IMG/VR virus record: IMGVR_UViG_3300031688_000024
Coordinates: 1 to 52,972 of that record
Source of the DNA: a virus
Taxonomy: Duplodnaviria > Caudoviricetes
Strand: one strand, 5' to 3'
Length of the DNA: 52,972 nucleotides
Part shown: piece by piece, positions 1 through 52,972 of the stretch
Layout of the letters: each line of letters opens with the position of its first letter
Numbering within the stretch: position 1 is the stretch's first letter
Translations under genes and position numbers: made by a program
The notes under the pieces: generated by a model
The model's database searches: none
What the model was told of the DNA's origin: nothing
Seen by the model: only the letters and a program-made list of their open reading frames with translations

Positions 1-1
1 C

Positions 2-1252
2 CAATCAGACGAGGAGTACACATTAACCTTTAAGGACATATCTTTATCGGATTTCATTTCTAACTATTACTCATCATTTGAGTTGTTTAACTCTAAGGAG
101 TTAATGACCGACATTATCGATATGTTATTCGGAGTTTTCTCTGTAGACGTATCGAACAAAAGAGTTAACTCTTTTGAGGAGTTAAATCAGTTTATGAAAG
201 CTATCTCAGCATTATGTAGTGACTTCTATGAGTCTGACTCACTAATTAAGGAGGGTTTAATTGATAGAGTTTCTACTCAGGATGAAGAGTTATCGTTCAC
301 TTTTGACGATGAAGACACGAGATACATTGAAGAAAATTTTAACCTAAAAATTAATAAACTTTATCGTTTATCTGATTGTGGTAATTATGAGGCAGAAATG
401 AATCCTGAAATGTTAATTGATACGTTAATGGACTTAGACTCCGGGATACCTGAAAATGAGGTTATCGATAATTTCTTAAATAATATCGGGTCTCACGTAC
501 AGGATAGTGGTTTTGACGTACCAAACGTTAATCTTAACTTTAATACCGACATATTCAAACAAATACCAAAAGTAATTGTAAGTAAAATTTTAGGACCTAA
601 GTCGTTACTACCATTTGTGGTCTTGACCAGTGCTATAGACTCGACTAAAGAAGGGTCAAAAGACATTAAAGGTTTCGTTAACAGTAATAATTCATTCGTT
701 ACTCGAATAACAAAAAGAGTGTTCGATATGTATAAAGAAGAGTTATTTAAGGAAATTAAAAAACGGTTAACCGTCCTAATCACAGAATTAGTGATGAAGA
801 TTGTATCACAACAATTAAAGGGGAGATACGCAATAATACTATCATTATTATCCGCGTTAGGTAAATTAAAGTCTATGGACTTAACGTCCTGTATCGGGAT
901 TCTGAACGGATTAATGTCTTTACTTAAATTGAAAACAGGTATACCATTAGGGATACCAATGCCGATGTTATACGGTGCATATATTAGGGAAGGTGCGAAC
1001 TCAACTAGAGCATTTATCAACGGTGTGGATAATTTACAAAAAATAGGATACAATACGGGGGATTTACCCGATGGGTCCATAAATAAACACGTTTTAGGGC
1101 AAAAATCCTTTTTAGATGGGTTAATGCAAGAAACCGCTGAGAACGGAGCAATACAATTCGTATCGCAACCGGCAAGTGGTGTTCATCCGTTAGGTCCTGT
1201 CGTGACCCCTTTCGTATTAGGTAAGGGAATAATTTTAACATCATTTGATTAA
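2..1252 (+). CDS. Hypothetical virion/tail-region protein, truncated at the window's left edge
   Basis: The frame of ORF 83..1252 is open back to position 2; it lies upstream of a baseplate-spike-like gene; no family motif recognised. Confidence 0.6.
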   Translation, partial: QSDEEYTLTFKDISLSDFISNYYSSFELFNSKELMTDIIDMLFGVFSVDVSNKRVNSFEELNQFMKAISALCSDFYESDSLIKEGLIDRVSTQDEELSFTFDDEDTRYIEENFNLKINKLYRLSDCGNYEAEMNPEMLIDTLMDLDSGIPENEVIDNFLNNIGSHVQDSGFDVPNVNLNFNTDIFKQIPKVIVSKILGPKSLLPFVVLTSAIDSTKEGSKDIKGFVNSNNSFVTRITKRVFDMYKEELFKEIKKRLTVLITELVMKIVSQQLKGRYAIILSLLSALGKLKSMDLTSCIGILNGLMSLLKLKTGIPLGIPMPMLYGAYIREGANSTRAFINGVDNLQKIGYNTGDLPDGSINKHVLGQKSFLDGLMQETAENGAIQFVSQPASGVHPLGPVVTPFVLGKGIILTSFD

Positions 1253-1461
1253 TGGACATTAGAGAATTGATAGAGTTAGGTGAGAACGCATCTAAGAAGG
1301 GAAACAAGGACCTCATTGAGGGTGCCAGCATCTTAACTAAAGAATTTGAAGATACTAAATCTCTGATTATTCAACTTTCACATCACTTAGATAACGTAGA
1401 AAAATGTTACTACCAAATCTCAGATGAGATTAAAAGTAGAAAAACGAATATAGATGGATAA
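1252..1461 (+). CDS. Small hypothetical coiled-coil protein
   Basis: 69 aa; overlaps both neighbouring genes, consistent with translational coupling. Confidence 0.65.
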   Translation: MDIRELIELGENASKKGNKDLIEGASILTKEFEDTKSLIIQLSHHLDNVEKCYYQISDEIKSRKTNIDG

Positions 1462-2959
1462 GAGAATATTTTATAAAGGAGTCGTCATTGATAATTCCGA
1501 CCCACTAAGACTGGGTCGTATAATTGTTGAGGCGTCTAATTTTAGGGTTTCTGATAAAAAGTATATTGCGGAATATGAAGGCACTAAATCTATAGAGGGT
1601 AAGGATAAGTGGGATATTACGGTAAACCCTTTCATACTTAAACCGTTAATACCGAACAACTTCAGTTTTGTACCTAAAATCGGAGAAATGGTTAATATTA
1701 TTTATACCGACCTATCTAGAGATTTCGTTGATGGATTTTATATACCAACCTCATCAGTAGATAGGGGGTTTTTTGATGGTAATAGTGCCGAACATAGTCA
1801 ATCTCAATCGAGAGAAGGGTTACGTTATAAAAAGGGTAAGGAATTAGTAAAAGAAAACGGAGAATACGTTAAGAAGAAATATGATGGAGCATTACCAAAA
1901 CTTGAAGATTATTCGATTTCTGGTCGTATAAATTCAGATGTTGTTTGGTCCGACAATGCCGTGGTAATTAGAGCCGGTAAAATTAACGAGACAATATCTA
2001 GTAAACAAAACGAGGTAATTAGGGACGAAAATCCCGCTATGGTTCAAGTATCAAAATACGACACCACACAAGAATTCGGAGAACCTAAGAAAACCCAAAC
2101 AACCGAATCTGAGATACGTCATGTGGAAATTTTAGTAGAGTATAGTATCGAGGACATTGAAACGTCTACAGGTACGTTCTACATATATAAGTTATCTAAA
2201 AATGAGGGGACCACAGAAACAATTTATTTTAATAACATTACGGAAGTAAGTGATGACGATAAGGAGTTAATTTATTCGGTACAGATAACGGAACCGACAT
2301 TAGTGGATTTAGGATTAAAGTTAAGACATACTATAAAATCCTTTTTCGTGGACGGTCAGTCAGGTATTGGGAATTTAGACGGATTTATTAAGCATCCGTC
2401 CAATGTGAGTCCTGATAGTTTATCGTCTATATATCCAGTTTATTTTAGACCTAGTCCGTCACAATTTAATGAATTAAAAAGTAATGCGACATATACGAAT
2501 TTTATTGATTTTATCAGAGTTAGGAGTCGTAAGTCACATGGATTATTATTTAGTGATAATGAGGACAATACACCAACTAAAACTACGGAAGTTGAGATTA
2601 ATACAATCATTACGAAATCGGTGCCCTCTAAAAATGTGATTATCCTTTCGGATACTAACTTCCAATTAGCGTATGGTAATAATATACCAACGTCTAAAGT
2701 GGGGATTGATTTTAATAAGGTTTCCAATTATAGAATCACCCAACAAGAATTAGTTAAGGGTATTTTACCTGAGACCTTTGCGTTAGTTAGAGGTGAACAA
2801 TTACAGAACTTATTAGACGTGATTTATTTGTTTTTAACTACTCACGTACATAACCCTGCAGAGCCTGCAGTGGTACTCCCATCGGTTAAACAGGAACTAG
2901 AACAACAATTCCAAGACTTTAAACAGAATATCCTTTCTCAGAAAAATAGAATTAACTAA
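1454..2959 (+). CDS. Baseplate hub/central spike-like protein (gp5/gpV/VgrG OB-fold)
   Basis: N-terminal YKGVVIDNSDPLRLGRI...PKIGEMV pattern typical of the gp5 OB domain; C-terminal THVH resembles the HxH metal-binding spike tip. Confidence 0.65.
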   Translation: MDKRIFYKGVVIDNSDPLRLGRIIVEASNFRVSDKKYIAEYEGTKSIEGKDKWDITVNPFILKPLIPNNFSFVPKIGEMVNIIYTDLSRDFVDGFYIPTSSVDRGFFDGNSAEHSQSQSREGLRYKKGKELVKENGEYVKKKYDGALPKLEDYSISGRINSDVVWSDNAVVIRAGKINETISSKQNEVIRDENPAMVQVSKYDTTQEFGEPKKTQTTESEIRHVEILVEYSIEDIETSTGTFYIYKLSKNEGTTETIYFNNITEVSDDDKELIYSVQITEPTLVDLGLKLRHTIKSFFVDGQSGIGNLDGFIKHPSNVSPDSLSSIYPVYFRPSPSQFNELKSNATYTNFIDFIRVRSRKSHGLLFSDNEDNTPTKTTEVEINTIITKSVPSKNVIILSDTNFQLAYGNNIPTSKVGIDFNKVSNYRITQQELVKGILPETFALVRGEQLQNLLDVIYLFLTTHVHNPAEPAVVLPSVKQELEQQFQDFKQNILSQKNRIN

Positions 2960-2990
2960 TTATTAGATATTTATTATAAAAACAATATAA

Positions 2991-4364
2991 ATGTCTGTAT
3001 TCAAATCATATTTTAGTAAGAACAATACAATCATCAGTGAAACATATAGTAATACGGCGAAAAATCCGGTTACTGAGATTTTCTATGGTGGTAGTTTTAG
3101 TAGATTTTTACTGCAAGTGGACTTATCGGAATTAATCGGAAGAATATCTGAAGGTTATATTAATAGAGGTAGAATCCAAAAACACGTATTAAAATTAACA
3201 AATACAATCAACCCAGACGAGTCTTCGTTTTTTAACGGAGAAACTACGGTAGGGTTTAAAAGAGCCACATCATTTGATTTGGTCGCTTATAAATTAACCG
3301 AACAATGGGACGAGGGTATTGGTCACGATTATACTAACACGTCTTCGAATTTCGTGGGGCAAAATACTTACTCTGAAAATCCATCCAATTGGTTTTATAA
3401 AGACACTGTTAGTCAGTGGGATGTTGTGGGGTCTAAGGATGATTCATTAGTTATATCCACCCAACACTTTGATAGTGGCGCGGAAAACTTAGAAATTGAC
3501 ATTACAAGTTATGTTAATAACATATTAGACGGTAATGAAACAAATTACGGAATTGGTATTTGTTTTGACTTACCTTACGAATCAATTGACACTGCCGGTT
3601 CATACCAAAGTATTGGTTTTTATTCAAAATATACTCAAACATTTTTCGAACCATTTTTGGAAACAACATTTAATGACCATTTTATTGATAATAGAAATGA
3701 TTTTTATGAGGGGACCACGAGAAATCTAATCCTATATGTTAACCAAGGAAACGAACCTACGAACTTAGATGTTAATCCATCGGTGGATATCTACGACGGA
3801 GATGAATTAATAATGTCAGATATTGGGACGACCCACATAACCAAAGGGGTGTATCAGGCGACATTTATGATTGGTTCTCAGAGTTGTAAGGCACCTAAAA
3901 TATTGTCAGACCATTGGAAAGGACTGGTAATCGGTGGGTATGAAATACCCGTAAACACTCAAGAGTTCACATTAAGACCTTCTTCAGAATTTTTTAATAT
4001 AGGTGCCGATGAGTTAGTACCTAACGAATATGGGTTCTCATTCATGGGAATACAAAGAGATGAGAAAATATCGAGAGGTGATATACGTAAAGTTTATGTT
4101 GAGGTGAAAGTACCGTTCATGTATGAACCATCAGTTCAAATCGACAACTTAAAATATATGGTATACGTAAAAGAAGGTTCTACCTCTGTTGGGGTTATTG
4201 AGTGGACAGATATTAGTCGTTCGTTCAATAGTAATTTCTTTCTACTGGACACTTCAATGTTAATACCAAATAAGGAGTACTATTTGGACTTACAGTTAAA
4301 AACGAACCGAGAAATTAATACAGTTAAAAAGGGGATAAGTTTTTACATTATAAATGAAAAATAA
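2991..4364 (+). CDS. Hypothetical structural protein (possible DNRLRE-like beta-sandwich)
   Basis: 457 aa with SRFLLQVDL...W.EG...W...G...DIT..V...NYG pattern; putative late motif ATATTTAT upstream. Confidence 0.5.
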   Translation: MSVFKSYFSKNNTIISETYSNTAKNPVTEIFYGGSFSRFLLQVDLSELIGRISEGYINRGRIQKHVLKLTNTINPDESSFFNGETTVGFKRATSFDLVAYKLTEQWDEGIGHDYTNTSSNFVGQNTYSENPSNWFYKDTVSQWDVVGSKDDSLVISTQHFDSGAENLEIDITSYVNNILDGNETNYGIGICFDLPYESIDTAGSYQSIGFYSKYTQTFFEPFLETTFNDHFIDNRNDFYEGTTRNLILYVNQGNEPTNLDVNPSVDIYDGDELIMSDIGTTHITKGVYQATFMIGSQSCKAPKILSDHWKGLVIGGYEIPVNTQEFTLRPSSEFFNIGADELVPNEYGFSFMGIQRDEKISRGDIRKVYVEVKVPFMYEPSVQIDNLKYMVYVKEGSTSVGVIEWTDISRSFNSNFFLLDTSMLIPNKEYYLDLQLKTNREINTVKKGISFYIINEK

Positions 4365-5913
4365 TATGGGTAAAAAGAAAGTTTACATTAAAGAGTCGGG
4401 TTTAATCGATTTCTTTAGTGATATGTTAGGAGACTCAATCCCTCAATTAGTTGCCGGTGTTGATGGTGTTGACTTATTAGTTACCGTCCCCGCAATCGCA
4501 AAGAACCTATATGAGTTAAGTAAGACGAATACCGAATTTAATAAGACGATATTACCATCGATAGATGAGGATAATATCAGTAAGGAAGAGTTTGATTCGT
4601 TAGAGGAAATTAAGGATTCCCTATTGACCGATATGGTTGATGTGGTCCAAAGGGTGATTGAATCACTACCCGGCTCATTTGTTGGCTCGGCAGCTTCACT
4701 ATCACTGACATTCCTTAAAGAATTAGCGTTCGAAAAACTTTTAGAGGAGTTAGTTTTACTACAATCAAAATACTTAAAAGATATTAAAATAATTACAACT
4801 CCATGGAACACTTCGATGGATAGTCTAACTGAGATAGATAGGTTAATAACGATTTATAATGAAATGGGTGAGGAACCTACAGAATTGAGTGAATCGACAT
4901 TCGTATCTATGATACCACCATTACGTTATTCTTCGATTACGTCTCCTTTTAATGAGGTAAGAAATAAGGGGACCAAAGGAGTGAGAAGACATTATGGGGT
5001 GGATTTAGGAGTTAGTTCGGGAACACCAATTAAATCACCATTACCGGGTAAAATTATGTCCGGAGGTAAAGGGGACACTAAATACAGTAAGGGGTCTTGT
5101 GGTGGTACAATTAGAATAGACCATGGAGATAATCTTATGTCTCGTTACTGTCACGTTAAGAAAATAAACTTCTTCGACGACGGTCATGTTTTGGCTCAGG
5201 GAGACATTATCGGTTTAAGTGGTGGTGCGAAGAATGACCAACACAGGGGTAGTTCGACGGGAGCTCATCTACACTGGGAAATGAAAGACCATGGGAAATT
5301 AGTAGACCCAATGGATTATCTTAATAAGAAAAGTAAGACGGATTACAGTACTGATGAGTGGGTCTCAAACGATTCGAGTGTTATGGATGATTCGAGTGTT
5401 ATGGATGATTCGTCGACAGGAGGAGAGGCACTAGCCTCATTACTCTCAGAAAACATAATTAGCGATAAACTATCGTATCATATCGACAATAACATACCAT
5501 TACATGAGAGTATATTTCGTGTCAAATCAAATAACTTCTTCACAATCATTAACGAGGCTAGGAAACTACACAATAAGGGTGTAATAACCCTGTCTGAGGA
5601 GGAAACTACGTTAATCGGTACAGATATGGGTAAGAAAGTTAAAACGACCTTAGGGGACGTTTATTTGGATAGTCCATTTATATTGGACGAGTCTAACTAT
5701 ATCGGTAAGGAAATTGACCTTAATAGACCATTTAAACGTGATGGTGGGGTTAATAAGTTCGGAGTGTATGTTATGGACCCTAAAACTAATAACGTTAAGG
5801 TGGTTAGGTTTAGTGAGTCAACAACCATGAATACAACGACAGACAGAACATCGTCAGAATGGTGGTCAAGTAATTGTCATCTTTACAAAAAGCAACTCAG
5901 ACTTAAATCGTAG
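4354..5913 (+). CDS. Multidomain protein with central M23 (LytM) zinc peptidase
   Basis: HYGVDLG (HxxxD), YCH and STGAHLHWE (HxH) motifs. Confidence 0.85.
   Translation: MKNNMGKKKVYIKESGLIDFFSDMLGDSIPQLVAGVDGVDLLVTVPAIAKNLYELSKTNTEFNKTILPSIDEDNISKEEFDSLEEIKDSLLTDMVDVVQRVIESLPGSFVGSAASLSLTFLKELAFEKLLEELVLLQSKYLKDIKIITTPWNTSMDSLTEIDRLITIYNEMGEEPTELSESTFVSMIPPLRYSSITSPFNEVRNKGTKGVRRHYGVDLGVSSGTPIKSPLPGKIMSGGKGDTKYSKGSCGGTIRIDHGDNLMSRYCHVKKINFFDDGHVLAQGDIIGLSGGAKNDQHRGSSTGAHLHWEMKDHGKLVDPMDYLNKKSKTDYSTDEWVSNDSSVMDDSSVMDDSSTGGEALASLLSENIISDKLSYHIDNNIPLHESIFRVKSNNFFTIINEARKLHNKGVITLSEEETTLIGTDMGKKVKTTLGDVYLDSPFILDESNYIGKEIDLNRPFKRDGGVNKFGVYVMDPKTNNVKVVRFSESTTMNTTTDRTSSEWWSSNCHLYKKQLRLKS
5371..5412 (+). 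repeat. In-frame 18-nt tandem repeat (DSSVMD x2 plus a partial copy)
   Basis: GATTCGAGTGTTATGGAT repeated in the linker after the M23 domain. Confidence 0.85.
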
Positions 5914-5960
5914 AGTTAATCATTAAAATAATATATCGGGTAATTACCCGATAATATCAG

Positions 5961-5988
5961 AATTCGGTTCACAGACCGAATTTTTTTA
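5961..5988 (+). terminator. Intrinsic terminator
   Basis: AATTCGGT-tcacag-ACCGAATT hairpin followed by a T run. Confidence 0.7.
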
Positions 5989-6021
5989 TGCGGTATACTT
6001 AAATACCTAAATTTAAAGCAT

Positions 6022-6048
6022 AAAAAAAGGGACTCCGAAGAGTCCCTT
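6022..6048 (-). terminator. Intrinsic terminator after the major capsid gene
   Basis: AAGGGACTC-cgaa-GAGTCCCTT hairpin with an A run on + (U run on -). Confidence 0.85.
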
Positions 6049-6073
6049 AATATTATTTCAGTTAATTAAAAGA

Positions 6074-7774
6074 TTATTTTAATTCTGAGATATCAAAAGA
6101 TTGTAATCCTTTTACTGTAATTACACCGTAAAATCTGTTGTTCACCATCTTCTTAGCGTATCTAGTCATGATACCTTTGATTGGAGTGAAGTTGAACGGG
6201 TTATACATTGTAGGAGTTAACTGTAATGGCACGTATGGTGCGTATACATATCCCGTATCTAATAAAGATGTACCTTTATGTCCCATAAGGATTTTTCCTG
6301 CTGGGAAGTAAGGGTCTCTAAAGACTTGGTATCTTCCTGCTAATGTACCTACTTTTTCAATACCCATATTATATGAATCTTGTTCTGGAGATGCGTTAGA
6401 TACGTGGAAGTATTCTAAATCATCAAATATTGCTGATACTTCAGAAGAAACAACAATCCAGTTAGCTCCACCTCTTAAGGTAGATTTGTGAATCTGTGCA
6501 GAAACTTGGTTAACTTTAGTAATTAAAGTTTGGTTCCAATCTTTCTGAGTATAACCTGCGAAAGACGCTCCGTTAGCAGCACCATATTTCCACTCATTAT
6601 AATCCCATTTAAGGTTCCATGCAGCTCCTTTTCTTAAATCTCTTAAGATTTCTCTATCGATTTCAGCAGCAACTTGTTCAGACAATAAAGCCGTTAATTC
6701 AGCCTCAGCATCAATGTTATGAAAAGCAGAAACGTCTTGTGCCAATTCTGGTGACCAAGAAGCTCTTAATTTTCTTTCTGTTACAGAAACAGTAACTGAT
6801 TCTAAGTCAAAAGAAACTTCTCCGATTGAATCTTCAAATTCCATATCGAAATATTGTCTCCATGTTACTACGAAGTCAGCTACAGTATTAGCAGTTAAAT
6901 CAACCGCTGAAAATCCTGTGTTAGCGTCATACGCTTCAACATCAACTTCTAAAAAGATAACTCCGTCAGCATCACAAATACTTGTGTGTCTACCACCTGG
7001 CGTTACACCAGCAGCTGGAGATACTTTCTTAGATAATCCTGTTACGATAGATTTACCATATTTCTGAGTTACAACTCTGAAATCTTTTTCTTCTCCACCT
7101 AAGATTACTTTTAATGAAGCTAAAAATTCTTCCGAATCAACTTCTTGACCATTAGGTCCGTTTAATTTCCCAGAACCTGAGTCTTGGAAACCATTTACTG
7201 ATATAAGAATTCTTGAGTCAGTAGCAGTTAAATCACTAATAAGTGTTACCACTCCTGTGTTCTCTTGGAAATCTCCTTTAGAATAATCATACATCCCTGA
7301 TTCGTTAGAACCATCTTCGTAAAATTTATCGTATAAGTTCTTTGAAGCTGGGTTTTCGTAACCTGCTTGTGAACCTGCAGCGTAATCAGTTGTACCTGGG
7401 TAACCAAATGGTTGTAGGTGTGAACCGTCAGCGTTTCTTTCTTGTACTTTTGGTACAAAGAAGAATAATTTACCAATTGGTAAGTTCATAGCTTGTACCG
7501 AAACGATTTCGTTAGCTAATAATTTCGAGAATACTCTTCTCACGATTGGAAAAACTACAGTTTCGAATGAACCTGCTGAATCCGTGTGAGCCGCCTCGTT
7601 GATTAAATGTGATGCTTGGTTTTCAAATAACTGTGCTACATTTTCTTTTTGGTGACCACTAAGACCTTCTAAAAATCCTAATTTATCCCATTTGTTAATT
7701 GTGTCTTCTTTGATAACTTTAAGGTGTTTTAACCCGATGTTACCAACTAATCCTGATTCTAATAATGCTCCCAT
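6074..7774 (-). CDS. gp23: Major capsid protein, T4 gp23-like
   Basis: VQAMNLPIG, RKLRASWSPELAQD, AEIDREI, YAPYVPL and GIMTRYA motifs. Confidence 0.97.
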   Translation of the reverse strand: MGALLESGLVGNIGLKHLKVIKEDTINKWDKLGFLEGLSGHQKENVAQLFENQASHLINEAAHTDSAGSFETVVFPIVRRVFSKLLANEIVSVQAMNLPIGKLFFFVPKVQERNADGSHLQPFGYPGTTDYAAGSQAGYENPASKNLYDKFYEDGSNESGMYDYSKGDFQENTGVVTLISDLTATDSRILISVNGFQDSGSGKLNGPNGQEVDSEEFLASLKVILGGEEKDFRVVTQKYGKSIVTGLSKKVSPAAGVTPGGRHTSICDADGVIFLEVDVEAYDANTGFSAVDLTANTVADFVVTWRQYFDMEFEDSIGEVSFDLESVTVSVTERKLRASWSPELAQDVSAFHNIDAEAELTALLSEQVAAEIDREILRDLRKGAAWNLKWDYNEWKYGAANGASFAGYTQKDWNQTLITKVNQVSAQIHKSTLRGGANWIVVSSEVSAIFDDLEYFHVSNASPEQDSYNMGIEKVGTLAGRYQVFRDPYFPAGKILMGHKGTSLLDTGYVYAPYVPLQLTPTMYNPFNFTPIKGIMTRYAKKMVNNRFYGVITVKGLQSFDISELK

Positions 7775-7797
7775 TTTGTTGAATATTTAATTTTAAT

Positions 7798-9051
7798 TTA
7801 TTTTGTTATTCCCATCATCTCTTTGATTCTCTTAATTTGTGGATTCTCGTAAGTTTTAGACTCCACTAATTTTTCAGATGAACCAGATTTTGGTGATGAT
7901 GAAATTTTATTAACGACAGTTTCAGTTAACTTAGTATCTGAACCTGTTAGTTCGTTTTTGATTGAGTTGTATAAAGACTTTGATTCTTTCAATGTCTCAA
8001 TACTATCAAATCTCTTTAAGATGTTTAACTTCTCAGATTTCGTAGTAGTGTGTTCTGTAAACAATCTAGTTGCGTAGGCTAAGTTCGCGTTGAATACTCC
8101 AACTTCGTTTAACTTATTTCTAAACAATTTCAATGCTTCAGTTAATTCACCATTCTTAACCGTTAATGTTTCAACCTCTTCAGACAAGTCTTTACGACCA
8201 GCCTTATATTTTTTACCTTGGTTTGAAGGTACTTTCGCGTCTGCCGCGTGAGTTCTTGAAGCTTCCTCCATATCACCTTCAATTGTTTCATCAGACTCTT
8301 CAATCTCCACTTCTTCAGTTTCAACTATTTCGTCATCCAATTCAATTTCGTAAACAACTTCCTCTTCAGTTTCTTCATCCATAATAGAACTAGCGATTTT
8401 ACCACCTGCGTACGATGCGGCACCACCTACTATTGCTCCAACTATTGGATTCTCTTCTAATTCCTCAGTTTCCATAACCTCATCAGTTACTTCTTCTTCG
8501 TCCTCTTCAGTTTCATCAGATTCGTTCATCTCGATTCTGTACTCGTCATCACCGTCCTCTAAGTGGACAGTTCCTTCGTCGTCTTGTGATACGATAATTC
8601 CGTCTTCATCGCCCATTGCTTTGAAAACCTTCAATATCTCTTCGTCAGATGCCCCTGTCATATCAATGACTTCGTTTTCCTCTTCATCACCAAGTGATGG
8701 TAATTCTAACGATGGCATTTCGATATCATCCATATCTAAAGATACGTCGTCTAAGTCAACATCTAAATCAAGTACGTCCTCTTCCGAGTCTTCACTTTCT
8801 TCGTTGTCTTCTAATTCGATGTCTTCTTCATCCGTGTCTGTATCATCAGATTCCTCAAATTGTTCCTCGATTGCTACTTCATCAGTAGTCTCTTCAGTTT
8901 CAATTTCTTTGGTTTCTTCCATAGACTCCTTTACAAGTTCGTCAATTTCTTGCTTCATTGTGTTAGCAAGTATTTCTTTTGCGTTCTTTTTTACCGCTTC
9001 TTCAAGTTGTGTAACCTGAAGTAATGCTTCTTCTAAAATTGATTTAGCCAT
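7798..9051 (-). CDS. Prohead core/scaffolding protein (gp22-like)
   Basis: Very acidic, coiled-coil, many (I/L/V)xE sites; lies between prohead protease and capsid genes. Confidence 0.75.
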   Translation of the reverse strand: MAKSILEEALLQVTQLEEAVKKNAKEILANTMKQEIDELVKESMEETKEIETEETTDEVAIEEQFEESDDTDTDEEDIELEDNEESEDSEEDVLDLDVDLDDVSLDMDDIEMPSLELPSLGDEEENEVIDMTGASDEEILKVFKAMGDEDGIIVSQDDEGTVHLEDGDDEYRIEMNESDETEEDEEEVTDEVMETEELEENPIVGAIVGGAASYAGGKIASSIMDEETEEEVVYEIELDDEIVETEEVEIEESDETIEGDMEEASRTHAADAKVPSNQGKKYKAGRKDLSEEVETLTVKNGELTEALKLFRNKLNEVGVFNANLAYATRLFTEHTTTKSEKLNILKRFDSIETLKESKSLYNSIKNELTGSDTKLTETVVNKISSSPKSGSSEKLVESKTYENPQIKRIKEMMGITK

Positions 9052-9153
9052 TTTTCTATGTTAATTTAATGTCAATAATGTTTATTATGTATATAAATAT
9101 ATTTGTAGTACCAAAAAAGTCCACTACAAGTCAATAAATATCTATTTTTTTTA

Positions 9154-9843
9154 CTATCGCCCCAAAAAAGAGTTAAATTTCTTCATTAAATCCATAGTCT
9201 TAGTGTCTATAGTTTTTTCTTCGGACTCGATAGATTCGGCATAATTCTCTCTTTCTCCTTCCTCTTGGAATAAGTAAGCTCCTGGTGTTGAGGGGGATGA
9301 AACTAAATCGAAACATACCATTTCGTAGTCATCTTGTACCTCATTGAATTCTCCTGATTTTTTTAAAGAACCTACCCCACGAGAAGAAATCCCTAAAACA
9401 ACCCCATGTAATAATAGGTTTGCTGCGATATCTCCCATACACGTTATCTGACCTGTAGTACGAAAAGCCTCAGAAGTAAGTAATTCTACTTTCCCCATTA
9501 GTATTTTCCCGTCCCACCAGCATTCAGTAATTCTGTGTGATGTTCTTTCTAAGTCGACTAAAGATGTCTCAGGGTGATTTAACTCCCCTAATGCTCTTCC
9601 TTGTTCGATAAGTTTTTTGTAATTTTCGGTTTCCCTCTTTAAGATTCGTTCTCCGTATATTCGCCCATTTTTATTTGGGGTATCATATTTCTGTAGAACC
9701 GCATACATAATGAAATTCCCATTCTTATCCATCTCCTTCATTTCTCTAATAACTTCTTTGTTATCATTAGGTGATATATGACCAGCGTCATATTCGATAA
9801 GAATTCCTTTTGTATTTGTATCTGTTGCTTTTAATATTTTCAT
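9154..9843 (-). CDS. gp21: Prohead protease, T4 gp21-like
   Basis: NKNGRIY, ALGELNHP, LGISSRGVGS and FDLVSSPS motifs. Confidence 0.95.
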   Translation of the reverse strand: MKILKATDTNTKGILIEYDAGHISPNDNKEVIREMKEMDKNGNFIMYAVLQKYDTPNKNGRIYGERILKRETENYKKLIEQGRALGELNHPETSLVDLERTSHRITECWWDGKILMGKVELLTSEAFRTTGQITCMGDIAANLLLHGVVLGISSRGVGSLKKSGEFNEVQDDYEMVCFDLVSSPSTPGAYLFQEEGERENYAESIESEEKTIDTKTMDLMKKFNSFLGR

Positions 9844-9923
9844 ACCATATAGTGTTAACTCTTATATAAATATATAACTACAAAGAAAAAATAGTGTATG
9901 GTTGTAAATGAAAAAAGAGGGGG

Positions 9924-10361
9924 CTACCCTCTTTTGTTTTTATGATAAGAAAATTTGTCGTATTTGACCACCGATTCGGTGATGATATTACTAAGTAAGT
10001 TAGATATCTCCGTTTTAAATTCGTCGTCTCTAATTTCGTAATTTTTGGTGGTGAATAAGGTTATTTCACAATTCATGAATGATTTCTTATCCTGTTCTAA
10101 CCCACTTGCTCGAATATCTAAGTCCACGATAAACCTATCGTCTTTAAATTTCTCGGTTAGGTTAAGTCTGTCACTTAGGTTGTGTGTTATCTTCCTTTTT
10201 AATGTTCCGATTATCGGACTCCAATTCTCTACCGTTAGGTTTGGGACTACCCAACAAGATATCTTAGAGTATATTGATTTTAAGTTTTTTGAATCAACGG
10301 TACCATATCCACATTTAAAGTTTTCATTAACGTCTATGTGGATGTATTTTCCTGATTTCAT
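9924..10361 (-). CDS. Hypothetical protein in the head module
   Basis: 145 aa ORF co-oriented with the head genes. Confidence 0.65.
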   Translation of the reverse strand: MKSGKYIHIDVNENFKCGYGTVDSKNLKSIYSKISCWVVPNLTVENWSPIIGTLKRKITHNLSDRLNLTEKFKDDRFIVDLDIRASGLEQDKKSFMNCEITLFTTKNYEIRDDEFKTEISNLLSNIITESVVKYDKFSYHKNKRG

Positions 10362-10521
10362 ATATGTTCATAATTCTACTGTCGTTTATTGTTACTTCTT
10401 TAAGTATAATAAACGTTATCTAATGAGTCAAAGAATATGACATAATAAAGTTCGTTTGGGTGTGTCGTTAATTTTTAGTATATTTATATATTAAATAAAT
10501 GTACTAAAACAAACTAAATTT

Positions 10522-10716
10522 ATGATTATAATTAAAGCTGGTAAGAATGAATCAATAGAAAGACTATTGAAAAGATATAAACGAAAGATTAGAAACGTAA
10601 AACAATTACAATCTATTAGAGATAGGAAAACCTACACTAAACCTTCGGCTACCAAACGGAAACAAAAATCTAAAGCAATATACCTACAACAAAAAAGAAA
10701 TTCTGAGGACTCTTAA
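10522..10716 (+). CDS. rpsU: Ribosomal protein bS21, Bacteroidota type
   Basis: ESIERLLKRYKRK...RDRKTYTKPSATKR...KAIY. Confidence 0.95.
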   Translation: MIIIKAGKNESIERLLKRYKRKIRNVKQLQSIRDRKTYTKPSATKRKQKSKAIYLQQKRNSEDS

Positions 10717-11438
10717 ATTAAGTTACTATTCAACTCCTCTAATTTAATCAACGATAGTAAATCATTACCCGAATTAGTTACTTTACCTTCAACTTCCGAT
10801 ATCAAAGAAGATAACTCCTTATTGTCTTTTAATGTTGAGATACTTTCACTAATTTGGTTTTTTAAGTCAATAATAGATTCATTAATTTCTAACGTAGTTA
10901 ATTTACGATACTTAAGAAAGGATTCTTTTTCAGATTCAGTCATAACCTCAAACTTGTCGTTAAACTTAGAAGTTAAAACATGATTTAAGATTGATTGAGT
11001 TACCGGTGAGTAATTCTCTGATAGATTTCTCGATTCAGTTAATTTGTCGACGAAAAACCCTTTTGATTCAATCCTTTCGATTAATGTGTCATACCCTGTT
11101 TTATGAACTAAAGTGTCTAAATTTTTAGTATACTCATTTTCATTACAAACAACACTTCCGAAAATAGTTTCTAACTTATTGATGCCTGACATATAATTTT
11201 CAGACATTAACGACTTAATCTCATTAACGGCTTCAGTTATAAATTCAGACGCGACTTCCTCACTGGAAATGTATTTATTTTCCATATCGGTATATATGTT
11301 AAAGACTTTAGATAAGTCTTTATTTTCGTTTAATACCGACATAAACATTTTTAATGTTTTTTTAAACTCCTCTTTGTTAGAGTAAGTCTCCGATAATTTA
11401 GTATAAACTTGATTTCTTAATTTTCCTAAGGTAGTCAT
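10713..11438 (-). CDS. Hypothetical helical protein downstream of portal
   Basis: 241 aa; putative late motif upstream. Confidence 0.7.
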   Translation of the reverse strand: MTTLGKLRNQVYTKLSETYSNKEEFKKTLKMFMSVLNENKDLSKVFNIYTDMENKYISSEEVASEFITEAVNEIKSLMSENYMSGINKLETIFGSVVCNENEYTKNLDTLVHKTGYDTLIERIESKGFFVDKLTESRNLSENYSPVTQSILNHVLTSKFNDKFEVMTESEKESFLKYRKLTTLEINESIIDLKNQISESISTLKDNKELSSLISEVEGKVTNSGNDLLSLIKLEELNSNLI

Positions 11439-11478
11439 ATTACAAACTTTTATTATAAATATCTAAAAAATGAGTTAA

Positions 11479-13308
11479 TTACTCATCTAATAACTTTTTT
11501 AGTTTATTTTCCATTACGGAAATCTCTCTCTGTCCTTTAGAGAGGTCCAGTTTTGTTGGGTGACCGAAATCTTTATGTTCTAATATTAATGAAATGTCGT
11601 CCGTGTTTATAGATTCCCCTAATTCACCCCCCATATCTATAGGTTCATCAGATGTGGTATCGTCCATCGACATATCATTACCCATATCGATATCCCCTTC
11701 AGACTCTTCAGAATTTTCACCATCTTCACCATCTTCTATTTCGGACTCAGGTTCCCCATATAATTCGTCTATATTTGAGAATACCCCTGTGGTCTTAATA
11801 ACCTCCGGTGTTTTTTCTAATTCAGCAGCGATTGCTCGTTCAAAACGTTGTTGTTGTAAGTCTAACTTCACTTCTTCATCGGACATACCTAAAATAGTTT
11901 TCTTAGCCCACGTATGTGAAACTGCTGAAATACCATTCCCTGGGTCACTAACCGCGTCTTTATAAAGTAATATCTTTTCTTTCCACGCCTCAACCTTAAG
12001 TAGTTCCGACTGTGTTGATGGATTAGTTAACCCTAATGTGAAGTTATTCAACTCATCCTCCATACCTAACATATAAAGGTGAATGATTGCGATTTTATTC
12101 AACTCCTGAATCATCGCCTTTTGTATTCTATTTACAGTTCTAGCAAAACGTATATCCTGTAAAGATAAGTTCTTACCATCCGCAACGACATCCTCAAAAC
12201 CTAAAAACGCTTTTGGGATACGAAGAGCCGCTAATAATTTCTTTTGTATGTACTCTATATCTGCAATCTCAGATAAATTCTGAGCTCCTGGTAGAGTATC
12301 TATAGGGTTTGGAGCATTAGGGTCACGAACGGGTATAAAATAATCTTGGTCCACTGCCATTTGATTGTATCGTTGGTCTACATTCCCATTTAATGGGTCA
12401 ACTACGTTATCTCTCTTAAATTTGTTTGCGATTCTATTAACGTATTGGTCAACATCTTTATCGTCCATATTACCTACGAATACCTTAAAAACTCTTCTTT
12501 CAGGTGCTCTCGAAGTTCTATAGATTAACATAGCGTCTTCAGCTAAAACTAATTGTTTCCATATACGTCTAGCCTTTTCTAACATAGAGGTACCGTAAGG
12601 TAGTTTTCTATCATCACCTAATAATCTAAAGTGAGCCACTTCCCATACGTTGAATTCCATCATTTTCTCCTTCCATACATACTTAGTCTCACGGGATTCA
12701 GATGCGTCAGCAGTATTCCCATGTGAACCACTAATATGCATCCCTTTTTCCACTCTTTCGATTTCGATGTTAGGTAATTGATTACAACCGATAATTCCCT
12801 TCTTAGGGTCTAATTTTAGATATACAAAATCATCCCCATATTTACAAGTATTTCTTGTCCACATAGGTAGGTTAGTGTCGATATCTAAAACATTATTAAA
12901 TAAATCCCCTAAAATCGACTTAATTCTCTTACTCTCAGAATAAATATTTAACATAAATCCTTGTTCTGACATTGTAGTTGCTTCTTCAGCGTAGATGTCT
13001 AACGCGGCAGATATTTCAGGAGTGAACTCCATCGACTCATAGTCGTAATATCCCGCCATACGGTTAGGTTCATGATATACCGCTTTCTGATATAACTCAC
13101 TATCCACCTTTTTCCATTGGTTATTAAGAAACATCGACTGTTGAGCCTGTAACTTTTCTTGTTCGTATTCCGCCTTATCGGTAGTACGAAGTAATTCCTT
13201 TTTATCAAAATTATATGTGGGCGTAGGGTCACTCAAGGGTGTCCCACCTTGATTACCATTGAATAGCCCACCTATCCTTTGAAAAACTGTATATTTTTGC
13301 TCAGCCAT
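11479..13308 (-). CDS. gp20: Portal protein, T4 gp20-like
   Basis: YGTSMLEKAR, LAEDAMLIYRTSRAPERRVF, DYFIPVR and IDTLPG motifs. Confidence 0.96.
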   Translation of the reverse strand: MAEQKYTVFQRIGGLFNGNQGGTPLSDPTPTYNFDKKELLRTTDKAEYEQEKLQAQQSMFLNNQWKKVDSELYQKAVYHEPNRMAGYYDYESMEFTPEISAALDIYAEEATTMSEQGFMLNIYSESKRIKSILGDLFNNVLDIDTNLPMWTRNTCKYGDDFVYLKLDPKKGIIGCNQLPNIEIERVEKGMHISGSHGNTADASESRETKYVWKEKMMEFNVWEVAHFRLLGDDRKLPYGTSMLEKARRIWKQLVLAEDAMLIYRTSRAPERRVFKVFVGNMDDKDVDQYVNRIANKFKRDNVVDPLNGNVDQRYNQMAVDQDYFIPVRDPNAPNPIDTLPGAQNLSEIADIEYIQKKLLAALRIPKAFLGFEDVVADGKNLSLQDIRFARTVNRIQKAMIQELNKIAIIHLYMLGMEDELNNFTLGLTNPSTQSELLKVEAWKEKILLYKDAVSDPGNGISAVSHTWAKKTILGMSDEEVKLDLQQQRFERAIAAELEKTPEVIKTTGVFSNIDELYGEPESEIEDGEDGENSEESEGDIDMGNDMSMDDTTSDEPIDMGGELGESINTDDISLILEHKDFGHPTKLDLSKGQREISVMENKLKKLLDE

Positions 13309-13366
13309 TTTGTTATATGTATATTCAAAATAAGAATAGTCCTTATATAATTATAAGTCAATCTTA

Positions 13367-15133
13367 CTATTTTCTTTTTCCACCACCCATTAACCAAGAA
13401 TAGTCCAGATAATCTTGTCTAGTCGCTCCTCCGTTACTTCGGTTATGTCCGTTATTATGTAACCCTCTTAATGGGTCGTATGGGTCAGATGTCGGAGAAA
13501 ATACCCCACCCGGTATCTTTTCCCTACTGGTCACAGTCCAACCTTCTAATAATGCCTTTGTACCTGATTCAGACGCTTTTAATAATGAGAATGAAAATTC
13601 CCCAACGTAAATACACATAGCCATTGCCATGATTAAATCATCGTGTTGTCCTTTCATATGGTCAGCCTTCCCATTTATATAAACAAATGTATTCATTTCA
13701 TTAACTAGTCGACTCGATTTAACCACAAAGTCGTGTCTTAATGCCTCTTCAAATGACGCGACAATTTGAGTTCTTTTAGAATTAAACGATAAACCCGGCA
13801 TTTTATCCTGAGATTTAGGGTTCCACGACCACTTATCAAATGCACTTACTCCGTCAGTATATAAATCCTTATAACCCATTTCCTGTAATTTCCTCACGGT
13901 TGCGACTCCCATCCCACCTGTAATATCGACCACGGTAAATGCGCTATACATCGTACCCCACTTATAACAAATATCCGCCAATTCATCTGGCGGTATTTTA
14001 CCTAAATACTCCATTACCTGTTCTCTTGTGTCGAAATCTATAATACATATAGATGAAAAATCTTCACTATCCCCACGAGAAACGTCAACACCCATAATAT
14101 AACGATGACCTTTGATTGGTTCTTTCCATAACCATATCTGACCCGCCATGTATTTTTCCTTTGGTTCCTCAATCATTGTGGTTTTAATTCTTTCGATTGT
14201 GTCCGATGGTATAACATTATCCCCCGAACCTAAAAAGTTGTTCTCTAACTCCTGTGAAATTTTACGCTTATCGTATTTAAGTTTTTTAGACATAGACTCA
14301 AACCAACTCGAATAAGGTTTATACCCACCAGATACTAACTCAGGGTATTTAGTTTGGTCTAACTCTTTCAATAACACTTCGTTATCATCGTAGTGTTGTC
14401 TATTTAACATATAGTGTACTATGTCCTTACATTTCACCCACATCAAATCTTTAGTGAAACGAGGGTCTTTATACCACACCATTTCAGTTATCTTAAAGTC
14501 ATTCATTCCTGATTGACTCTGAGCGTATATTTCATAATAGATTTTATCAAACCCGTTTGGTGTTGAAACTACTATTACCTTACCACCGGTAGATAACGAA
14601 GCCATACAGGCAGCCCAAAAATCATTACCCGCCTCAATATAAGCCGCTTCATCAAAGATTAATATCGTTGGAGTATACCCCCTCAACGCATCCATAGAGG
14701 TCGCTACCGATTTAACCTCACTACCATTATTTAATCTAAAATGTGATTGAGAGTCCTTATCCTTAGAGAAACCAACATTAATCCATTCTGGCCATTGAAC
14801 TAAAAACCCCCTAACCTTATTGGTCATTTCCTTGGCGGTGTCTAATTTATTAGCGATGATTAATATTTTTTCAGGTTTCTTTGGTGATGCGAATTGTAAT
14901 TTCTTACTGGCCCATGCTGCGGTTGCAGTTGATACACCAGCTTGTCGATACTTTAATGCTAAATTCTCATTGTAGTCGTCATAATCCCGAATTAGTTGTA
15001 ATTGGTCTGGGAATAATTCGAAAGGAACAAACTTTTGTTGCGTATTATCATACGTCTCCAAATACGTCTTTAATGCGTATGGGGTGTCTTTAAGACATTT
15101 AGAATACTCTTGTATTAATTCCTTTTTCGTCAT
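13367..15133 (-). CDS. gp17: Terminase large subunit, T4 gp17-like
   Basis: Walker A KYRQAGVST, Walker B LIFDEAA, motif III VSTPNG, nuclease GVDVSRG and HDDLIMA. Confidence 0.96.
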   Translation of the reverse strand: MTKKELIQEYSKCLKDTPYALKTYLETYDNTQQKFVPFELFPDQLQLIRDYDDYNENLALKYRQAGVSTATAAWASKKLQFASPKKPEKILIIANKLDTAKEMTNKVRGFLVQWPEWINVGFSKDKDSQSHFRLNNGSEVKSVATSMDALRGYTPTILIFDEAAYIEAGNDFWAACMASLSTGGKVIVVSTPNGFDKIYYEIYAQSQSGMNDFKITEMVWYKDPRFTKDLMWVKCKDIVHYMLNRQHYDDNEVLLKELDQTKYPELVSGGYKPYSSWFESMSKKLKYDKRKISQELENNFLGSGDNVIPSDTIERIKTTMIEEPKEKYMAGQIWLWKEPIKGHRYIMGVDVSRGDSEDFSSICIIDFDTREQVMEYLGKIPPDELADICYKWGTMYSAFTVVDITGGMGVATVRKLQEMGYKDLYTDGVSAFDKWSWNPKSQDKMPGLSFNSKRTQIVASFEEALRHDFVVKSSRLVNEMNTFVYINGKADHMKGQHDDLIMAMAMCIYVGEFSFSLLKASESGTKALLEGWTVTSREKIPGGVFSPTSDPYDPLRGLHNNGHNRSNGGATRQDYLDYSWLMGGGKRK

Positions 15134-15184
15134 ATAATATAAATATGTGGAATTGTCATTTACCCTTAGAAATAGTATAGACCA

Positions 15185-15211
15185 AAAAAAAAGGGAACTA
15201 AGTTCCCTTTT
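15185..15211. terminator. Bidirectional-type intrinsic terminator
   Basis: AAAAGGGAAC-taa-GTTCCCTTTT hairpin with A/T runs. Confidence 0.75.
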
Positions 15212-15227
15212 TGTTAATTATTTTTCT

Positions 15228-16592
15228 TTAATTTAGACTTATACCTAATCCACTTAAAAAGTCACCTAAATCATCATCATTAAAACCGTCCGAGATGTCT
15301 TCCATACTATCTCTAAAAGATTCCATAGCGTCTTCAGCGTCTTCACCTTTCATTCTTTCGATAATGCCGTCAACTAATTGTTGTAGTGTTTGCCTACCTT
15401 GGTTAGTTCCTTTAATAACTTCATTAGCCAATGACAATAATGTCTTAGCATCTAATATTACAAACTCAGCGTAAAGTGCGTTCTGTAAAAATTTCTTATC
15501 TTCATCGATTAAGATGTCTTGTGGATAAGAGGCTCTAAATCTGTCCCATATTGCAGGTCCTAAACGTAAATCCCATATCTCTTTATCTAAAGTATCCTCC
15601 ATCTCCATAACTTTCTCCGCTTGTTCAGATGATAAGTCGTTCATTGAGTATGACCCTAAATATTCTTTAATTCCTTTAATTAATTCGTGTAGTAATATTG
15701 GGAATGATACTGCGGTTGCTTTGATTGTTGGTGGGTCTGTTTCCATATCCACTTCTTCTCTTCCACCTACAGGTGCTTCACCACCACCAGGTGCTCCACC
15801 CGGTAACATCATACTAGCAGGAACCTGCCAATACAACATATCGTTCGCCGTCATCATTACACCATATTGGTTAAATAATTCGTCTGAACCTGTTAATGCT
15901 CTTAGTTCCTGTTGAACTAACGCGTACATATAATGTCCTCTTTTTGATGAACCTTGCATGATTGAATTAATAAAACGTCTTTTAGCCCTTTCTAATTTTA
16001 AATCGTCGAAAGTTTCAAACGCTTGTTCCTCAACCTCAAAATCTTCTTCTTCTGTTTCCTCAGGTGTTTGTGTGAAATCATCTTGTTTAACTTGACCCAT
16101 TCCCACTAACTTAGCGGATATCATGAATCTTTTCTCAGGATGGGACTTAATACCCCACTCTCCCGGAGCGATTTCTTCTAAACCCTCTTCGGCTATAACT
16201 AAACTGATTGCTAATTTCTCTAACTCAGACTTGTGTTCTGCCTCAGTTCTTTGAATACTAGTAAACGATTGTCCAATCAATGGCATCAATTGCATAACGC
16301 CACTCATACCTGTTCCTACGTTTTCAACTCCCGTAGCGGATTTTAATTTTTCAACCACCTGAGCATATCTCTCAGATGCTAATAATTCTTGAAAATTATC
16401 TGGAATCCCATCTTTGTCAACGTCAACATCTAATGCTGGGTTGTCAGATAATGGGGTTGTTTTGTCAGCTAAAGATTTCTCTATAGATGGGTCGGGTCTC
16501 TGTGGACCGTCAAATTGCATCGGCATCTCGTCTAAGTTTTTCTTGATTTCAGCTAAGATACTGCTTTTTGATATAAATCCTAAATTCTTCAT
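15228..16592 (-). CDS. Hypothetical virion-associated protein
   Basis: 454 aa ORF in the late cluster; no family recognised. Confidence 0.7.
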   Translation of the reverse strand: MKNLGFISKSSILAEIKKNLDEMPMQFDGPQRPDPSIEKSLADKTTPLSDNPALDVDVDKDGIPDNFQELLASERYAQVVEKLKSATGVENVGTGMSGVMQLMPLIGQSFTSIQRTEAEHKSELEKLAISLVIAEEGLEEIAPGEWGIKSHPEKRFMISAKLVGMGQVKQDDFTQTPEETEEEDFEVEEQAFETFDDLKLERAKRRFINSIMQGSSKRGHYMYALVQQELRALTGSDELFNQYGVMMTANDMLYWQVPASMMLPGGAPGGGEAPVGGREEVDMETDPPTIKATAVSFPILLHELIKGIKEYLGSYSMNDLSSEQAEKVMEMEDTLDKEIWDLRLGPAIWDRFRASYPQDILIDEDKKFLQNALYAEFVILDAKTLLSLANEVIKGTNQGRQTLQQLVDGIIERMKGEDAEDAMESFRDSMEDISDGFNDDDLGDFLSGLGISLN

Positions 16593-16593
16593 C

Positions 16594-17718
16594 TTATTTT
16601 TTCATTTTAGGATGTTTAGACCCTCTTTGTTTTGGTAAACCACCTAATGTTTCATCACCACCAGCAAAAGAACGACCATTTTCTTCTAAGTCTTCCTCTT
16701 CCATTTGTGCCTTTGGTTTCGGCGCGTGTTTAGGTTTAATAATTGGTTTTCCAGGTTTAATACCAGGTATTGTAGTTGGCTTAACAGGTGTCTCTACAGG
16801 TGAATTACCCACTAAAGACCCTAATTTTCCGTCAAATAAATCAAAATTCATAAATTCAGGTAGTGTTTCGGTTTCTATTTCGGCTAAGATAGGTGTTTCT
16901 CCTGTAATCTCACTAAGATATTTTAGTAATTCTTTCTTAGTTGTTTTAGATTCGGACACAGACCCTGACATAGATTTATTACCTTTGGTTTTACCTCCGA
17001 TATTACCTTTCTCATTTGGTTGTGCGAAACCTGTATGTCCTGATTTAGAAACGGCCTTAGATTGTGTTCCTGCCTTTACAAACTTAACACTATTAAGTGT
17101 ACCGTCTGTTTTATCTAAACGGTTATCTGAAACTTTACTAGACTCTACCGTCTTATCCCATCCCTTATCCACTGAAAGTGGTTTTTGGTATTTAGAGTCT
17201 TCGTCTAAATCCGTTTCGATGGTATCTTTATCATCATCTTCTTCAGTTGCCGGAGCGAACATTTGAACCAACATATTGAATTGTTCTTTGAAGTGAGACC
17301 TTAAATATGCTCGTTTTCCGTTATCGATTAAACTATTCTTGTCTATTTGATACTCTTCCCATTCGGACCAGTAGATATCAACCGCACTTTCAACTGCGGA
17401 TTCAAGTTCATCACTAAATGGACTTGGCATTGTTTCAGGTTCCCCTAAATCACTATGGACCGAACGATTAAATGCCGTTTGGTCTGATGAGCCCCACTCA
17501 TTAATTTCACCTTTAGTCGTTTCCTCAGAAACTTCGATAGTGTCGTCAGAGTTAACTTTATCTTTTATCTTATCTACGTTTTCCGCACTTACTTTGAAAG
17601 TAGCCTCACTAAAAATACGGGAATGTAATACATTCACTTGTTTTTTAGTTAATGAAGATAGCGTATTATCTGAAAATCCTTCAGATAATAATTCATTGTA
17701 AAATTTATTATTCTTCAT
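16594..17718 (-). CDS. Hypothetical low-complexity protein (possible internal head protein)
   Basis: 374 aa, Pro/Lys-rich C-terminus, many xxE sites. Confidence 0.65.
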   Translation of the reverse strand: MKNNKFYNELLSEGFSDNTLSSLTKKQVNVLHSRIFSEATFKVSAENVDKIKDKVNSDDTIEVSEETTKGEINEWGSSDQTAFNRSVHSDLGEPETMPSPFSDELESAVESAVDIYWSEWEEYQIDKNSLIDNGKRAYLRSHFKEQFNMLVQMFAPATEEDDDKDTIETDLDEDSKYQKPLSVDKGWDKTVESSKVSDNRLDKTDGTLNSVKFVKAGTQSKAVSKSGHTGFAQPNEKGNIGGKTKGNKSMSGSVSESKTTKKELLKYLSEITGETPILAEIETETLPEFMNFDLFDGKLGSLVGNSPVETPVKPTTIPGIKPGKPIIKPKHAPKPKAQMEEEDLEENGRSFAGGDETLGGLPKQRGSKHPKMKK

Positions 17719-18130
17719 TTTCTTTAATTAAATTTGTCATTTTATCGAACTCTAAGATTAAATCACGTTCGTATAATTTATCTATGATGACCTCTAAAGA
17801 TTCACCATATCTAAACACTAACCGTGTTTTATCTTCCTTTAATATCTCATCGGTTTCAGCGTCTTCCCACGAAAGTGCGATTACATCCTCGACCGAGTCA
17901 TACACACAAAAGTAATCAGAGTTTTGAATTAAGTGTAGTTTTAAGTTAGACTCTTTTAATGAGCCGACCTTACTTATGTATTGTAATTCAGGTGGGTGTG
18001 CGTTTCCATATGCGGGTACGGTATCCCATCCATCACCAAAAGGTTCGCAGTCCGAGTACCCGAAGATAAACTCATATACGTTATTACCTAAGTAGTTAGG
18101 CCCTAATTCGTTTACATAAATCAATTTCAT
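17708..18130 (-). CDS. Hypothetical protein
   Basis: 140 aa, overlaps its neighbour. Confidence 0.7.
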   Translation of the reverse strand: MKLIYVNELGPNYLGNNVYEFIFGYSDCEPFGDGWDTVPAYGNAHPPELQYISKVGSLKESNLKLHLIQNSDYFCVYDSVEDVIALSWEDAETDEILKEDKTRLVFRYGESLEVIIDKLYERDLILEFDKMTNLIKENEE

Positions 18131-18131
18131 A

Positions 18132-19361
18132 TTAGTCTACAAAGTATTTACCCAAAACGTTATCAATTTTCGTATCCATGTCAGTCTCATTTAAATCACC
18201 AAAAATCATTTTCCCTAACGCGTCGATATTATCATGTGTCGGGTTAATGTCTTTTAAAACTGATGATAATTTTCCTGTAGTATCTACAGAGTCAGACTTA
18301 TCTAATTCTCCCGCGATTTTATCAGTACCTTTAGATACTGCTTGAGATGCGAACGAATTAATTTGTTTTCTACCTTCAGGGTTTGTTGCGTAATACTTAA
18401 CGAATTTACCACCTAATTTAGAAAGTCCGTCCATAAATGCACCTTCATCTAAATCACTTTCAACGATTTCATCAGATTCTATATCTAATAATTCACCTAA
18501 ATCTGCGATTGGAGTTTCATCCATCTCATCATCTAATCCTTCCATGTCAAAATCCATTTCTTCGTCGTCTAACCCAATCTCTTCAGAGTCCATTGATGAC
18601 TCCTCGTCAGACTCAATTTCGAAATTTTCTAACTCCTCAAAGTTAGTCATCACATCAGATAAATCCTCCTCATCTAACCTAGATAAATCCACGGCAGATA
18701 TGATTGAATTTAAAACATATTTTATGTCAGAAGAATCTAGGTCTACTTTCATCTCTCTAAGAGCTTGACCTAATTTCCCTGTTAATTTTTGTACTTTTTT
18801 TAGTTTACCGTCATCGTCACCGATTCCAAGGTCTTCCGTTGGTTCGTCACCGATTTCAGATTCGTCAGAAACTTCATCACCTAATCCTTCAACATCGAAT
18901 TCCTCTTCACTCCCCATTTCAGGTTCAGTATTCATAGGTTCGATTTCCATCTCAGGTTCGTCAACCATAATTGGTTCCGGTGTTGGTTCCGCAGCTGGTT
19001 TCTTTAATACGAATTTAGTTTCATTTAAAACTGGGTCTTCCTTCCCTTCATTAAATTGTTCGTTTAATGGTTTTAACATTAAGTTAATCTTCTTTAACGC
19101 ACCTGCGTAAGAATTAAATCTATATCTGTTTCTGTTTAACATACCGTCAACGTAATCTAAAGTAGTTTCATTTAGCCCTACCTTAACGTAGTAACCGTCA
19201 TTTTCTTTTACGATTGCGTATGTATTACCGTCTACGGCGTTTTTTGAGTATTCGGTTTTAGTTTCATTTAATTTTGAACTTTTACTTCCGAAGTTAGCGA
19301 TTTCGATAATTCTTTGAATTTTCTCGTCACCTGTAAGTTTTTCACTTCCTAATGGTTTCAT
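18132..19361 (-). CDS. Acidic hypothetical protein (possible core/internal head protein)
   Basis: 409 aa, acidic linkers, LNE motifs, putative late motif upstream. Confidence 0.65.
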   Translation of the reverse strand: MKPLGSEKLTGDEKIQRIIEIANFGSKSSKLNETKTEYSKNAVDGNTYAIVKENDGYYVKVGLNETTLDYVDGMLNRNRYRFNSYAGALKKINLMLKPLNEQFNEGKEDPVLNETKFVLKKPAAEPTPEPIMVDEPEMEIEPMNTEPEMGSEEEFDVEGLGDEVSDESEIGDEPTEDLGIGDDDGKLKKVQKLTGKLGQALREMKVDLDSSDIKYVLNSIISAVDLSRLDEEDLSDVMTNFEELENFEIESDEESSMDSEEIGLDDEEMDFDMEGLDDEMDETPIADLGELLDIESDEIVESDLDEGAFMDGLSKLGGKFVKYYATNPEGRKQINSFASQAVSKGTDKIAGELDKSDSVDTTGKLSSVLKDINPTHDNIDALGKMIFGDLNETDMDTKIDNVLGKYFVD

Positions 19362-19436
19362 TATAATGTTTTTTAACTATTAATAGTTTATGTTGTATAT
19401 ACCTCTATAAATATTAAAGAAATAGTAAAATGGTAA

Positions 19437-20195
19437 TTAATCCTCGATATTAATCTCATCTAACGATAAAGACTTATCAACTAAGTCGTTTTTGGTGTCT
19501 AAAAGCTTACCAATATATCCATTTCTTCTAAGGAATTTAAATACTAAATTCTCATATGAGTACTCCCCATATTCTTCAAGACCTGTCGAACGGAATCGTT
19601 TTAATTTTTTTCTAATTTTGTCGATTGATTTGACCACTTCTTCGATGTCAGAACTACCTTTCGATTGTTCGACAACCTCGTCAATGATTGACATCCATTC
19701 GGATACCTTAGACATTAGTTTTTCCTCGTCGGGTTGTCTACCCCCCGGTTTTGGTTCCACTAACCACTTATCTTTTAATACTGAATAAACTCCTGACGAG
19801 AAATGAGCTTCTGTTTCGTCCTGGACATACAGTTCAACCTCAAACCCTTTTACTGTTATATCGTGAGAAGTATTCCAATTGATTTTCTTTGAATTAAAAA
19901 ACTCTTTAATGAATGATACGTTTTCCCCAACCTCTTCAAAATCTAATACTACGTGCAAATCCACATCCGAAAAATCAGACCAATTATAATTAGATAACGA
20001 CCCAGTCATAATGATATCGGCAATCTCTAACTCTATGACTAAGAATTCTATGAAGTCGTCAGAAATAGTTAATAATTGTTGTCTAACGTCTCTTTTCATT
20101 TGAGGGTTTCCTGTCGCTCCGTCCCATACGTCACCACATAACACTTCTTTAGTGTTGAAGGAATGTATTATTCTTTGTTCTCCGTTATTCTCCAT
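19437..20195 (-). CDS. Pol-beta superfamily nucleotidyltransferase
   Basis: TGSLSNYNWSDFSDVDLH (GS...DxD) and VELYV third carboxylate. Confidence 0.8.
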   Translation of the reverse strand: MENNGEQRIIHSFNTKEVLCGDVWDGATGNPQMKRDVRQQLLTISDDFIEFLVIELEIADIIMTGSLSNYNWSDFSDVDLHVVLDFEEVGENVSFIKEFFNSKKINWNTSHDITVKGFEVELYVQDETEAHFSSGVYSVLKDKWLVEPKPGGRQPDEEKLMSKVSEWMSIIDEVVEQSKGSSDIEEVVKSIDKIRKKLKRFRSTGLEEYGEYSYENLVFKFLRRNGYIGKLLDTKNDLVDKSLSLDEINIED

Positions 20196-20442
20196 CTTCT
20201 TCTATTTTAGTATATTCGAACGCTCGTCCGATATTTTTATTGAAGAAACTTCCTTGGGATTCTGACATTCTTAGTTTAGTGAAAACATCCCACGGTACCT
20301 CAGCGTATTCATACTTCTGTCCGTTTTTAAATTCCATTAACAATGTCTTAGCATCCGTATGATACTCCGCAGACGTTAAATTAGATGATTCGATGAACAC
20401 CTTAATTCTCTTTCCGCTAATTTTTTCTGATATAATAGCCAT
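20185..20442 (-). CDS. KTSC domain protein
   Basis: SSNLTSAEY...LLMEFKNG..YEY.EVP...SQGSFFNKNI. Confidence 0.9.
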   Translation of the reverse strand: MAIISEKISGKRIKVFIESSNLTSAEYHTDAKTLLMEFKNGQKYEYAEVPWDVFTKLRMSESQGSFFNKNIGRAFEYTKIEEDGE

Positions 20443-20506
20443 ATTCTGTAGTATTTAAATAAATATCTAAAAATGTAGTAAATAATCGATTATAAATAAC
20501 GGGCAT

Positions 20507-20532
20507 AAAAAAACCCCCATTAAGGGGGTTTT
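20507..20532. terminator. Intrinsic terminator after dnaK
   Basis: AAAACCCCC-attaa-GGGGGTTTT. Confidence 0.8.
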
Positions 20533-20534
20533 AA

Positions 20535-22382
20535 TTAACTTACATCTTCATAATCAACATCCGTCGTTCCGTCACCCTCTTCTTCGGGGGTCTCATAAAG
20601 TCGAGTGGTGATTTTAGTCCATACCTCTTCTAACTCTGTCTTTTTACTCTTAATGAGTAATATGTCTTTAGAGTCCTTGGCGTCGGTCAAGGATTTATTA
20701 AGTTCGATTAGTAACACTTTTTCTTCATCACTAATTTTATCCCCTAATTCCTCCATTTGTTTTTCAGTAGTGAAAATATAGGAATCCGCTTCGTTAATAG
20801 TGGTAACTTCCTCCTCTTTTTTCTTATCTTCATCTCGATTTAATTCCGCTTCGTCTCTCATTTTTTGAATTTCTTCCTCTGATAAACCGGTAGACGATTC
20901 GATTCTAATTTTTTGTTCTTTACCAGTCCCCTTATCGGTTGCCGATACACTAAGAATCCCATTGGCGTCGATATCGAAAGTTACCTCAATTTGAGGAATA
21001 CCTCTTGGAGCCATTGGAATACTTTCTAATTTGAAAGTACCTAAAGTTCTATTATCCGTGGCCATTGGTCTCTCCCCTTGTAATGCGTGGATTTCAACGA
21101 TTGTCTGGTTGTCCGATGCGGTTGAAAATGATTGAGATTTCTTTGTCGGTATTGTCGTGTTAGATTCGATTAATTTAGTCATTACCCCTCCCATTGTTTC
21201 AATACCCAACGATAATGGGGTGACATCTAATAATAGGACATCGGTTACATCACCGGACAATACACCCCCTTGGATTGCGGCTCCCATAGCGACTACCTCA
21301 TCAGGGTTCACTCCTTTACTCGGAGTTCTTTCGAAGTATTTCTCAACTGCCTCTTGGACTGAAGGAATCCTAGTCGACCCTCCAACTAAGATGACTTCGT
21401 CTATTTCTCCTAATGTAATACCCGCATCAGTCATCGCTTTAATACATGGGTCAATCGACCTCTTTACTAAATTAGATGTTAATCTATCAAAATCAGACCT
21501 TGTGAAGGTTGTCTCAAAATGGATTGGACCATTTGGTCCAACACTAATATACGGTAGGTTAACACTAGTCTGAGTTGCAGATGATAATTCAATCTTCGCC
21601 TTCTCAGCCGATTCACGTACACGTTGTAATGACATAGAGTCTTGTGATACATCAACCCCAGAGTTAGTTTTAATAAGTGAGGTGAAGTGTTTGATAATTG
21701 CTTCGTCAAAATCATCACCACCTAACTGAGTATCACCATTTGTGGATAATACTTCGAAAATTCCGTCACCTAATTCTAAGATGGAGATATCGAATGTACC
21801 ACCACCTAAATCGAAAACGGCAATTTTCATGTCTTTTTCTGTCTTATCTAACCCATACGCTAATGCTGCTGCGGTTGGTTCGTTAATAATACGTAACACC
21901 TCTAACCCCGCAATTTGACCCGCCTCTTTAGTTGCTTGTCGTTGGGAATCATTGAAATACGCGGGTACCGTAATGACTGCCTGTGTTACTTCCTCACCTA
22001 AGTATGCTTCAGCACTCTTACGTAGGTTTTGTAATACCATTGCAGAAATTTCCTGAGGAACATAATCCCTTTCATTTGCAATAATGGATACAGTATCCCC
22101 CTTACCTTTCTTAATTTTATAAACCACGTTTTTGTGATTCTCATTTAACTCCGAATAACGTTTACCGATAAATCTCTTAGCAGAGTATATCGTATTATCG
22201 GGGTTTGTTATCGACCCTCTTTTCGCAGAGTTACCTATATTAATGTTTCCGTCATGAAACGCGACTATTGAAGGTGTCGTTCTCGACCCTTCGGAATTAA
22301 CAACTACTTTAGGTCCTCCAGTCTCCATAACAGAGACACACGAATTTGTCGTTCCTAAATCAATACCAATTACTTTTCCCAT
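20535..22382 (-). CDS. dnaK: Chaperone DnaK (Hsp70)
   Basis: [37 protein letters not shown] and VNPDEVVA motifs. Confidence 0.98.
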
Positions 22383-22415
22383 ATACTTCTTTTTAGTTTA
22401 CTTATTTAATTAATT

Positions 22416-22424
22416 GCAAAGATA
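22416..22424 (-). promoter_or_regulatory. Bacteroidota sigma-A -7 element (TATCTTTG) for dnaK
   Basis: GCAAAGATA on + reads TATCTTTGC on -, about 35 nt before the start. Confidence 0.65.
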
Positions 22425-22615
22425 GGTTTTATTATTGATACTCACAGAATAATTCACTTTTTTTTGTGAAAGTTTGTGAGACTAAAACATTATGTCTATC
22501 TTTGTGGTCAATATAAATCAAATTACGAACCAATTTGGTTAAACTGACAAACTGACATATAATATGGACAAAACACTGACATCACTAATAATGTTGTTTT
22601 TTAAAGAAAAAGTAT

Positions 22616-22624
22616 TATATTTGT
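22616..22624 (+). promoter_or_regulatory. Bacteroidota sigma-A -7 element (TAnnTTTG); representative of about 12 copies
   Basis: TATATTTGT here; further copies near 22496, 24715, 28527, 30072, 32669, 34491, 35729, 43134, 46163, 50145, 51401 and 52165, all in intergenic or gene-start positions. Confidence 0.75.
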
Positions 22625-22657
22625 AATAGAAATAAAAACGTAAAACTAAAGACATAG

Positions 22658-24685
22658 ATGGATACAGAATACGATGAACAAGGTGGAGGTAGAAAACTCC
22701 CAATAAAAAGACAAAAGAATGATTCTCGTACCCCAGTACTTGATAACTTTTCTAGGGACCTTATTAAATTAGCGGAATTAGGTAAAATAGACCCCGTTAT
22801 TGGTCGGGATTTAGAAATTCGTAGAGTAGCTCAAATTCTTTCGAGACGTAAGAAAAATAACCCAATCATTATCGGGGAACCTGGTTGTGGTAAAACTGCA
22901 TTAGTGGAGGGGTTAGCAATAAAAATTCATGAGGGTGATTGTCCTAAGAACCTTGCGGATAAACGTATTGTATCTTTAGACTTAACATCGATAGTTGCCG
23001 GTACTAAATACCGTGGACAGTTCGAAGAACGTCTAAAAGCAATTTTAGAGGAATTACAGGATAACGATAATGTTATTGTATTCATCGATGAAATTCATAC
23101 AATTATAGGTACCGGTAACTCATCAGGTTCGTTAGATGCGTCTAATATAATTAAACCAGCACTATCTCGTGGTGAGATTCAATGTATTGGTGCTACAACA
23201 TTAGATGAGTATCGTGAGAACATCGAAAAGGATGGGGCATTAGAGCGTAGATTCCAAAAGGTCATGGTGGAAGCGGCGACAATGGAAGAGACACTAATAA
23301 TCCTTAATAACATTAAAGGGAAATATGAGGACCACCATAAAGTGGTTTATACTGATGAGTCATTAAAGGCTTGTGTCGTGTTAGCCGAGAGATATATCAC
23401 CGACCGTGAATTTCCTGATAAGGCTATCGACATTTTAGATGAGGTCGGGGCTAAGGCTCAGGTTGAGGTTAAACTCCCTGAATTTTTGGAGGAATTGAAG
23501 GAAGAGGTCCATGTTATTAAGAAAAAGAAGTTAGACGTGGTTAAGAACCAAAACTATGAAATCGCAGCGGAACTTCGTGACCAAGAGAAGAAACTACTCA
23601 GTAAATTAGATACCGAGAAGACTGAGTGGGAACGTAAACAAAACGAAGATAGGACTAAAATCTATGAGGAGGATGTTTATCAAATAGTCTCAGACATGAC
23701 TAAAATACCAATTACGCGTTTAGATAGTAATGAGTCGGAATCTCTTTTATCGTTAGAAGATAATATTAAACAGAACGTAATTGGTCAGGACGAAGCAGTT
23801 AAGAAAATAGCAAAGGCTATCCGTAGAAATCGAGTGGGAATTAAAGAACCAAACAGACCGATTGGGTCGTTTATATTCTTAGGGTCCACTGGAGTTGGTA
23901 AGACTCACTTAGCAAAGACACTGGCTCGTGAAATATTCGGCGATGAGTCGGCGATGATTCGTGTCGATATGTCGGAGTTAATGGAGAAACATTCTGTCTC
24001 TCGTTTAGTGGGTTCACCCCCAGGATATGTAGGCCACGATGAAGGTGGTCAGTTAACCGAACAGGTTAAGAATAAACCATATTCGGTAATACTTTTCGAT
24101 GAGATTGAGAAAGCACACAAAGACGTGTTTAACATATTACTTCAAGTATTAGATGAGGGTCATTTAACTGACGGATTAGGACGTAAAATTAACTTTAAGA
24201 ATACTCTTATCATTATGACGTCAAACGTAGGAGCACGTAAGCTTCAGGACTTTGGAACGGGAGTTGGATTCACCACAGATTCTTTGGCAACACAACGTGA
24301 GGAATTAACGAAAGGTATCATACAGAAAGCATTGAAAAATGAATTTGCACCTGAATTCCTAAATAGATTAGACGATATAATTGTTTTTAAATCATTAGAG
24401 AAAAAACACGTATCTGATATCGTAAAAATTGAATTAGGAAAATTAACTAAAAGGTTAGTTGAACGAGGTTATCGAATTACGATGGGACCATCAATTGCCG
24501 AACTAATTTCAGATAAAGGGTATGACAGTAAGTTCGGGGCACGTCCTATTCGTAGAGCGATTCAGGACTACTTAGAAGACTTTATCTCAGAAGAGGTACT
24601 TAGACAAAACATAGTGGAAGGTAAAAAATATTCCCTTAAGGTTACTAAAGGTAGTGATAAGATTATTGTGACTGAAAAGTCATAA
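22658..24685 (+). CDS. clpC: ClpC-type AAA+ unfoldase lacking the N-terminal Clp repeat domain
   Basis: Two Walker A motifs ([16 protein letters not shown]), UVR-like M-domain [12 protein letters not shown], ClpP-docking loop GVGF. Confidence 0.9.
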
Positions 24686-24743
24686 TAATCTTTGCCATTC
24701 AAAAATAAAATACTATATTTGTAGATAATAAAATCACAAAGAA

Positions 24744-25790
24744 ATGAACAAAGAAAGATTAGACAGATTCAAAGACCTATTATCAGTACCTAGTAAGTCT
24801 GAGCAAGAGCATTTTATGGTTTCACACATCACAGATGTGTTAGATGAGATGATACACTTAGGGTTACAGGTAGATTACTATGTTGATGAAATTTCTAATA
24901 TATATGTAACAAAGGGGGTTAGTGATTTATACCCCTGTTATATATCTCATACCGATACTGTACATCAAATTACCAACATTAACGTTAAACAAGGGGTCTC
25001 TAAGAAACCACCGACATTCGGTAAGAATTTTGGGGATGATGTGTTTGATATCCTTTATGGGTTAGACGATAATGGTGAATTAACTGGTATTGGTGGTGAC
25101 GATAAATGTGGGATTTTCATTTGTTTGGAGATGGTTAGGAACCTAGAGAGATGTAAGGCGGCGTTCTTCGTTTCAGAGGAAATAGGTTGTATCGGGTCAA
25201 ACGGAGCGGATTTAGAGTTCTTTAATGATGTGTCTTTCATATGTGAATATGATGCCCCCGGAGACCACTTAATCTCTGAAATATCGTCAGGGGTTAGATT
25301 ATACGAGTCTAACGGAGACTTTATTAATGATTTAAAACCTGAAATAGAGTCGGCGTTTGGTAATCCACTTATCGAACAATCACACCCATTCACTGACGTA
25401 ATGGTATTATCATCTAAACTACCAATATGTTGTATTAATATATCGTGTGGTTATTATAATATGCATTCAGAAAGAGAATTTGTTGGAATTGATGATGTTG
25501 AAAGAGCAATACAGTCAGGACTGAACATATCCAAATATGGGTATGATGAGAAATACTACTTTGAGGAGTCATCCCCAACTTACGTAAACGACTCATCAGA
25601 CGACTATTATGAATCGGAAAAAACTACATGGTTAAGTGATGACTTAGTAGTGTTCGATGAAGACAACATGGGTATAGTAATCGAACAATACGAATCTAGA
25701 CACCATGTCTCGTTAACTGAGAGAGAAATGAAAAAACTTTATACTCTTCTTAAGGAAAAATACGAAGGAGCTCAACTCAATCTATTTTAA
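24744..25790 (+). CDS. M20/M28-like zinc peptidase
   Basis: SHTDTV, GGDDKCG, SEEIGC and GYYNMH motifs. Confidence 0.85.
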   Translation: MNKERLDRFKDLLSVPSKSEQEHFMVSHITDVLDEMIHLGLQVDYYVDEISNIYVTKGVSDLYPCYISHTDTVHQITNINVKQGVSKKPPTFGKNFGDDVFDILYGLDDNGELTGIGGDDKCGIFICLEMVRNLERCKAAFFVSEEIGCIGSNGADLEFFNDVSFICEYDAPGDHLISEISSGVRLYESNGDFINDLKPEIESAFGNPLIEQSHPFTDVMVLSSKLPICCINISCGYYNMHSEREFVGIDDVERAIQSGLNISKYGYDEKYYFEESSPTYVNDSSDDYYESEKTTWLSDDLVVFDEDNMGIVIEQYESRHHVSLTEREMKKLYTLLKEKYEGAQLNLF

Positions 25791-28214
25791 AAACTGTTTC
25801 GATTCTTTTTTTCTACGAGCGGTTAATCCTTTAGTAAACCCACCATGAATCATAGTACTATCTGTTGGTAGTAACTTCGCAGCTTCGGTATGTTTACCCT
25901 TCTTAACTAATTTGATAAATTCTGAACTTCTAAGGTTCGGACAACCAGAATTAAATGATAATGACACTAGTACGTCAAACATATTTTGAGTTATCATATA
26001 TGAATTTAATCCTTGTTTTTTCCACCCCATTAAAAACCTTCTAACACAATTCGCAGCCTCTGTTGCGTCAACATTTAGTAATTCCTGTGCCTGTTCTTTT
26101 GTGATAACATCACCCATTTTCGGCGTCTTACCTGACATCGCTCCTGTATGTCCCCATCCTATTGTTGTTCGACCGTCACCTAAACGATAGGCATTTAAAA
26201 CAGGACTACCATTGGTCCCAATCGCACCTTCAAGGGATTTTAAATCGGTCCAAAACGTTTTAGACGCTCTAAGTTTAGTTCCGTCCAATAATGTACGGTT
26301 ATCCTTATTCAACTTATTAGGTGTTTCTATTTTCGTACTCACCACTTTAGGTATTCTATTTGTGATGTATTTAATTGATGGGTAACTTACGTCTTCACCA
26401 TTAATGTTCGTATTTGAGTACTCTGTAACCTTAACTCGATTAACCTTTCCATCGATAGTCATTAATAAGTCTTTCCCGTCCCACGTTACGATAGATTTAC
26501 TATATATGGTTATTTTTGCCGGGTCACCATTTAGTGAAACATTGTCCTCACCATAGTGACGTACTAACCCCCCCATTATCCCATAATAACTGACAATGTT
26601 CTCTTCTTTTTGTTCTAATAGTCGACCCTCATTCAAGTCTAATGAAAGTTGTTTTAGTAAGTTAACTATCTCACCAATACTAAATAATCGTTTTTCAAAC
26701 TTCTCACTACCCTTCTCGGTTTCTAACCAAACTACGTGACCCTCATGTTGTATTATATACCCATAATAATAAAGGTATCTACCATCCGAAGTCTTTTTAA
26801 CATTTTTATCCGTATACCCATTATTTTCCCCATACTTGAACGAATATCGGTGAAATACGTTTCCATCATTTGCTCTGTCCCATTGTCGACCATATCTATC
26901 AGATTTCGTACTACTATCATTAGTAATCTCTAACCCTAAAGATAAAATGTGTTTTTTATCATTATTAAATTCTTTAATTTCATCTAAATAATTCATTTCG
27001 ATGTCCTCCATCATTTCATCCTTCCATGCTATAATCCACGGTTTAAGTTCACCCCATCTGGTATCGTCACTATAGTCGTATCTGGCCTCGTCGTAACTCC
27101 AAAGGTCCGCACCTGAACCCACCTGACTATTCAGTTTTTTATCCTGTATTAGGTCTAGTACTGTTAGTTCTTTATTTCTAATTTGAATTAGATAACGAAT
27201 TAATTTGTCGACTTGGAAGGTATATTCTTTTTGGTATTCCACCTCTTCGAGTCCGACTAGTCTTTCACCAGCATCTAACCACTCATCGTATGATTTGTTT
27301 AACGCGTCCTTAAACCCTTGTGCGTGTGACTCAACATACGTTTCTTGGTACTCCTCGGATATTTTTTCCTCCCATTTAGGGAAGTGACTCTGTAAAAGGG
27401 ATTTTAATTCGAATGCGAAACCATCATTAATGAAATTATGATTGGATGACCTATCTGCGGACGAGGCTTCATGTTTAAAGGTGAAACCTAATTTAGTGAA
27501 AAACTCATGTAATTCCAATGCGTGGTCCGCACCTATCTGTATAAGATGGTAACACTCGTCTTGGACGTCCTGATACGCGGAATCCGTATAATATTCATAA
27601 TCAGCACCATGACTACCGATATCATATAACGAATAATTCTCGGATTGCTCGGCAAAAAACTCAAGCCATTCTGATTCGCTCTCAAACTCAAAAGTTAAGA
27701 CACCACGTCTACCGATAACCGCAATATTTGTGAGGTATTCCTCACTATATTGAGACTCCATATCGTCCGTCCATTTATTAGTTAATATGTTAAAACACAC
27801 CTCGTAAAGGGTTAATTCCTTAACCTCTACTTCGTCGTTTTCATTTTCACGTAACGTTTTTCGTCTTTTAATGAAAGTGTCGGTCTCATATTGGTTCTTT
27901 TCTGCCCAATCCTTAACGTCCTCTAACTCATCCCCAATCCCGAATGGAACATTCATTTGACCACTAATCCTTTCAACACCCACCACTCTCTCTGACGGAG
28001 TATAATAAACAATTGATGAGCTACTTTGACTCCCGATTGATGGCGGTTTCTTAATAATAAGTTTATTGGAAAGTCCCATCAACAATTCGATTGTGAATCC
28101 GTTTGGTGATTTCTTTCCATCCTCTTTCTTATTTGGTAGTTCCAAAGATGTTGAACTCTCCTTTAAGTATTCCTTAAGGTATTGGTCATATATAATATTT
28201 AAGTTATTTTCCAT
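25782..28214 (-). CDS. Large multidomain protein with C-terminal GH24 phage lysozyme
   Basis: LEG...AYRLGDGRTTIGWGH...FDVLVSLSFNSG...GLTARRKKE. Confidence 0.85.
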   Translation of the reverse strand: MENNLNIIYDQYLKEYLKESSTSLELPNKKEDGKKSPNGFTIELLMGLSNKLIIKKPPSIGSQSSSSIVYYTPSERVVGVERISGQMNVPFGIGDELEDVKDWAEKNQYETDTFIKRRKTLRENENDEVEVKELTLYEVCFNILTNKWTDDMESQYSEEYLTNIAVIGRRGVLTFEFESESEWLEFFAEQSENYSLYDIGSHGADYEYYTDSAYQDVQDECYHLIQIGADHALELHEFFTKLGFTFKHEASSADRSSNHNFINDGFAFELKSLLQSHFPKWEEKISEEYQETYVESHAQGFKDALNKSYDEWLDAGERLVGLEEVEYQKEYTFQVDKLIRYLIQIRNKELTVLDLIQDKKLNSQVGSGADLWSYDEARYDYSDDTRWGELKPWIIAWKDEMMEDIEMNYLDEIKEFNNDKKHILSLGLEITNDSSTKSDRYGRQWDRANDGNVFHRYSFKYGENNGYTDKNVKKTSDGRYLYYYGYIIQHEGHVVWLETEKGSEKFEKRLFSIGEIVNLLKQLSLDLNEGRLLEQKEENIVSYYGIMGGLVRHYGEDNVSLNGDPAKITIYSKSIVTWDGKDLLMTIDGKVNRVKVTEYSNTNINGEDVSYPSIKYITNRIPKVVSTKIETPNKLNKDNRTLLDGTKLRASKTFWTDLKSLEGAIGTNGSPVLNAYRLGDGRTTIGWGHTGAMSGKTPKMGDVITKEQAQELLNVDATEAANCVRRFLMGWKKQGLNSYMITQNMFDVLVSLSFNSGCPNLRSSEFIKLVKKGKHTEAAKLLPTDSTMIHGGFTKGLTARRKKESKQFLK

Positions 28215-28581
28215 AATAAAGTAGTTTCCTATGTGTTAAATATAAATATAACCCACATAATATAAATACCTAAGACTATAATCTATTCATCATAAATAAA
28301 TTTAATTGATTTTAACGAATATTTTATTTATAAGACTTTACTTTGATTTCAAATTCGATACTAGTTATTATACCAGTTTTTATAGTGTAATATATAATAC
28401 ATTAATACAATATAAATTAACTATTATTAAATGCGCATAGAGAATTTTTCAACTTTCTTTTAACCCTCCCACATCATTTTCGATATTTTATTACCAATAA
28501 AGGTTGACGGTAATCATTAATTACTTACCTTTGTAGAGTCCTAATTTATTAGGGGTTTAATTTATTGTATCGTAGTAATAA

Positions 28582-28846
28582 CCTGACGGGTCAGACAATG
28601 TAGCTGAGACATATAACCGGAGTTAACGCTAACGTGGGAGATAGACCCATCAATGATTAATCATTTTTTAATAGTAAATCTCTCACCGAGGAAAACCTTT
28701 AAAACAGATTCACAACTGCAGAGGTCGCTAGATTAGACAATATGAAATGTGAGTATTGTCCACTATTAAATTAAAAAGTGTCTTGGTCCGCTCTGGAGTA
28801 ATTCAACGACAAGGTCTCGGTAGACAATCGTAATTGATTCTACCCA
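28582..28846 (+). ncRNA. Candidate structured ncRNA (~260 nt) with a loop-loop pairing
   Basis: Nested helices GCTGAGAC/GTCTCGGT, CCGGAG/CTCTGG, GTGGGAGAT/ATCTCTCAC, GACAATAT/GTATTGTC; TTTAATAGT/ACTATTAAA crossing pair; downstream of promoter at 28527. Confidence 0.6.
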
Positions 28847-28850
28847 ATCT

Positions 28851-28924
28851 GCCTCCATAGCTCAGTTGGCTAGAGCAGCTGATTTGTAATCAGCAGGTCG
28901 TAAGTTCGAGTCTTACTGGAGGCT
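28851..28924 (+). tRNA. tRNA-Thr(TGT)
   Basis: Cloverleaf, anticodon loop TTTGTAA. Confidence 0.95.
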
Positions 28925-28940
28925 CAAAATAATTAATAAT

Positions 28941-29126
28941 ATGAAAAAACTATATAGATACCCAGAAAAGGGATACCTTGGTGGAGTTTGTCACGGAATG
29001 GGATTACATACTAATACGGACCCAATTTTATGGAGGTTAATCGCTCTTTTTGGTGGTTTTGGATTAATATACCTTATTTTATGGGTTTTCCTTAAGAAGG
29101 GATACTCAATGAAAGGAGTGATTTAA
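28941..29126 (+). CDS. PspC domain membrane protein
   Basis: KKLYR....YLGGVCHG.....DP.LWR.......LIYLILW. Confidence 0.9.
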   Translation: MKKLYRYPEKGYLGGVCHGMGLHTNTDPILWRLIALFGGFGLIYLILWVFLKKGYSMKGVI

Positions 29127-29139
29127 AAAAAATTAATAT

Positions 29140-29268
29140 ATGAGTAGTAAATATTTTAAAAACAAACAAGAAAATAAGACACCTGACAATCAAAAAGGTC
29201 GTGGGGGTAAATCAAATAGTAAAAGTGCAAAACCCAGTCAAGTTAAAAAGGCTGGTAGGGGAAAGTAA
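29140..29268 (+). CDS. Small basic protein (42 aa, not in the ORF track)
   Basis: MSSKYFKNKQENKTPDNQKGRGGKSNSKSAKPSQVKKAGRGK; fills the gap between neighbours; A-rich start. Confidence 0.6.
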   Translation: MSSKYFKNKQENKTPDNQKGRGGKSNSKSAKPSQVKKAGRGK

Positions 29269-29270
29269 TT

Positions 29271-29657
29271 GTGAAAAAGTTATCTAAGTATTTTGAGTTC
29301 TCAGGAACAATAGGTGGGCTAACATACCTACTTAGAATACTCCTAACGACCTGTTTGATTTCTATTGGTGGAATATTATTTGAAGAACCTATTAGAGGGG
29401 GAAATATACCTCTAACTCTTTTATCGTTCATATTACTACTCCCATTAGTGTGGGTACTACTGTCAACTAAATATAAAAGGGTAAACGCTTTCGATAGGGA
29501 AATGGTTAACATTTATACCATTGGTATTATTACCACTTATGTGGTGTCAAATCTCACATCCGATAGGTTGGTATCAATAATGTTAACGATGTTTTTATTC
29601 GGAATTGATTTGACTATGATACTTAAAGATAGTAACATTAAAAACCATAAGGGATAA
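29271..29657 (+). CDS. Membrane protein (DUF805-like)
   Basis: YFEFSGTI start, several hydrophobic segments, KRV motif. Confidence 0.6.
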   Translation: MKKLSKYFEFSGTIGGLTYLLRILLTTCLISIGGILFEEPIRGGNIPLTLLSFILLLPLVWVLLSTKYKRVNAFDREMVNIYTIGIITTYVVSNLTSDRLVSIMLTMFLFGIDLTMILKDSNIKNHKG

Positions 29658-29676
29658 TCACCTTAAACAAAGATTA

Positions 29677-29761
29677 GGAGAATTGGCAGAGCGGTCGAAT
29701 GCGGCAGTCTTGAAAACTGTTGAGGGTAAGACCTCCGGGGGTTCGAATCCCTCATTCTCCG
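29677..29761 (+). tRNA. tRNA-Ser(TGA)
   Basis: Class II cloverleaf, loop CTTGAAA. Confidence 0.95.
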
Positions 29762-29777
29762 CAGTAAATTAGAATGG

Positions 29778-30017
29778 TTAATCCTCAGGGTTAACCATTT
29801 TTTTTGTTACTAACATATAACACCACAATGCAATCATATTTAAGTAGGAAATCGTTTTTAATAATGTTTCCACGTAAAATAAGGTCATTGGGTTGATATT
29901 AGTAGTTGTGAGTAGGGTAACATTAACCCCCCTTAAAAGTCCCACCAACATAATAGTCATGAATATACCCGTCATTGTCATATGTTTAGTATATTTCACA
30001 TTCTCACCTACCCCCAT
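29778..30017 (-). CDS. Small membrane protein
   Basis: 79 aa with two hydrophobic segments. Confidence 0.45.
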   Translation of the reverse strand: MGVGENVKYTKHMTMTGIFMTIMLVGLLRGVNVTLLTTTNINPMTLFYVETLLKTISYLNMIALWCYMLVTKKMVNPED

Positions 30018-30105
30018 AAATTAACCTTTTAAATAAGTATTAATTAAGTTGTGCGTATGACAATAAAAATATATCTTTGTTGTTCGAAAACTTAAAAACA
30101 TACCG

Positions 30106-30867
30106 ATGAAACACATTACTAAACTATTACTGGTAGTATTATTATTTTTAACGTCTTGTCAGGAAGACGGAACATGGTTAAACGAGTCAATGTCCGAGGA
30201 GGATTACGACCCTAACCCGAGTACTAGTCGAATCATATCCCATTTTAATGAGATGATACATCATTCCGAAATCGACTTTGATGACATGAATCAAATACCG
30301 ATGGTTATGAAATACATAGATACCGTTAAAGTATATGTACAGGGGAGTGGAGTAAAGGATAGACACCGTAACATAGTTAATAACGTAATTAACGACTTTA
30401 ATGTTCACTCTGAAGGGTCAGAATTCTACGCAATTATAGTGTCGGACTCATTAATCGCAAATAATTACGTCTTTTTTGGGGACCCTCGAGATTGGGTGGA
30501 CCTATGGAGTGCCTACCCGGATAGTATCACTGATACTGAAATATTTAAAAGTACTAATGGGGGTTTGAGTGAGACAGTTTTCAATGGGGAGGAAGAAATC
30601 CAATTCTCAAGATGGTTTGTCAATACCAATAACACTTACACCGATAAGGAATATTGGGTTTCATTACATGAATTCGGTCACTCCATTGGGTTTGGTTTTC
30701 ACACCACAACACCATCAACCATAATGGCGGATGGGTACCTATCCTATTTTAACGATTTTTTACACCCATTAGATAAGTCAGTTTTGAAACTATTATATTC
30801 TGATGAACTACCTCCTGGGACTACGAAATCCGAGACATCTATAATACTACCGACATTACTTAATTGA
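30106..30867 (+). CDS. Lipoprotein with zincin/metzincin-like metallopeptidase domain
   Basis: Lipobox LTSC; HEFGHSIGFGFH and STIM Met-turn. Confidence 0.8.
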   Translation: MKHITKLLLVVLLFLTSCQEDGTWLNESMSEEDYDPNPSTSRIISHFNEMIHHSEIDFDDMNQIPMVMKYIDTVKVYVQGSGVKDRHRNIVNNVINDFNVHSEGSEFYAIIVSDSLIANNYVFFGDPRDWVDLWSAYPDSITDTEIFKSTNGGLSETVFNGEEEIQFSRWFVNTNNTYTDKEYWVSLHEFGHSIGFGFHTTTPSTIMADGYLSYFNDFLHPLDKSVLKLLYSDELPPGTTKSETSIILPTLLN

Positions 30868-30987
30868 CATTCAACCGATAGTTTACTATCATTACAATAC
30901 GTAAGACAAATAAACGTCTAACTGCGTCAAATCAGACGTCCCAGAGGATTCTCAACTCACTAAACAGGAGATGGTGGAGCACGATAA

Positions 30988-31011
30988 ATAACCCCATTTT
31001 GGGGTTTTTTA
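30988..31011 (+). terminator. Intrinsic terminator
   Basis: AACCCCA-ttt-TGGGGTT followed by a T run. Confidence 0.75.
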
Positions 31012-31041
31012 TTACTTATTAAACAGTTAAAAATAATACTT

Positions 31042-31275
31042 ATGAAGACAGTTAAGAATAGTAATGGAGACGTTAAGAGGGTTGACGAAGGCACTGCAAC
31101 CAACTTAGTTAATAGTGGTGTGTGGTCCTTTTGTCCTAAATCGGAATATAGGGGTAATAGAAAGAAAACAACACCAAATACAAAATCTGAGGACGACGTG
31201 GATTTACAGTCTAGAGGATTGTCGGACAAAAAATTAAGGAAAGAAAGAAGACTCGCGAAGTCAAATAAGAAATAG
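31042..31275 (+). CDS. Small basic hypothetical protein
   Basis: 77 aa; VKRV....A..LV..G.W.FCPKSE. Confidence 0.65.
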   Translation: MKTVKNSNGDVKRVDEGTATNLVNSGVWSFCPKSEYRGNRKKTTPNTKSEDDVDLQSRGLSDKKLRKERRLAKSNKK

Positions 31276-31276
31276 G

Positions 31277-32635
31277 TTGAAACGAGTAAAACTAATACTT
31301 TTTAGTTCGGATAGGTTATCATATAACCCACTTTCCGAAAAGATGTTAGAATTCACAGAGTTCTACATCGATAGGATTAGTCAGTCCACTGAATTTCACT
31401 GTGAGACGATTAAAGTCAATACAATTGACGCTGCACTGGAGCATCATATTGATGGGTTTGACTATGCTATATTCATGGCGTCAGGTAACCGAATTTACAA
31501 TTCCAAAGATTTACTTCCTGAATTAATAACACCATTTATCGAAAACCCTAAACTAACGTTAATGGGGCATATATTAGATAGGAAAGAAAAGTGGTACGAA
31601 TTAAATCATCAGTTTTTCACTATTGATGTTAACAATTGGGTGAAATGTGGTCGACCATCATATAATAAAATAGATGTAGGTAAACTAATAGAGGTGAAAA
31701 GAAGTGATGAGAATTTTCACGACGATTATACTCCATTATGGGTTGAAAAAGGAGATACGTTTCGTAATTACGAGAATACCGAGCAGGGGGCTAACTTAAT
31801 AAACCAAATACTTACTAATGATTATGATGTCCAAATATATGGAGGAAACATCAAGTCTAAAAAGGTATATCTATACCCTGAATATAACTCCAAGATATTC
31901 CACCAACTAATTTTAGATAAAGGGGTAACTGAGGACATCGATTATAATAAAAAGACTCACTTAAAGTCCCTATTACACGGTAACTCGACATGGGTTTTCA
32001 ATACGGAAGAAATGGAACTAACTAAGGACCATAAAGGTGAGTCGTTCAATGTGATATCACTACCATCCGCCGGGTTTAAGTTTTTAGACGTGGTTAAGGG
32101 TAATTACCTTTCGGAAGGGGGTAAAATTATTTTTTACGACTTTAATGTTAAAAGTGTTAGGTGGATTAAATATATTTTAGAGAGTAACTATGATACTATT
32201 CATGACTTAGTTCGTAATTTTGACGATAAGTGGGGTCTAATCGGTAAGCGAGGTGAGGGACTTTTAGATGATAATGATGGAATGACAGACTCAATGAGGG
32301 AAAATGTTAATGAGGTTTATGATTATTATGGTGGTATCGATAACTTTAAAGAATACTTAAAAACATTTAAAGGGTACCATATTGAGTACCACGACATTAA
32401 TATTATTGATAACCCTGAGTCTATTTATGGTCTTATGGGTGGGGAGAATAACCTAATAAATGTCTCCAACATATACTCAACAGACTACTCAAATATGTTT
32501 TACGGAAAATCTAAAATGACTAAAATTTTCAATAAATCAGTAACTTACATACAATCACCAACACTGATAGTTGGTAGGGGTGTTGATGTATCATACTCCG
32601 AGACTTTTTACGATAAAACCGAAAAAAATATATAA
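31277..32635 (+). CDS. Hypothetical protein (possible glycosyl- or methyltransferase-like folds)
   Basis: 452 aa; GHILD, HDDYTPLW and IIFYDFN segments; family not certain. Confidence 0.55.
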   Translation: MKRVKLILFSSDRLSYNPLSEKMLEFTEFYIDRISQSTEFHCETIKVNTIDAALEHHIDGFDYAIFMASGNRIYNSKDLLPELITPFIENPKLTLMGHILDRKEKWYELNHQFFTIDVNNWVKCGRPSYNKIDVGKLIEVKRSDENFHDDYTPLWVEKGDTFRNYENTEQGANLINQILTNDYDVQIYGGNIKSKKVYLYPEYNSKIFHQLILDKGVTEDIDYNKKTHLKSLLHGNSTWVFNTEEMELTKDHKGESFNVISLPSAGFKFLDVVKGNYLSEGGKIIFYDFNVKSVRWIKYILESNYDTIHDLVRNFDDKWGLIGKRGEGLLDDNDGMTDSMRENVNEVYDYYGGIDNFKEYLKTFKGYHIEYHDINIIDNPESIYGLMGGENNLINVSNIYSTDYSNMFYGKSKMTKIFNKSVTYIQSPTLIVGRGVDVSYSETFYDKTEKNI

Positions 32636-32697
32636 TCAGAGAGGGTTGTTAGTTTAACTTTATTAACTTATCTTTGTGATGTTAAAAAGTTATAATC

Positions 32698-32779
32698 ACT
32701 TGGGTGGTGGAATTGGTAGACACGTCAGACTTAAAATCTGATTCCTTTTGGAGTGTGGGTTCGATTCCCATCCCGAGTA
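32698..32779 (+). tRNA. tRNA-Leu(TAA)
   Basis: Class II cloverleaf, loop CTTAAAA. Confidence 0.93.
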
Positions 32780-32998
32780 CAAAATAAGAGAAGTAGTAAA
32801 GCTGATTAAATTGAGAAACATAGGTAAAGGTTAACCTCTCATTCACGCAGTAACCTCGAAAGACCCGAACCTTCTCTTATGTTATTTAAAACCACTCAGG
32901 TTCAGATATAGAAATATATTGAGGATAATTCAGTCACCCGCACCTCGAAAGAGAAAAAACTTTAGACTGACAAGTGAGGAATGTGGGAGCCTTACAAT

Positions 32999-33072
<74 letters not shown>

Positions 33073-33093
33073 CAAATATTAATAAATTGAATT

Positions 33094-33324
33094 ATGGTGG
33101 AATATATTGGGTGGGCTGCGACTGTCGCTATTGTCCTTTCGTTCTTAATGAACGACTTACTTAAATTAAGAGTGACTAGTTTAATCGGGGCTCTATTGTG
33201 GTTATGGTACGGCATTGTAACTAACATACCGTCGATTCTTTTTCTAAATATTATTATCGTAATTATACAAATTTATAAAATATACCAACTAAAAAGGGGT
33301 AAAACTAAAGAGAAACATGATTAA
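33094..33324 (+). CDS. Small inner-membrane protein (YgjV-like)
   Basis: IGWAAT...LSF.M....KLR...LIG..LWLWYG. Confidence 0.7.
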   Translation: MVEYIGWAATVAIVLSFLMNDLLKLRVTSLIGALLWLWYGIVTNIPSILFLNIIIVIIQIYKIYQLKRGKTKEKHD

Positions 33325-33616
33325 AGACCATAAAGAGATACCCGAATTCCAAATAAAGGGGGATATAAGTGAGATAAATGAATCGTTTGACTTCCATAGT
33401 CGTAATGTCGAGTTAATCGAACAGAACCTTAATGGGGGTCCTAAGGAAACAATTCTTTGTTACTTCATAACTGAAGACGGTCGGAGATTGGTTGCGGAAT
33501 TACCCGAGGAGTCATATCTAACGTCAATAAATGAGAGTCTACGATATTTCGTTGGAAAAGAAGAGTATGAGATGTGTGGTAAAATCAATAAAGTCAAAGA
33601 AAAACTATTAAACTAA
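33317..33616 (+). CDS. Hypothetical protein with UVR-like C-terminal motif
   Basis: YFVGKEEYEMCGKI. Confidence 0.6.
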   Translation: MIKDHKEIPEFQIKGDISEINESFDFHSRNVELIEQNLNGGPKETILCYFITEDGRRLVAELPEESYLTSINESLRYFVGKEEYEMCGKINKVKEKLLN

Positions 33617-33625
33617 TGGTATATT

Positions 33626-33775
33626 ATGGTGAAACGGATTTCATTTTTAAAATATAAGGTAGGACATCAATTCTACATTGTGCCGACAATACAAATCACA
33701 TACGATAAAAGACTAAACGGGAAATACTCAATAGATTTGTTATGGGGTCGATGGGGTATATCAATGGCATGGTAA
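33626..33775 (+). CDS. Small hypothetical protein (49 aa, not in the ORF track)
   Basis: MVKRISFLKYKVGHQFYIVPTIQITYDKRLNGKYSIDLLWGRWGISMAW. Confidence 0.55.
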   Translation: MVKRISFLKYKVGHQFYIVPTIQITYDKRLNGKYSIDLLWGRWGISMAW

Positions 33776-33846
33776 TTGATATTTATTAACTATTAGTTGA
33801 GTATCACTTGACGGATAAATAATAACAGACTTAAATTAATCATATT

Positions 33847-34422
33847 ATGAAAAAAATATTATTAGTATTAATCACATTTACTTTAACTTCGTGTGGGACA
33901 TACCAAACATTACGAACCCAAAACAATACGCCATTAAGGATTAACAATTTTAACACAGATAACACATATCAAAATCTAAACTGGTCCCCATATTATTATT
34001 ATGGGACTAATTTTTACGATATGAGTCATCATTTTAATCATGGGGTATGGTGGAACTATAATAGACGAGGTTTTGGTTTTACATATAATTGGAATCACAA
34101 TAGGTGGAGTTCATCGTATTGGCGTGGTGGATGGTATAACACCAATAACCAATATAGGTGGTATGATAACCGTAGGGGTCGAAGAACGAGTAGTACTCGT
34201 CAAAATGTCCGACATATAGTAACGAAACCAATTCGTTTGGTTAGTACTAATACCGTCAGACCCATCCCTATACGGAACGGTAATTCGATAATTAAACGAG
34301 TAAGACGTAACAACGTCAGAACCAACAAAGTCAGGAGAGTAACCCCAATTAGGAGGAATACCCATACTAAATCCCCACGTAGAACCATACAATCAAATAA
34401 GAAAAGAAGAACTAATCAATAA
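33847..34422 (+). CDS. Lipoprotein with aromatic-rich middle and Arg-rich tail
   Basis: Lipobox LTSC; Y/W/G-rich then R/N-rich low complexity, an architecture common in Bacteroidota. Confidence 0.7.
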   Translation: MKKILLVLITFTLTSCGTYQTLRTQNNTPLRINNFNTDNTYQNLNWSPYYYYGTNFYDMSHHFNHGVWWNYNRRGFGFTYNWNHNRWSSSYWRGGWYNTNNQYRWYDNRRGRRTSSTRQNVRHIVTKPIRLVSTNTVRPIPIRNGNSIIKRVRRNNVRTNKVRRVTPIRRNTHTKSPRRTIQSNKKRRTNQ

Positions 34423-34426
34423 TTTA

Positions 34427-34457
34427 AAAAAAACTCTCACCATGGTGAGAGTTTTTT
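34427..34457. terminator. Bidirectional intrinsic terminator
   Basis: AAAAAACTCTCACCATGGTGAGAGTTTTTT palindrome. Confidence 0.85.
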
Positions 34458-34527
34458 ATTTATATGTTTGGTGGTTGTATCTATTTAACTTATCTTTGTA
34501 GTGTTAAATAAATAAAGACATAAAGAT

Positions 34528-34971
34528 ATGGGTACGAACTACAGAAGAATTCCGAAGATAAGTGATATGGTCAGTAAAAGTCAAAAACTTACACTGAGAC
34601 TACAGGAGATGAACCTATATGACGCGTCCATGACGTATAATGGATTTAACTTCATCAAAACCGATGGGTTGAATTCTAACTCACCATGGGATGAATTTAC
34701 CGATGGGATGTCAGTACATATTGGTAAACGTAGTGGTGGTTGGAAATTCTCATGGAACTTCCATAATGGAAAGTTCTATACAAATAAGAAAGAATTGTTC
34801 GACTTCATTAGAAGTGGTCGAATCGTAAATGAATACGGAGAACAAATACCGACGGAGGAGTTCATTCATATGGCAATCGGATGGTGTGTTGACGGATTGG
34901 ACGGAATCGAAGAGGGGTACGAGAAAGAAGTGGACGGATTAAGTGTCTCAACATCAACAGACTTTTCATAA
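34528..34971 (+). CDS. Phage hypothetical protein
   Basis: MGTNY...HIGKRSGGWKF...IVNEYGE; TAnnTTTG promoter upstream. Confidence 0.75.
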   Translation: MGTNYRRIPKISDMVSKSQKLTLRLQEMNLYDASMTYNGFNFIKTDGLNSNSPWDEFTDGMSVHIGKRSGGWKFSWNFHNGKFYTNKKELFDFIRSGRIVNEYGEQIPTEEFIHMAIGWCVDGLDGIEEGYEKEVDGLSVSTSTDFS

Positions 34972-34972
34972 T

Positions 34973-35209
34973 ATGAGTAATAAAAATAGGTATGACCATT
35001 ACGTAGGTATGGTCGAGAGGTGTGAGAAAATCATTAATAGTTGTATTACGGAAAAACAGTTAGAATCCGCAGATAAGTATTTGGAACTATTTAAGAGACA
35101 GATAAAGAACGCCGAAACGAATAGTATGGAGGGTAAGTTGTTTTACGATAAAGTATCTTCACAACAAAAAGACTTGAGGATTAAAATAAAAACGTTTATT
35201 ATTACATAA
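34973..35209 (+). CDS. Hypothetical protein
   Basis: ATG at 34973 immediately after the upstream stop; KIINSC motif. Confidence 0.65.
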   Translation: MSNKNRYDHYVGMVERCEKIINSCITEKQLESADKYLELFKRQIKNAETNSMEGKLFYDKVSSQQKDLRIKIKTFIIT

Positions 35210-35457
35210 TGGATAACAGTAGTAATACATTTGACAATCAAAACCAATATGAGCATAATACTACGTTGGATGTTAATTTTAGATACATGATACCTAAGGG
35301 TACTAAAACTATTGAGATTATCGCTGAGATTGAAAACATTGCCGGTGTAGACATATTTTATACAAAATCAGGTAGGTCATTCGCTGAACATCAATTGGAC
35401 GGTGTCGAAGTGACATATAATTACATAATGAAAACATGGCCCGAAGTCGATGCATAG
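35209..35457 (+). CDS. Hypothetical protein
   Basis: 82 aa, coupled by TAATG. Confidence 0.6.
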   Translation: MDNSSNTFDNQNQYEHNTTLDVNFRYMIPKGTKTIEIIAEIENIAGVDIFYTKSGRSFAEHQLDGVEVTYNYIMKTWPEVDA

Positions 35458-35610
35458 ATTAGGGAACGAAGCCCACGGATTACGGGTTTATTTAATATTA
35501 AACCTCAACCACTTTCGAGTTTGTTGAATTGTTAAATAGATTGTCGCGGATGTCGGTCGAATCGTTGGTCGGATTAGTTGGTAACTCTAAGGTGTTTAAA
35601 AGTTACAAAT

Positions 35611-35684
35611 ACCCCTATAGCTCAGTTGGTTAGAGCATCTCAATAACATTGAGAATGACGTAAGTTCGATTCTTACTGGTGGTT
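35611..35684 (+). tRNA. Atypical tRNA, anticodon AAC (Val?) on a Thr-like body
   Basis: Intact D and T arms; stem TCTCA-ATAACAT-TGAGA; one acceptor mismatch. Confidence 0.65.
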
Positions 35685-35842
35685 CTAAAAAATAAATGAA
35701 AAGGGTTAGACTATCTCATTTATTTGAGTATCTTTGTAGAGTCAAAGACGACAAAACAAAAATAAATTAAAAAAAAGGGTACTAAACATATTTTTTATAT
35801 ATGTATATACAGTATCCGACGTAACGGGATAATAATATAATT

Positions 35843-35992
35843 ATGAAAACAAATACTAACATACAACTCTTATCGAATCAGATGTTCCATTTATGGACTG
35901 CGATTACTGTCTCGGTATGTGCGTTTGGCTTTGGACAGGACAGTTATAATGTTAGAGAACCGAAACGATTAATTGGATATTTAAAATGGTGA
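35843..35992 (+). CDS. Putative attenuator leader peptide (49 aa, all 20 amino acids)
   Basis: MKTNTNIQLLSNQMFHLWTAITVSVCAFGFGQDSYNVREPKRLIGYLKW; between the promoter at 35729 and the terminator at 36027. Confidence 0.7.
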   Translation: MKTNTNIQLLSNQMFHLWTAITVSVCAFGFGQDSYNVREPKRLIGYLKW

Positions 35993-36026
35993 TATAGACT
36001 AAACACATATATACTCAGTATTAGAT

Positions 36027-36058
36027 AATCCAATTTCCAAAAGAAGTTGGATTTTTTT
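36027..36058 (+). terminator. Attenuator terminator upstream of the main tRNA array
   Basis: AATCCAATTTC-caaaa-GAAGTTGGATT followed by a T run; the 5' arm can alternatively pair with 35971-35984. Confidence 0.8.
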
Positions 36059-36105
36059 GTACCCAATAATTCGGATTCTAACGAATTAAAATAATAGAAA
36101 CAAAT

Positions 36106-36178
36106 GGTGTTCGTAGTTTAATGGCGAGAATGGTGGATTGTGATTCCACAGATGGGAGTTCGATTCTCCTCTTACACC
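36106..36178 (+). tRNA. tRNA-His(GTG)
   Basis: G-1/C73, loop TTGTGAT; two acceptor mismatches. Confidence 0.85.
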
Positions 36179-36209
36179 CTAAATGGTTGTTTTTATACCA
36201 TATTAAATA

Positions 36210-36224
36210 GTTCATTGACATATT
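36210..36224 (+). promoter_or_regulatory. boxA-like antitermination element
   Basis: GTTCATTGACATATT; exact repeat at 39218-39232, variant GTTCTTTGAAA at 51424. Confidence 0.6.
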
Positions 36225-36237
36225 GGATAAAATTAAA

Positions 36238-36324
36238 GGAAGGTTGACAGAGTCTGGCTTATTGTACTAGTCTTGAAAACTAGAGGGTGTAAAAACTCCA
36301 TGGGTTCGAATCCCATACCTTCCT
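36238..36324 (+). tRNA. tRNA-Ser(TGA), second copy
   Basis: Class II, loop CTTGAAA. Confidence 0.9.
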
Positions 36325-36330
36325 CTACAT

Positions 36331-36402
36331 TAACTTGTGGTATAACGGTGATTACATTTGACTTTGACTCAAATAATGGAGGTTCGATTCCTCCCAAGTT
36401 AA
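36331..36402 (+). tRNA. tRNA-Gln(TTG)
   Basis: Loop CTTTGAC, U1-A72. Confidence 0.9.
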
Positions 36403-36410
36403 CAATAATA

Positions 36411-36482
36411 CGGGTAGTATTCTCGGGGTGAGAAGCTCGCCTTGGACGCGAGAGGTGGTAGGTTCGACTCCTATCTACCCGA
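36411..36482 (+). tRNA. tRNA-Pro(TGG)
   Basis: Loop CTTGGAC, C1-G72, A73. Confidence 0.9.
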
Positions 36483-36490
36483 CTAAAGTA

Positions 36491-36562
36491 GCCCTTGTAG
36501 CAAACCGGCGTAGGCAATCGACTTTTAATCGATGGGGTCAGGTTCGACTCCTGACAGGGGCA
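36491..36562 (+). tRNA. tRNA-Lys(TTT)
   Basis: Loop CTTTTAA. Confidence 0.9.
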
Positions 36563-36605
36563 CAAATTGGAATGGTTATGCCAATTAAAGTATATGTAAC
36601 CACCT

Positions 36606-36676
36606 GTTTCGTTGGCGTAATGGTAGCGTATTTCTTTTACATGGAAATGGCAGTGGTTCGATTCCACTACGAAATA
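36606..36676 (+). tRNA. tRNA-Val(TAC)
   Basis: Loop TTTACAT. Confidence 0.88.
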
Positions 36677-36775
36677 CAAAAATAGTTGGGTGAAAGTGAT
36701 TCATTACTACAATAGTGATAACAACACACGATATTCTATGGGTATTAGGAATTGTAGTTCCAATCGATATAGTTT

Positions 36776-36847
36776 TTGGCGTTAGTGGAATGGTGACCAA
36801 GGCCGGCGATAAGCCGGCAGGAGCAAGTTCGATTCTTGTACGTTGAC
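36776..36847 (+). tRNA. Atypical Ile(GAT)-like tRNA with shortened anticodon loop
   Basis: GCCGGC-GATAA-GCCGGC, no U33; G-U-rich acceptor stem; good T arm. Confidence 0.55.
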
Positions 36848-36856
36848 AAAATAAAT

Positions 36857-36937
36857 GGGATATGAAAGTCGTTCGGATACGGCAGCGAGACTGTAAATCT
36901 CGTCCTTCGGGGAGTGGTTCGAGTCCACCATAACCCA
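36857..36937 (+). tRNA. tRNA-Tyr(GTA)
   Basis: Loop CTGTAAA, variable arm with TTCG loop. Confidence 0.9.
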
Positions 36938-37016
36938 CAATTACATAAAATTTGTGTTTAGGATATGTATTTAGATTATATATATTAATATATGACTTAA
37001 CATATAACGTAAATCA

Positions 37017-37493
37017 ATGAACACAGTAATTAACAAGTCAAAATTATCAATTTCAATACTCTCAAATTTAATGGCATTTCACATACCGGTTATATTATGG
37101 TATTCGAGTGGGGGTTTTGAAGAATCGATAAGTAGTTACCATTTAACAGATGCGAAATGGGCATTATTTATAACATTAATAATTACCTCTTTTGGGTTTT
37201 TTATTGGGAAAGTTGAGTATAGACTCTCAGGGGTTCTTTTAATTCTAATTGCGATTTTTAATATTGAATATGAGTTAATTCATAATATAACTGCCGGTTT
37301 GTTTTTTGCGTATACTGCGGTTTTAATGTTCATGGATAAGAGGTTTTGGTTTTTATCGATACCGATATTCATATCGTCATTAACGATACCGTTTATGTCG
37401 TTATACCCCTTTGAGATGATTTCATTATTATGTATTATATCGTTTAATGTTCTATATATTTTAAGATATGTTAGAATTATTAACATAAGATAA
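37017..37493 (+). CDS. Polytopic membrane protein within the tRNA array
   Basis: 158 aa with several hydrophobic segments; SISSY and IHNITA motifs. Confidence 0.75.
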   Translation: MNTVINKSKLSISILSNLMAFHIPVILWYSSGGFEESISSYHLTDAKWALFITLIITSFGFFIGKVEYRLSGVLLILIAIFNIEYELIHNITAGLFFAYTAVLMFMDKRFWFLSIPIFISSLTIPFMSLYPFEMISLLCIISFNVLYILRYVRIINIR

Positions 37494-37511
37494 TACTATT
37501 CAAATTTTAAC

Positions 37512-37584
37512 GGTACTGTAGCTCAAATGGTAGAGCACTTGGTTGAAGCCCAAGGTGTAGTTGGTTCGATACCAATCAGTACCA
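37512..37584 (+). tRNA. tRNA-Phe(GAA)
   Basis: Loop TTGAAGC. Confidence 0.92.
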
Positions 37585-37592
37585 CAATTAAA

Positions 37593-37673
37593 TTACGATG
37601 CAGGTGCATTAACTGTCTCATGAGCAGTATCGGTAGATATACCTAATGGAGGTTCGAGTCCTCTAATCGTAAC
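37593..37673 (+). tRNA. Atypical CAT-anticodon tRNA with reduced D arm and long variable arm
   Basis: TTACGAT/ATCGTAA acceptor, ACTGT-CTCATGA-GCAGT, ~19-nt variable region, GGAGG-TTCGAGT-CCTCT. Confidence 0.65.
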
Positions 37674-37676
37674 TAT

Positions 37677-37748
37677 GGACCTGTAGCTCAGAGGAAGAGC
37701 ATTCGCCTGTTAAGTGAAATGTCGAGATTTCGAAATTCTCCGGGTCCT
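37677..37748 (+). tRNA. tRNA-Asn(GTT)
   Basis: Loop CTGTTAA. Confidence 0.9.
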
Positions 37749-37817
37749 CAAATTGATTACAAAGAATGAATGATACGAGCCTTGAAAGTTCGAAAGGAGT
37801 CAGGTTGTAATCAACTT

Positions 37818-37890
37818 CGGAGTGTAGCTCAATCGGTAGAGCATTGTCCTGATACGACAAAGGTAGTTGGTTCGATACCAACCATTCCGA
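37818..37890 (+). tRNA. tRNA-Ile(GAT)
   Basis: Loop CTGATAC; Pro-like C1-G72 acceptor. Confidence 0.88.
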
Positions 37891-37904
37891 CTTTACTTAC
37901 AAAA

Positions 37905-37988
37905 GGAAGATAAACTATGATGGTGACTAGGATATCCTGCTAAGATAATCGTACTTAACGGTATTCGGTTCGATTCCGATTTCTTCCT
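37905..37988 (+). tRNA. tRNA-Ser(GCT)
   Basis: Class II, loop CTGCTAA. Confidence 0.88.
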
Positions 37989-37994
37989 CAAAAT

Positions 37995-38066
37995 GCCAAT
38001 ATAGCTCAGAGGTAGAGCACCTCTTTCATACGGAGTAGGTCGATGGTTCAATTCCGTCTATTGGTA
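37995..38066 (+). tRNA. tRNA-Met(CAT) elongator (or Ile2)
   Basis: Loop TTCATAC. Confidence 0.88.
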
Positions 38067-38070
38067 CAAA

Positions 38071-38122
38071 AGGGGGGTGAGACAATGGTGGTCAACGTAG
38101 GTTCGAATCCTTCCATTCCCCT
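38071..38122 (+). ncRNA. tRNA-like element without an anticodon arm
   Basis: 9-bp AGGGGGGTG/CATTCCCCT stem, D-like arm GAC-AATGGTG-GTC, 3-nt linker, T arm GTAGG-TTCGAAT-CCTTC. Confidence 0.7.
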
Positions 38123-38219
38123 GAATTAACGCCCAAAGGGTGATTGAATTGGTCAGAGATGAAATTCTTGCAAAGACGTTACCTAAAGATGTCCTGTCAA
38201 CCTACGGGGTTGGCTATAT

Positions 38220-38299
38220 GCCCGTGTGATGAAATTGGTAAACATATTCGGTTTAAGCCCGAAGGCTACGGCTTGTAGGTTCGAATCCTATCACGGGTA
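38220..38299 (+). tRNA. tRNA-Leu(TAA), second copy
   Basis: Class II, loop TTTAAGC. Confidence 0.9.
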
Positions 38300-38304
38300 C
38301 AATT

Positions 38305-38376
38305 ACCTTTATAGTTTAATTGGAAGAACTTATCGCTACGAACGATAGAACGGGGGTTCGACTCCCTCTAAAGGTA
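38305..38376 (+). tRNA. tRNA-Arg(ACG)
   Basis: Loop CTACGAA. Confidence 0.9.
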
Positions 38377-38382
38377 CAAATT

Positions 38383-38454
38383 ACCTCCATAGTTTAATTG
38401 GAAGAATAAAACGCTTCTAACGTTTTGGTACTGGTTCGAGTCCAGTTGGGGGTT
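38383..38454 (+). tRNA. tRNA-Arg(TCT), second copy
   Basis: Loop CTTCTAA; 5' half nearly identical to the Arg(ACG) gene. Confidence 0.9.
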
Positions 38455-38459
38455 CAAAA

Positions 38460-38528
38460 GCGTCATAGGTTAAGGTAACCAAACGGATTCCAAACTCGTA
38501 GGACAAAGTTCGATTCTTTGATGACGCG
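38460..38528 (+). tRNA. tRNA-Trp(CCA)
   Basis: Loop TTCCAAA, G73; imperfect anticodon stem. Confidence 0.85.
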
Positions 38529-38563
38529 CAAATTAAGAATATAAATCATTAACAATTTAAATC

Positions 38564-39073
38564 ATGAAAAATCGTTATGCTAAAACACTTGTGGTGGATT
38601 CAAGTTACACGGCACGTAGTATTATAACCACTGAAAGAGCATTTGTAATATCCTATAAGGGTAATGCAGATATATTAGTAGAGTATCCTGAAACGTTTGG
38701 ACTTGTTAATCCTAAGTTAGTCATTAACAAACCGTCAATAATTCGGGTTTACACTTACGTAAGGAAGGAATTTGATAAAGTACCATTAACACGTGAAAAC
38801 ATATTCAAACGTGATGGATACGAATGTGTGTATTGTGGTAATGATAATAGAAAGACATTAACATTGGACCATGTTGTCCCACAATCTAAAGGGGGACCTA
38901 ACAAATGGGATAACTTGGTCACGGCATGTAAACGATGTAATAATGAAAAGGCGGATTTAACGTTAAAGGAATATGGGAAACCTATTCCCAAACCACAGAG
39001 ACCACATTATTTAATGTTATTAAAACAGACAACATATATACCAGATGAGTGGAAACCATACTTAGGTATGTAA
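38564..39073 (+). CDS. HNH endonuclease (McrA-like)
   Basis: RENIFKRDGYECVYCG...TLDHVVPQSKGG...WDNLVTACKRCNNEK. Confidence 0.95.
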   Translation: MKNRYAKTLVVDSSYTARSIITTERAFVISYKGNADILVEYPETFGLVNPKLVINKPSIIRVYTYVRKEFDKVPLTRENIFKRDGYECVYCGNDNRKTLTLDHVVPQSKGGPNKWDNLVTACKRCNNEKADLTLKEYGKPIPKPQRPHYLMLLKQTTYIPDEWKPYLGM

Positions 39074-39074
39074 T

Positions 39075-39144
39075 GAGTGAGTTGTTCTTGGAGAACGGTT
39101 GGTCTGCAAAATCAACAGAGTGAGTTCGATTCTCACCTTACTCT
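39075..39144 (+). tRNA. tRNA-Cys(GCA)
   Basis: Loop CTGCAAA, U73. Confidence 0.88.
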
Positions 39145-39244
39145 CAAATTAAGTTAATGAGGTAGATTAGGATACGTGAAATAAAATATCTACCTTTACC
39201 AAGTAGAAAGTACTACTGTTCATTGACATATTAAAAGATAAATT

Positions 39245-39318
39245 ACCCTTATGGCGGAATTGGTATACGCGGCCGTCTTAGACACGGTGTATTGTAGGTT
39301 CGAGTCCTACTAAGGGTA
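39245..39318 (+). tRNA. tRNA-Leu(TAG) with short variable region
   Basis: Leu-type D arm GCGGAATTGGTATACGC, loop CTTAGAC, only 5 nt between anticodon and T stems. Confidence 0.85.
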
Positions 39319-39385
39319 CATAATATAAGGTTAGACGTTCGTTGGAGAACTTAAAAGAGATACAAAACCTCATTCTAACTTAACC

Positions 39386-39457
39386 GCCTCCAAAGCATAA
39401 ATGGTAATGTACTCGGTTTGTACCCGAAAGAACGGAGTTCGATTCTTCGTGGAGGCT
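39386..39457 (+). tRNA. tRNA-Thr(TGT), second copy
   Basis: Loop TTTGTAC. Confidence 0.88.
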
Positions 39458-39458
39458 C

Positions 39459-39652
39459 AAATTAAATGACGACTATGGTGTAACCCCATGGTATATGAAT
39501 CTCAGATAACTAGGTGAATTTCGAAACAGAGACTAGGGCGAGTAATATTTGATATAATCCATTCAACCATGTGCACATAAAGGGAAAATGTAGAAAGTCG
39601 AATTACGAGTGAAATCGGCATGATGTATAAATGGATACAAAAAATTTAATTT
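39459..39652 (+). ncRNA. Candidate pseudoknotted ncRNA (~190 nt) between tRNA-Thr and tRNA-Gly
   Basis: Closing AAATTAAAT/ATTTAATTT, CGACT/AGTCG, CATGGT/ACCATG, crossing ATCCATT/AATGGAT. Confidence 0.55.
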
Positions 39653-39655
39653 AAT

Positions 39656-39727
39656 GCGAATGTAGCATAGTGGTTAATGTTCTAGGCTTCCACCCTTGAG
39701 ACGAGAGTTCGATTCTCTCCATTCGCT
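39656..39727 (+). tRNA. tRNA-Gly(TCC)
   Basis: Loop CTTCCAC, U73. Confidence 0.88.
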
Positions 39728-39859
39728 CCGCCGTTGATTGATTCCTGGTAGTACATCAACAGTCATTAGGGTATTCGGGAAAATCCCATGAATGATACGT
39801 CATTAACGCTCAGTTTAATGGTAGGTACGTTGTTAACATCATGTTAAAACCTACAACCT

Positions 39860-39931
39860 GTTCCCATCGTCTAACGGTCAGGACCTATGGTTTTCATCCA
39901 TAAAATCGGAGTTCGATTCTCCGTGGGAATA
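39860..39931 (+). tRNA. tRNA-Glu(TTC)
   Basis: Loop TTTTCAT. Confidence 0.92.
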
Positions 39932-39937
39932 CAATTT

Positions 39938-40010
39938 GGCCCTGTAGCTAAACTGGCTTAGCACCTCCCTTGCACGGAGAAGTATGTGGGTTCGAGTCCC
40001 ATCAGGCCCA
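39938..40010 (+). tRNA. tRNA-Ala(TGC) lacking G3:U70
   Basis: Loop CTTGCAC; acceptor GGCCCTG/CAGGCCC gives a C3xC70 mismatch. Confidence 0.85.
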
Positions 40011-40083
40011 CAATGATAAAACACCCACCTTTGGTTGGTTTTTGTTAAGGTTTTTAAGGTTGAACCACTAATCAACCTTAAAT

Positions 40084-40155
40084 AGCTCCATAGTTAAACG
40101 GCTATAATGTCGCCCTGTCACGGCGAAGTTCGGAGTTCGATTCTCCGTGGAGCTG
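40084..40155 (+). tRNA. tRNA-Asp(GTC)
   Basis: Loop CTGTCAC, G73. Confidence 0.92.
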
Positions 40156-40160
40156 CACAT

Positions 40161-40235
40161 CGCGAGGGGGAGGTAAGGTATCTCACTGGTCTCATAAGCC
40201 GGAATAGAAGTAGGTTCAATTCCTACCCTACGCTA
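40161..40235 (+). tRNA. Initiator-like tRNA-fMet(CAT)
   Basis: 5' CGCG with unpaired C1, loop CTCATAA, T loop TTCAATT. Confidence 0.8.
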
Positions 40236-40344
40236 CTAAGACCACTGTGGGTCTCTAATTACACAGAGAACTTTTGGGGTAAAAGTCATGTAGGTAATAA
40301 AATTTATACTATCTTAGCATAAATATTTTTACAAAACCCCACAC

Positions 40345-40416
40345 GGTCCGTTAACTCAGAGGTAGAGTAGTTCGCTCATAACGAAAAGGTCATAGGTTCA
40401 AATCCTGTACGGACCA
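40345..40416 (+). tRNA. tRNA CAT (Ile2 or Met)
   Basis: Loop CTCATAA, paired 1-72. Confidence 0.88.
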
Positions 40417-40489
40417 CAGTAATTTTATCCAATATGTGAAGAACCGGCAATACTTGTCAAACTTCCTTAAATTAAAACAAAAATACAAT

Positions 40490-40738
40490 ATGAGTAAAGA
40501 AAACGAAAGTATGAAACTAAAGAGAGGTTTTTGGGCCGGATTATTATCATTTGTGATAGCCAAAGTAGCACATCTATTAATAACATTCTCATTTGGTTTA
40601 TTTATCGGATTGATATCGGGAGGGGAAATAAGTGAGGATATGTGGACATTCATTAGAGCGATTGACCACCCAATTACAGGTCTTATCTTTTTAATATTCG
40701 CGACTAGGTACGTATATAAATTAATTACAGTACGGTAA
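40490..40738 (+). CDS. Small membrane protein
   Basis: ATG at 40490 with A-rich upstream sequence, inside ORF 40436..40738; hydrophobic helices. Confidence 0.65.
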   Translation: MSKENESMKLKRGFWAGLLSFVIAKVAHLLITFSFGLFIGLISGGEISEDMWTFIRAIDHPITGLIFLIFATRYVYKLITVR

Positions 40739-40757
40739 ACGTAAAATAAGTAAGGGG

Positions 40758-40915
40758 TACTTAAACAGACATCCATGGAGTCTATAAATTAAATGGGGGT
40801 AATAGAACGGACATCCTGAATGCCGCTCTCTGAGGAATAAAGACAGGTGATAGAGTCTCCCAGTAATTTGACTTTTTTTAATGTGGTAAGACACTAATGT
40901 GTTTGTTTGAAAGTA
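40758..40915 (+). ncRNA. Candidate rod-like ncRNA (~155 nt)
   Basis: TTAAACAGACAT/GTGTTTGTTTGA, GGAGTC/GACTTT, AAATTA/TAATTT and TGGGG/TCCCA nested helices. Confidence 0.5.
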
Positions 40916-40962
40916 AATAAAACCGTTAAAATCTAAGTTTGGTAAATCTCGCTAAACTATAC

Positions 40963-41035
40963 TGTCCTATGGTGTAACTGGCAACACGTCTCGTTTTGGT
41001 CGAGAAGAGTCGAGGTTCGAGCCCTTGTGGGACAA
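40963..41035 (+). tRNA. tRNA-Gln(TTG), second copy
   Basis: Loop TTTTGGT, U1-A72. Confidence 0.9.
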
Positions 41036-41069
41036 CAATAAAATTAATTAAAACAGTTAAAACTAAAAG

Positions 41070-41187
41070 TATGAAAGGTATTATAATGTTAATGGTCGTT
41101 TCCGGAATTATATGGGGAGCATGGATGAGTTATCAATGGTTAAGAAATCCTGAAAATAGGAAAACCAAAACTAAAAAGGAAGAGTAA
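41070..41187 (+). CDS. Small single-TM protein
   Basis: MKGIIMLMVVSGIIWGAWMSYQWLRN..., 3' part of ORF 40996..41187 (ATG about 41071). Confidence 0.55.
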
Positions 41188-41519
41188 TGGATTATTTCGA
41201 AGTAGGTACCTTTTTAGGTATTATCGTATCGATAACGTTCTTAGTTACCACATTAAGGAACCGACGTTTCGAATCGTCGTTTTTAGAAGACGTAATTCGA
41301 TGGTGGGATGGTAATGTCCTAGGGTTCGATTTGGTTGGTGTTTTCATAGGGGTGTTTACGCTGGCACTAATGACGTTGGCAATACATTTATTGATTGTCG
41401 TTGGGTGGCTCATCATAATACCATGTTATTGTGTTGGTTTCGTCATAGTGAAAATTAGAAATAGGAGAATATCAAAATTAAAAAAAGCTGCAGTAGAAAA
41501 AACTTATGGTAAAAAGTAA
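41187..41519 (+). CDS. Membrane protein
   Basis: Hydrophobic helices, basic tail, coupled start. Confidence 0.65.
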   Translation: MDYFEVGTFLGIIVSITFLVTTLRNRRFESSFLEDVIRWWDGNVLGFDLVGVFIGVFTLALMTLAIHLLIVVGWLIIIPCYCVGFVIVKIRNRRISKLKKAAVEKTYGKK

Positions 41520-41563
41520 GTGGGTAAACAATTATAAATAAATAGCAATTAAAACAAGTAAAG

Positions 41564-42364
41564 ATGAAGAAAGTATTATTAGTATTATTAGTGGGATTAT
41601 TTGGTTTCACATCGTGTGAAACAGTAGACAGTGGACATAAAGGTGTTAGAGTCTCATGGGGTGGAGAAACAGACATGAATACAATCTACAATGAGGGGAT
41701 GCACAACGGATTAGGGTTTCTATTTGATGATATGATTGAGTATGATGTTAGAGAGAAAACAACAGTACAGAGATTCGAATTTAATGATAAGAATAACATG
41801 GCGACAGTTGTCGAATTGGCATTAGACTATAGTTTAAATCCGAACAAGGTAAATCTATTACACACTAAAATTACGGATGTGGAGGTTAAGATACTAAAGA
41901 CGTTGAAATCAGCGGGTAAGGAAGTGGTACCACAATACTCGGCAATCGAATTAAACATCTCAAAAAGAAACGAAGCAGAAGCGAAACTCGCCCAAATCAT
42001 TAAAGATGAGTTACCAGAATTCTATATTGAATTTAAGAGATTACAGATGACGGATGTGGATATCCCAAAGGCGGTGGCGAATTTGGCTGAGGAAACTGCG
42101 GTACAATTAGGTCGTAATGAATTGGCTAAGAAAAAAGAGGCGGAACAAACGGCATTAGCAAAGGCAGCAGTAGCGAAATCTAAAGGGTTGTTTGAGGCGG
42201 CAGAATATGACGTAAAGACTAAGAAATTAATGTCACAACCGGCAGTATTGAAATTATATGAGGCGGAAACAAATAGACAGTGGGCAATACAAGGTAAATC
42301 TAAGTATGGTAACAACAACGTATTTGGTGCCGGAGTTGGCATCTTGAAAGGATTAAATAAATAA
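41564..42364 (+). CDS. SPFH/Band 7 (prohibitin-like) lipoprotein
   Basis: Lipobox FTSC, VDSGHKGV, Ala/Glu/Lys coiled-coil C-terminus. Confidence 0.88.
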   Translation: MKKVLLVLLVGLFGFTSCETVDSGHKGVRVSWGGETDMNTIYNEGMHNGLGFLFDDMIEYDVREKTTVQRFEFNDKNNMATVVELALDYSLNPNKVNLLHTKITDVEVKILKTLKSAGKEVVPQYSAIELNISKRNEAEAKLAQIIKDELPEFYIEFKRLQMTDVDIPKAVANLAEETAVQLGRNELAKKKEAEQTALAKAAVAKSKGLFEAAEYDVKTKKLMSQPAVLKLYEAETNRQWAIQGKSKYGNNNVFGAGVGILKGLNK

Positions 42365-42494
42365 ATAGAATTAAAGAGTGGACATTTATAGGGAAACTGA
42401 AACCACATGGAGAAAAGACCTTCGTTAACAAATTCAGTAAACAATATAAAGAGAACTTATGAATAATAGTAATAAGAAGTGTCACTCTTTTATA

Positions 42495-43091
42495 ATATTA
42501 GTCCAATCTACGATGGACTCGGGGATACTTGATATCAGGTAATAGAGATGATAGGAAATGATGACCGGAAAACTGATAGTAGAACAAAAAAAGGTTAAAC
42601 CTATGACCTGGTAATTACCTTTACATTGATAAGTGAAATATATTATCGTAGAGGTATTACTAAATAAAGGTGGGATATAAGTTGTTATACGTCAAGTTAG
42701 TGTCGTATTTAAAATTAGGTTTGGAAATAATATCGCTTAGATTCCTATAACATATTAAACCCACCAAGAGTACCAACTGTATTGTAATATGTTGGAAGTA
42801 AGTGGGCATAATTGTAACATCACCGTAATAGGCGTTACCGATACTGAAAAACTAAATACACTTAGGAGTTTACAACAAGAGATAATGAGGTAAAGGTGTA
42901 GACGCCTTAATCAGGGGTAAGAAGAAACTAGATTGTCTTACCGGGAAATTGGGGATGTAACACAATAGGCTAGATTAAAAGGTTACATTCGGTAATTATC
43001 TTGAGACCATTTATAAACGTGATAACCATAACAAAGCTAAATGACGCATAAGGTTATAGGAGACGTCAGCGATAATAGATGGTGCTAATAT
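42495..43091 (+). ncRNA. Large structured ncRNA (~600 nt), ROOL/GOLLD-class candidate
   Basis: No long ORF; 5'/3' closing helix, many hairpins, long-range and crossing pairings; terminator immediately downstream. Confidence 0.75.
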
Positions 43092-43092
43092 C

Positions 43093-43131
43093 AAATAAAC
43101 CCATATATGTGATGCATATATGGGTTTATTT
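43093..43131. terminator. Strong inverted repeat/terminator
   Basis: AAATAAACCCATATATG-tgatg-CATATATGGGTTTATTT. Confidence 0.85.
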
Positions 43132-43145
43132 ATTATCTTTGTTGT

Positions 43146-43862
43146 ATGGAAACTCTAAAACATATGAAATATAAATTACTACTTATTCTAATACCCACAC
43201 TTTTTTTAAGTCTTAAATTGCCGATTAACCAACTAATCGGGGACAAAAAAACTAAAATATTTCAAACTTCCACGTATAATGTATATGTAATTAAGAAAGG
43301 TGAGATGAACTTCAAAGTTAGTGAGTCAAAACCCACCAATTCCGATTTTTATATTAATAGTAATTTTTTCACTAAAAGTGGTAATCCGATAGGGTTAGTG
43401 GTTATTGATGGTAAGAGAAAGAATCGTAGAGTGAAAGGTGGTGGGTTCTTTTACGTTAAGAACGGTAAACCATACGTTAGGAGTAAGAATAGTCCTAAAA
43501 TGACCCAACACTCGTCTCAGACGATTTTATGGGGTATTGATAATGGTATTATGAATGTACGACTTTTTACCATGAACCATGCGAATCTTAAAAGACATCG
43601 TACCTTAATGGGTCAAACCCGTGATGGGGATATAGTCGTTGTGTCCTCCAGAATAGTCGGGAGAGTTACGATTAAAGAGATTGTTACTTTTTCAAGTAAG
43701 TATGATATCGTGGATGGAATTCTACTTGACGGTGGTACCTCTGTAGATTACAAATTCACAGATAAAAACGGGACAACATCTGTCATGTCGGTACCATTAG
43801 GGTTAAAAGGTCCTTTAAATATTAAAGAACCAACGACATATATAACGGGGAACTTTAATTAA
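43146..43862 (+). CDS. Phosphodiester glycosidase family protein (NAGPA/DUF2233-like)
   Basis: INSNFF....PIGLVVIDG, RTLMG and LLDGGTS motifs; N-terminal signal/TM segment. Confidence 0.75.
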   Translation: METLKHMKYKLLLILIPTLFLSLKLPINQLIGDKKTKIFQTSTYNVYVIKKGEMNFKVSESKPTNSDFYINSNFFTKSGNPIGLVVIDGKRKNRRVKGGGFFYVKNGKPYVRSKNSPKMTQHSSQTILWGIDNGIMNVRLFTMNHANLKRHRTLMGQTRDGDIVVVSSRIVGRVTIKEIVTFSSKYDIVDGILLDGGTSVDYKFTDKNGTTSVMSVPLGLKGPLNIKEPTTYITGNFN

Positions 43863-45814
43863 ATGCACTTAATACCCTTAAAACGTTCAGCGACTTCTTT
43901 AATGTATCCGTGAGTGGAAGTTTTAACTCCGTCCCATCTTTCAGACTTAAAATTGGGGATGTAGTTCTTCACTTCCTCACCTTTACCGTCAACCTGACCA
44001 TTACACTTATCCTTTAAGTTTTTTAGATTTCGATTAGTATCTTTTGAGTCACACCATTTAGTTATTGATGTTCTACCTATATTGTAAGATGCAATTGATA
44101 TATCATACATTGCGTTTCCTGTTCCTATATCACCTATACTGGATGGAGTTTCCCCATACCCTTCGGTTCGAGCTTTTTTAATTGACTTATGAAGGTATTG
44201 GTACACCCCTGACAATGCTCCGACATTAGTTAGGATGTAAGATAGGTCTAACCCTAATTCCTCCGCAGTCTCCGTCTTCATTTGTGCCGGTCCAACTGAG
44301 GTGTCAGCACCTAAATAAGCTCCAATAATTTTAATGGGACTTATAGTATTATACCTTAATCCTGATGCGAATGTACTCTCCCTTCCAATAATACCTAATG
44401 AAAGTTTTAATATGTCAGTGTCGTATCCTTCCTCAATTAAGGTATCTAATGGAACTCTAAAGTCCTCATTTACGCAGTTATATTTCTCGTTTACCGATTT
44501 TATTTTTTGTTTGGTTTCTTCTTTTACCTTAAACACTACACTATTAGGGTTGGTTTCAGGTTGACCCGGCATTAAGTGGTCCGGTCTTTGTTCATTAATG
44601 TCGTTATACTCAGAAAGATTTTTCTTAGAGACTTTGACTTGTTTTGTTGTTGTACCACTTCTTTTAATCCAACATATTGTAGGGGATAACTCTGAGACTG
44701 GTTGACTAATAACATTACCACTCACATTATGAAATATAAGAGGAATGCCATCCTGTATTGCACCAACAATACCTAAGTGGGTATTCATACCCCATCCATC
44801 TCCATTACTTATCGTTTTACCTGGTTTTCCGTCTACGAACCAAGCTACCCCACCGTGGTAGAATGCCTCTTCGTGATGACTTGAACCATCATAGTATAAT
44901 CCAATAATGTCGTCAATCTGTAAATCGGTAGGTGAACTTTCACCACCATTCACGAGACCCTTAACGAATGATTTAACCTTACCACCGGTAACGTTACCAC
45001 CTTCTTTTCCACCACCATTCTCATCTAATTCTTGCCATAACGATATCGCAGTTTTTATTTGTGTATCGTCTAATTGTTTAAATTTTGAGAATATTGTCGG
45101 ACCTAAAATCGAATCATTCCTATATGATAACCACGCGTTACCTACAGAGTCAAACTTATCTGAGAAATCATTGATAAATTGAGCACATTCTTTAGTGCCT
45201 GGGTTTGATATAAGGTGGTCTATTTTACCTGAGGAAGATTCTAACTTCTTAAAGTTTATCTTTTGTAGGAAGTTAGAGTTTATAGTGTCACTAACAAAAA
45301 GATTTGGTATCGTACTCTTTCGTTTATTCAAGGGATTACCTTTAGAAACCTCACGATTTGAGTTCTTCTCTTGGTAATACTCACCAAACGTCTTCCCCGA
45401 TTTGAGTTTCGAATTATACGCTTTCCTAATGTATGAATTAGTGTGACTACCTGATACGTCTAGGTTGATTCGTTTAGAGAATGACTTATAGTACTTATTC
45501 ATCCATGTACGGAACCTATCACCTTCTTCTTTTGTTTTAAAAGGTTCACCGGTCTTAGTGGTCTCACCTTTAGTCGTATCGGGAGAATTAAACACCTTAG
45601 ATTTAATCGCGTCTAATACTTTACCGGTAGCTTTAATCCACTTATCTGACGTTTTCTTTTTAGTGAAGTATAGATTACCCTCCTTTTTATAGTCATAGAC
45701 TGAGTCGTAGTTAGTAACTTCTTGTTCGATTAATGTGTTAATCGATTTCTCCGCACTATGTAGATTTAGGATTCTAGACATCTCACTCTCTTTTATATTA
45801 TATATATTTTTCAT
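43859..45814 (-). CDS. Multidomain cell-wall hydrolase-like protein (CHAP/NlpC-like plus lytic-transglycosylase-like)
   Basis: ECAQF...GNAW...THLGIV..IFHN and IIGRESTF...SVGPAQMK...ASYNIG motifs. Confidence 0.65.
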   Translation of the reverse strand: MKNIYNIKESEMSRILNLHSAEKSINTLIEQEVTNYDSVYDYKKEGNLYFTKKKTSDKWIKATGKVLDAIKSKVFNSPDTTKGETTKTGEPFKTKEEGDRFRTWMNKYYKSFSKRINLDVSGSHTNSYIRKAYNSKLKSGKTFGEYYQEKNSNREVSKGNPLNKRKSTIPNLFVSDTINSNFLQKINFKKLESSSGKIDHLISNPGTKECAQFINDFSDKFDSVGNAWLSYRNDSILGPTIFSKFKQLDDTQIKTAISLWQELDENGGGKEGGNVTGGKVKSFVKGLVNGGESSPTDLQIDDIIGLYYDGSSHHEEAFYHGGVAWFVDGKPGKTISNGDGWGMNTHLGIVGAIQDGIPLIFHNVSGNVISQPVSELSPTICWIKRSGTTTKQVKVSKKNLSEYNDINEQRPDHLMPGQPETNPNSVVFKVKEETKQKIKSVNEKYNCVNEDFRVPLDTLIEEGYDTDILKLSLGIIGRESTFASGLRYNTISPIKIIGAYLGADTSVGPAQMKTETAEELGLDLSYILTNVGALSGVYQYLHKSIKKARTEGYGETPSSIGDIGTGNAMYDISIASYNIGRTSITKWCDSKDTNRNLKNLKDKCNGQVDGKGEEVKNYIPNFKSERWDGVKTSTHGYIKEVAERFKGIKCI

Positions 45815-45889
45815 AATTTCACTTTAGTCTCTTCTTTTAAGCACCCCCTTTAATTTCATTAAACAGTTCGTCTGCGTAACCATATGGGT

Positions 45890-46096
45890 TTAGGTGTCAT
45901 TATTTTGATTGGATTTACTACCAAAGTAGGTACCGATAATCCCAATCAGTCCGGTGATGGTAATTTGTAATAATTGTATTATGGATTCGTTAATAGGTCT
46001 ATTATCCTCATACGAGATTATAAAATCACCTATAACGATAAACCCTAATAATAATAGGATACCAACAACTAAAACAAATACTATCTTATTAACCAT
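45890..46096 (-). CDS. Small two-TM protein (holin-like?)
   Basis: MVNKIVFVLVVG...ITGLIGIIGTYFGSK; upstream of the hydrolase gene; start uncertain. Confidence 0.55.
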   Translation of the reverse strand: MVNKIVFVLVVGILLLLGFIVIGDFIISYEDNRPINESIIQLLQITITGLIGIIGTYFGSKSNQNNDT

Positions 46097-46190
46097 TACT
46101 AATAAATATAATAAACCAGTAAAAAACATCCACACTTACACTTAAGAGTGGTACATTTTCACTATATTTGTGAAGAATAAAATAAAAGGT

Positions 46191-46346
46191 ATGTCAATGA
46201 CTAGTACAACAATAGACGGTTCGAAGTTTCTAAAATTAAAAATGGGTAACCAGCTAACCGATATGGAGAAAAAGAAAATCCTTATGAAGGAAATCGTAAT
46301 GTCACACTATGCCAGTGATTATTTTTTCTATAAAATAATAAAATAA
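46191..46346 (+). CDS. Small hypothetical protein (51 aa, not in the ORF track)
   Basis: MSMTSTTIDGSKFLKLKMG...; directly after the promoter at 46163. Confidence 0.55.
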   Translation: MSMTSTTIDGSKFLKLKMGNQLTDMEKKKILMKEIVMSHYASDYFFYKIIK

Positions 46347-46354
46347 AATAAATA

Positions 46355-46576
46355 ATGATTTCAGAATTTGAGGTATTAAATACTTACAGTCAATTAAAGA
46401 GGGGTAAGTTTGGTGAATTAGGTAGTTTTGCTCACCATAAAACGTGTAGTTATATTTGTGTTGGTTCATTACTAACGGAAATGGATGACTTTCGGAAAGA
46501 TTTTAAGGGGGAGTTATGGGAATGGTTTTTACTTACTAAAGATTTTTACTATAATTCATTACATAAGAACCTATAG
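46355..46576 (+). CDS. Hypothetical protein
   Basis: 73 aa, A-rich start, followed by a GGTCAC/GTGACC hairpin. Confidence 0.6.
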   Translation: MISEFEVLNTYSQLKRGKFGELGSFAHHKTCSYICVGSLLTEMDDFRKDFKGELWEWFLLTKDFYYNSLHKNL

Positions 46577-46612
46577 AGCATAAAAAAGGTCACGTAATGT
46601 GACCTAAGAGTT

Positions 46613-46762
46613 TTAGATGAATAACGGATATTCGTCGTCGGAGACTTCGTCCTCTACAACGGTTTCGTCATTTGTTTCTTCGTCATATACTAAGGAATTC
46701 AAAAAGAAATAGTAGTATGGTAACTTTGTTGGTTCGATAAGAGCTGCTCTATCCAGGGACAT
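46613..46762 (-). CDS. Small acidic protein (49 aa, not in the ORF track)
   Basis: MSLDRAALIEPTKLPYYYFFLNSLVYDEETNDETVVEDEVSDDEYPLFI; minus-strand terminator at 46582-46604. Confidence 0.55.
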   Translation of the reverse strand: MSLDRAALIEPTKLPYYYFFLNSLVYDEETNDETVVEDEVSDDEYPLFI

Positions 46763-46854
46763 AATGATTTAATGGTTTAAAAGTTTATTGGGTTTGTATT
46801 ACTACCCCCATAAGTATTAAAAAAGTGTAAAAAACTACCTTAGAAACGTAAAAA

Positions 46855-48543
46855 ATGAAAATATTATCAATTAACTTAGGAATTAATGGTGGAATCGCAT
46901 TTATGGAGAATGGGAAGATATTAAAACACACCTCGTTCCATAAAATAAATGTTGGGACGAGCATAGGTAAGTTAAGTTCCGACACTTTGACGAATTTCCT
47001 TGGTGGGACGGAGATTAGAGTGGATGAATTGGATTATATTGTCTTCGCTGGGTACGATAAGGATATGATTGGATTACCCCATTTTGACTTTGTGGTGGAC
47101 CCTGAATTTCGGTTAACCCCTCTTTCCGCATTCCAAGAACACGGAAAGGAAAGAAAGACAGTTTTCCATTTACCTTCCTTATTACCACCATACACTGATA
47201 GACCATATAATTACGTAACCGGTTATGTGATTTACAATCAATTAGTGGTACCATCACTAATTGTTAGTCCCGATATGTGTCATTCATCTATTGGATATTT
47301 CACGTCCGAGTTCGTCAATTCAATCAATATTACGGTATCATATAATGATTATACGATTTATGATGGTTCGTCAGTAAGTGTGTCAGAGTCAAATGAAATG
47401 ACCGTGGTCAATCGACCTAAAATCAGCGTGGGGAAACTATACCCTAAGATGACCGAACTATTGGGGTTTGGTTCGGGATACTTCAACCACACAACAATCT
47501 CGGATATTTCACCTAGGTATAATGACGAAGAATATAATGGGGTAATAGATGAAGGGGTAAATAATCATTTGTCCGACATTAGGGATAATTATGAGTTAAC
47601 CCTTTTCAATGAGGTTACCAAACATAAAGTGATACAAAAATTAGATAAATTCCGAATGTTACCGTACTACTCTTACGACGAAGAGTCTTTTGGTAATAAA
47701 TTCGTACTTAAAATGGCGTCGATATGTCAGAAAGTAATCGAAAATACGGTAATCGATTTAATAACAAATAGTATAAAAAATTACTCACCCAACTTTACTC
47801 GAAATATTACCTTAAGTGGGGAGACTTTTTTGAATCGTAGATTAAATACTAAAATACTTAATAAATTTAAAGATTATAATATTCATATATCACCACTGAC
47901 AGAGTCTCAATCAATGTCGTTAGGGGGCGCATTGTACGTTAACTCACTTTACGGTACTCGTAGAAGATACCATAGAGATTTTTTATTATCTAATTCTCAC
48001 TATATTAATGACATGATTAATAATGGGCCGGAAATTAACTACGAAGAGTTAAGTGATGTGTTAGATGGGAATATGATTTCATTTCACTATAAATCGCCTG
48101 AGTGTACGAAAAAAAGTATGGGACATACTGGGTTTATATTTGATGTATCTAATGATGAATATAGTAAGAGAAAAGATAAACTATGTAAGGAATTATTTAG
48201 TAAACCGTGTGTGGTCGTATTAGAGGAGTCATATGGTAAACACTTTATCGTTGACGAATATACGTTTAACAATAATACCATATCAAAACCTAATTTACCT
48301 CATCTTTTTAAGGACTTCATACATGATGACGGATATGTTAATATATTTGTAATTAATGAAGTGACTAACCCATCATTATTTAATATCATTAAAAAAACGG
48401 GTCGGGAATATATCGGGTTATGTGATTACAATACCGATAAGTTTAGGTCTATTTATCATAATGATACCCTTTTTACTTTATCCTCCGATGTTGAGGTAAA
48501 ATTCATAATAATTGACGATAAATTACATAAAATAGAGGAATAG
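46855..48543 (+). CDS. Degenerate carbamoyltransferase-like protein (NodU/CmcH/TobZ fold)
   Basis: MKILSINLG.NGG.AF..NG, VGKLY, LSGETFLNRRLN, SMSLGGAL, KKSMGHTGF and IHDDG segments resemble the family, but catalytic motifs are altered. Confidence 0.6.
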   Translation: MKILSINLGINGGIAFMENGKILKHTSFHKINVGTSIGKLSSDTLTNFLGGTEIRVDELDYIVFAGYDKDMIGLPHFDFVVDPEFRLTPLSAFQEHGKERKTVFHLPSLLPPYTDRPYNYVTGYVIYNQLVVPSLIVSPDMCHSSIGYFTSEFVNSINITVSYNDYTIYDGSSVSVSESNEMTVVNRPKISVGKLYPKMTELLGFGSGYFNHTTISDISPRYNDEEYNGVIDEGVNNHLSDIRDNYELTLFNEVTKHKVIQKLDKFRMLPYYSYDEESFGNKFVLKMASICQKVIENTVIDLITNSIKNYSPNFTRNITLSGETFLNRRLNTKILNKFKDYNIHISPLTESQSMSLGGALYVNSLYGTRRRYHRDFLLSNSHYINDMINNGPEINYEELSDVLDGNMISFHYKSPECTKKSMGHTGFIFDVSNDEYSKRKDKLCKELFSKPCVVVLEESYGKHFIVDEYTFNNNTISKPNLPHLFKDFIHDDGYVNIFVINEVTNPSLFNIIKKTGREYIGLCDYNTDKFRSIYHNDTLFTLSSDVEVKFIIIDDKLHKIEE

Positions 48544-48547
48544 TGGT

Positions 48548-48796
48548 ATGGGAATAATAATAGACTTACTTTTATGGATTGGTCTCGTGGTGACCACAAT
48601 AACGTTCATATTTAATATCACTGGAATCTTCCCCAAAATCATGGATATTGACCCCACAGACCCATTATCGTTATTAGATATAACGGATAAGGAAGTTGAA
48701 AAGGTTGATTGTGATGTGTGTGGTCGGGAAAAGGGGTGTGAGCCCTTAATCGTTTGTCAAGATGAAATGTGCGTTAACAATAATGATAAACACTAA
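48548..48796 (+). CDS. Small TM protein with Cys cluster
   Basis: N-terminal TM; CDVC...C....C....C. Confidence 0.55.
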   Translation: MGIIIDLLLWIGLVVTTITFIFNITGIFPKIMDIDPTDPLSLLDITDKEVEKVDCDVCGREKGCEPLIVCQDEMCVNNNDKH

Positions 48797-49184
48797 AAAT
48801 CTCATTTCGGTACGTAACTGAGTACTTTCCTTCAGAAATTGTATCGGTTTTTAATTTCATAAATTCTCCCCTATTGATTGTAAAGAATTTGTCACCCCTC
48901 AACTCAAAAGACTTAATGTTTTCTGAGTCGCAACGGTCGTTAATTACTACCCATTCGTCATATTCCATTTTACGTCGATTATCTGTGTCCTCATTCCTCT
49001 TGATGGAAACGAGCATTTCAATCTCATCGGTAGTCATTTCTCTAACGGTAAAATCGTTATACGAAAATGGGTTACCCCCAGAAAAGAATTCTGGGGATGT
49101 CACATTTACTATATTACCGTAAGGTATAACTTCGTGTATGTGAGACGGGTCTTCCCTTCTAACAATCGCGTATCTTATAACCAT
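48774..49184 (-). CDS. Hypothetical protein
   Basis: 136 aa, coupled to 49186..49413. Confidence 0.6.
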   Translation of the reverse strand: MVIRYAIVRREDPSHIHEVIPYGNIVNVTSPEFFSGGNPFSYNDFTVREMTTDEIEMLVSIKRNEDTDNRRKMEYDEWVVINDRCDSENIKSFELRGDKFFTINRGEFMKLKTDTISEGKYSVTYRNEIFSVYHYC

Positions 49185-49185
49185 A

Positions 49186-49413
49186 TTATTTTATGAATGT
49201 TCCGTTTTCGAAATTGTATGGGACTGAACCGTAATCGTCAGGTATTTCACCATTAAACTCATAAACGTTATGTGTTTCTGATGTTATTTCAGAAAATTCA
49301 TTTACGTCCTCCTCATATTGACAGATTAAGACTCCGTCAGTTAATTCGTATTTATCACATAACCAAACTAAGTCGATTATTGATGATTCTTTTTTTGTTA
49401 TAATTGCGTACAT
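49186..49413 (-). CDS. Hypothetical protein (possible tail-fibre accessory)
   Basis: IPDDY....YNFENGTF resembles a phage fibre-assembly motif. Confidence 0.5.
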   Translation of the reverse strand: MYAIITKKESSIIDLVWLCDKYELTDGVLICQYEEDVNEFSEITSETHNVYEFNGEIPDDYGSVPYNFENGTFIK

Positions 49414-49461
49414 ATCTTTGTATTTTATTTTATTATTAATTACATTATAAATACCATAATA

Positions 49462-50046
49462 TTATGGTTTCTCTCCGATTTCTGTCTGCCATTCTTTAAA
49501 GTTAGTCCTTTCACTTCTAGGTACCCATTTCCAATGATTTGATAATGAACTATGGTCTGTCTCAATCCAGTTAGGTATTAACTTTCTTTGGTAGTTTTCC
49601 CACAATCCGTAAGTAACCTCCTCTAGTCCATCCTCAATCCCATATCCTAATTCAGGAACTTCGTCAATGAGTTGTTCGTATATTGGTGTCTCATATGAAT
49701 CAATTCCGTCCTTTATATTGTTTCTTTCTCGATAAGACTTAATCTCCCTGATATCTTTATAGGTTACGATTACTAGTACATCATCTAGTAGGTCGGTAAC
49801 CGTATGTAGTAGTCCTGAACACGACGGACAGAACGTCACATATGAATTGTTCTTATTCTCTAATATAATCTCTCTAAGAGTCTCTTCTGACGTAATTAAG
49901 TCCTCCCAACGTTGGTGGGTTAAATGTTCGTTATCACTGTCAATAATATATGCGGTTATTTTATTACCCGCCCCGTGTGGTCCGGTAACTATAACCTTAT
50001 TAAAATTACCGATTGTCTCTTTATGTTCGAAGTAGTCTTTACTCAT
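49462..50046 (-). CDS. P-loop/sulfotransferase-like protein
   Basis: VIVTGPHGAGNK N-terminal motif. Confidence 0.5.
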   Translation of the reverse strand: MSKDYFEHKETIGNFNKVIVTGPHGAGNKITAYIIDSDNEHLTHQRWEDLITSEETLREIILENKNNSYVTFCPSCSGLLHTVTDLLDDVLVIVTYKDIREIKSYRERNNIKDGIDSYETPIYEQLIDEVPELGYGIEDGLEEVTYGLWENYQRKLIPNWIETDHSSLSNHWKWVPRSERTNFKEWQTEIGEKP

Positions 50047-50172
50047 TTAGTATTTATTTACTCTTAAATGATAGGTTTTTATTGGAAGTAGTAAATAAAT
50101 TATGATTTAAGTTGTTTTGTGGTGTATAATACAAACTTAATCACTATCTTTGTTGGAGATAAAGAACATAGA

Positions 50173-50551
50173 TATGACAAAATACGAAAAAACACAGGAA
50201 CAGTACGAAACCATTAGACGACCAAACAACGCATTGGATAATCTATTAAGTGGGAGAACGTATGAACATATTTTTGAAGAAAGAGGTGGACAATATAATT
50301 CCTTTAGAGTGGAATTTAAGATATTAAACACTTATATTTTCTCTAAGGAATTGGTTAGTGTTGACGTGGAAGTCCTAACGGTAGGTACTATGGAGTATAG
50401 TAGGTGGATTACATACCAAGAAAAGTGTATGACTAATAAGTTAATTAAGACCATTAAATCTGATTTCGATAGGTTCGTAAAACTAAATTCATTTACAAAA
50501 GTGGCGTTATACAATTTTAAGACTATATTTCCAAACACAATTAAATTATGA
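50173..50551 (+). CDS. Hypothetical protein
   Basis: ATG about 28 nt after the promoter at 50145. Confidence 0.6.
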
Positions 50552-51081
50552 TAAAAGAAAATTTTAACCAATTCGTACAAACTACTTCAGATGGTAAGGT
50601 AATTGACCCATCATACGTTAGATTTAGAGGTATGAAATCTATTGTTATCAATACGGCATCTAAGTGTGGGTATACGGATAGTGATATGAAAGATATTGCG
50701 AAATTTGCGGAACTAATGAAAGATAAGGTATCGATTTATTTATACCCTTCCGATGATTTTAATCAGGAACCAAACACGGACGAAGAGAATGAAGTGTTTT
50801 GTGACGGATATGGATTAGTAGACCTATATCCGACAGTAAAAATAATGTCTAAGTCTTCTGTGATAAGTAAAGAAAATGAACTATACCAATGGTTACAAAA
50901 CGGACAGACACATTATATTGTGGATAACCAAATAGATGGGAACCCATTTGAACTTAAATGGAATTTCCATAAGTATTTAATTAATACTGATGGGACCATG
51001 TGGGGAACACTATTCCCCGGTGAGAGTTTGATAAGTGAGGACATTGAAGAGTGGTGTAATATACAAGAAATACAAGCGTAG
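50548..51081 (+). CDS. Glutathione peroxidase family protein (Cys-type)
   Basis: INTASKCGYT, YPSDDFNQEP and WNFHKYLI motifs. Confidence 0.9.
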   Translation: MIKENFNQFVQTTSDGKVIDPSYVRFRGMKSIVINTASKCGYTDSDMKDIAKFAELMKDKVSIYLYPSDDFNQEPNTDEENEVFCDGYGLVDLYPTVKIMSKSSVISKENELYQWLQNGQTHYIVDNQIDGNPFELKWNFHKYLINTDGTMWGTLFPGESLISEDIEEWCNIQEIQA

Positions 51082-51122
51082 TAATTAGGTGGGTTCTTTC
51101 GTGTATAAATAAAAAAGAAATT

Positions 51123-51371
51123 ATGGAACTAACATCATTTGTTTTAGGTGTATGTGCGGTCATTATGTTAATAGTGGTTGTGGGTACGTTTGGGAATTAT
51201 AGGTTAATAAATGCCTTAATGAAAGACAACGACCAACTCCAAAAGGATTTGGTAAACTCATACTCGGAAATGAGTAAAATTGAGTCTAAGCTTTACCGTC
51301 ACATTGACAGTAGGGTGGATAAGGTTAATGATATTTTAACCCGTGAGATGACGGAGTTAAAAAATAAGTAA
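51123..51371 (+). CDS. TM plus coiled-coil small protein
   Basis: N-terminal TM; YRHIDSRVDK. Confidence 0.65.
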   Translation: MELTSFVLGVCAVIMLIVVVGTFGNYRLINALMKDNDQLQKDLVNSYSEMSKIESKLYRHIDSRVDKVNDILTREMTELKNK

Positions 51372-51438
51372 ATAAACAGTTAAGGAATCCATTTATTACT
51401 TATATTTGTATTTACATTGAAAGGTTCTTTGAAATAAT

Positions 51439-52082
51439 GGGGGTGACTGGCATTGATTGGCAGGATTACTTACACGGGGCACGTAGTCAAACTTCATCTA
51501 TGACTTTAATCTATGATGGACATTTTTTAGACGGAAACGTTTATAACGAGATGGCAATGTTCGGATTAGTTTCTGAAACTGCTATCGTTAACGCATAATT
51601 ATTTATGAAGTTAACCGTAACTCACTCTAAGAGTGAGTTACATGGGGTCGGTCAGGACATATACCTTGCAACAGAAGTCCGTTGTTGTGGTGGAAAAACG
51701 ACTAAACCCTAAATTGGGTCGTCCATTGGTTGTTGACTTACGATGGTGAAGAACAGGTCAACGAATTTCGGAGTATTAGAAAATACTGTACTAAACGTGT
51801 AGTCCTTTGTGAGTGGACTGAGCAAGACCCGGGTTTAATAGGGGACCCATTTAACAGTGATGTTAAATTAAAAATTGGATGAATTGCTGGAACGCTAAGT
51901 CGGAAACGATAAGCCAATCAGCAGCCAAGCTTAAGATACATCTTAAGAAGGTTCAGAGACTAGTGGAGAGGTAGAGTCTTCTTAATAACCACATTAGCGT
52001 CCGACATCTCGTTTGAGATGATGATATAGTCCGTACAGTGTAGAAATACATTGAGTATATGCGAAACCCGGCACCTCCACCA
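51439..52082 (+). ncRNA. ssrA: tmRNA (exons 51439-51835 and 52062-52082)
   Basis: GGGGGTG/CACCTCC acceptor with G3:U, encoded ACCA; spliced T arm CCGGG-TTCGAAA-CCCGG; candidate tag ORF 51533-51598. Confidence 0.93.
51836..52061 (+). mobile_element. ORF-less group I intron in the tmRNA T loop
   Basis: P1 GGGTT/GACCC with U:G at the 5' splice site; P AATTGCTGGAA, Q AATCAGCAGC, R TTCAGAGACTA, S GATATAGTCC; P3 TTGGATG/CGTCCGA; terminal G. Confidence 0.93.
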
Positions 52083-52088
52083 TTACGT

Positions 52089-52120
52089 AAACCACCTCTT
52101 AATCGGGGTGGTTTATTTTT
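52089..52120 (+). terminator. Terminator after tmRNA
   Basis: AAACCACCTC-ttaatc-GGGGTGGTTT followed by a T-rich tract. Confidence 0.8.
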
Positions 52121-52199
52121 GCGCTATAAAACCATATTTATTTTTGTATTGTCAAAATAAGTCGTATCTTTGTATTAAGAAAAATAAAACAATAGAATT

Positions 52200-52934
52200 A
52201 TGGCAAAGATATTCAAAGTAGGTGGTTGTATAAGAGATAAGTTTCTTGGAGTAGATTCCAAAGATATTGATTTCACATTCGTATGTGAGAACTCTAAGAC
52301 AATCGAAGAAGGTTGGGCGGAAATGGTTAACTGGATGACTGAAAGAAAATACGAAATATTTTTAGAAACTCCTGACTGTTTTACAATTAGAGCGAAGTTT
52401 CCAAAAGGAGATACTAACGAAGGTTTAGTTGCAGATTTTGTAATGGCAAGAAAGGAAATCGGTTACATTGAAGGAACTAGAAAACCTATCTTAGAATTAG
52501 GAACATTAGAAGATGATTTACTAAGAAGAGATTTCACAGTTAATGCACTCGCAGAAGATATTGAAGGAAATATCATTGATATCTTTGATGGAATTGCTGA
52601 TTTAAAGAAAGGGATATTACGAACACCTATGGATGCCACTCAAACTATGATGGATGACCCACTTAGAATCTTAAGAGCATTGAGATTTACAATCACAAAG
52701 GATTTCACAATGTCTATAGATTTATGGGATGCAATGCAACAACCAAATATCTTACAGAAATTAGAGTTAACTGTGAGTGGTGAAAGAATCAGAGAAGAAA
52801 TCGCAAAGATGTTCCAATTTGATACTGTTAGAAGTTTTAGATTATTAATGGATGTAGATAACGTTATCCCAGGATTTTTAGATTTAATCTTTAAGAATGG
52901 TATGTGGTTAGTTCCAACATTCAAAAAACAATAA
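52200..52934 (+). CDS. cca: Class II tRNA nucleotidyltransferase (CCA-adding enzyme), short form
   Basis: VGGCIRD, KDIDF, EDDLLRRDFTVNAL, DDPLRILRALRF and SGERIREE motifs. Confidence 0.92.
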   Translation: MAKIFKVGGCIRDKFLGVDSKDIDFTFVCENSKTIEEGWAEMVNWMTERKYEIFLETPDCFTIRAKFPKGDTNEGLVADFVMARKEIGYIEGTRKPILELGTLEDDLLRRDFTVNALAEDIEGNIIDIFDGIADLKKGILRTPMDATQTMMDDPLRILRALRFTITKDFTMSIDLWDAMQQPNILQKLELTVSGERIREEIAKMFQFDTVRSFRLLMDVDNVIPGFLDLIFKNGMWLVPTFKKQ

Positions 52935-52937
52935 GAC

Positions 52938-52972
52938 ATGGAAAAACAAAATAAAATAGTAATATTCGATTT
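52938..52972 (+). CDS. 5' fragment of a possible HAD-family phosphatase
   Basis: MEKQNKIVIFD resembles the start of HAD motif I; truncated by the window. Confidence 0.4.
   Translation, partial: MEKQNKIVIFD

What the first reader, a model, noticed from the sequence alone, without database searches (positions are those of the whole stretch)
35729..36058. Pan-amino-acid attenuator gating the phage tRNA array
Seen: a TATCTTTG promoter (35729), then a 49-codon ORF (35843-35992) that has used all 20 amino acids by codon 40 and 31 different codons overall. An intrinsic terminator (36027-36058) follows, then about 28 tRNA genes. Leader codons 43-47 (AATTGGA-TATTTAA, 35971-35984) are complementary to 36021-36035 (TTAGATA-a-TCCAATT). 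This 14-bp helix with one bulge takes up the terminator's 5' arm, so the two structures are mutually exclusive. Known: trp/his-type attenuators use this logic but with runs of one amino acid. Inference: a ribosome reaching the end of the leader masks the antiterminator and transcription stops; a stall at any earlier codon frees it and allows read-through. The phage would then make its full tRNA set on demand when any host tRNA is uncharged or cleaved, for example by anticodon-nuclease defences (PrrC, PARIS/AriB, retron effectors). I know of no described attenuator of this kind.
Basis: partly seen in the sequence, partly recalled or inferred. Interest (0 to 1): 0.93.

Follow-up and report, generated by a model that had tools for sequence, protein, structure and literature searches.

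The report
Translation-sensing attenuator heading phage tRNA array
A short translated reading frame, whose last codons can pair with and disable a transcription stop signal, sits at the head of the tRNA gene cluster in a group of uncultured marine phages, and probably lets the phage make more tRNA when translation runs slowly.

Summary
The window has a 49-codon ORF (35843-35992) with all 20 amino acids by codon 40, an intrinsic terminator (36027-36058) and a competing helix. ARAGORN finds 26 tRNA genes downstream, not about 28.

Relatives decide the case. I found 12 related metagenomic or viral loci, giving 8 further distinct DNA versions. Each has the same layout:
- A 45-51-codon ORF.
- A stop codon 57-60 nt before the T run.
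- A long hairpin running from the last codons to the terminator's 5' arm.
- In the 11 loci scanned for tRNA genes, a tRNA array starting within about 100 nt.

The ORF is translated. All its indels are multiples of three, and pN/pS is 0.20 over the first 21 codons. Its C-terminal residues are not conserved, but the pairing is. Own ORF ends and terminator arms pair better than swapped ones (0 of 265 derangements as good). On a structure-fitted alignment, 9 of 24 pairs show changes on both sides.

I read it as a ribosome-dependent transcription attenuator (confidence 0.58). This is a new variant of a known kind; the closest known is bmrB-bmrCD.

The "pan-amino-acid by design" idea is not shown. 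All 15 distinct peptides keep 19-20 kinds, but shared ancestry explains most of that. Six lack Cys. There is no wet evidence.

The parts
35729..35736 (+). Host-type promoter -7 box (TATCTTTG), with TTA 20 nt upstream
   Evidence: The octamer occurs 13 times in the window, mostly just ahead of ORF or tRNA starts. It is kept 112-118 nt ahead of the leader ATG in 5 of 8 variant classes. That this is the Bacteroidota consensus is recalled, not tested.
35791..35809 (+). Second, phage-type promoter-like block (T run followed by an alternating TA-rich block), about 35 nt ahead of the ATG
   Evidence: Conserved in 8 of 8 variant classes. The motif has 11 matches with up to 2 mismatches in the window against 2.8 expected, and 0 of 100 shuffles reach that. 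It also precedes the head-protease gene and other minus-strand ORF starts. Promoter function is inferred.
35843..35992 (+). Leader ORF, 49 codons plus stop
   Evidence: Homologues of 45-51 aa. All gaps within the ORF are multiples of three, and pN/pS is 0.20 over the first 21 codons.
35971..35996 (+). 5' strand of the antiterminator hairpin. It covers the last 7 codons, the stop codon and 4 nt beyond
   Evidence: The peptide here is not conserved, but the pairing is.
36010..36035 (+). 3' strand of the antiterminator hairpin. Its last 7-9 nt are the 5' arm of the terminator
   Evidence: Covariation.
36027..36058 (+). Intrinsic terminator: 11-pair stem, 5-nt loop, T run
   Evidence: On the alignment 66 of 66 cells are paired, with one pair changed on both sides.
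36068..36087 (+). Small conserved hairpin in the 48-nt spacer before tRNA-His. Role unknown
   Evidence: RNAalifold pairs 239-269 of A2, with changes on both sides at several pairs. Also present in G001.
36107..41036 (+). tRNA array of 26 genes covering all 20 amino acids, interrupted by ORFs including an HNH endonuclease

Best explanation
The element is a ribosome-dependent transcription attenuator at the head of the phage tRNA array.

Proposed mechanism.
1. Transcripts start at one or two promoters just upstream and carry a translated ORF of 45-51 codons.
2. The last seven or so codons and the stop codon form the 5' strand of a long hairpin.
3. The 3' strand of that hairpin includes most of the 5' arm of an intrinsic terminator, so hairpin and terminator cannot both form.
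4. If the ribosome keeps up with RNA polymerase and is on the last codons or the stop codon when the terminator region emerges, the hairpin cannot form. The terminator folds and transcription stops before the first tRNA.
5. If the ribosome lags or never loads, the hairpin forms first and polymerase reads on into the tRNA genes.

The phage would thus tie tRNA output to how fast translation is running, without specificity for one amino acid.

Shown: the anatomy, its conservation, translation of the ORF and co-variation of the helices. Inferred: the direction of the switch, its dependence on ribosome position, and its physiological role.
For: 1. Same layout everywhere.
- The window and 8 further distinct DNA versions come from 12 related loci (L002-L012 and G001).
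- Each has an ORF of 45-51 codons with 57-60 nt from the stop to the T run.
- The window and all 11 loci scanned for tRNA genes (L002, L003, L005-L012, L016) have a dense tRNA array starting about 30-100 nt after the T run (distances worked out).
- In L005, L006, L011, L012 and L016 no tRNA gene lies in the 2.4-7 kb held upstream.

2. The ORF is translated.
- Every gap inside it is a multiple of three (lengths 3 and 9).
- Pooled pN/pS is 0.20 over 21 sequence pairs for codons 1-21.

3. Selection at the ORF's 3' end acts on RNA, not on the peptide.
- The C-terminal residues differ between variants.
- Yet the minimum-energy fold of the nascent RNA is the same long hairpin in 8 of 8 sequences (-9.7 to -15.2 kcal/mol, against -7.1 to -12.9 for the terminators).
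- The same holds in G001 (-19.9 against -11.9).

4. Co-variation.
- Each ORF end pairs better with its own terminator arm than with those of other variants. Only 6 of 720 permutations, and 0 of 265 derangements, reach the observed energy sum.
- The arm change A to G in L008, L010 and G001 is met by U to C in the ORF end.
- The arm change C to U in L008 is met by G to A in both the ORF end and the terminator's 3' arm.
- On the model-fitted alignment, 9 of 24 pairs have changes on both sides. None of 500 shuffles reaches that, and slid controls give 1-6.

5. No promoter-like site lies in the 48 nt between the terminator and tRNA-His in the window. Only about 30 nt separate them in L010. Read-through is therefore needed to express the first tRNAs.

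6. A contig from an RNA library bridges the terminator in an L007-like relative, covering 35964-36109. This is a weak hint only.

7. The mechanism has precedent. The 53-codon bmrB leader works this way for bmrCD, through general slowing of translation (PMC4191407, passages read).
Against: - There are only 7 distinct sequences in the switch region.
- On the unbiased MAFFT alignment with one fixed register, co-variation is not significant: 2 pairs changed on both sides, reached by 186 of 500 shuffles. The stronger counts come from an alignment fitted to the structure.
- In the window alone the helix is in the 3.5-5.7% tail of chance.
- There are no data on transcript ends, ribosome occupancy or regulation. 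The RNA-library contig cannot exclude DNA carry-over.
- No conserved pause hairpin or anti-antiterminator was found. Whether the unknown host couples translation to transcription tightly enough is also unknown.
- In G001 a promoter-like site (TTG, 20 nt, TATCTTTA) lies between the terminator and the first tRNA. That array may not depend on read-through.
- The first 18 residues are under purifying selection. The model does not need this, and it hints at a function for the peptide itself.
- Five tRNA genes in the window lie upstream of the element.
Confidence: 0.58

Rival explanations
1. Pan-amino-acid sensor by design. The leader is selected to hold a codon for nearly every amino acid. Loss of any one charged tRNA, through starvation or a host anticodon nuclease, then stalls the ribosome and switches on the whole phage tRNA set.
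For: - All 15 distinct leader peptides hold 19 or 20 of the 20 kinds in 45-51 residues: 8 hold 20 and 7 hold 19.
- Windows of that length in this phage's proteins hold about 16 kinds on average. P(at least 19) is 2-6% and P(20) is 0.2-0.4%.
- Column shuffling of the 14-peptide alignment reaches the observed mean coverage in 0.98% of 5000 trials.
- One member lost the internal Met at the usual place and has one elsewhere.
- G001 shares only 17 residues with the window's peptide and still has all 20 kinds.
- The array downstream covers all 20 amino acids.
Against: - The peptides are homologous, so coverage is largely inherited. The column shuffle ignores the tree.
- With inherited residues fixed, G001's full coverage has probability 0.15.
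- Six of 15 peptides lack Cys.
- The L002 group lacks Asp although its array has a tRNA-Asp gene.
- Glu and Pro occur once each in the window, at codons 39-40, too near the helix for a stalled ribosome to leave it fully free (inference).
- Strong conservation of the order of the first 18 residues is not needed for coverage.
- The statistic was chosen after seeing the data.
- Codon usage is not unusual: 12% of the background windows score as low as the leader or lower.
Confidence: 0.2
2. An ordinary small phage gene with its own terminator. The peptide is the functional product and the hairpin is a 3' stability element or a by-product. The tRNA array is expressed by leak-through, by a phage antitermination factor or polymerase, or from other promoters.
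For: - The N-terminal two fifths of the peptide are under purifying selection (pN/pS 0.20).
- G001 has a promoter-like site after the terminator.
- At 45-51 codons the ORF is long for a classical leader.
- There are no runs of one codon.
- In the window alone the helix is within the 3.5-5.7% tail of chance.
Against: - The C-terminal peptide is not conserved, while its RNA pairing with the terminator arm is kept in 9 of 9 versions.
- The stop codon always lies inside the hairpin's 5' strand, 57-60 nt from the T run.
- Own ORF ends and terminator arms pair better than swapped ones, and there are three-way changes.
- The peptide has no Pfam, PHROG or Atlas relative, and no structural hint.
- There is no room for a promoter before the first tRNA in L010.
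Confidence: 0.17
3. An attenuator whose signal is not ribosome position as such. One option is a nascent-peptide arrest programmed by the conserved N-terminal residues and the Arg-Glu-Pro-Lys block. Another is a trans factor (a protein, or a tRNA as in T-boxes) that binds the hairpin.
For: - Conservation of the first 18 residues and of the Arg/Ile-Glu/Asp-Pro-Lys block just ahead of the helix in 14 of 15 peptides. G001 lacks the block.
- The alternative structures are close in energy. A modest push could decide between them.
Against: - No Rfam family, T-box included, matches 35400-36300 apart from the two tRNAs.
- The apical part of the hairpin differs completely in G001, which argues against a conserved ligand site.
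- G001 lacks the Pro-Lys block yet keeps the switch.
- No known arrest motif was recognised (recalled knowledge only, not tested).
Confidence: 0.08

Closest known systems
bmrB leader of the Bacillus subtilis bmrCD operon (ribosome-mediated transcription attenuation; PMC4191407, passages read)
   Same: - A long leader ORF (53 codons there, 45-51 here) without runs of one amino acid.
- An intrinsic terminator with an overlapping antiterminator.
- Efficient translation favours termination, and slowed translation favours read-through. In bmrB the slowing comes from ribosome-targeting antibiotics, and the paper tested rare codons by codon optimisation.
   Different: - There the terminator lies inside the ORF and the regulated genes encode a drug exporter. 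Here the terminator lies about 35 nt after the stop codon and the regulated genes are tRNAs of a phage.
- In bmrB a start-codon mutant lowered expression. The anatomy here predicts the opposite, because no anti-antiterminator was found.
- No sequence relationship.
Amino-acid-specific leader-peptide attenuators (trpL, hisL, pheL and the like; recalled textbook knowledge, and mentioned in PMC2965389, passages read)
   Same: - A leader ORF whose ribosome position chooses between antiterminator and terminator.
- A ribosome at the stop codon masks the antiterminator's 5' strand.
   Different: - No run of regulatory codons.
- The leader is 2-3 times longer.
- No conserved 1:2 pause or anti-antiterminator hairpin.
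- It controls tRNA genes, not biosynthetic enzymes.
uORF and leader sensors of general translation stress. The ermC leader is described as sensing a global slowdown in translation (PMC2965389). The topAI-yjhQ uORF (PMC12121999) and msrD leader (PMC10314930) were seen in a search listing and abstract start only.
   Same: Sensing is not tied to one amino acid. The read-out is ribosome progress on a short ORF.
   Different: As I recall, and did not read here, those act on translation initiation or Rho-dependent termination, and respond to antibiotics through specific nascent-peptide contexts. None controls tRNA genes or is phage-borne, as far as my searches show.
T-box leaders (recalled)
   Same: An antiterminator-terminator switch that ties the tRNA charging state to expression of translation-related genes.
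   Different: T-boxes bind tRNA directly and need no ORF. No T-box match was found here, and the ORF here is translated.

Membership tests
Ribosome-mediated (leader-peptide) transcription attenuator | Short translated ORF in the leader of the regulated genes | tested here: met
   ORF of 45-51 codons in 9 of 9 DNA versions. All gaps are multiples of three, and pN/pS is 0.20. Translation is inferred from evolution, not observed.
Ribosome-mediated (leader-peptide) transcription attenuator | Intrinsic terminator between the leader ORF and the regulated genes | tested here: met
   Hairpin plus T run in every version. 66 of 66 cells are paired.
Ribosome-mediated (leader-peptide) transcription attenuator | Antiterminator that shares bases with the terminator, so the two exclude each other | tested here: met
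   The hairpin's 3' strand holds 7-9 nt of the terminator's 5' arm. It is the minimum-energy fold of the nascent RNA in 9 of 9 versions. Co-variation, but not significant on the unfitted alignment.
Ribosome-mediated (leader-peptide) transcription attenuator | A ribosome at the end of the ORF covers the antiterminator's 5' strand | tested here: met
   In the six variants analysed, the 5' strand's pairing with the terminator-arm stretch ends within 2 nt of the end of the stop codon, or 5 nt past it in L008. In G001 the stop codon lies inside the hairpin's apical stem. Footprint size is recalled; occupancy was not observed.
Ribosome-mediated (leader-peptide) transcription attenuator | Read-through responds to ribosome stalling | not testable with these tools
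   No transcript-end or ribosome data. Only one RNA-library contig bridges the terminator.
Amino-acid-specific attenuators (trpL/hisL class) | Run or cluster of codons for the regulating amino acid | tested here: not met
   There are 31 different codons, no amino acid occurs more than 5 times, and no tandem run beyond Leu-Leu.
Amino-acid-specific attenuators (trpL/hisL class) | Upstream 1:2 hairpin (pause or anti-antiterminator) | tested here: not met
   Folds of the leader up to the stop codon show no common pairing of the 5' strand with upstream ORF sequence in 7 variants.
General translation-slowdown attenuators (bmrB type) | Long leader ORF without amino-acid specificity, with an overlapping terminator and antiterminator | tested here: met
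   compared with passages of PMC4191407. The terminator is placed differently: after the ORF here, inside it there.
General translation-slowdown attenuators (bmrB type) | Rare codons in the leader that slow translation | tested here: not met
   The leader's codon-usage index is 0.666 against a background of 0.739 +/- 0.063. 12% of windows are as low. Relatives range from 1.7% to 57%.
T-box or other Rfam leader families | Match to the family's covariance model | tested here: not met
   cmscan of 35400-36300 at E up to 1 gave only the two tRNAs and chance-level hits.

The most novel reading that the evidence does not exclude
The leader is a pan-tRNA alarm. Its near-complete amino-acid coverage (19-20 kinds in all 15 known versions) is selected, so that loss of any one charged tRNA stalls the ribosome, frees the antiterminator and switches on the phage's complete tRNA set. 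The loss could come from starvation, host shut-off or an anticodon-nuclease defence. This would be a built-in, demand-driven counter-defence and supply circuit.
Probability: 0.2. Interest if true: 0.9.

Novelty: new variant of a known kind. Interest (0 to 1): 0.72.

Why it matters
Large phages often carry tRNA arrays. These are discussed as codon-usage aids, as replacements when host tRNA decays, and recently as counters to tRNA-cutting defences (recalled). How the arrays are regulated is largely unknown.

A conserved translation-sensing attenuator at the head of the array would be a feedback loop between translation capacity and tRNA supply, carried by the virus itself. My searches of the held library found no description of such an element.

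It would also extend leader-peptide attenuation to phages with Bacteroidota-type promoters and no Shine-Dalgarno-like leader (promoter type recalled). It gives a compact, testable switch of about 330 nt.

If the coverage of all amino acids proves to be selected, it would be a new sensing logic: any tRNA rather than one.

Tried and rejected
Searches that found nothing useful.
- DNA search and protein search of the GenBank phage collection gave only tRNA matches and chance hits. No cultured relative was found; one search matched only an endolysin domain.
- The neighbouring 147-aa protein has no relative in viral contigs.
- Pfam and PHROGs gave nothing for the leader peptide or most neighbours. 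The ESM Atlas gave nothing.
- Rfam gave no family for the leader.
- Two top hits of the HMMER search (P0001, P0006) are repeat proteins matched by composition, and I dropped them.
- The G001 peptide found only itself.
- The first terminator pattern I wrote fitted only the L008 form and found nothing. The corrected pattern found G001.

Tests that gave no support.
- Co-variation on the plain MAFFT alignment was not significant, because the helix register shifts by 1-2 nt between variants.
- Rare-codon enrichment of the leader was not found.
- A conserved anti-antiterminator or pause hairpin was not found. An RNAalifold helix between the Phe-Gly-Phe and Arg-Glu-Pro-Lys codons has no change on both sides.
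- The match between amino acids missing from the leader and tRNAs missing from the array could not be tested, because the contigs are cut. The one clear case, L002 and Asp, goes against it.

Other checks.
- Sequencing runs: all four laid runs are contigs, so transcript ends and levels cannot be read. Parts without cover mean nothing.
- In Cellulophaga phage phi4:1 the first tRNA is also directly preceded by a terminator-like hairpin and a structured leader with a small ORF. The minimum-energy fold shows no competing helix, so I do not claim the same switch there.
- I recalled that attenuator-like leaders were once proposed for E. coli tRNA-Phe genes. One search found no paper in the library to check this, so it stays unverified.

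Limits.
- Supplements of papers were not opened.
The DNA around six further peptide variants (P0003, P0004, P0007, P0010, P0011, P0014) could therefore not be fetched.
Full report
WHAT IS IN THE WINDOW

The window is a 52,972-base viral record estimated to be about 16% complete. It carries head and packaging genes: protease, portal and large terminase. ARAGORN finds 31 tRNA genes.

At 35843-35992 there is a 49-codon ORF. It uses all 20 amino acids by codon 40 and 31 different codons.

An intrinsic terminator follows: an 11-pair stem at 36027-36053, a 5-nt loop and a T run at 36052-36058. tRNA-His starts 48 nt later. It is the first of 26 tRNA genes that reach 41036 and cover all 20 amino acids. 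Five more tRNA genes lie upstream, between 28851 and 35685.

It is the base of a longer hairpin, 35971-35996 with 36010-35. That hairpin is the minimum-energy fold of the RNA that exists before the terminator's 3' arm is made: -12.5 kcal/mol, against -11.3 for the terminator. Depending on where the 3' end is set, the best fold of the whole stretch is the terminator or the antiterminator. The two are close in energy.

IS IT MORE THAN CHANCE IN THE WINDOW ALONE?

Only moderately.
- Full amino-acid coverage within 40 residues occurs in 19 of 12,021 windows of the phage's own long ORFs. Within 49 residues it occurs in 62 of 11,634.
- A stretch that pairs as well with the terminator arm turns up in 5.7% of 1000 shuffles and in 3.5% of 1050 other places in the window.
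- Both features were picked after looking at the data.

RELATIVES

A full HMMER search of 1.84 billion representative proteins found five real small homologues and two repeat-protein false hits. A profile search added more.

This gave L002 (viral), L003-L012 (metagenomic) and G001, a 120-kb viral record. With the window they make 9 distinct DNA versions in 8 variant classes.

Every one has:
- an ORF of 45-51 codons;
- 57-60 nt from the stop codon to the T run;
- the terminator.

The window and each of the 11 loci scanned also have a dense tRNA array that starts about 30-100 nt after the T run. In five loci with 2.4-7 kb held upstream, no tRNA gene precedes the element. In most relatives it therefore truly heads the array.

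THE ORF IS TRANSLATED

All gaps inside the ORF in the DNA alignment are multiples of three (lengths 3 and 9). Over the ungapped first 21 codons, pooled pN/pS is 0.20.

The first 18 residues are almost invariant across 14 of the 15 distinct peptides. The middle varies in length. An Arg-Glu-Pro-Lys block is kept in 14 of 15. The last seven or so residues are not conserved at all.

THE RNA SWITCH IS CONSERVED WHERE THE PEPTIDE IS NOT

In every version the last codons plus the stop codon pair with the stretch that ends in the terminator's 5' arm.
- The nascent-RNA fold is the same long hairpin in 8 of 8 sequences and in G001. G001's apical part has a wholly different sequence.
- Each ORF end pairs better with its own arm than with the arms of other variants. 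The own-pair energy sum is reached by 6 of 720 permutations. These are the identity and exchanges among three variants with nearly identical arms. It is reached by none of 265 derangements.
- Where the terminator's 5' arm has G instead of A (L008, L010, G001), the ORF end has C instead of U. The terminator's 3' arm keeps U, giving a wobble pair.
- Where L008 has U instead of C in the arm, both partners, the ORF end and the 3' arm, have A instead of G. Such three-way change is what an antiterminator-terminator pair predicts.

The formal counts are mixed.
- On the plain MAFFT alignment with one fixed register: 78.8% of cells pair, against 26-44% when partners are slid. Only 2 pairs change on both sides, which shuffles often reach.
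- On an alignment fitted with a covariance model: 9 of 24 pairs change on both sides. None of 500 shuffles reaches that, and slid controls give 1-6. That alignment leans towards the structure.
- The terminator pairs in 66 of 66 cells, with one double change.

PROMOTERS

It is kept 112-118 nt ahead of the leader in 5 of 8 classes.

A second block, a T run followed by an alternating TA-rich motif about 35 nt ahead of the ATG, is kept in 8 of 8 classes. It is over-represented in the window (11 matches against 2.8 expected). It also sits ahead of the head-protease gene and other structural-region ORFs. I read it as a phage-specific, perhaps late, promoter. This is inference.

Between the terminator and the first tRNA there is no such site in the window, and in L010 no room for one. 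G001 does have a promoter-like site there.

MECHANISM I COMMIT TO

This is a ribosome-dependent attenuator. A ribosome on the last codons or the stop codon covers the hairpin's 5' strand, so the terminator folds and transcription ends before tRNA-His. A lagging or absent ribosome leaves the strand free. The hairpin then forms as soon as its 3' strand is made, the terminator cannot form, and the array is transcribed.

Because no upstream partner for the 5' strand is conserved, the default without translation should be read-through. This differs from trp-type leaders. The signal would be general translation speed.

An RNA-library contig from an L007-like relative spans the terminator and ends at the tRNA's 5' end. 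That fits read-through, but contigs cannot prove transcription.

THE PAN-AMINO-ACID IDEA

All 15 distinct peptides hold 19 or 20 kinds: 8 hold 20, 6 lack Cys and one lacks Asp. Windows of that length in this phage average about 16 kinds. This is striking, but the peptides share ancestry.
- A column shuffle gives p of about 0.01 and ignores the tree.
- For G001, which shares 17 residues with the window's peptide, full coverage has probability 0.15 once inherited residues are fixed.
- The L002 group lacks Asp although its array has tRNA-Asp.
- Codon usage is ordinary.

I keep the idea at about 0.2.

COMPARISON WITH WHAT IS KNOWN

By mechanism the closest case is bmrB-bmrCD of B. subtilis. It has a 53-codon leader without amino-acid runs, and slowed translation favours the antiterminator (PMC4191407, passages). 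The ermC leader is described as sensing a global slowdown in translation (PMC2965389, passages).

The element is not a member of the amino-acid-specific class: it has no codon run and no 1:2 hairpin. It matches no Rfam family.

Three full-text searches found no report of a leader-peptide attenuator in front of a phage tRNA array. The library lacks most subscription journals, so this is not proof of absence.

VERDICT

The attenuator reading is well supported by comparative anatomy but untested at the bench. The pan-amino-acid design is open. It is a new variant of a known kind, and of clear interest for how phages manage their tRNA supply.

Noticed in passing
window 36068-36087; L008, L002 and G001 at the same place: A small hairpin in the spacer between the terminator and the first tRNA is kept, with changes on both sides of several pairs (for example the closing C-G becomes a different pair in L008). 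It could be a processing or pause signal.
   Followed up: partly
window 35813-35831, and the same place in 7 of 8 variant classes (alignment A6): Just after the conserved TA-rich promoter-like block, most variants seem to have a short inverted repeat of unrelated sequence. This suggests a 5'-terminal stem-loop on the leader transcript. It was seen by eye and not folded.
   Followed up: no
window 9863-9877(-), 9090-9104(-), 19396-19410(-), 10476-10490(+), 35795-35809(+): A recurrent TA-rich 15-mer lies 20-40 nt ahead of start codons, including the head maturation protease gene. It is a candidate phage-specific, perhaps late, promoter (11 matches against 2.8 expected).
   Followed up: partly
window 36776-36847; L007 1341-1413: A tRNA-Tyr with the unusual anticodon ATA sits next to a normal tRNA-Tyr (GTA). 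The window also has a tRNA-Val with anticodon AAC at 35611-35685.
   Followed up: no
L008 3360-3429; L010 1121-1196; L016 3002-3075 and 11714-11798: Odd tRNA calls in relatives. One has anticodon CTA (amber-reading, called Pyl by ARAGORN). Others have 4-letter or 2-letter anticodon calls. These may be suppressor or frameshift-type tRNAs, or pseudogenes.
   Followed up: no
window 38564-39073: An HNH endonuclease gene (Pfam HNH_5, E 1.9e-16) is inserted inside the tRNA array. Another ORF (37017-37493, no family) also interrupts it.
   Followed up: no
L018 (Cellulophaga phage phi4:1) 3060-3200: In this cultured phage the first tRNA of a 23-gene array is also directly preceded by a strong terminator-like hairpin with a T run, and by a stably folded leader of about 100 nt holding a small ORF (z-score -6.1). 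No competing helix appears in the best fold.
   Followed up: partly
L016 (G001), reverse strand, about 60-95 nt after the T run: A promoter-like site (TTG, 20 nt, TATCTTTA) lies between the attenuator's terminator and the first tRNA. This phage may have a second, ungated entry to the array.
   Followed up: no
window 22658-24685: A 675-aa protein matches a phage ATP-dependent protease family very strongly (phrog_4871, E 1.2e-243). This is an uncommon phage cargo gene.
   Followed up: no
window 35964-36109 (run X24): A 156-nt contig from a metatranscriptome library covers the ORF end, the terminator and the spacer, and stops at the 5' end of tRNA-His. Its 10 differences fit the L007-like relative.
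   Followed up: partly
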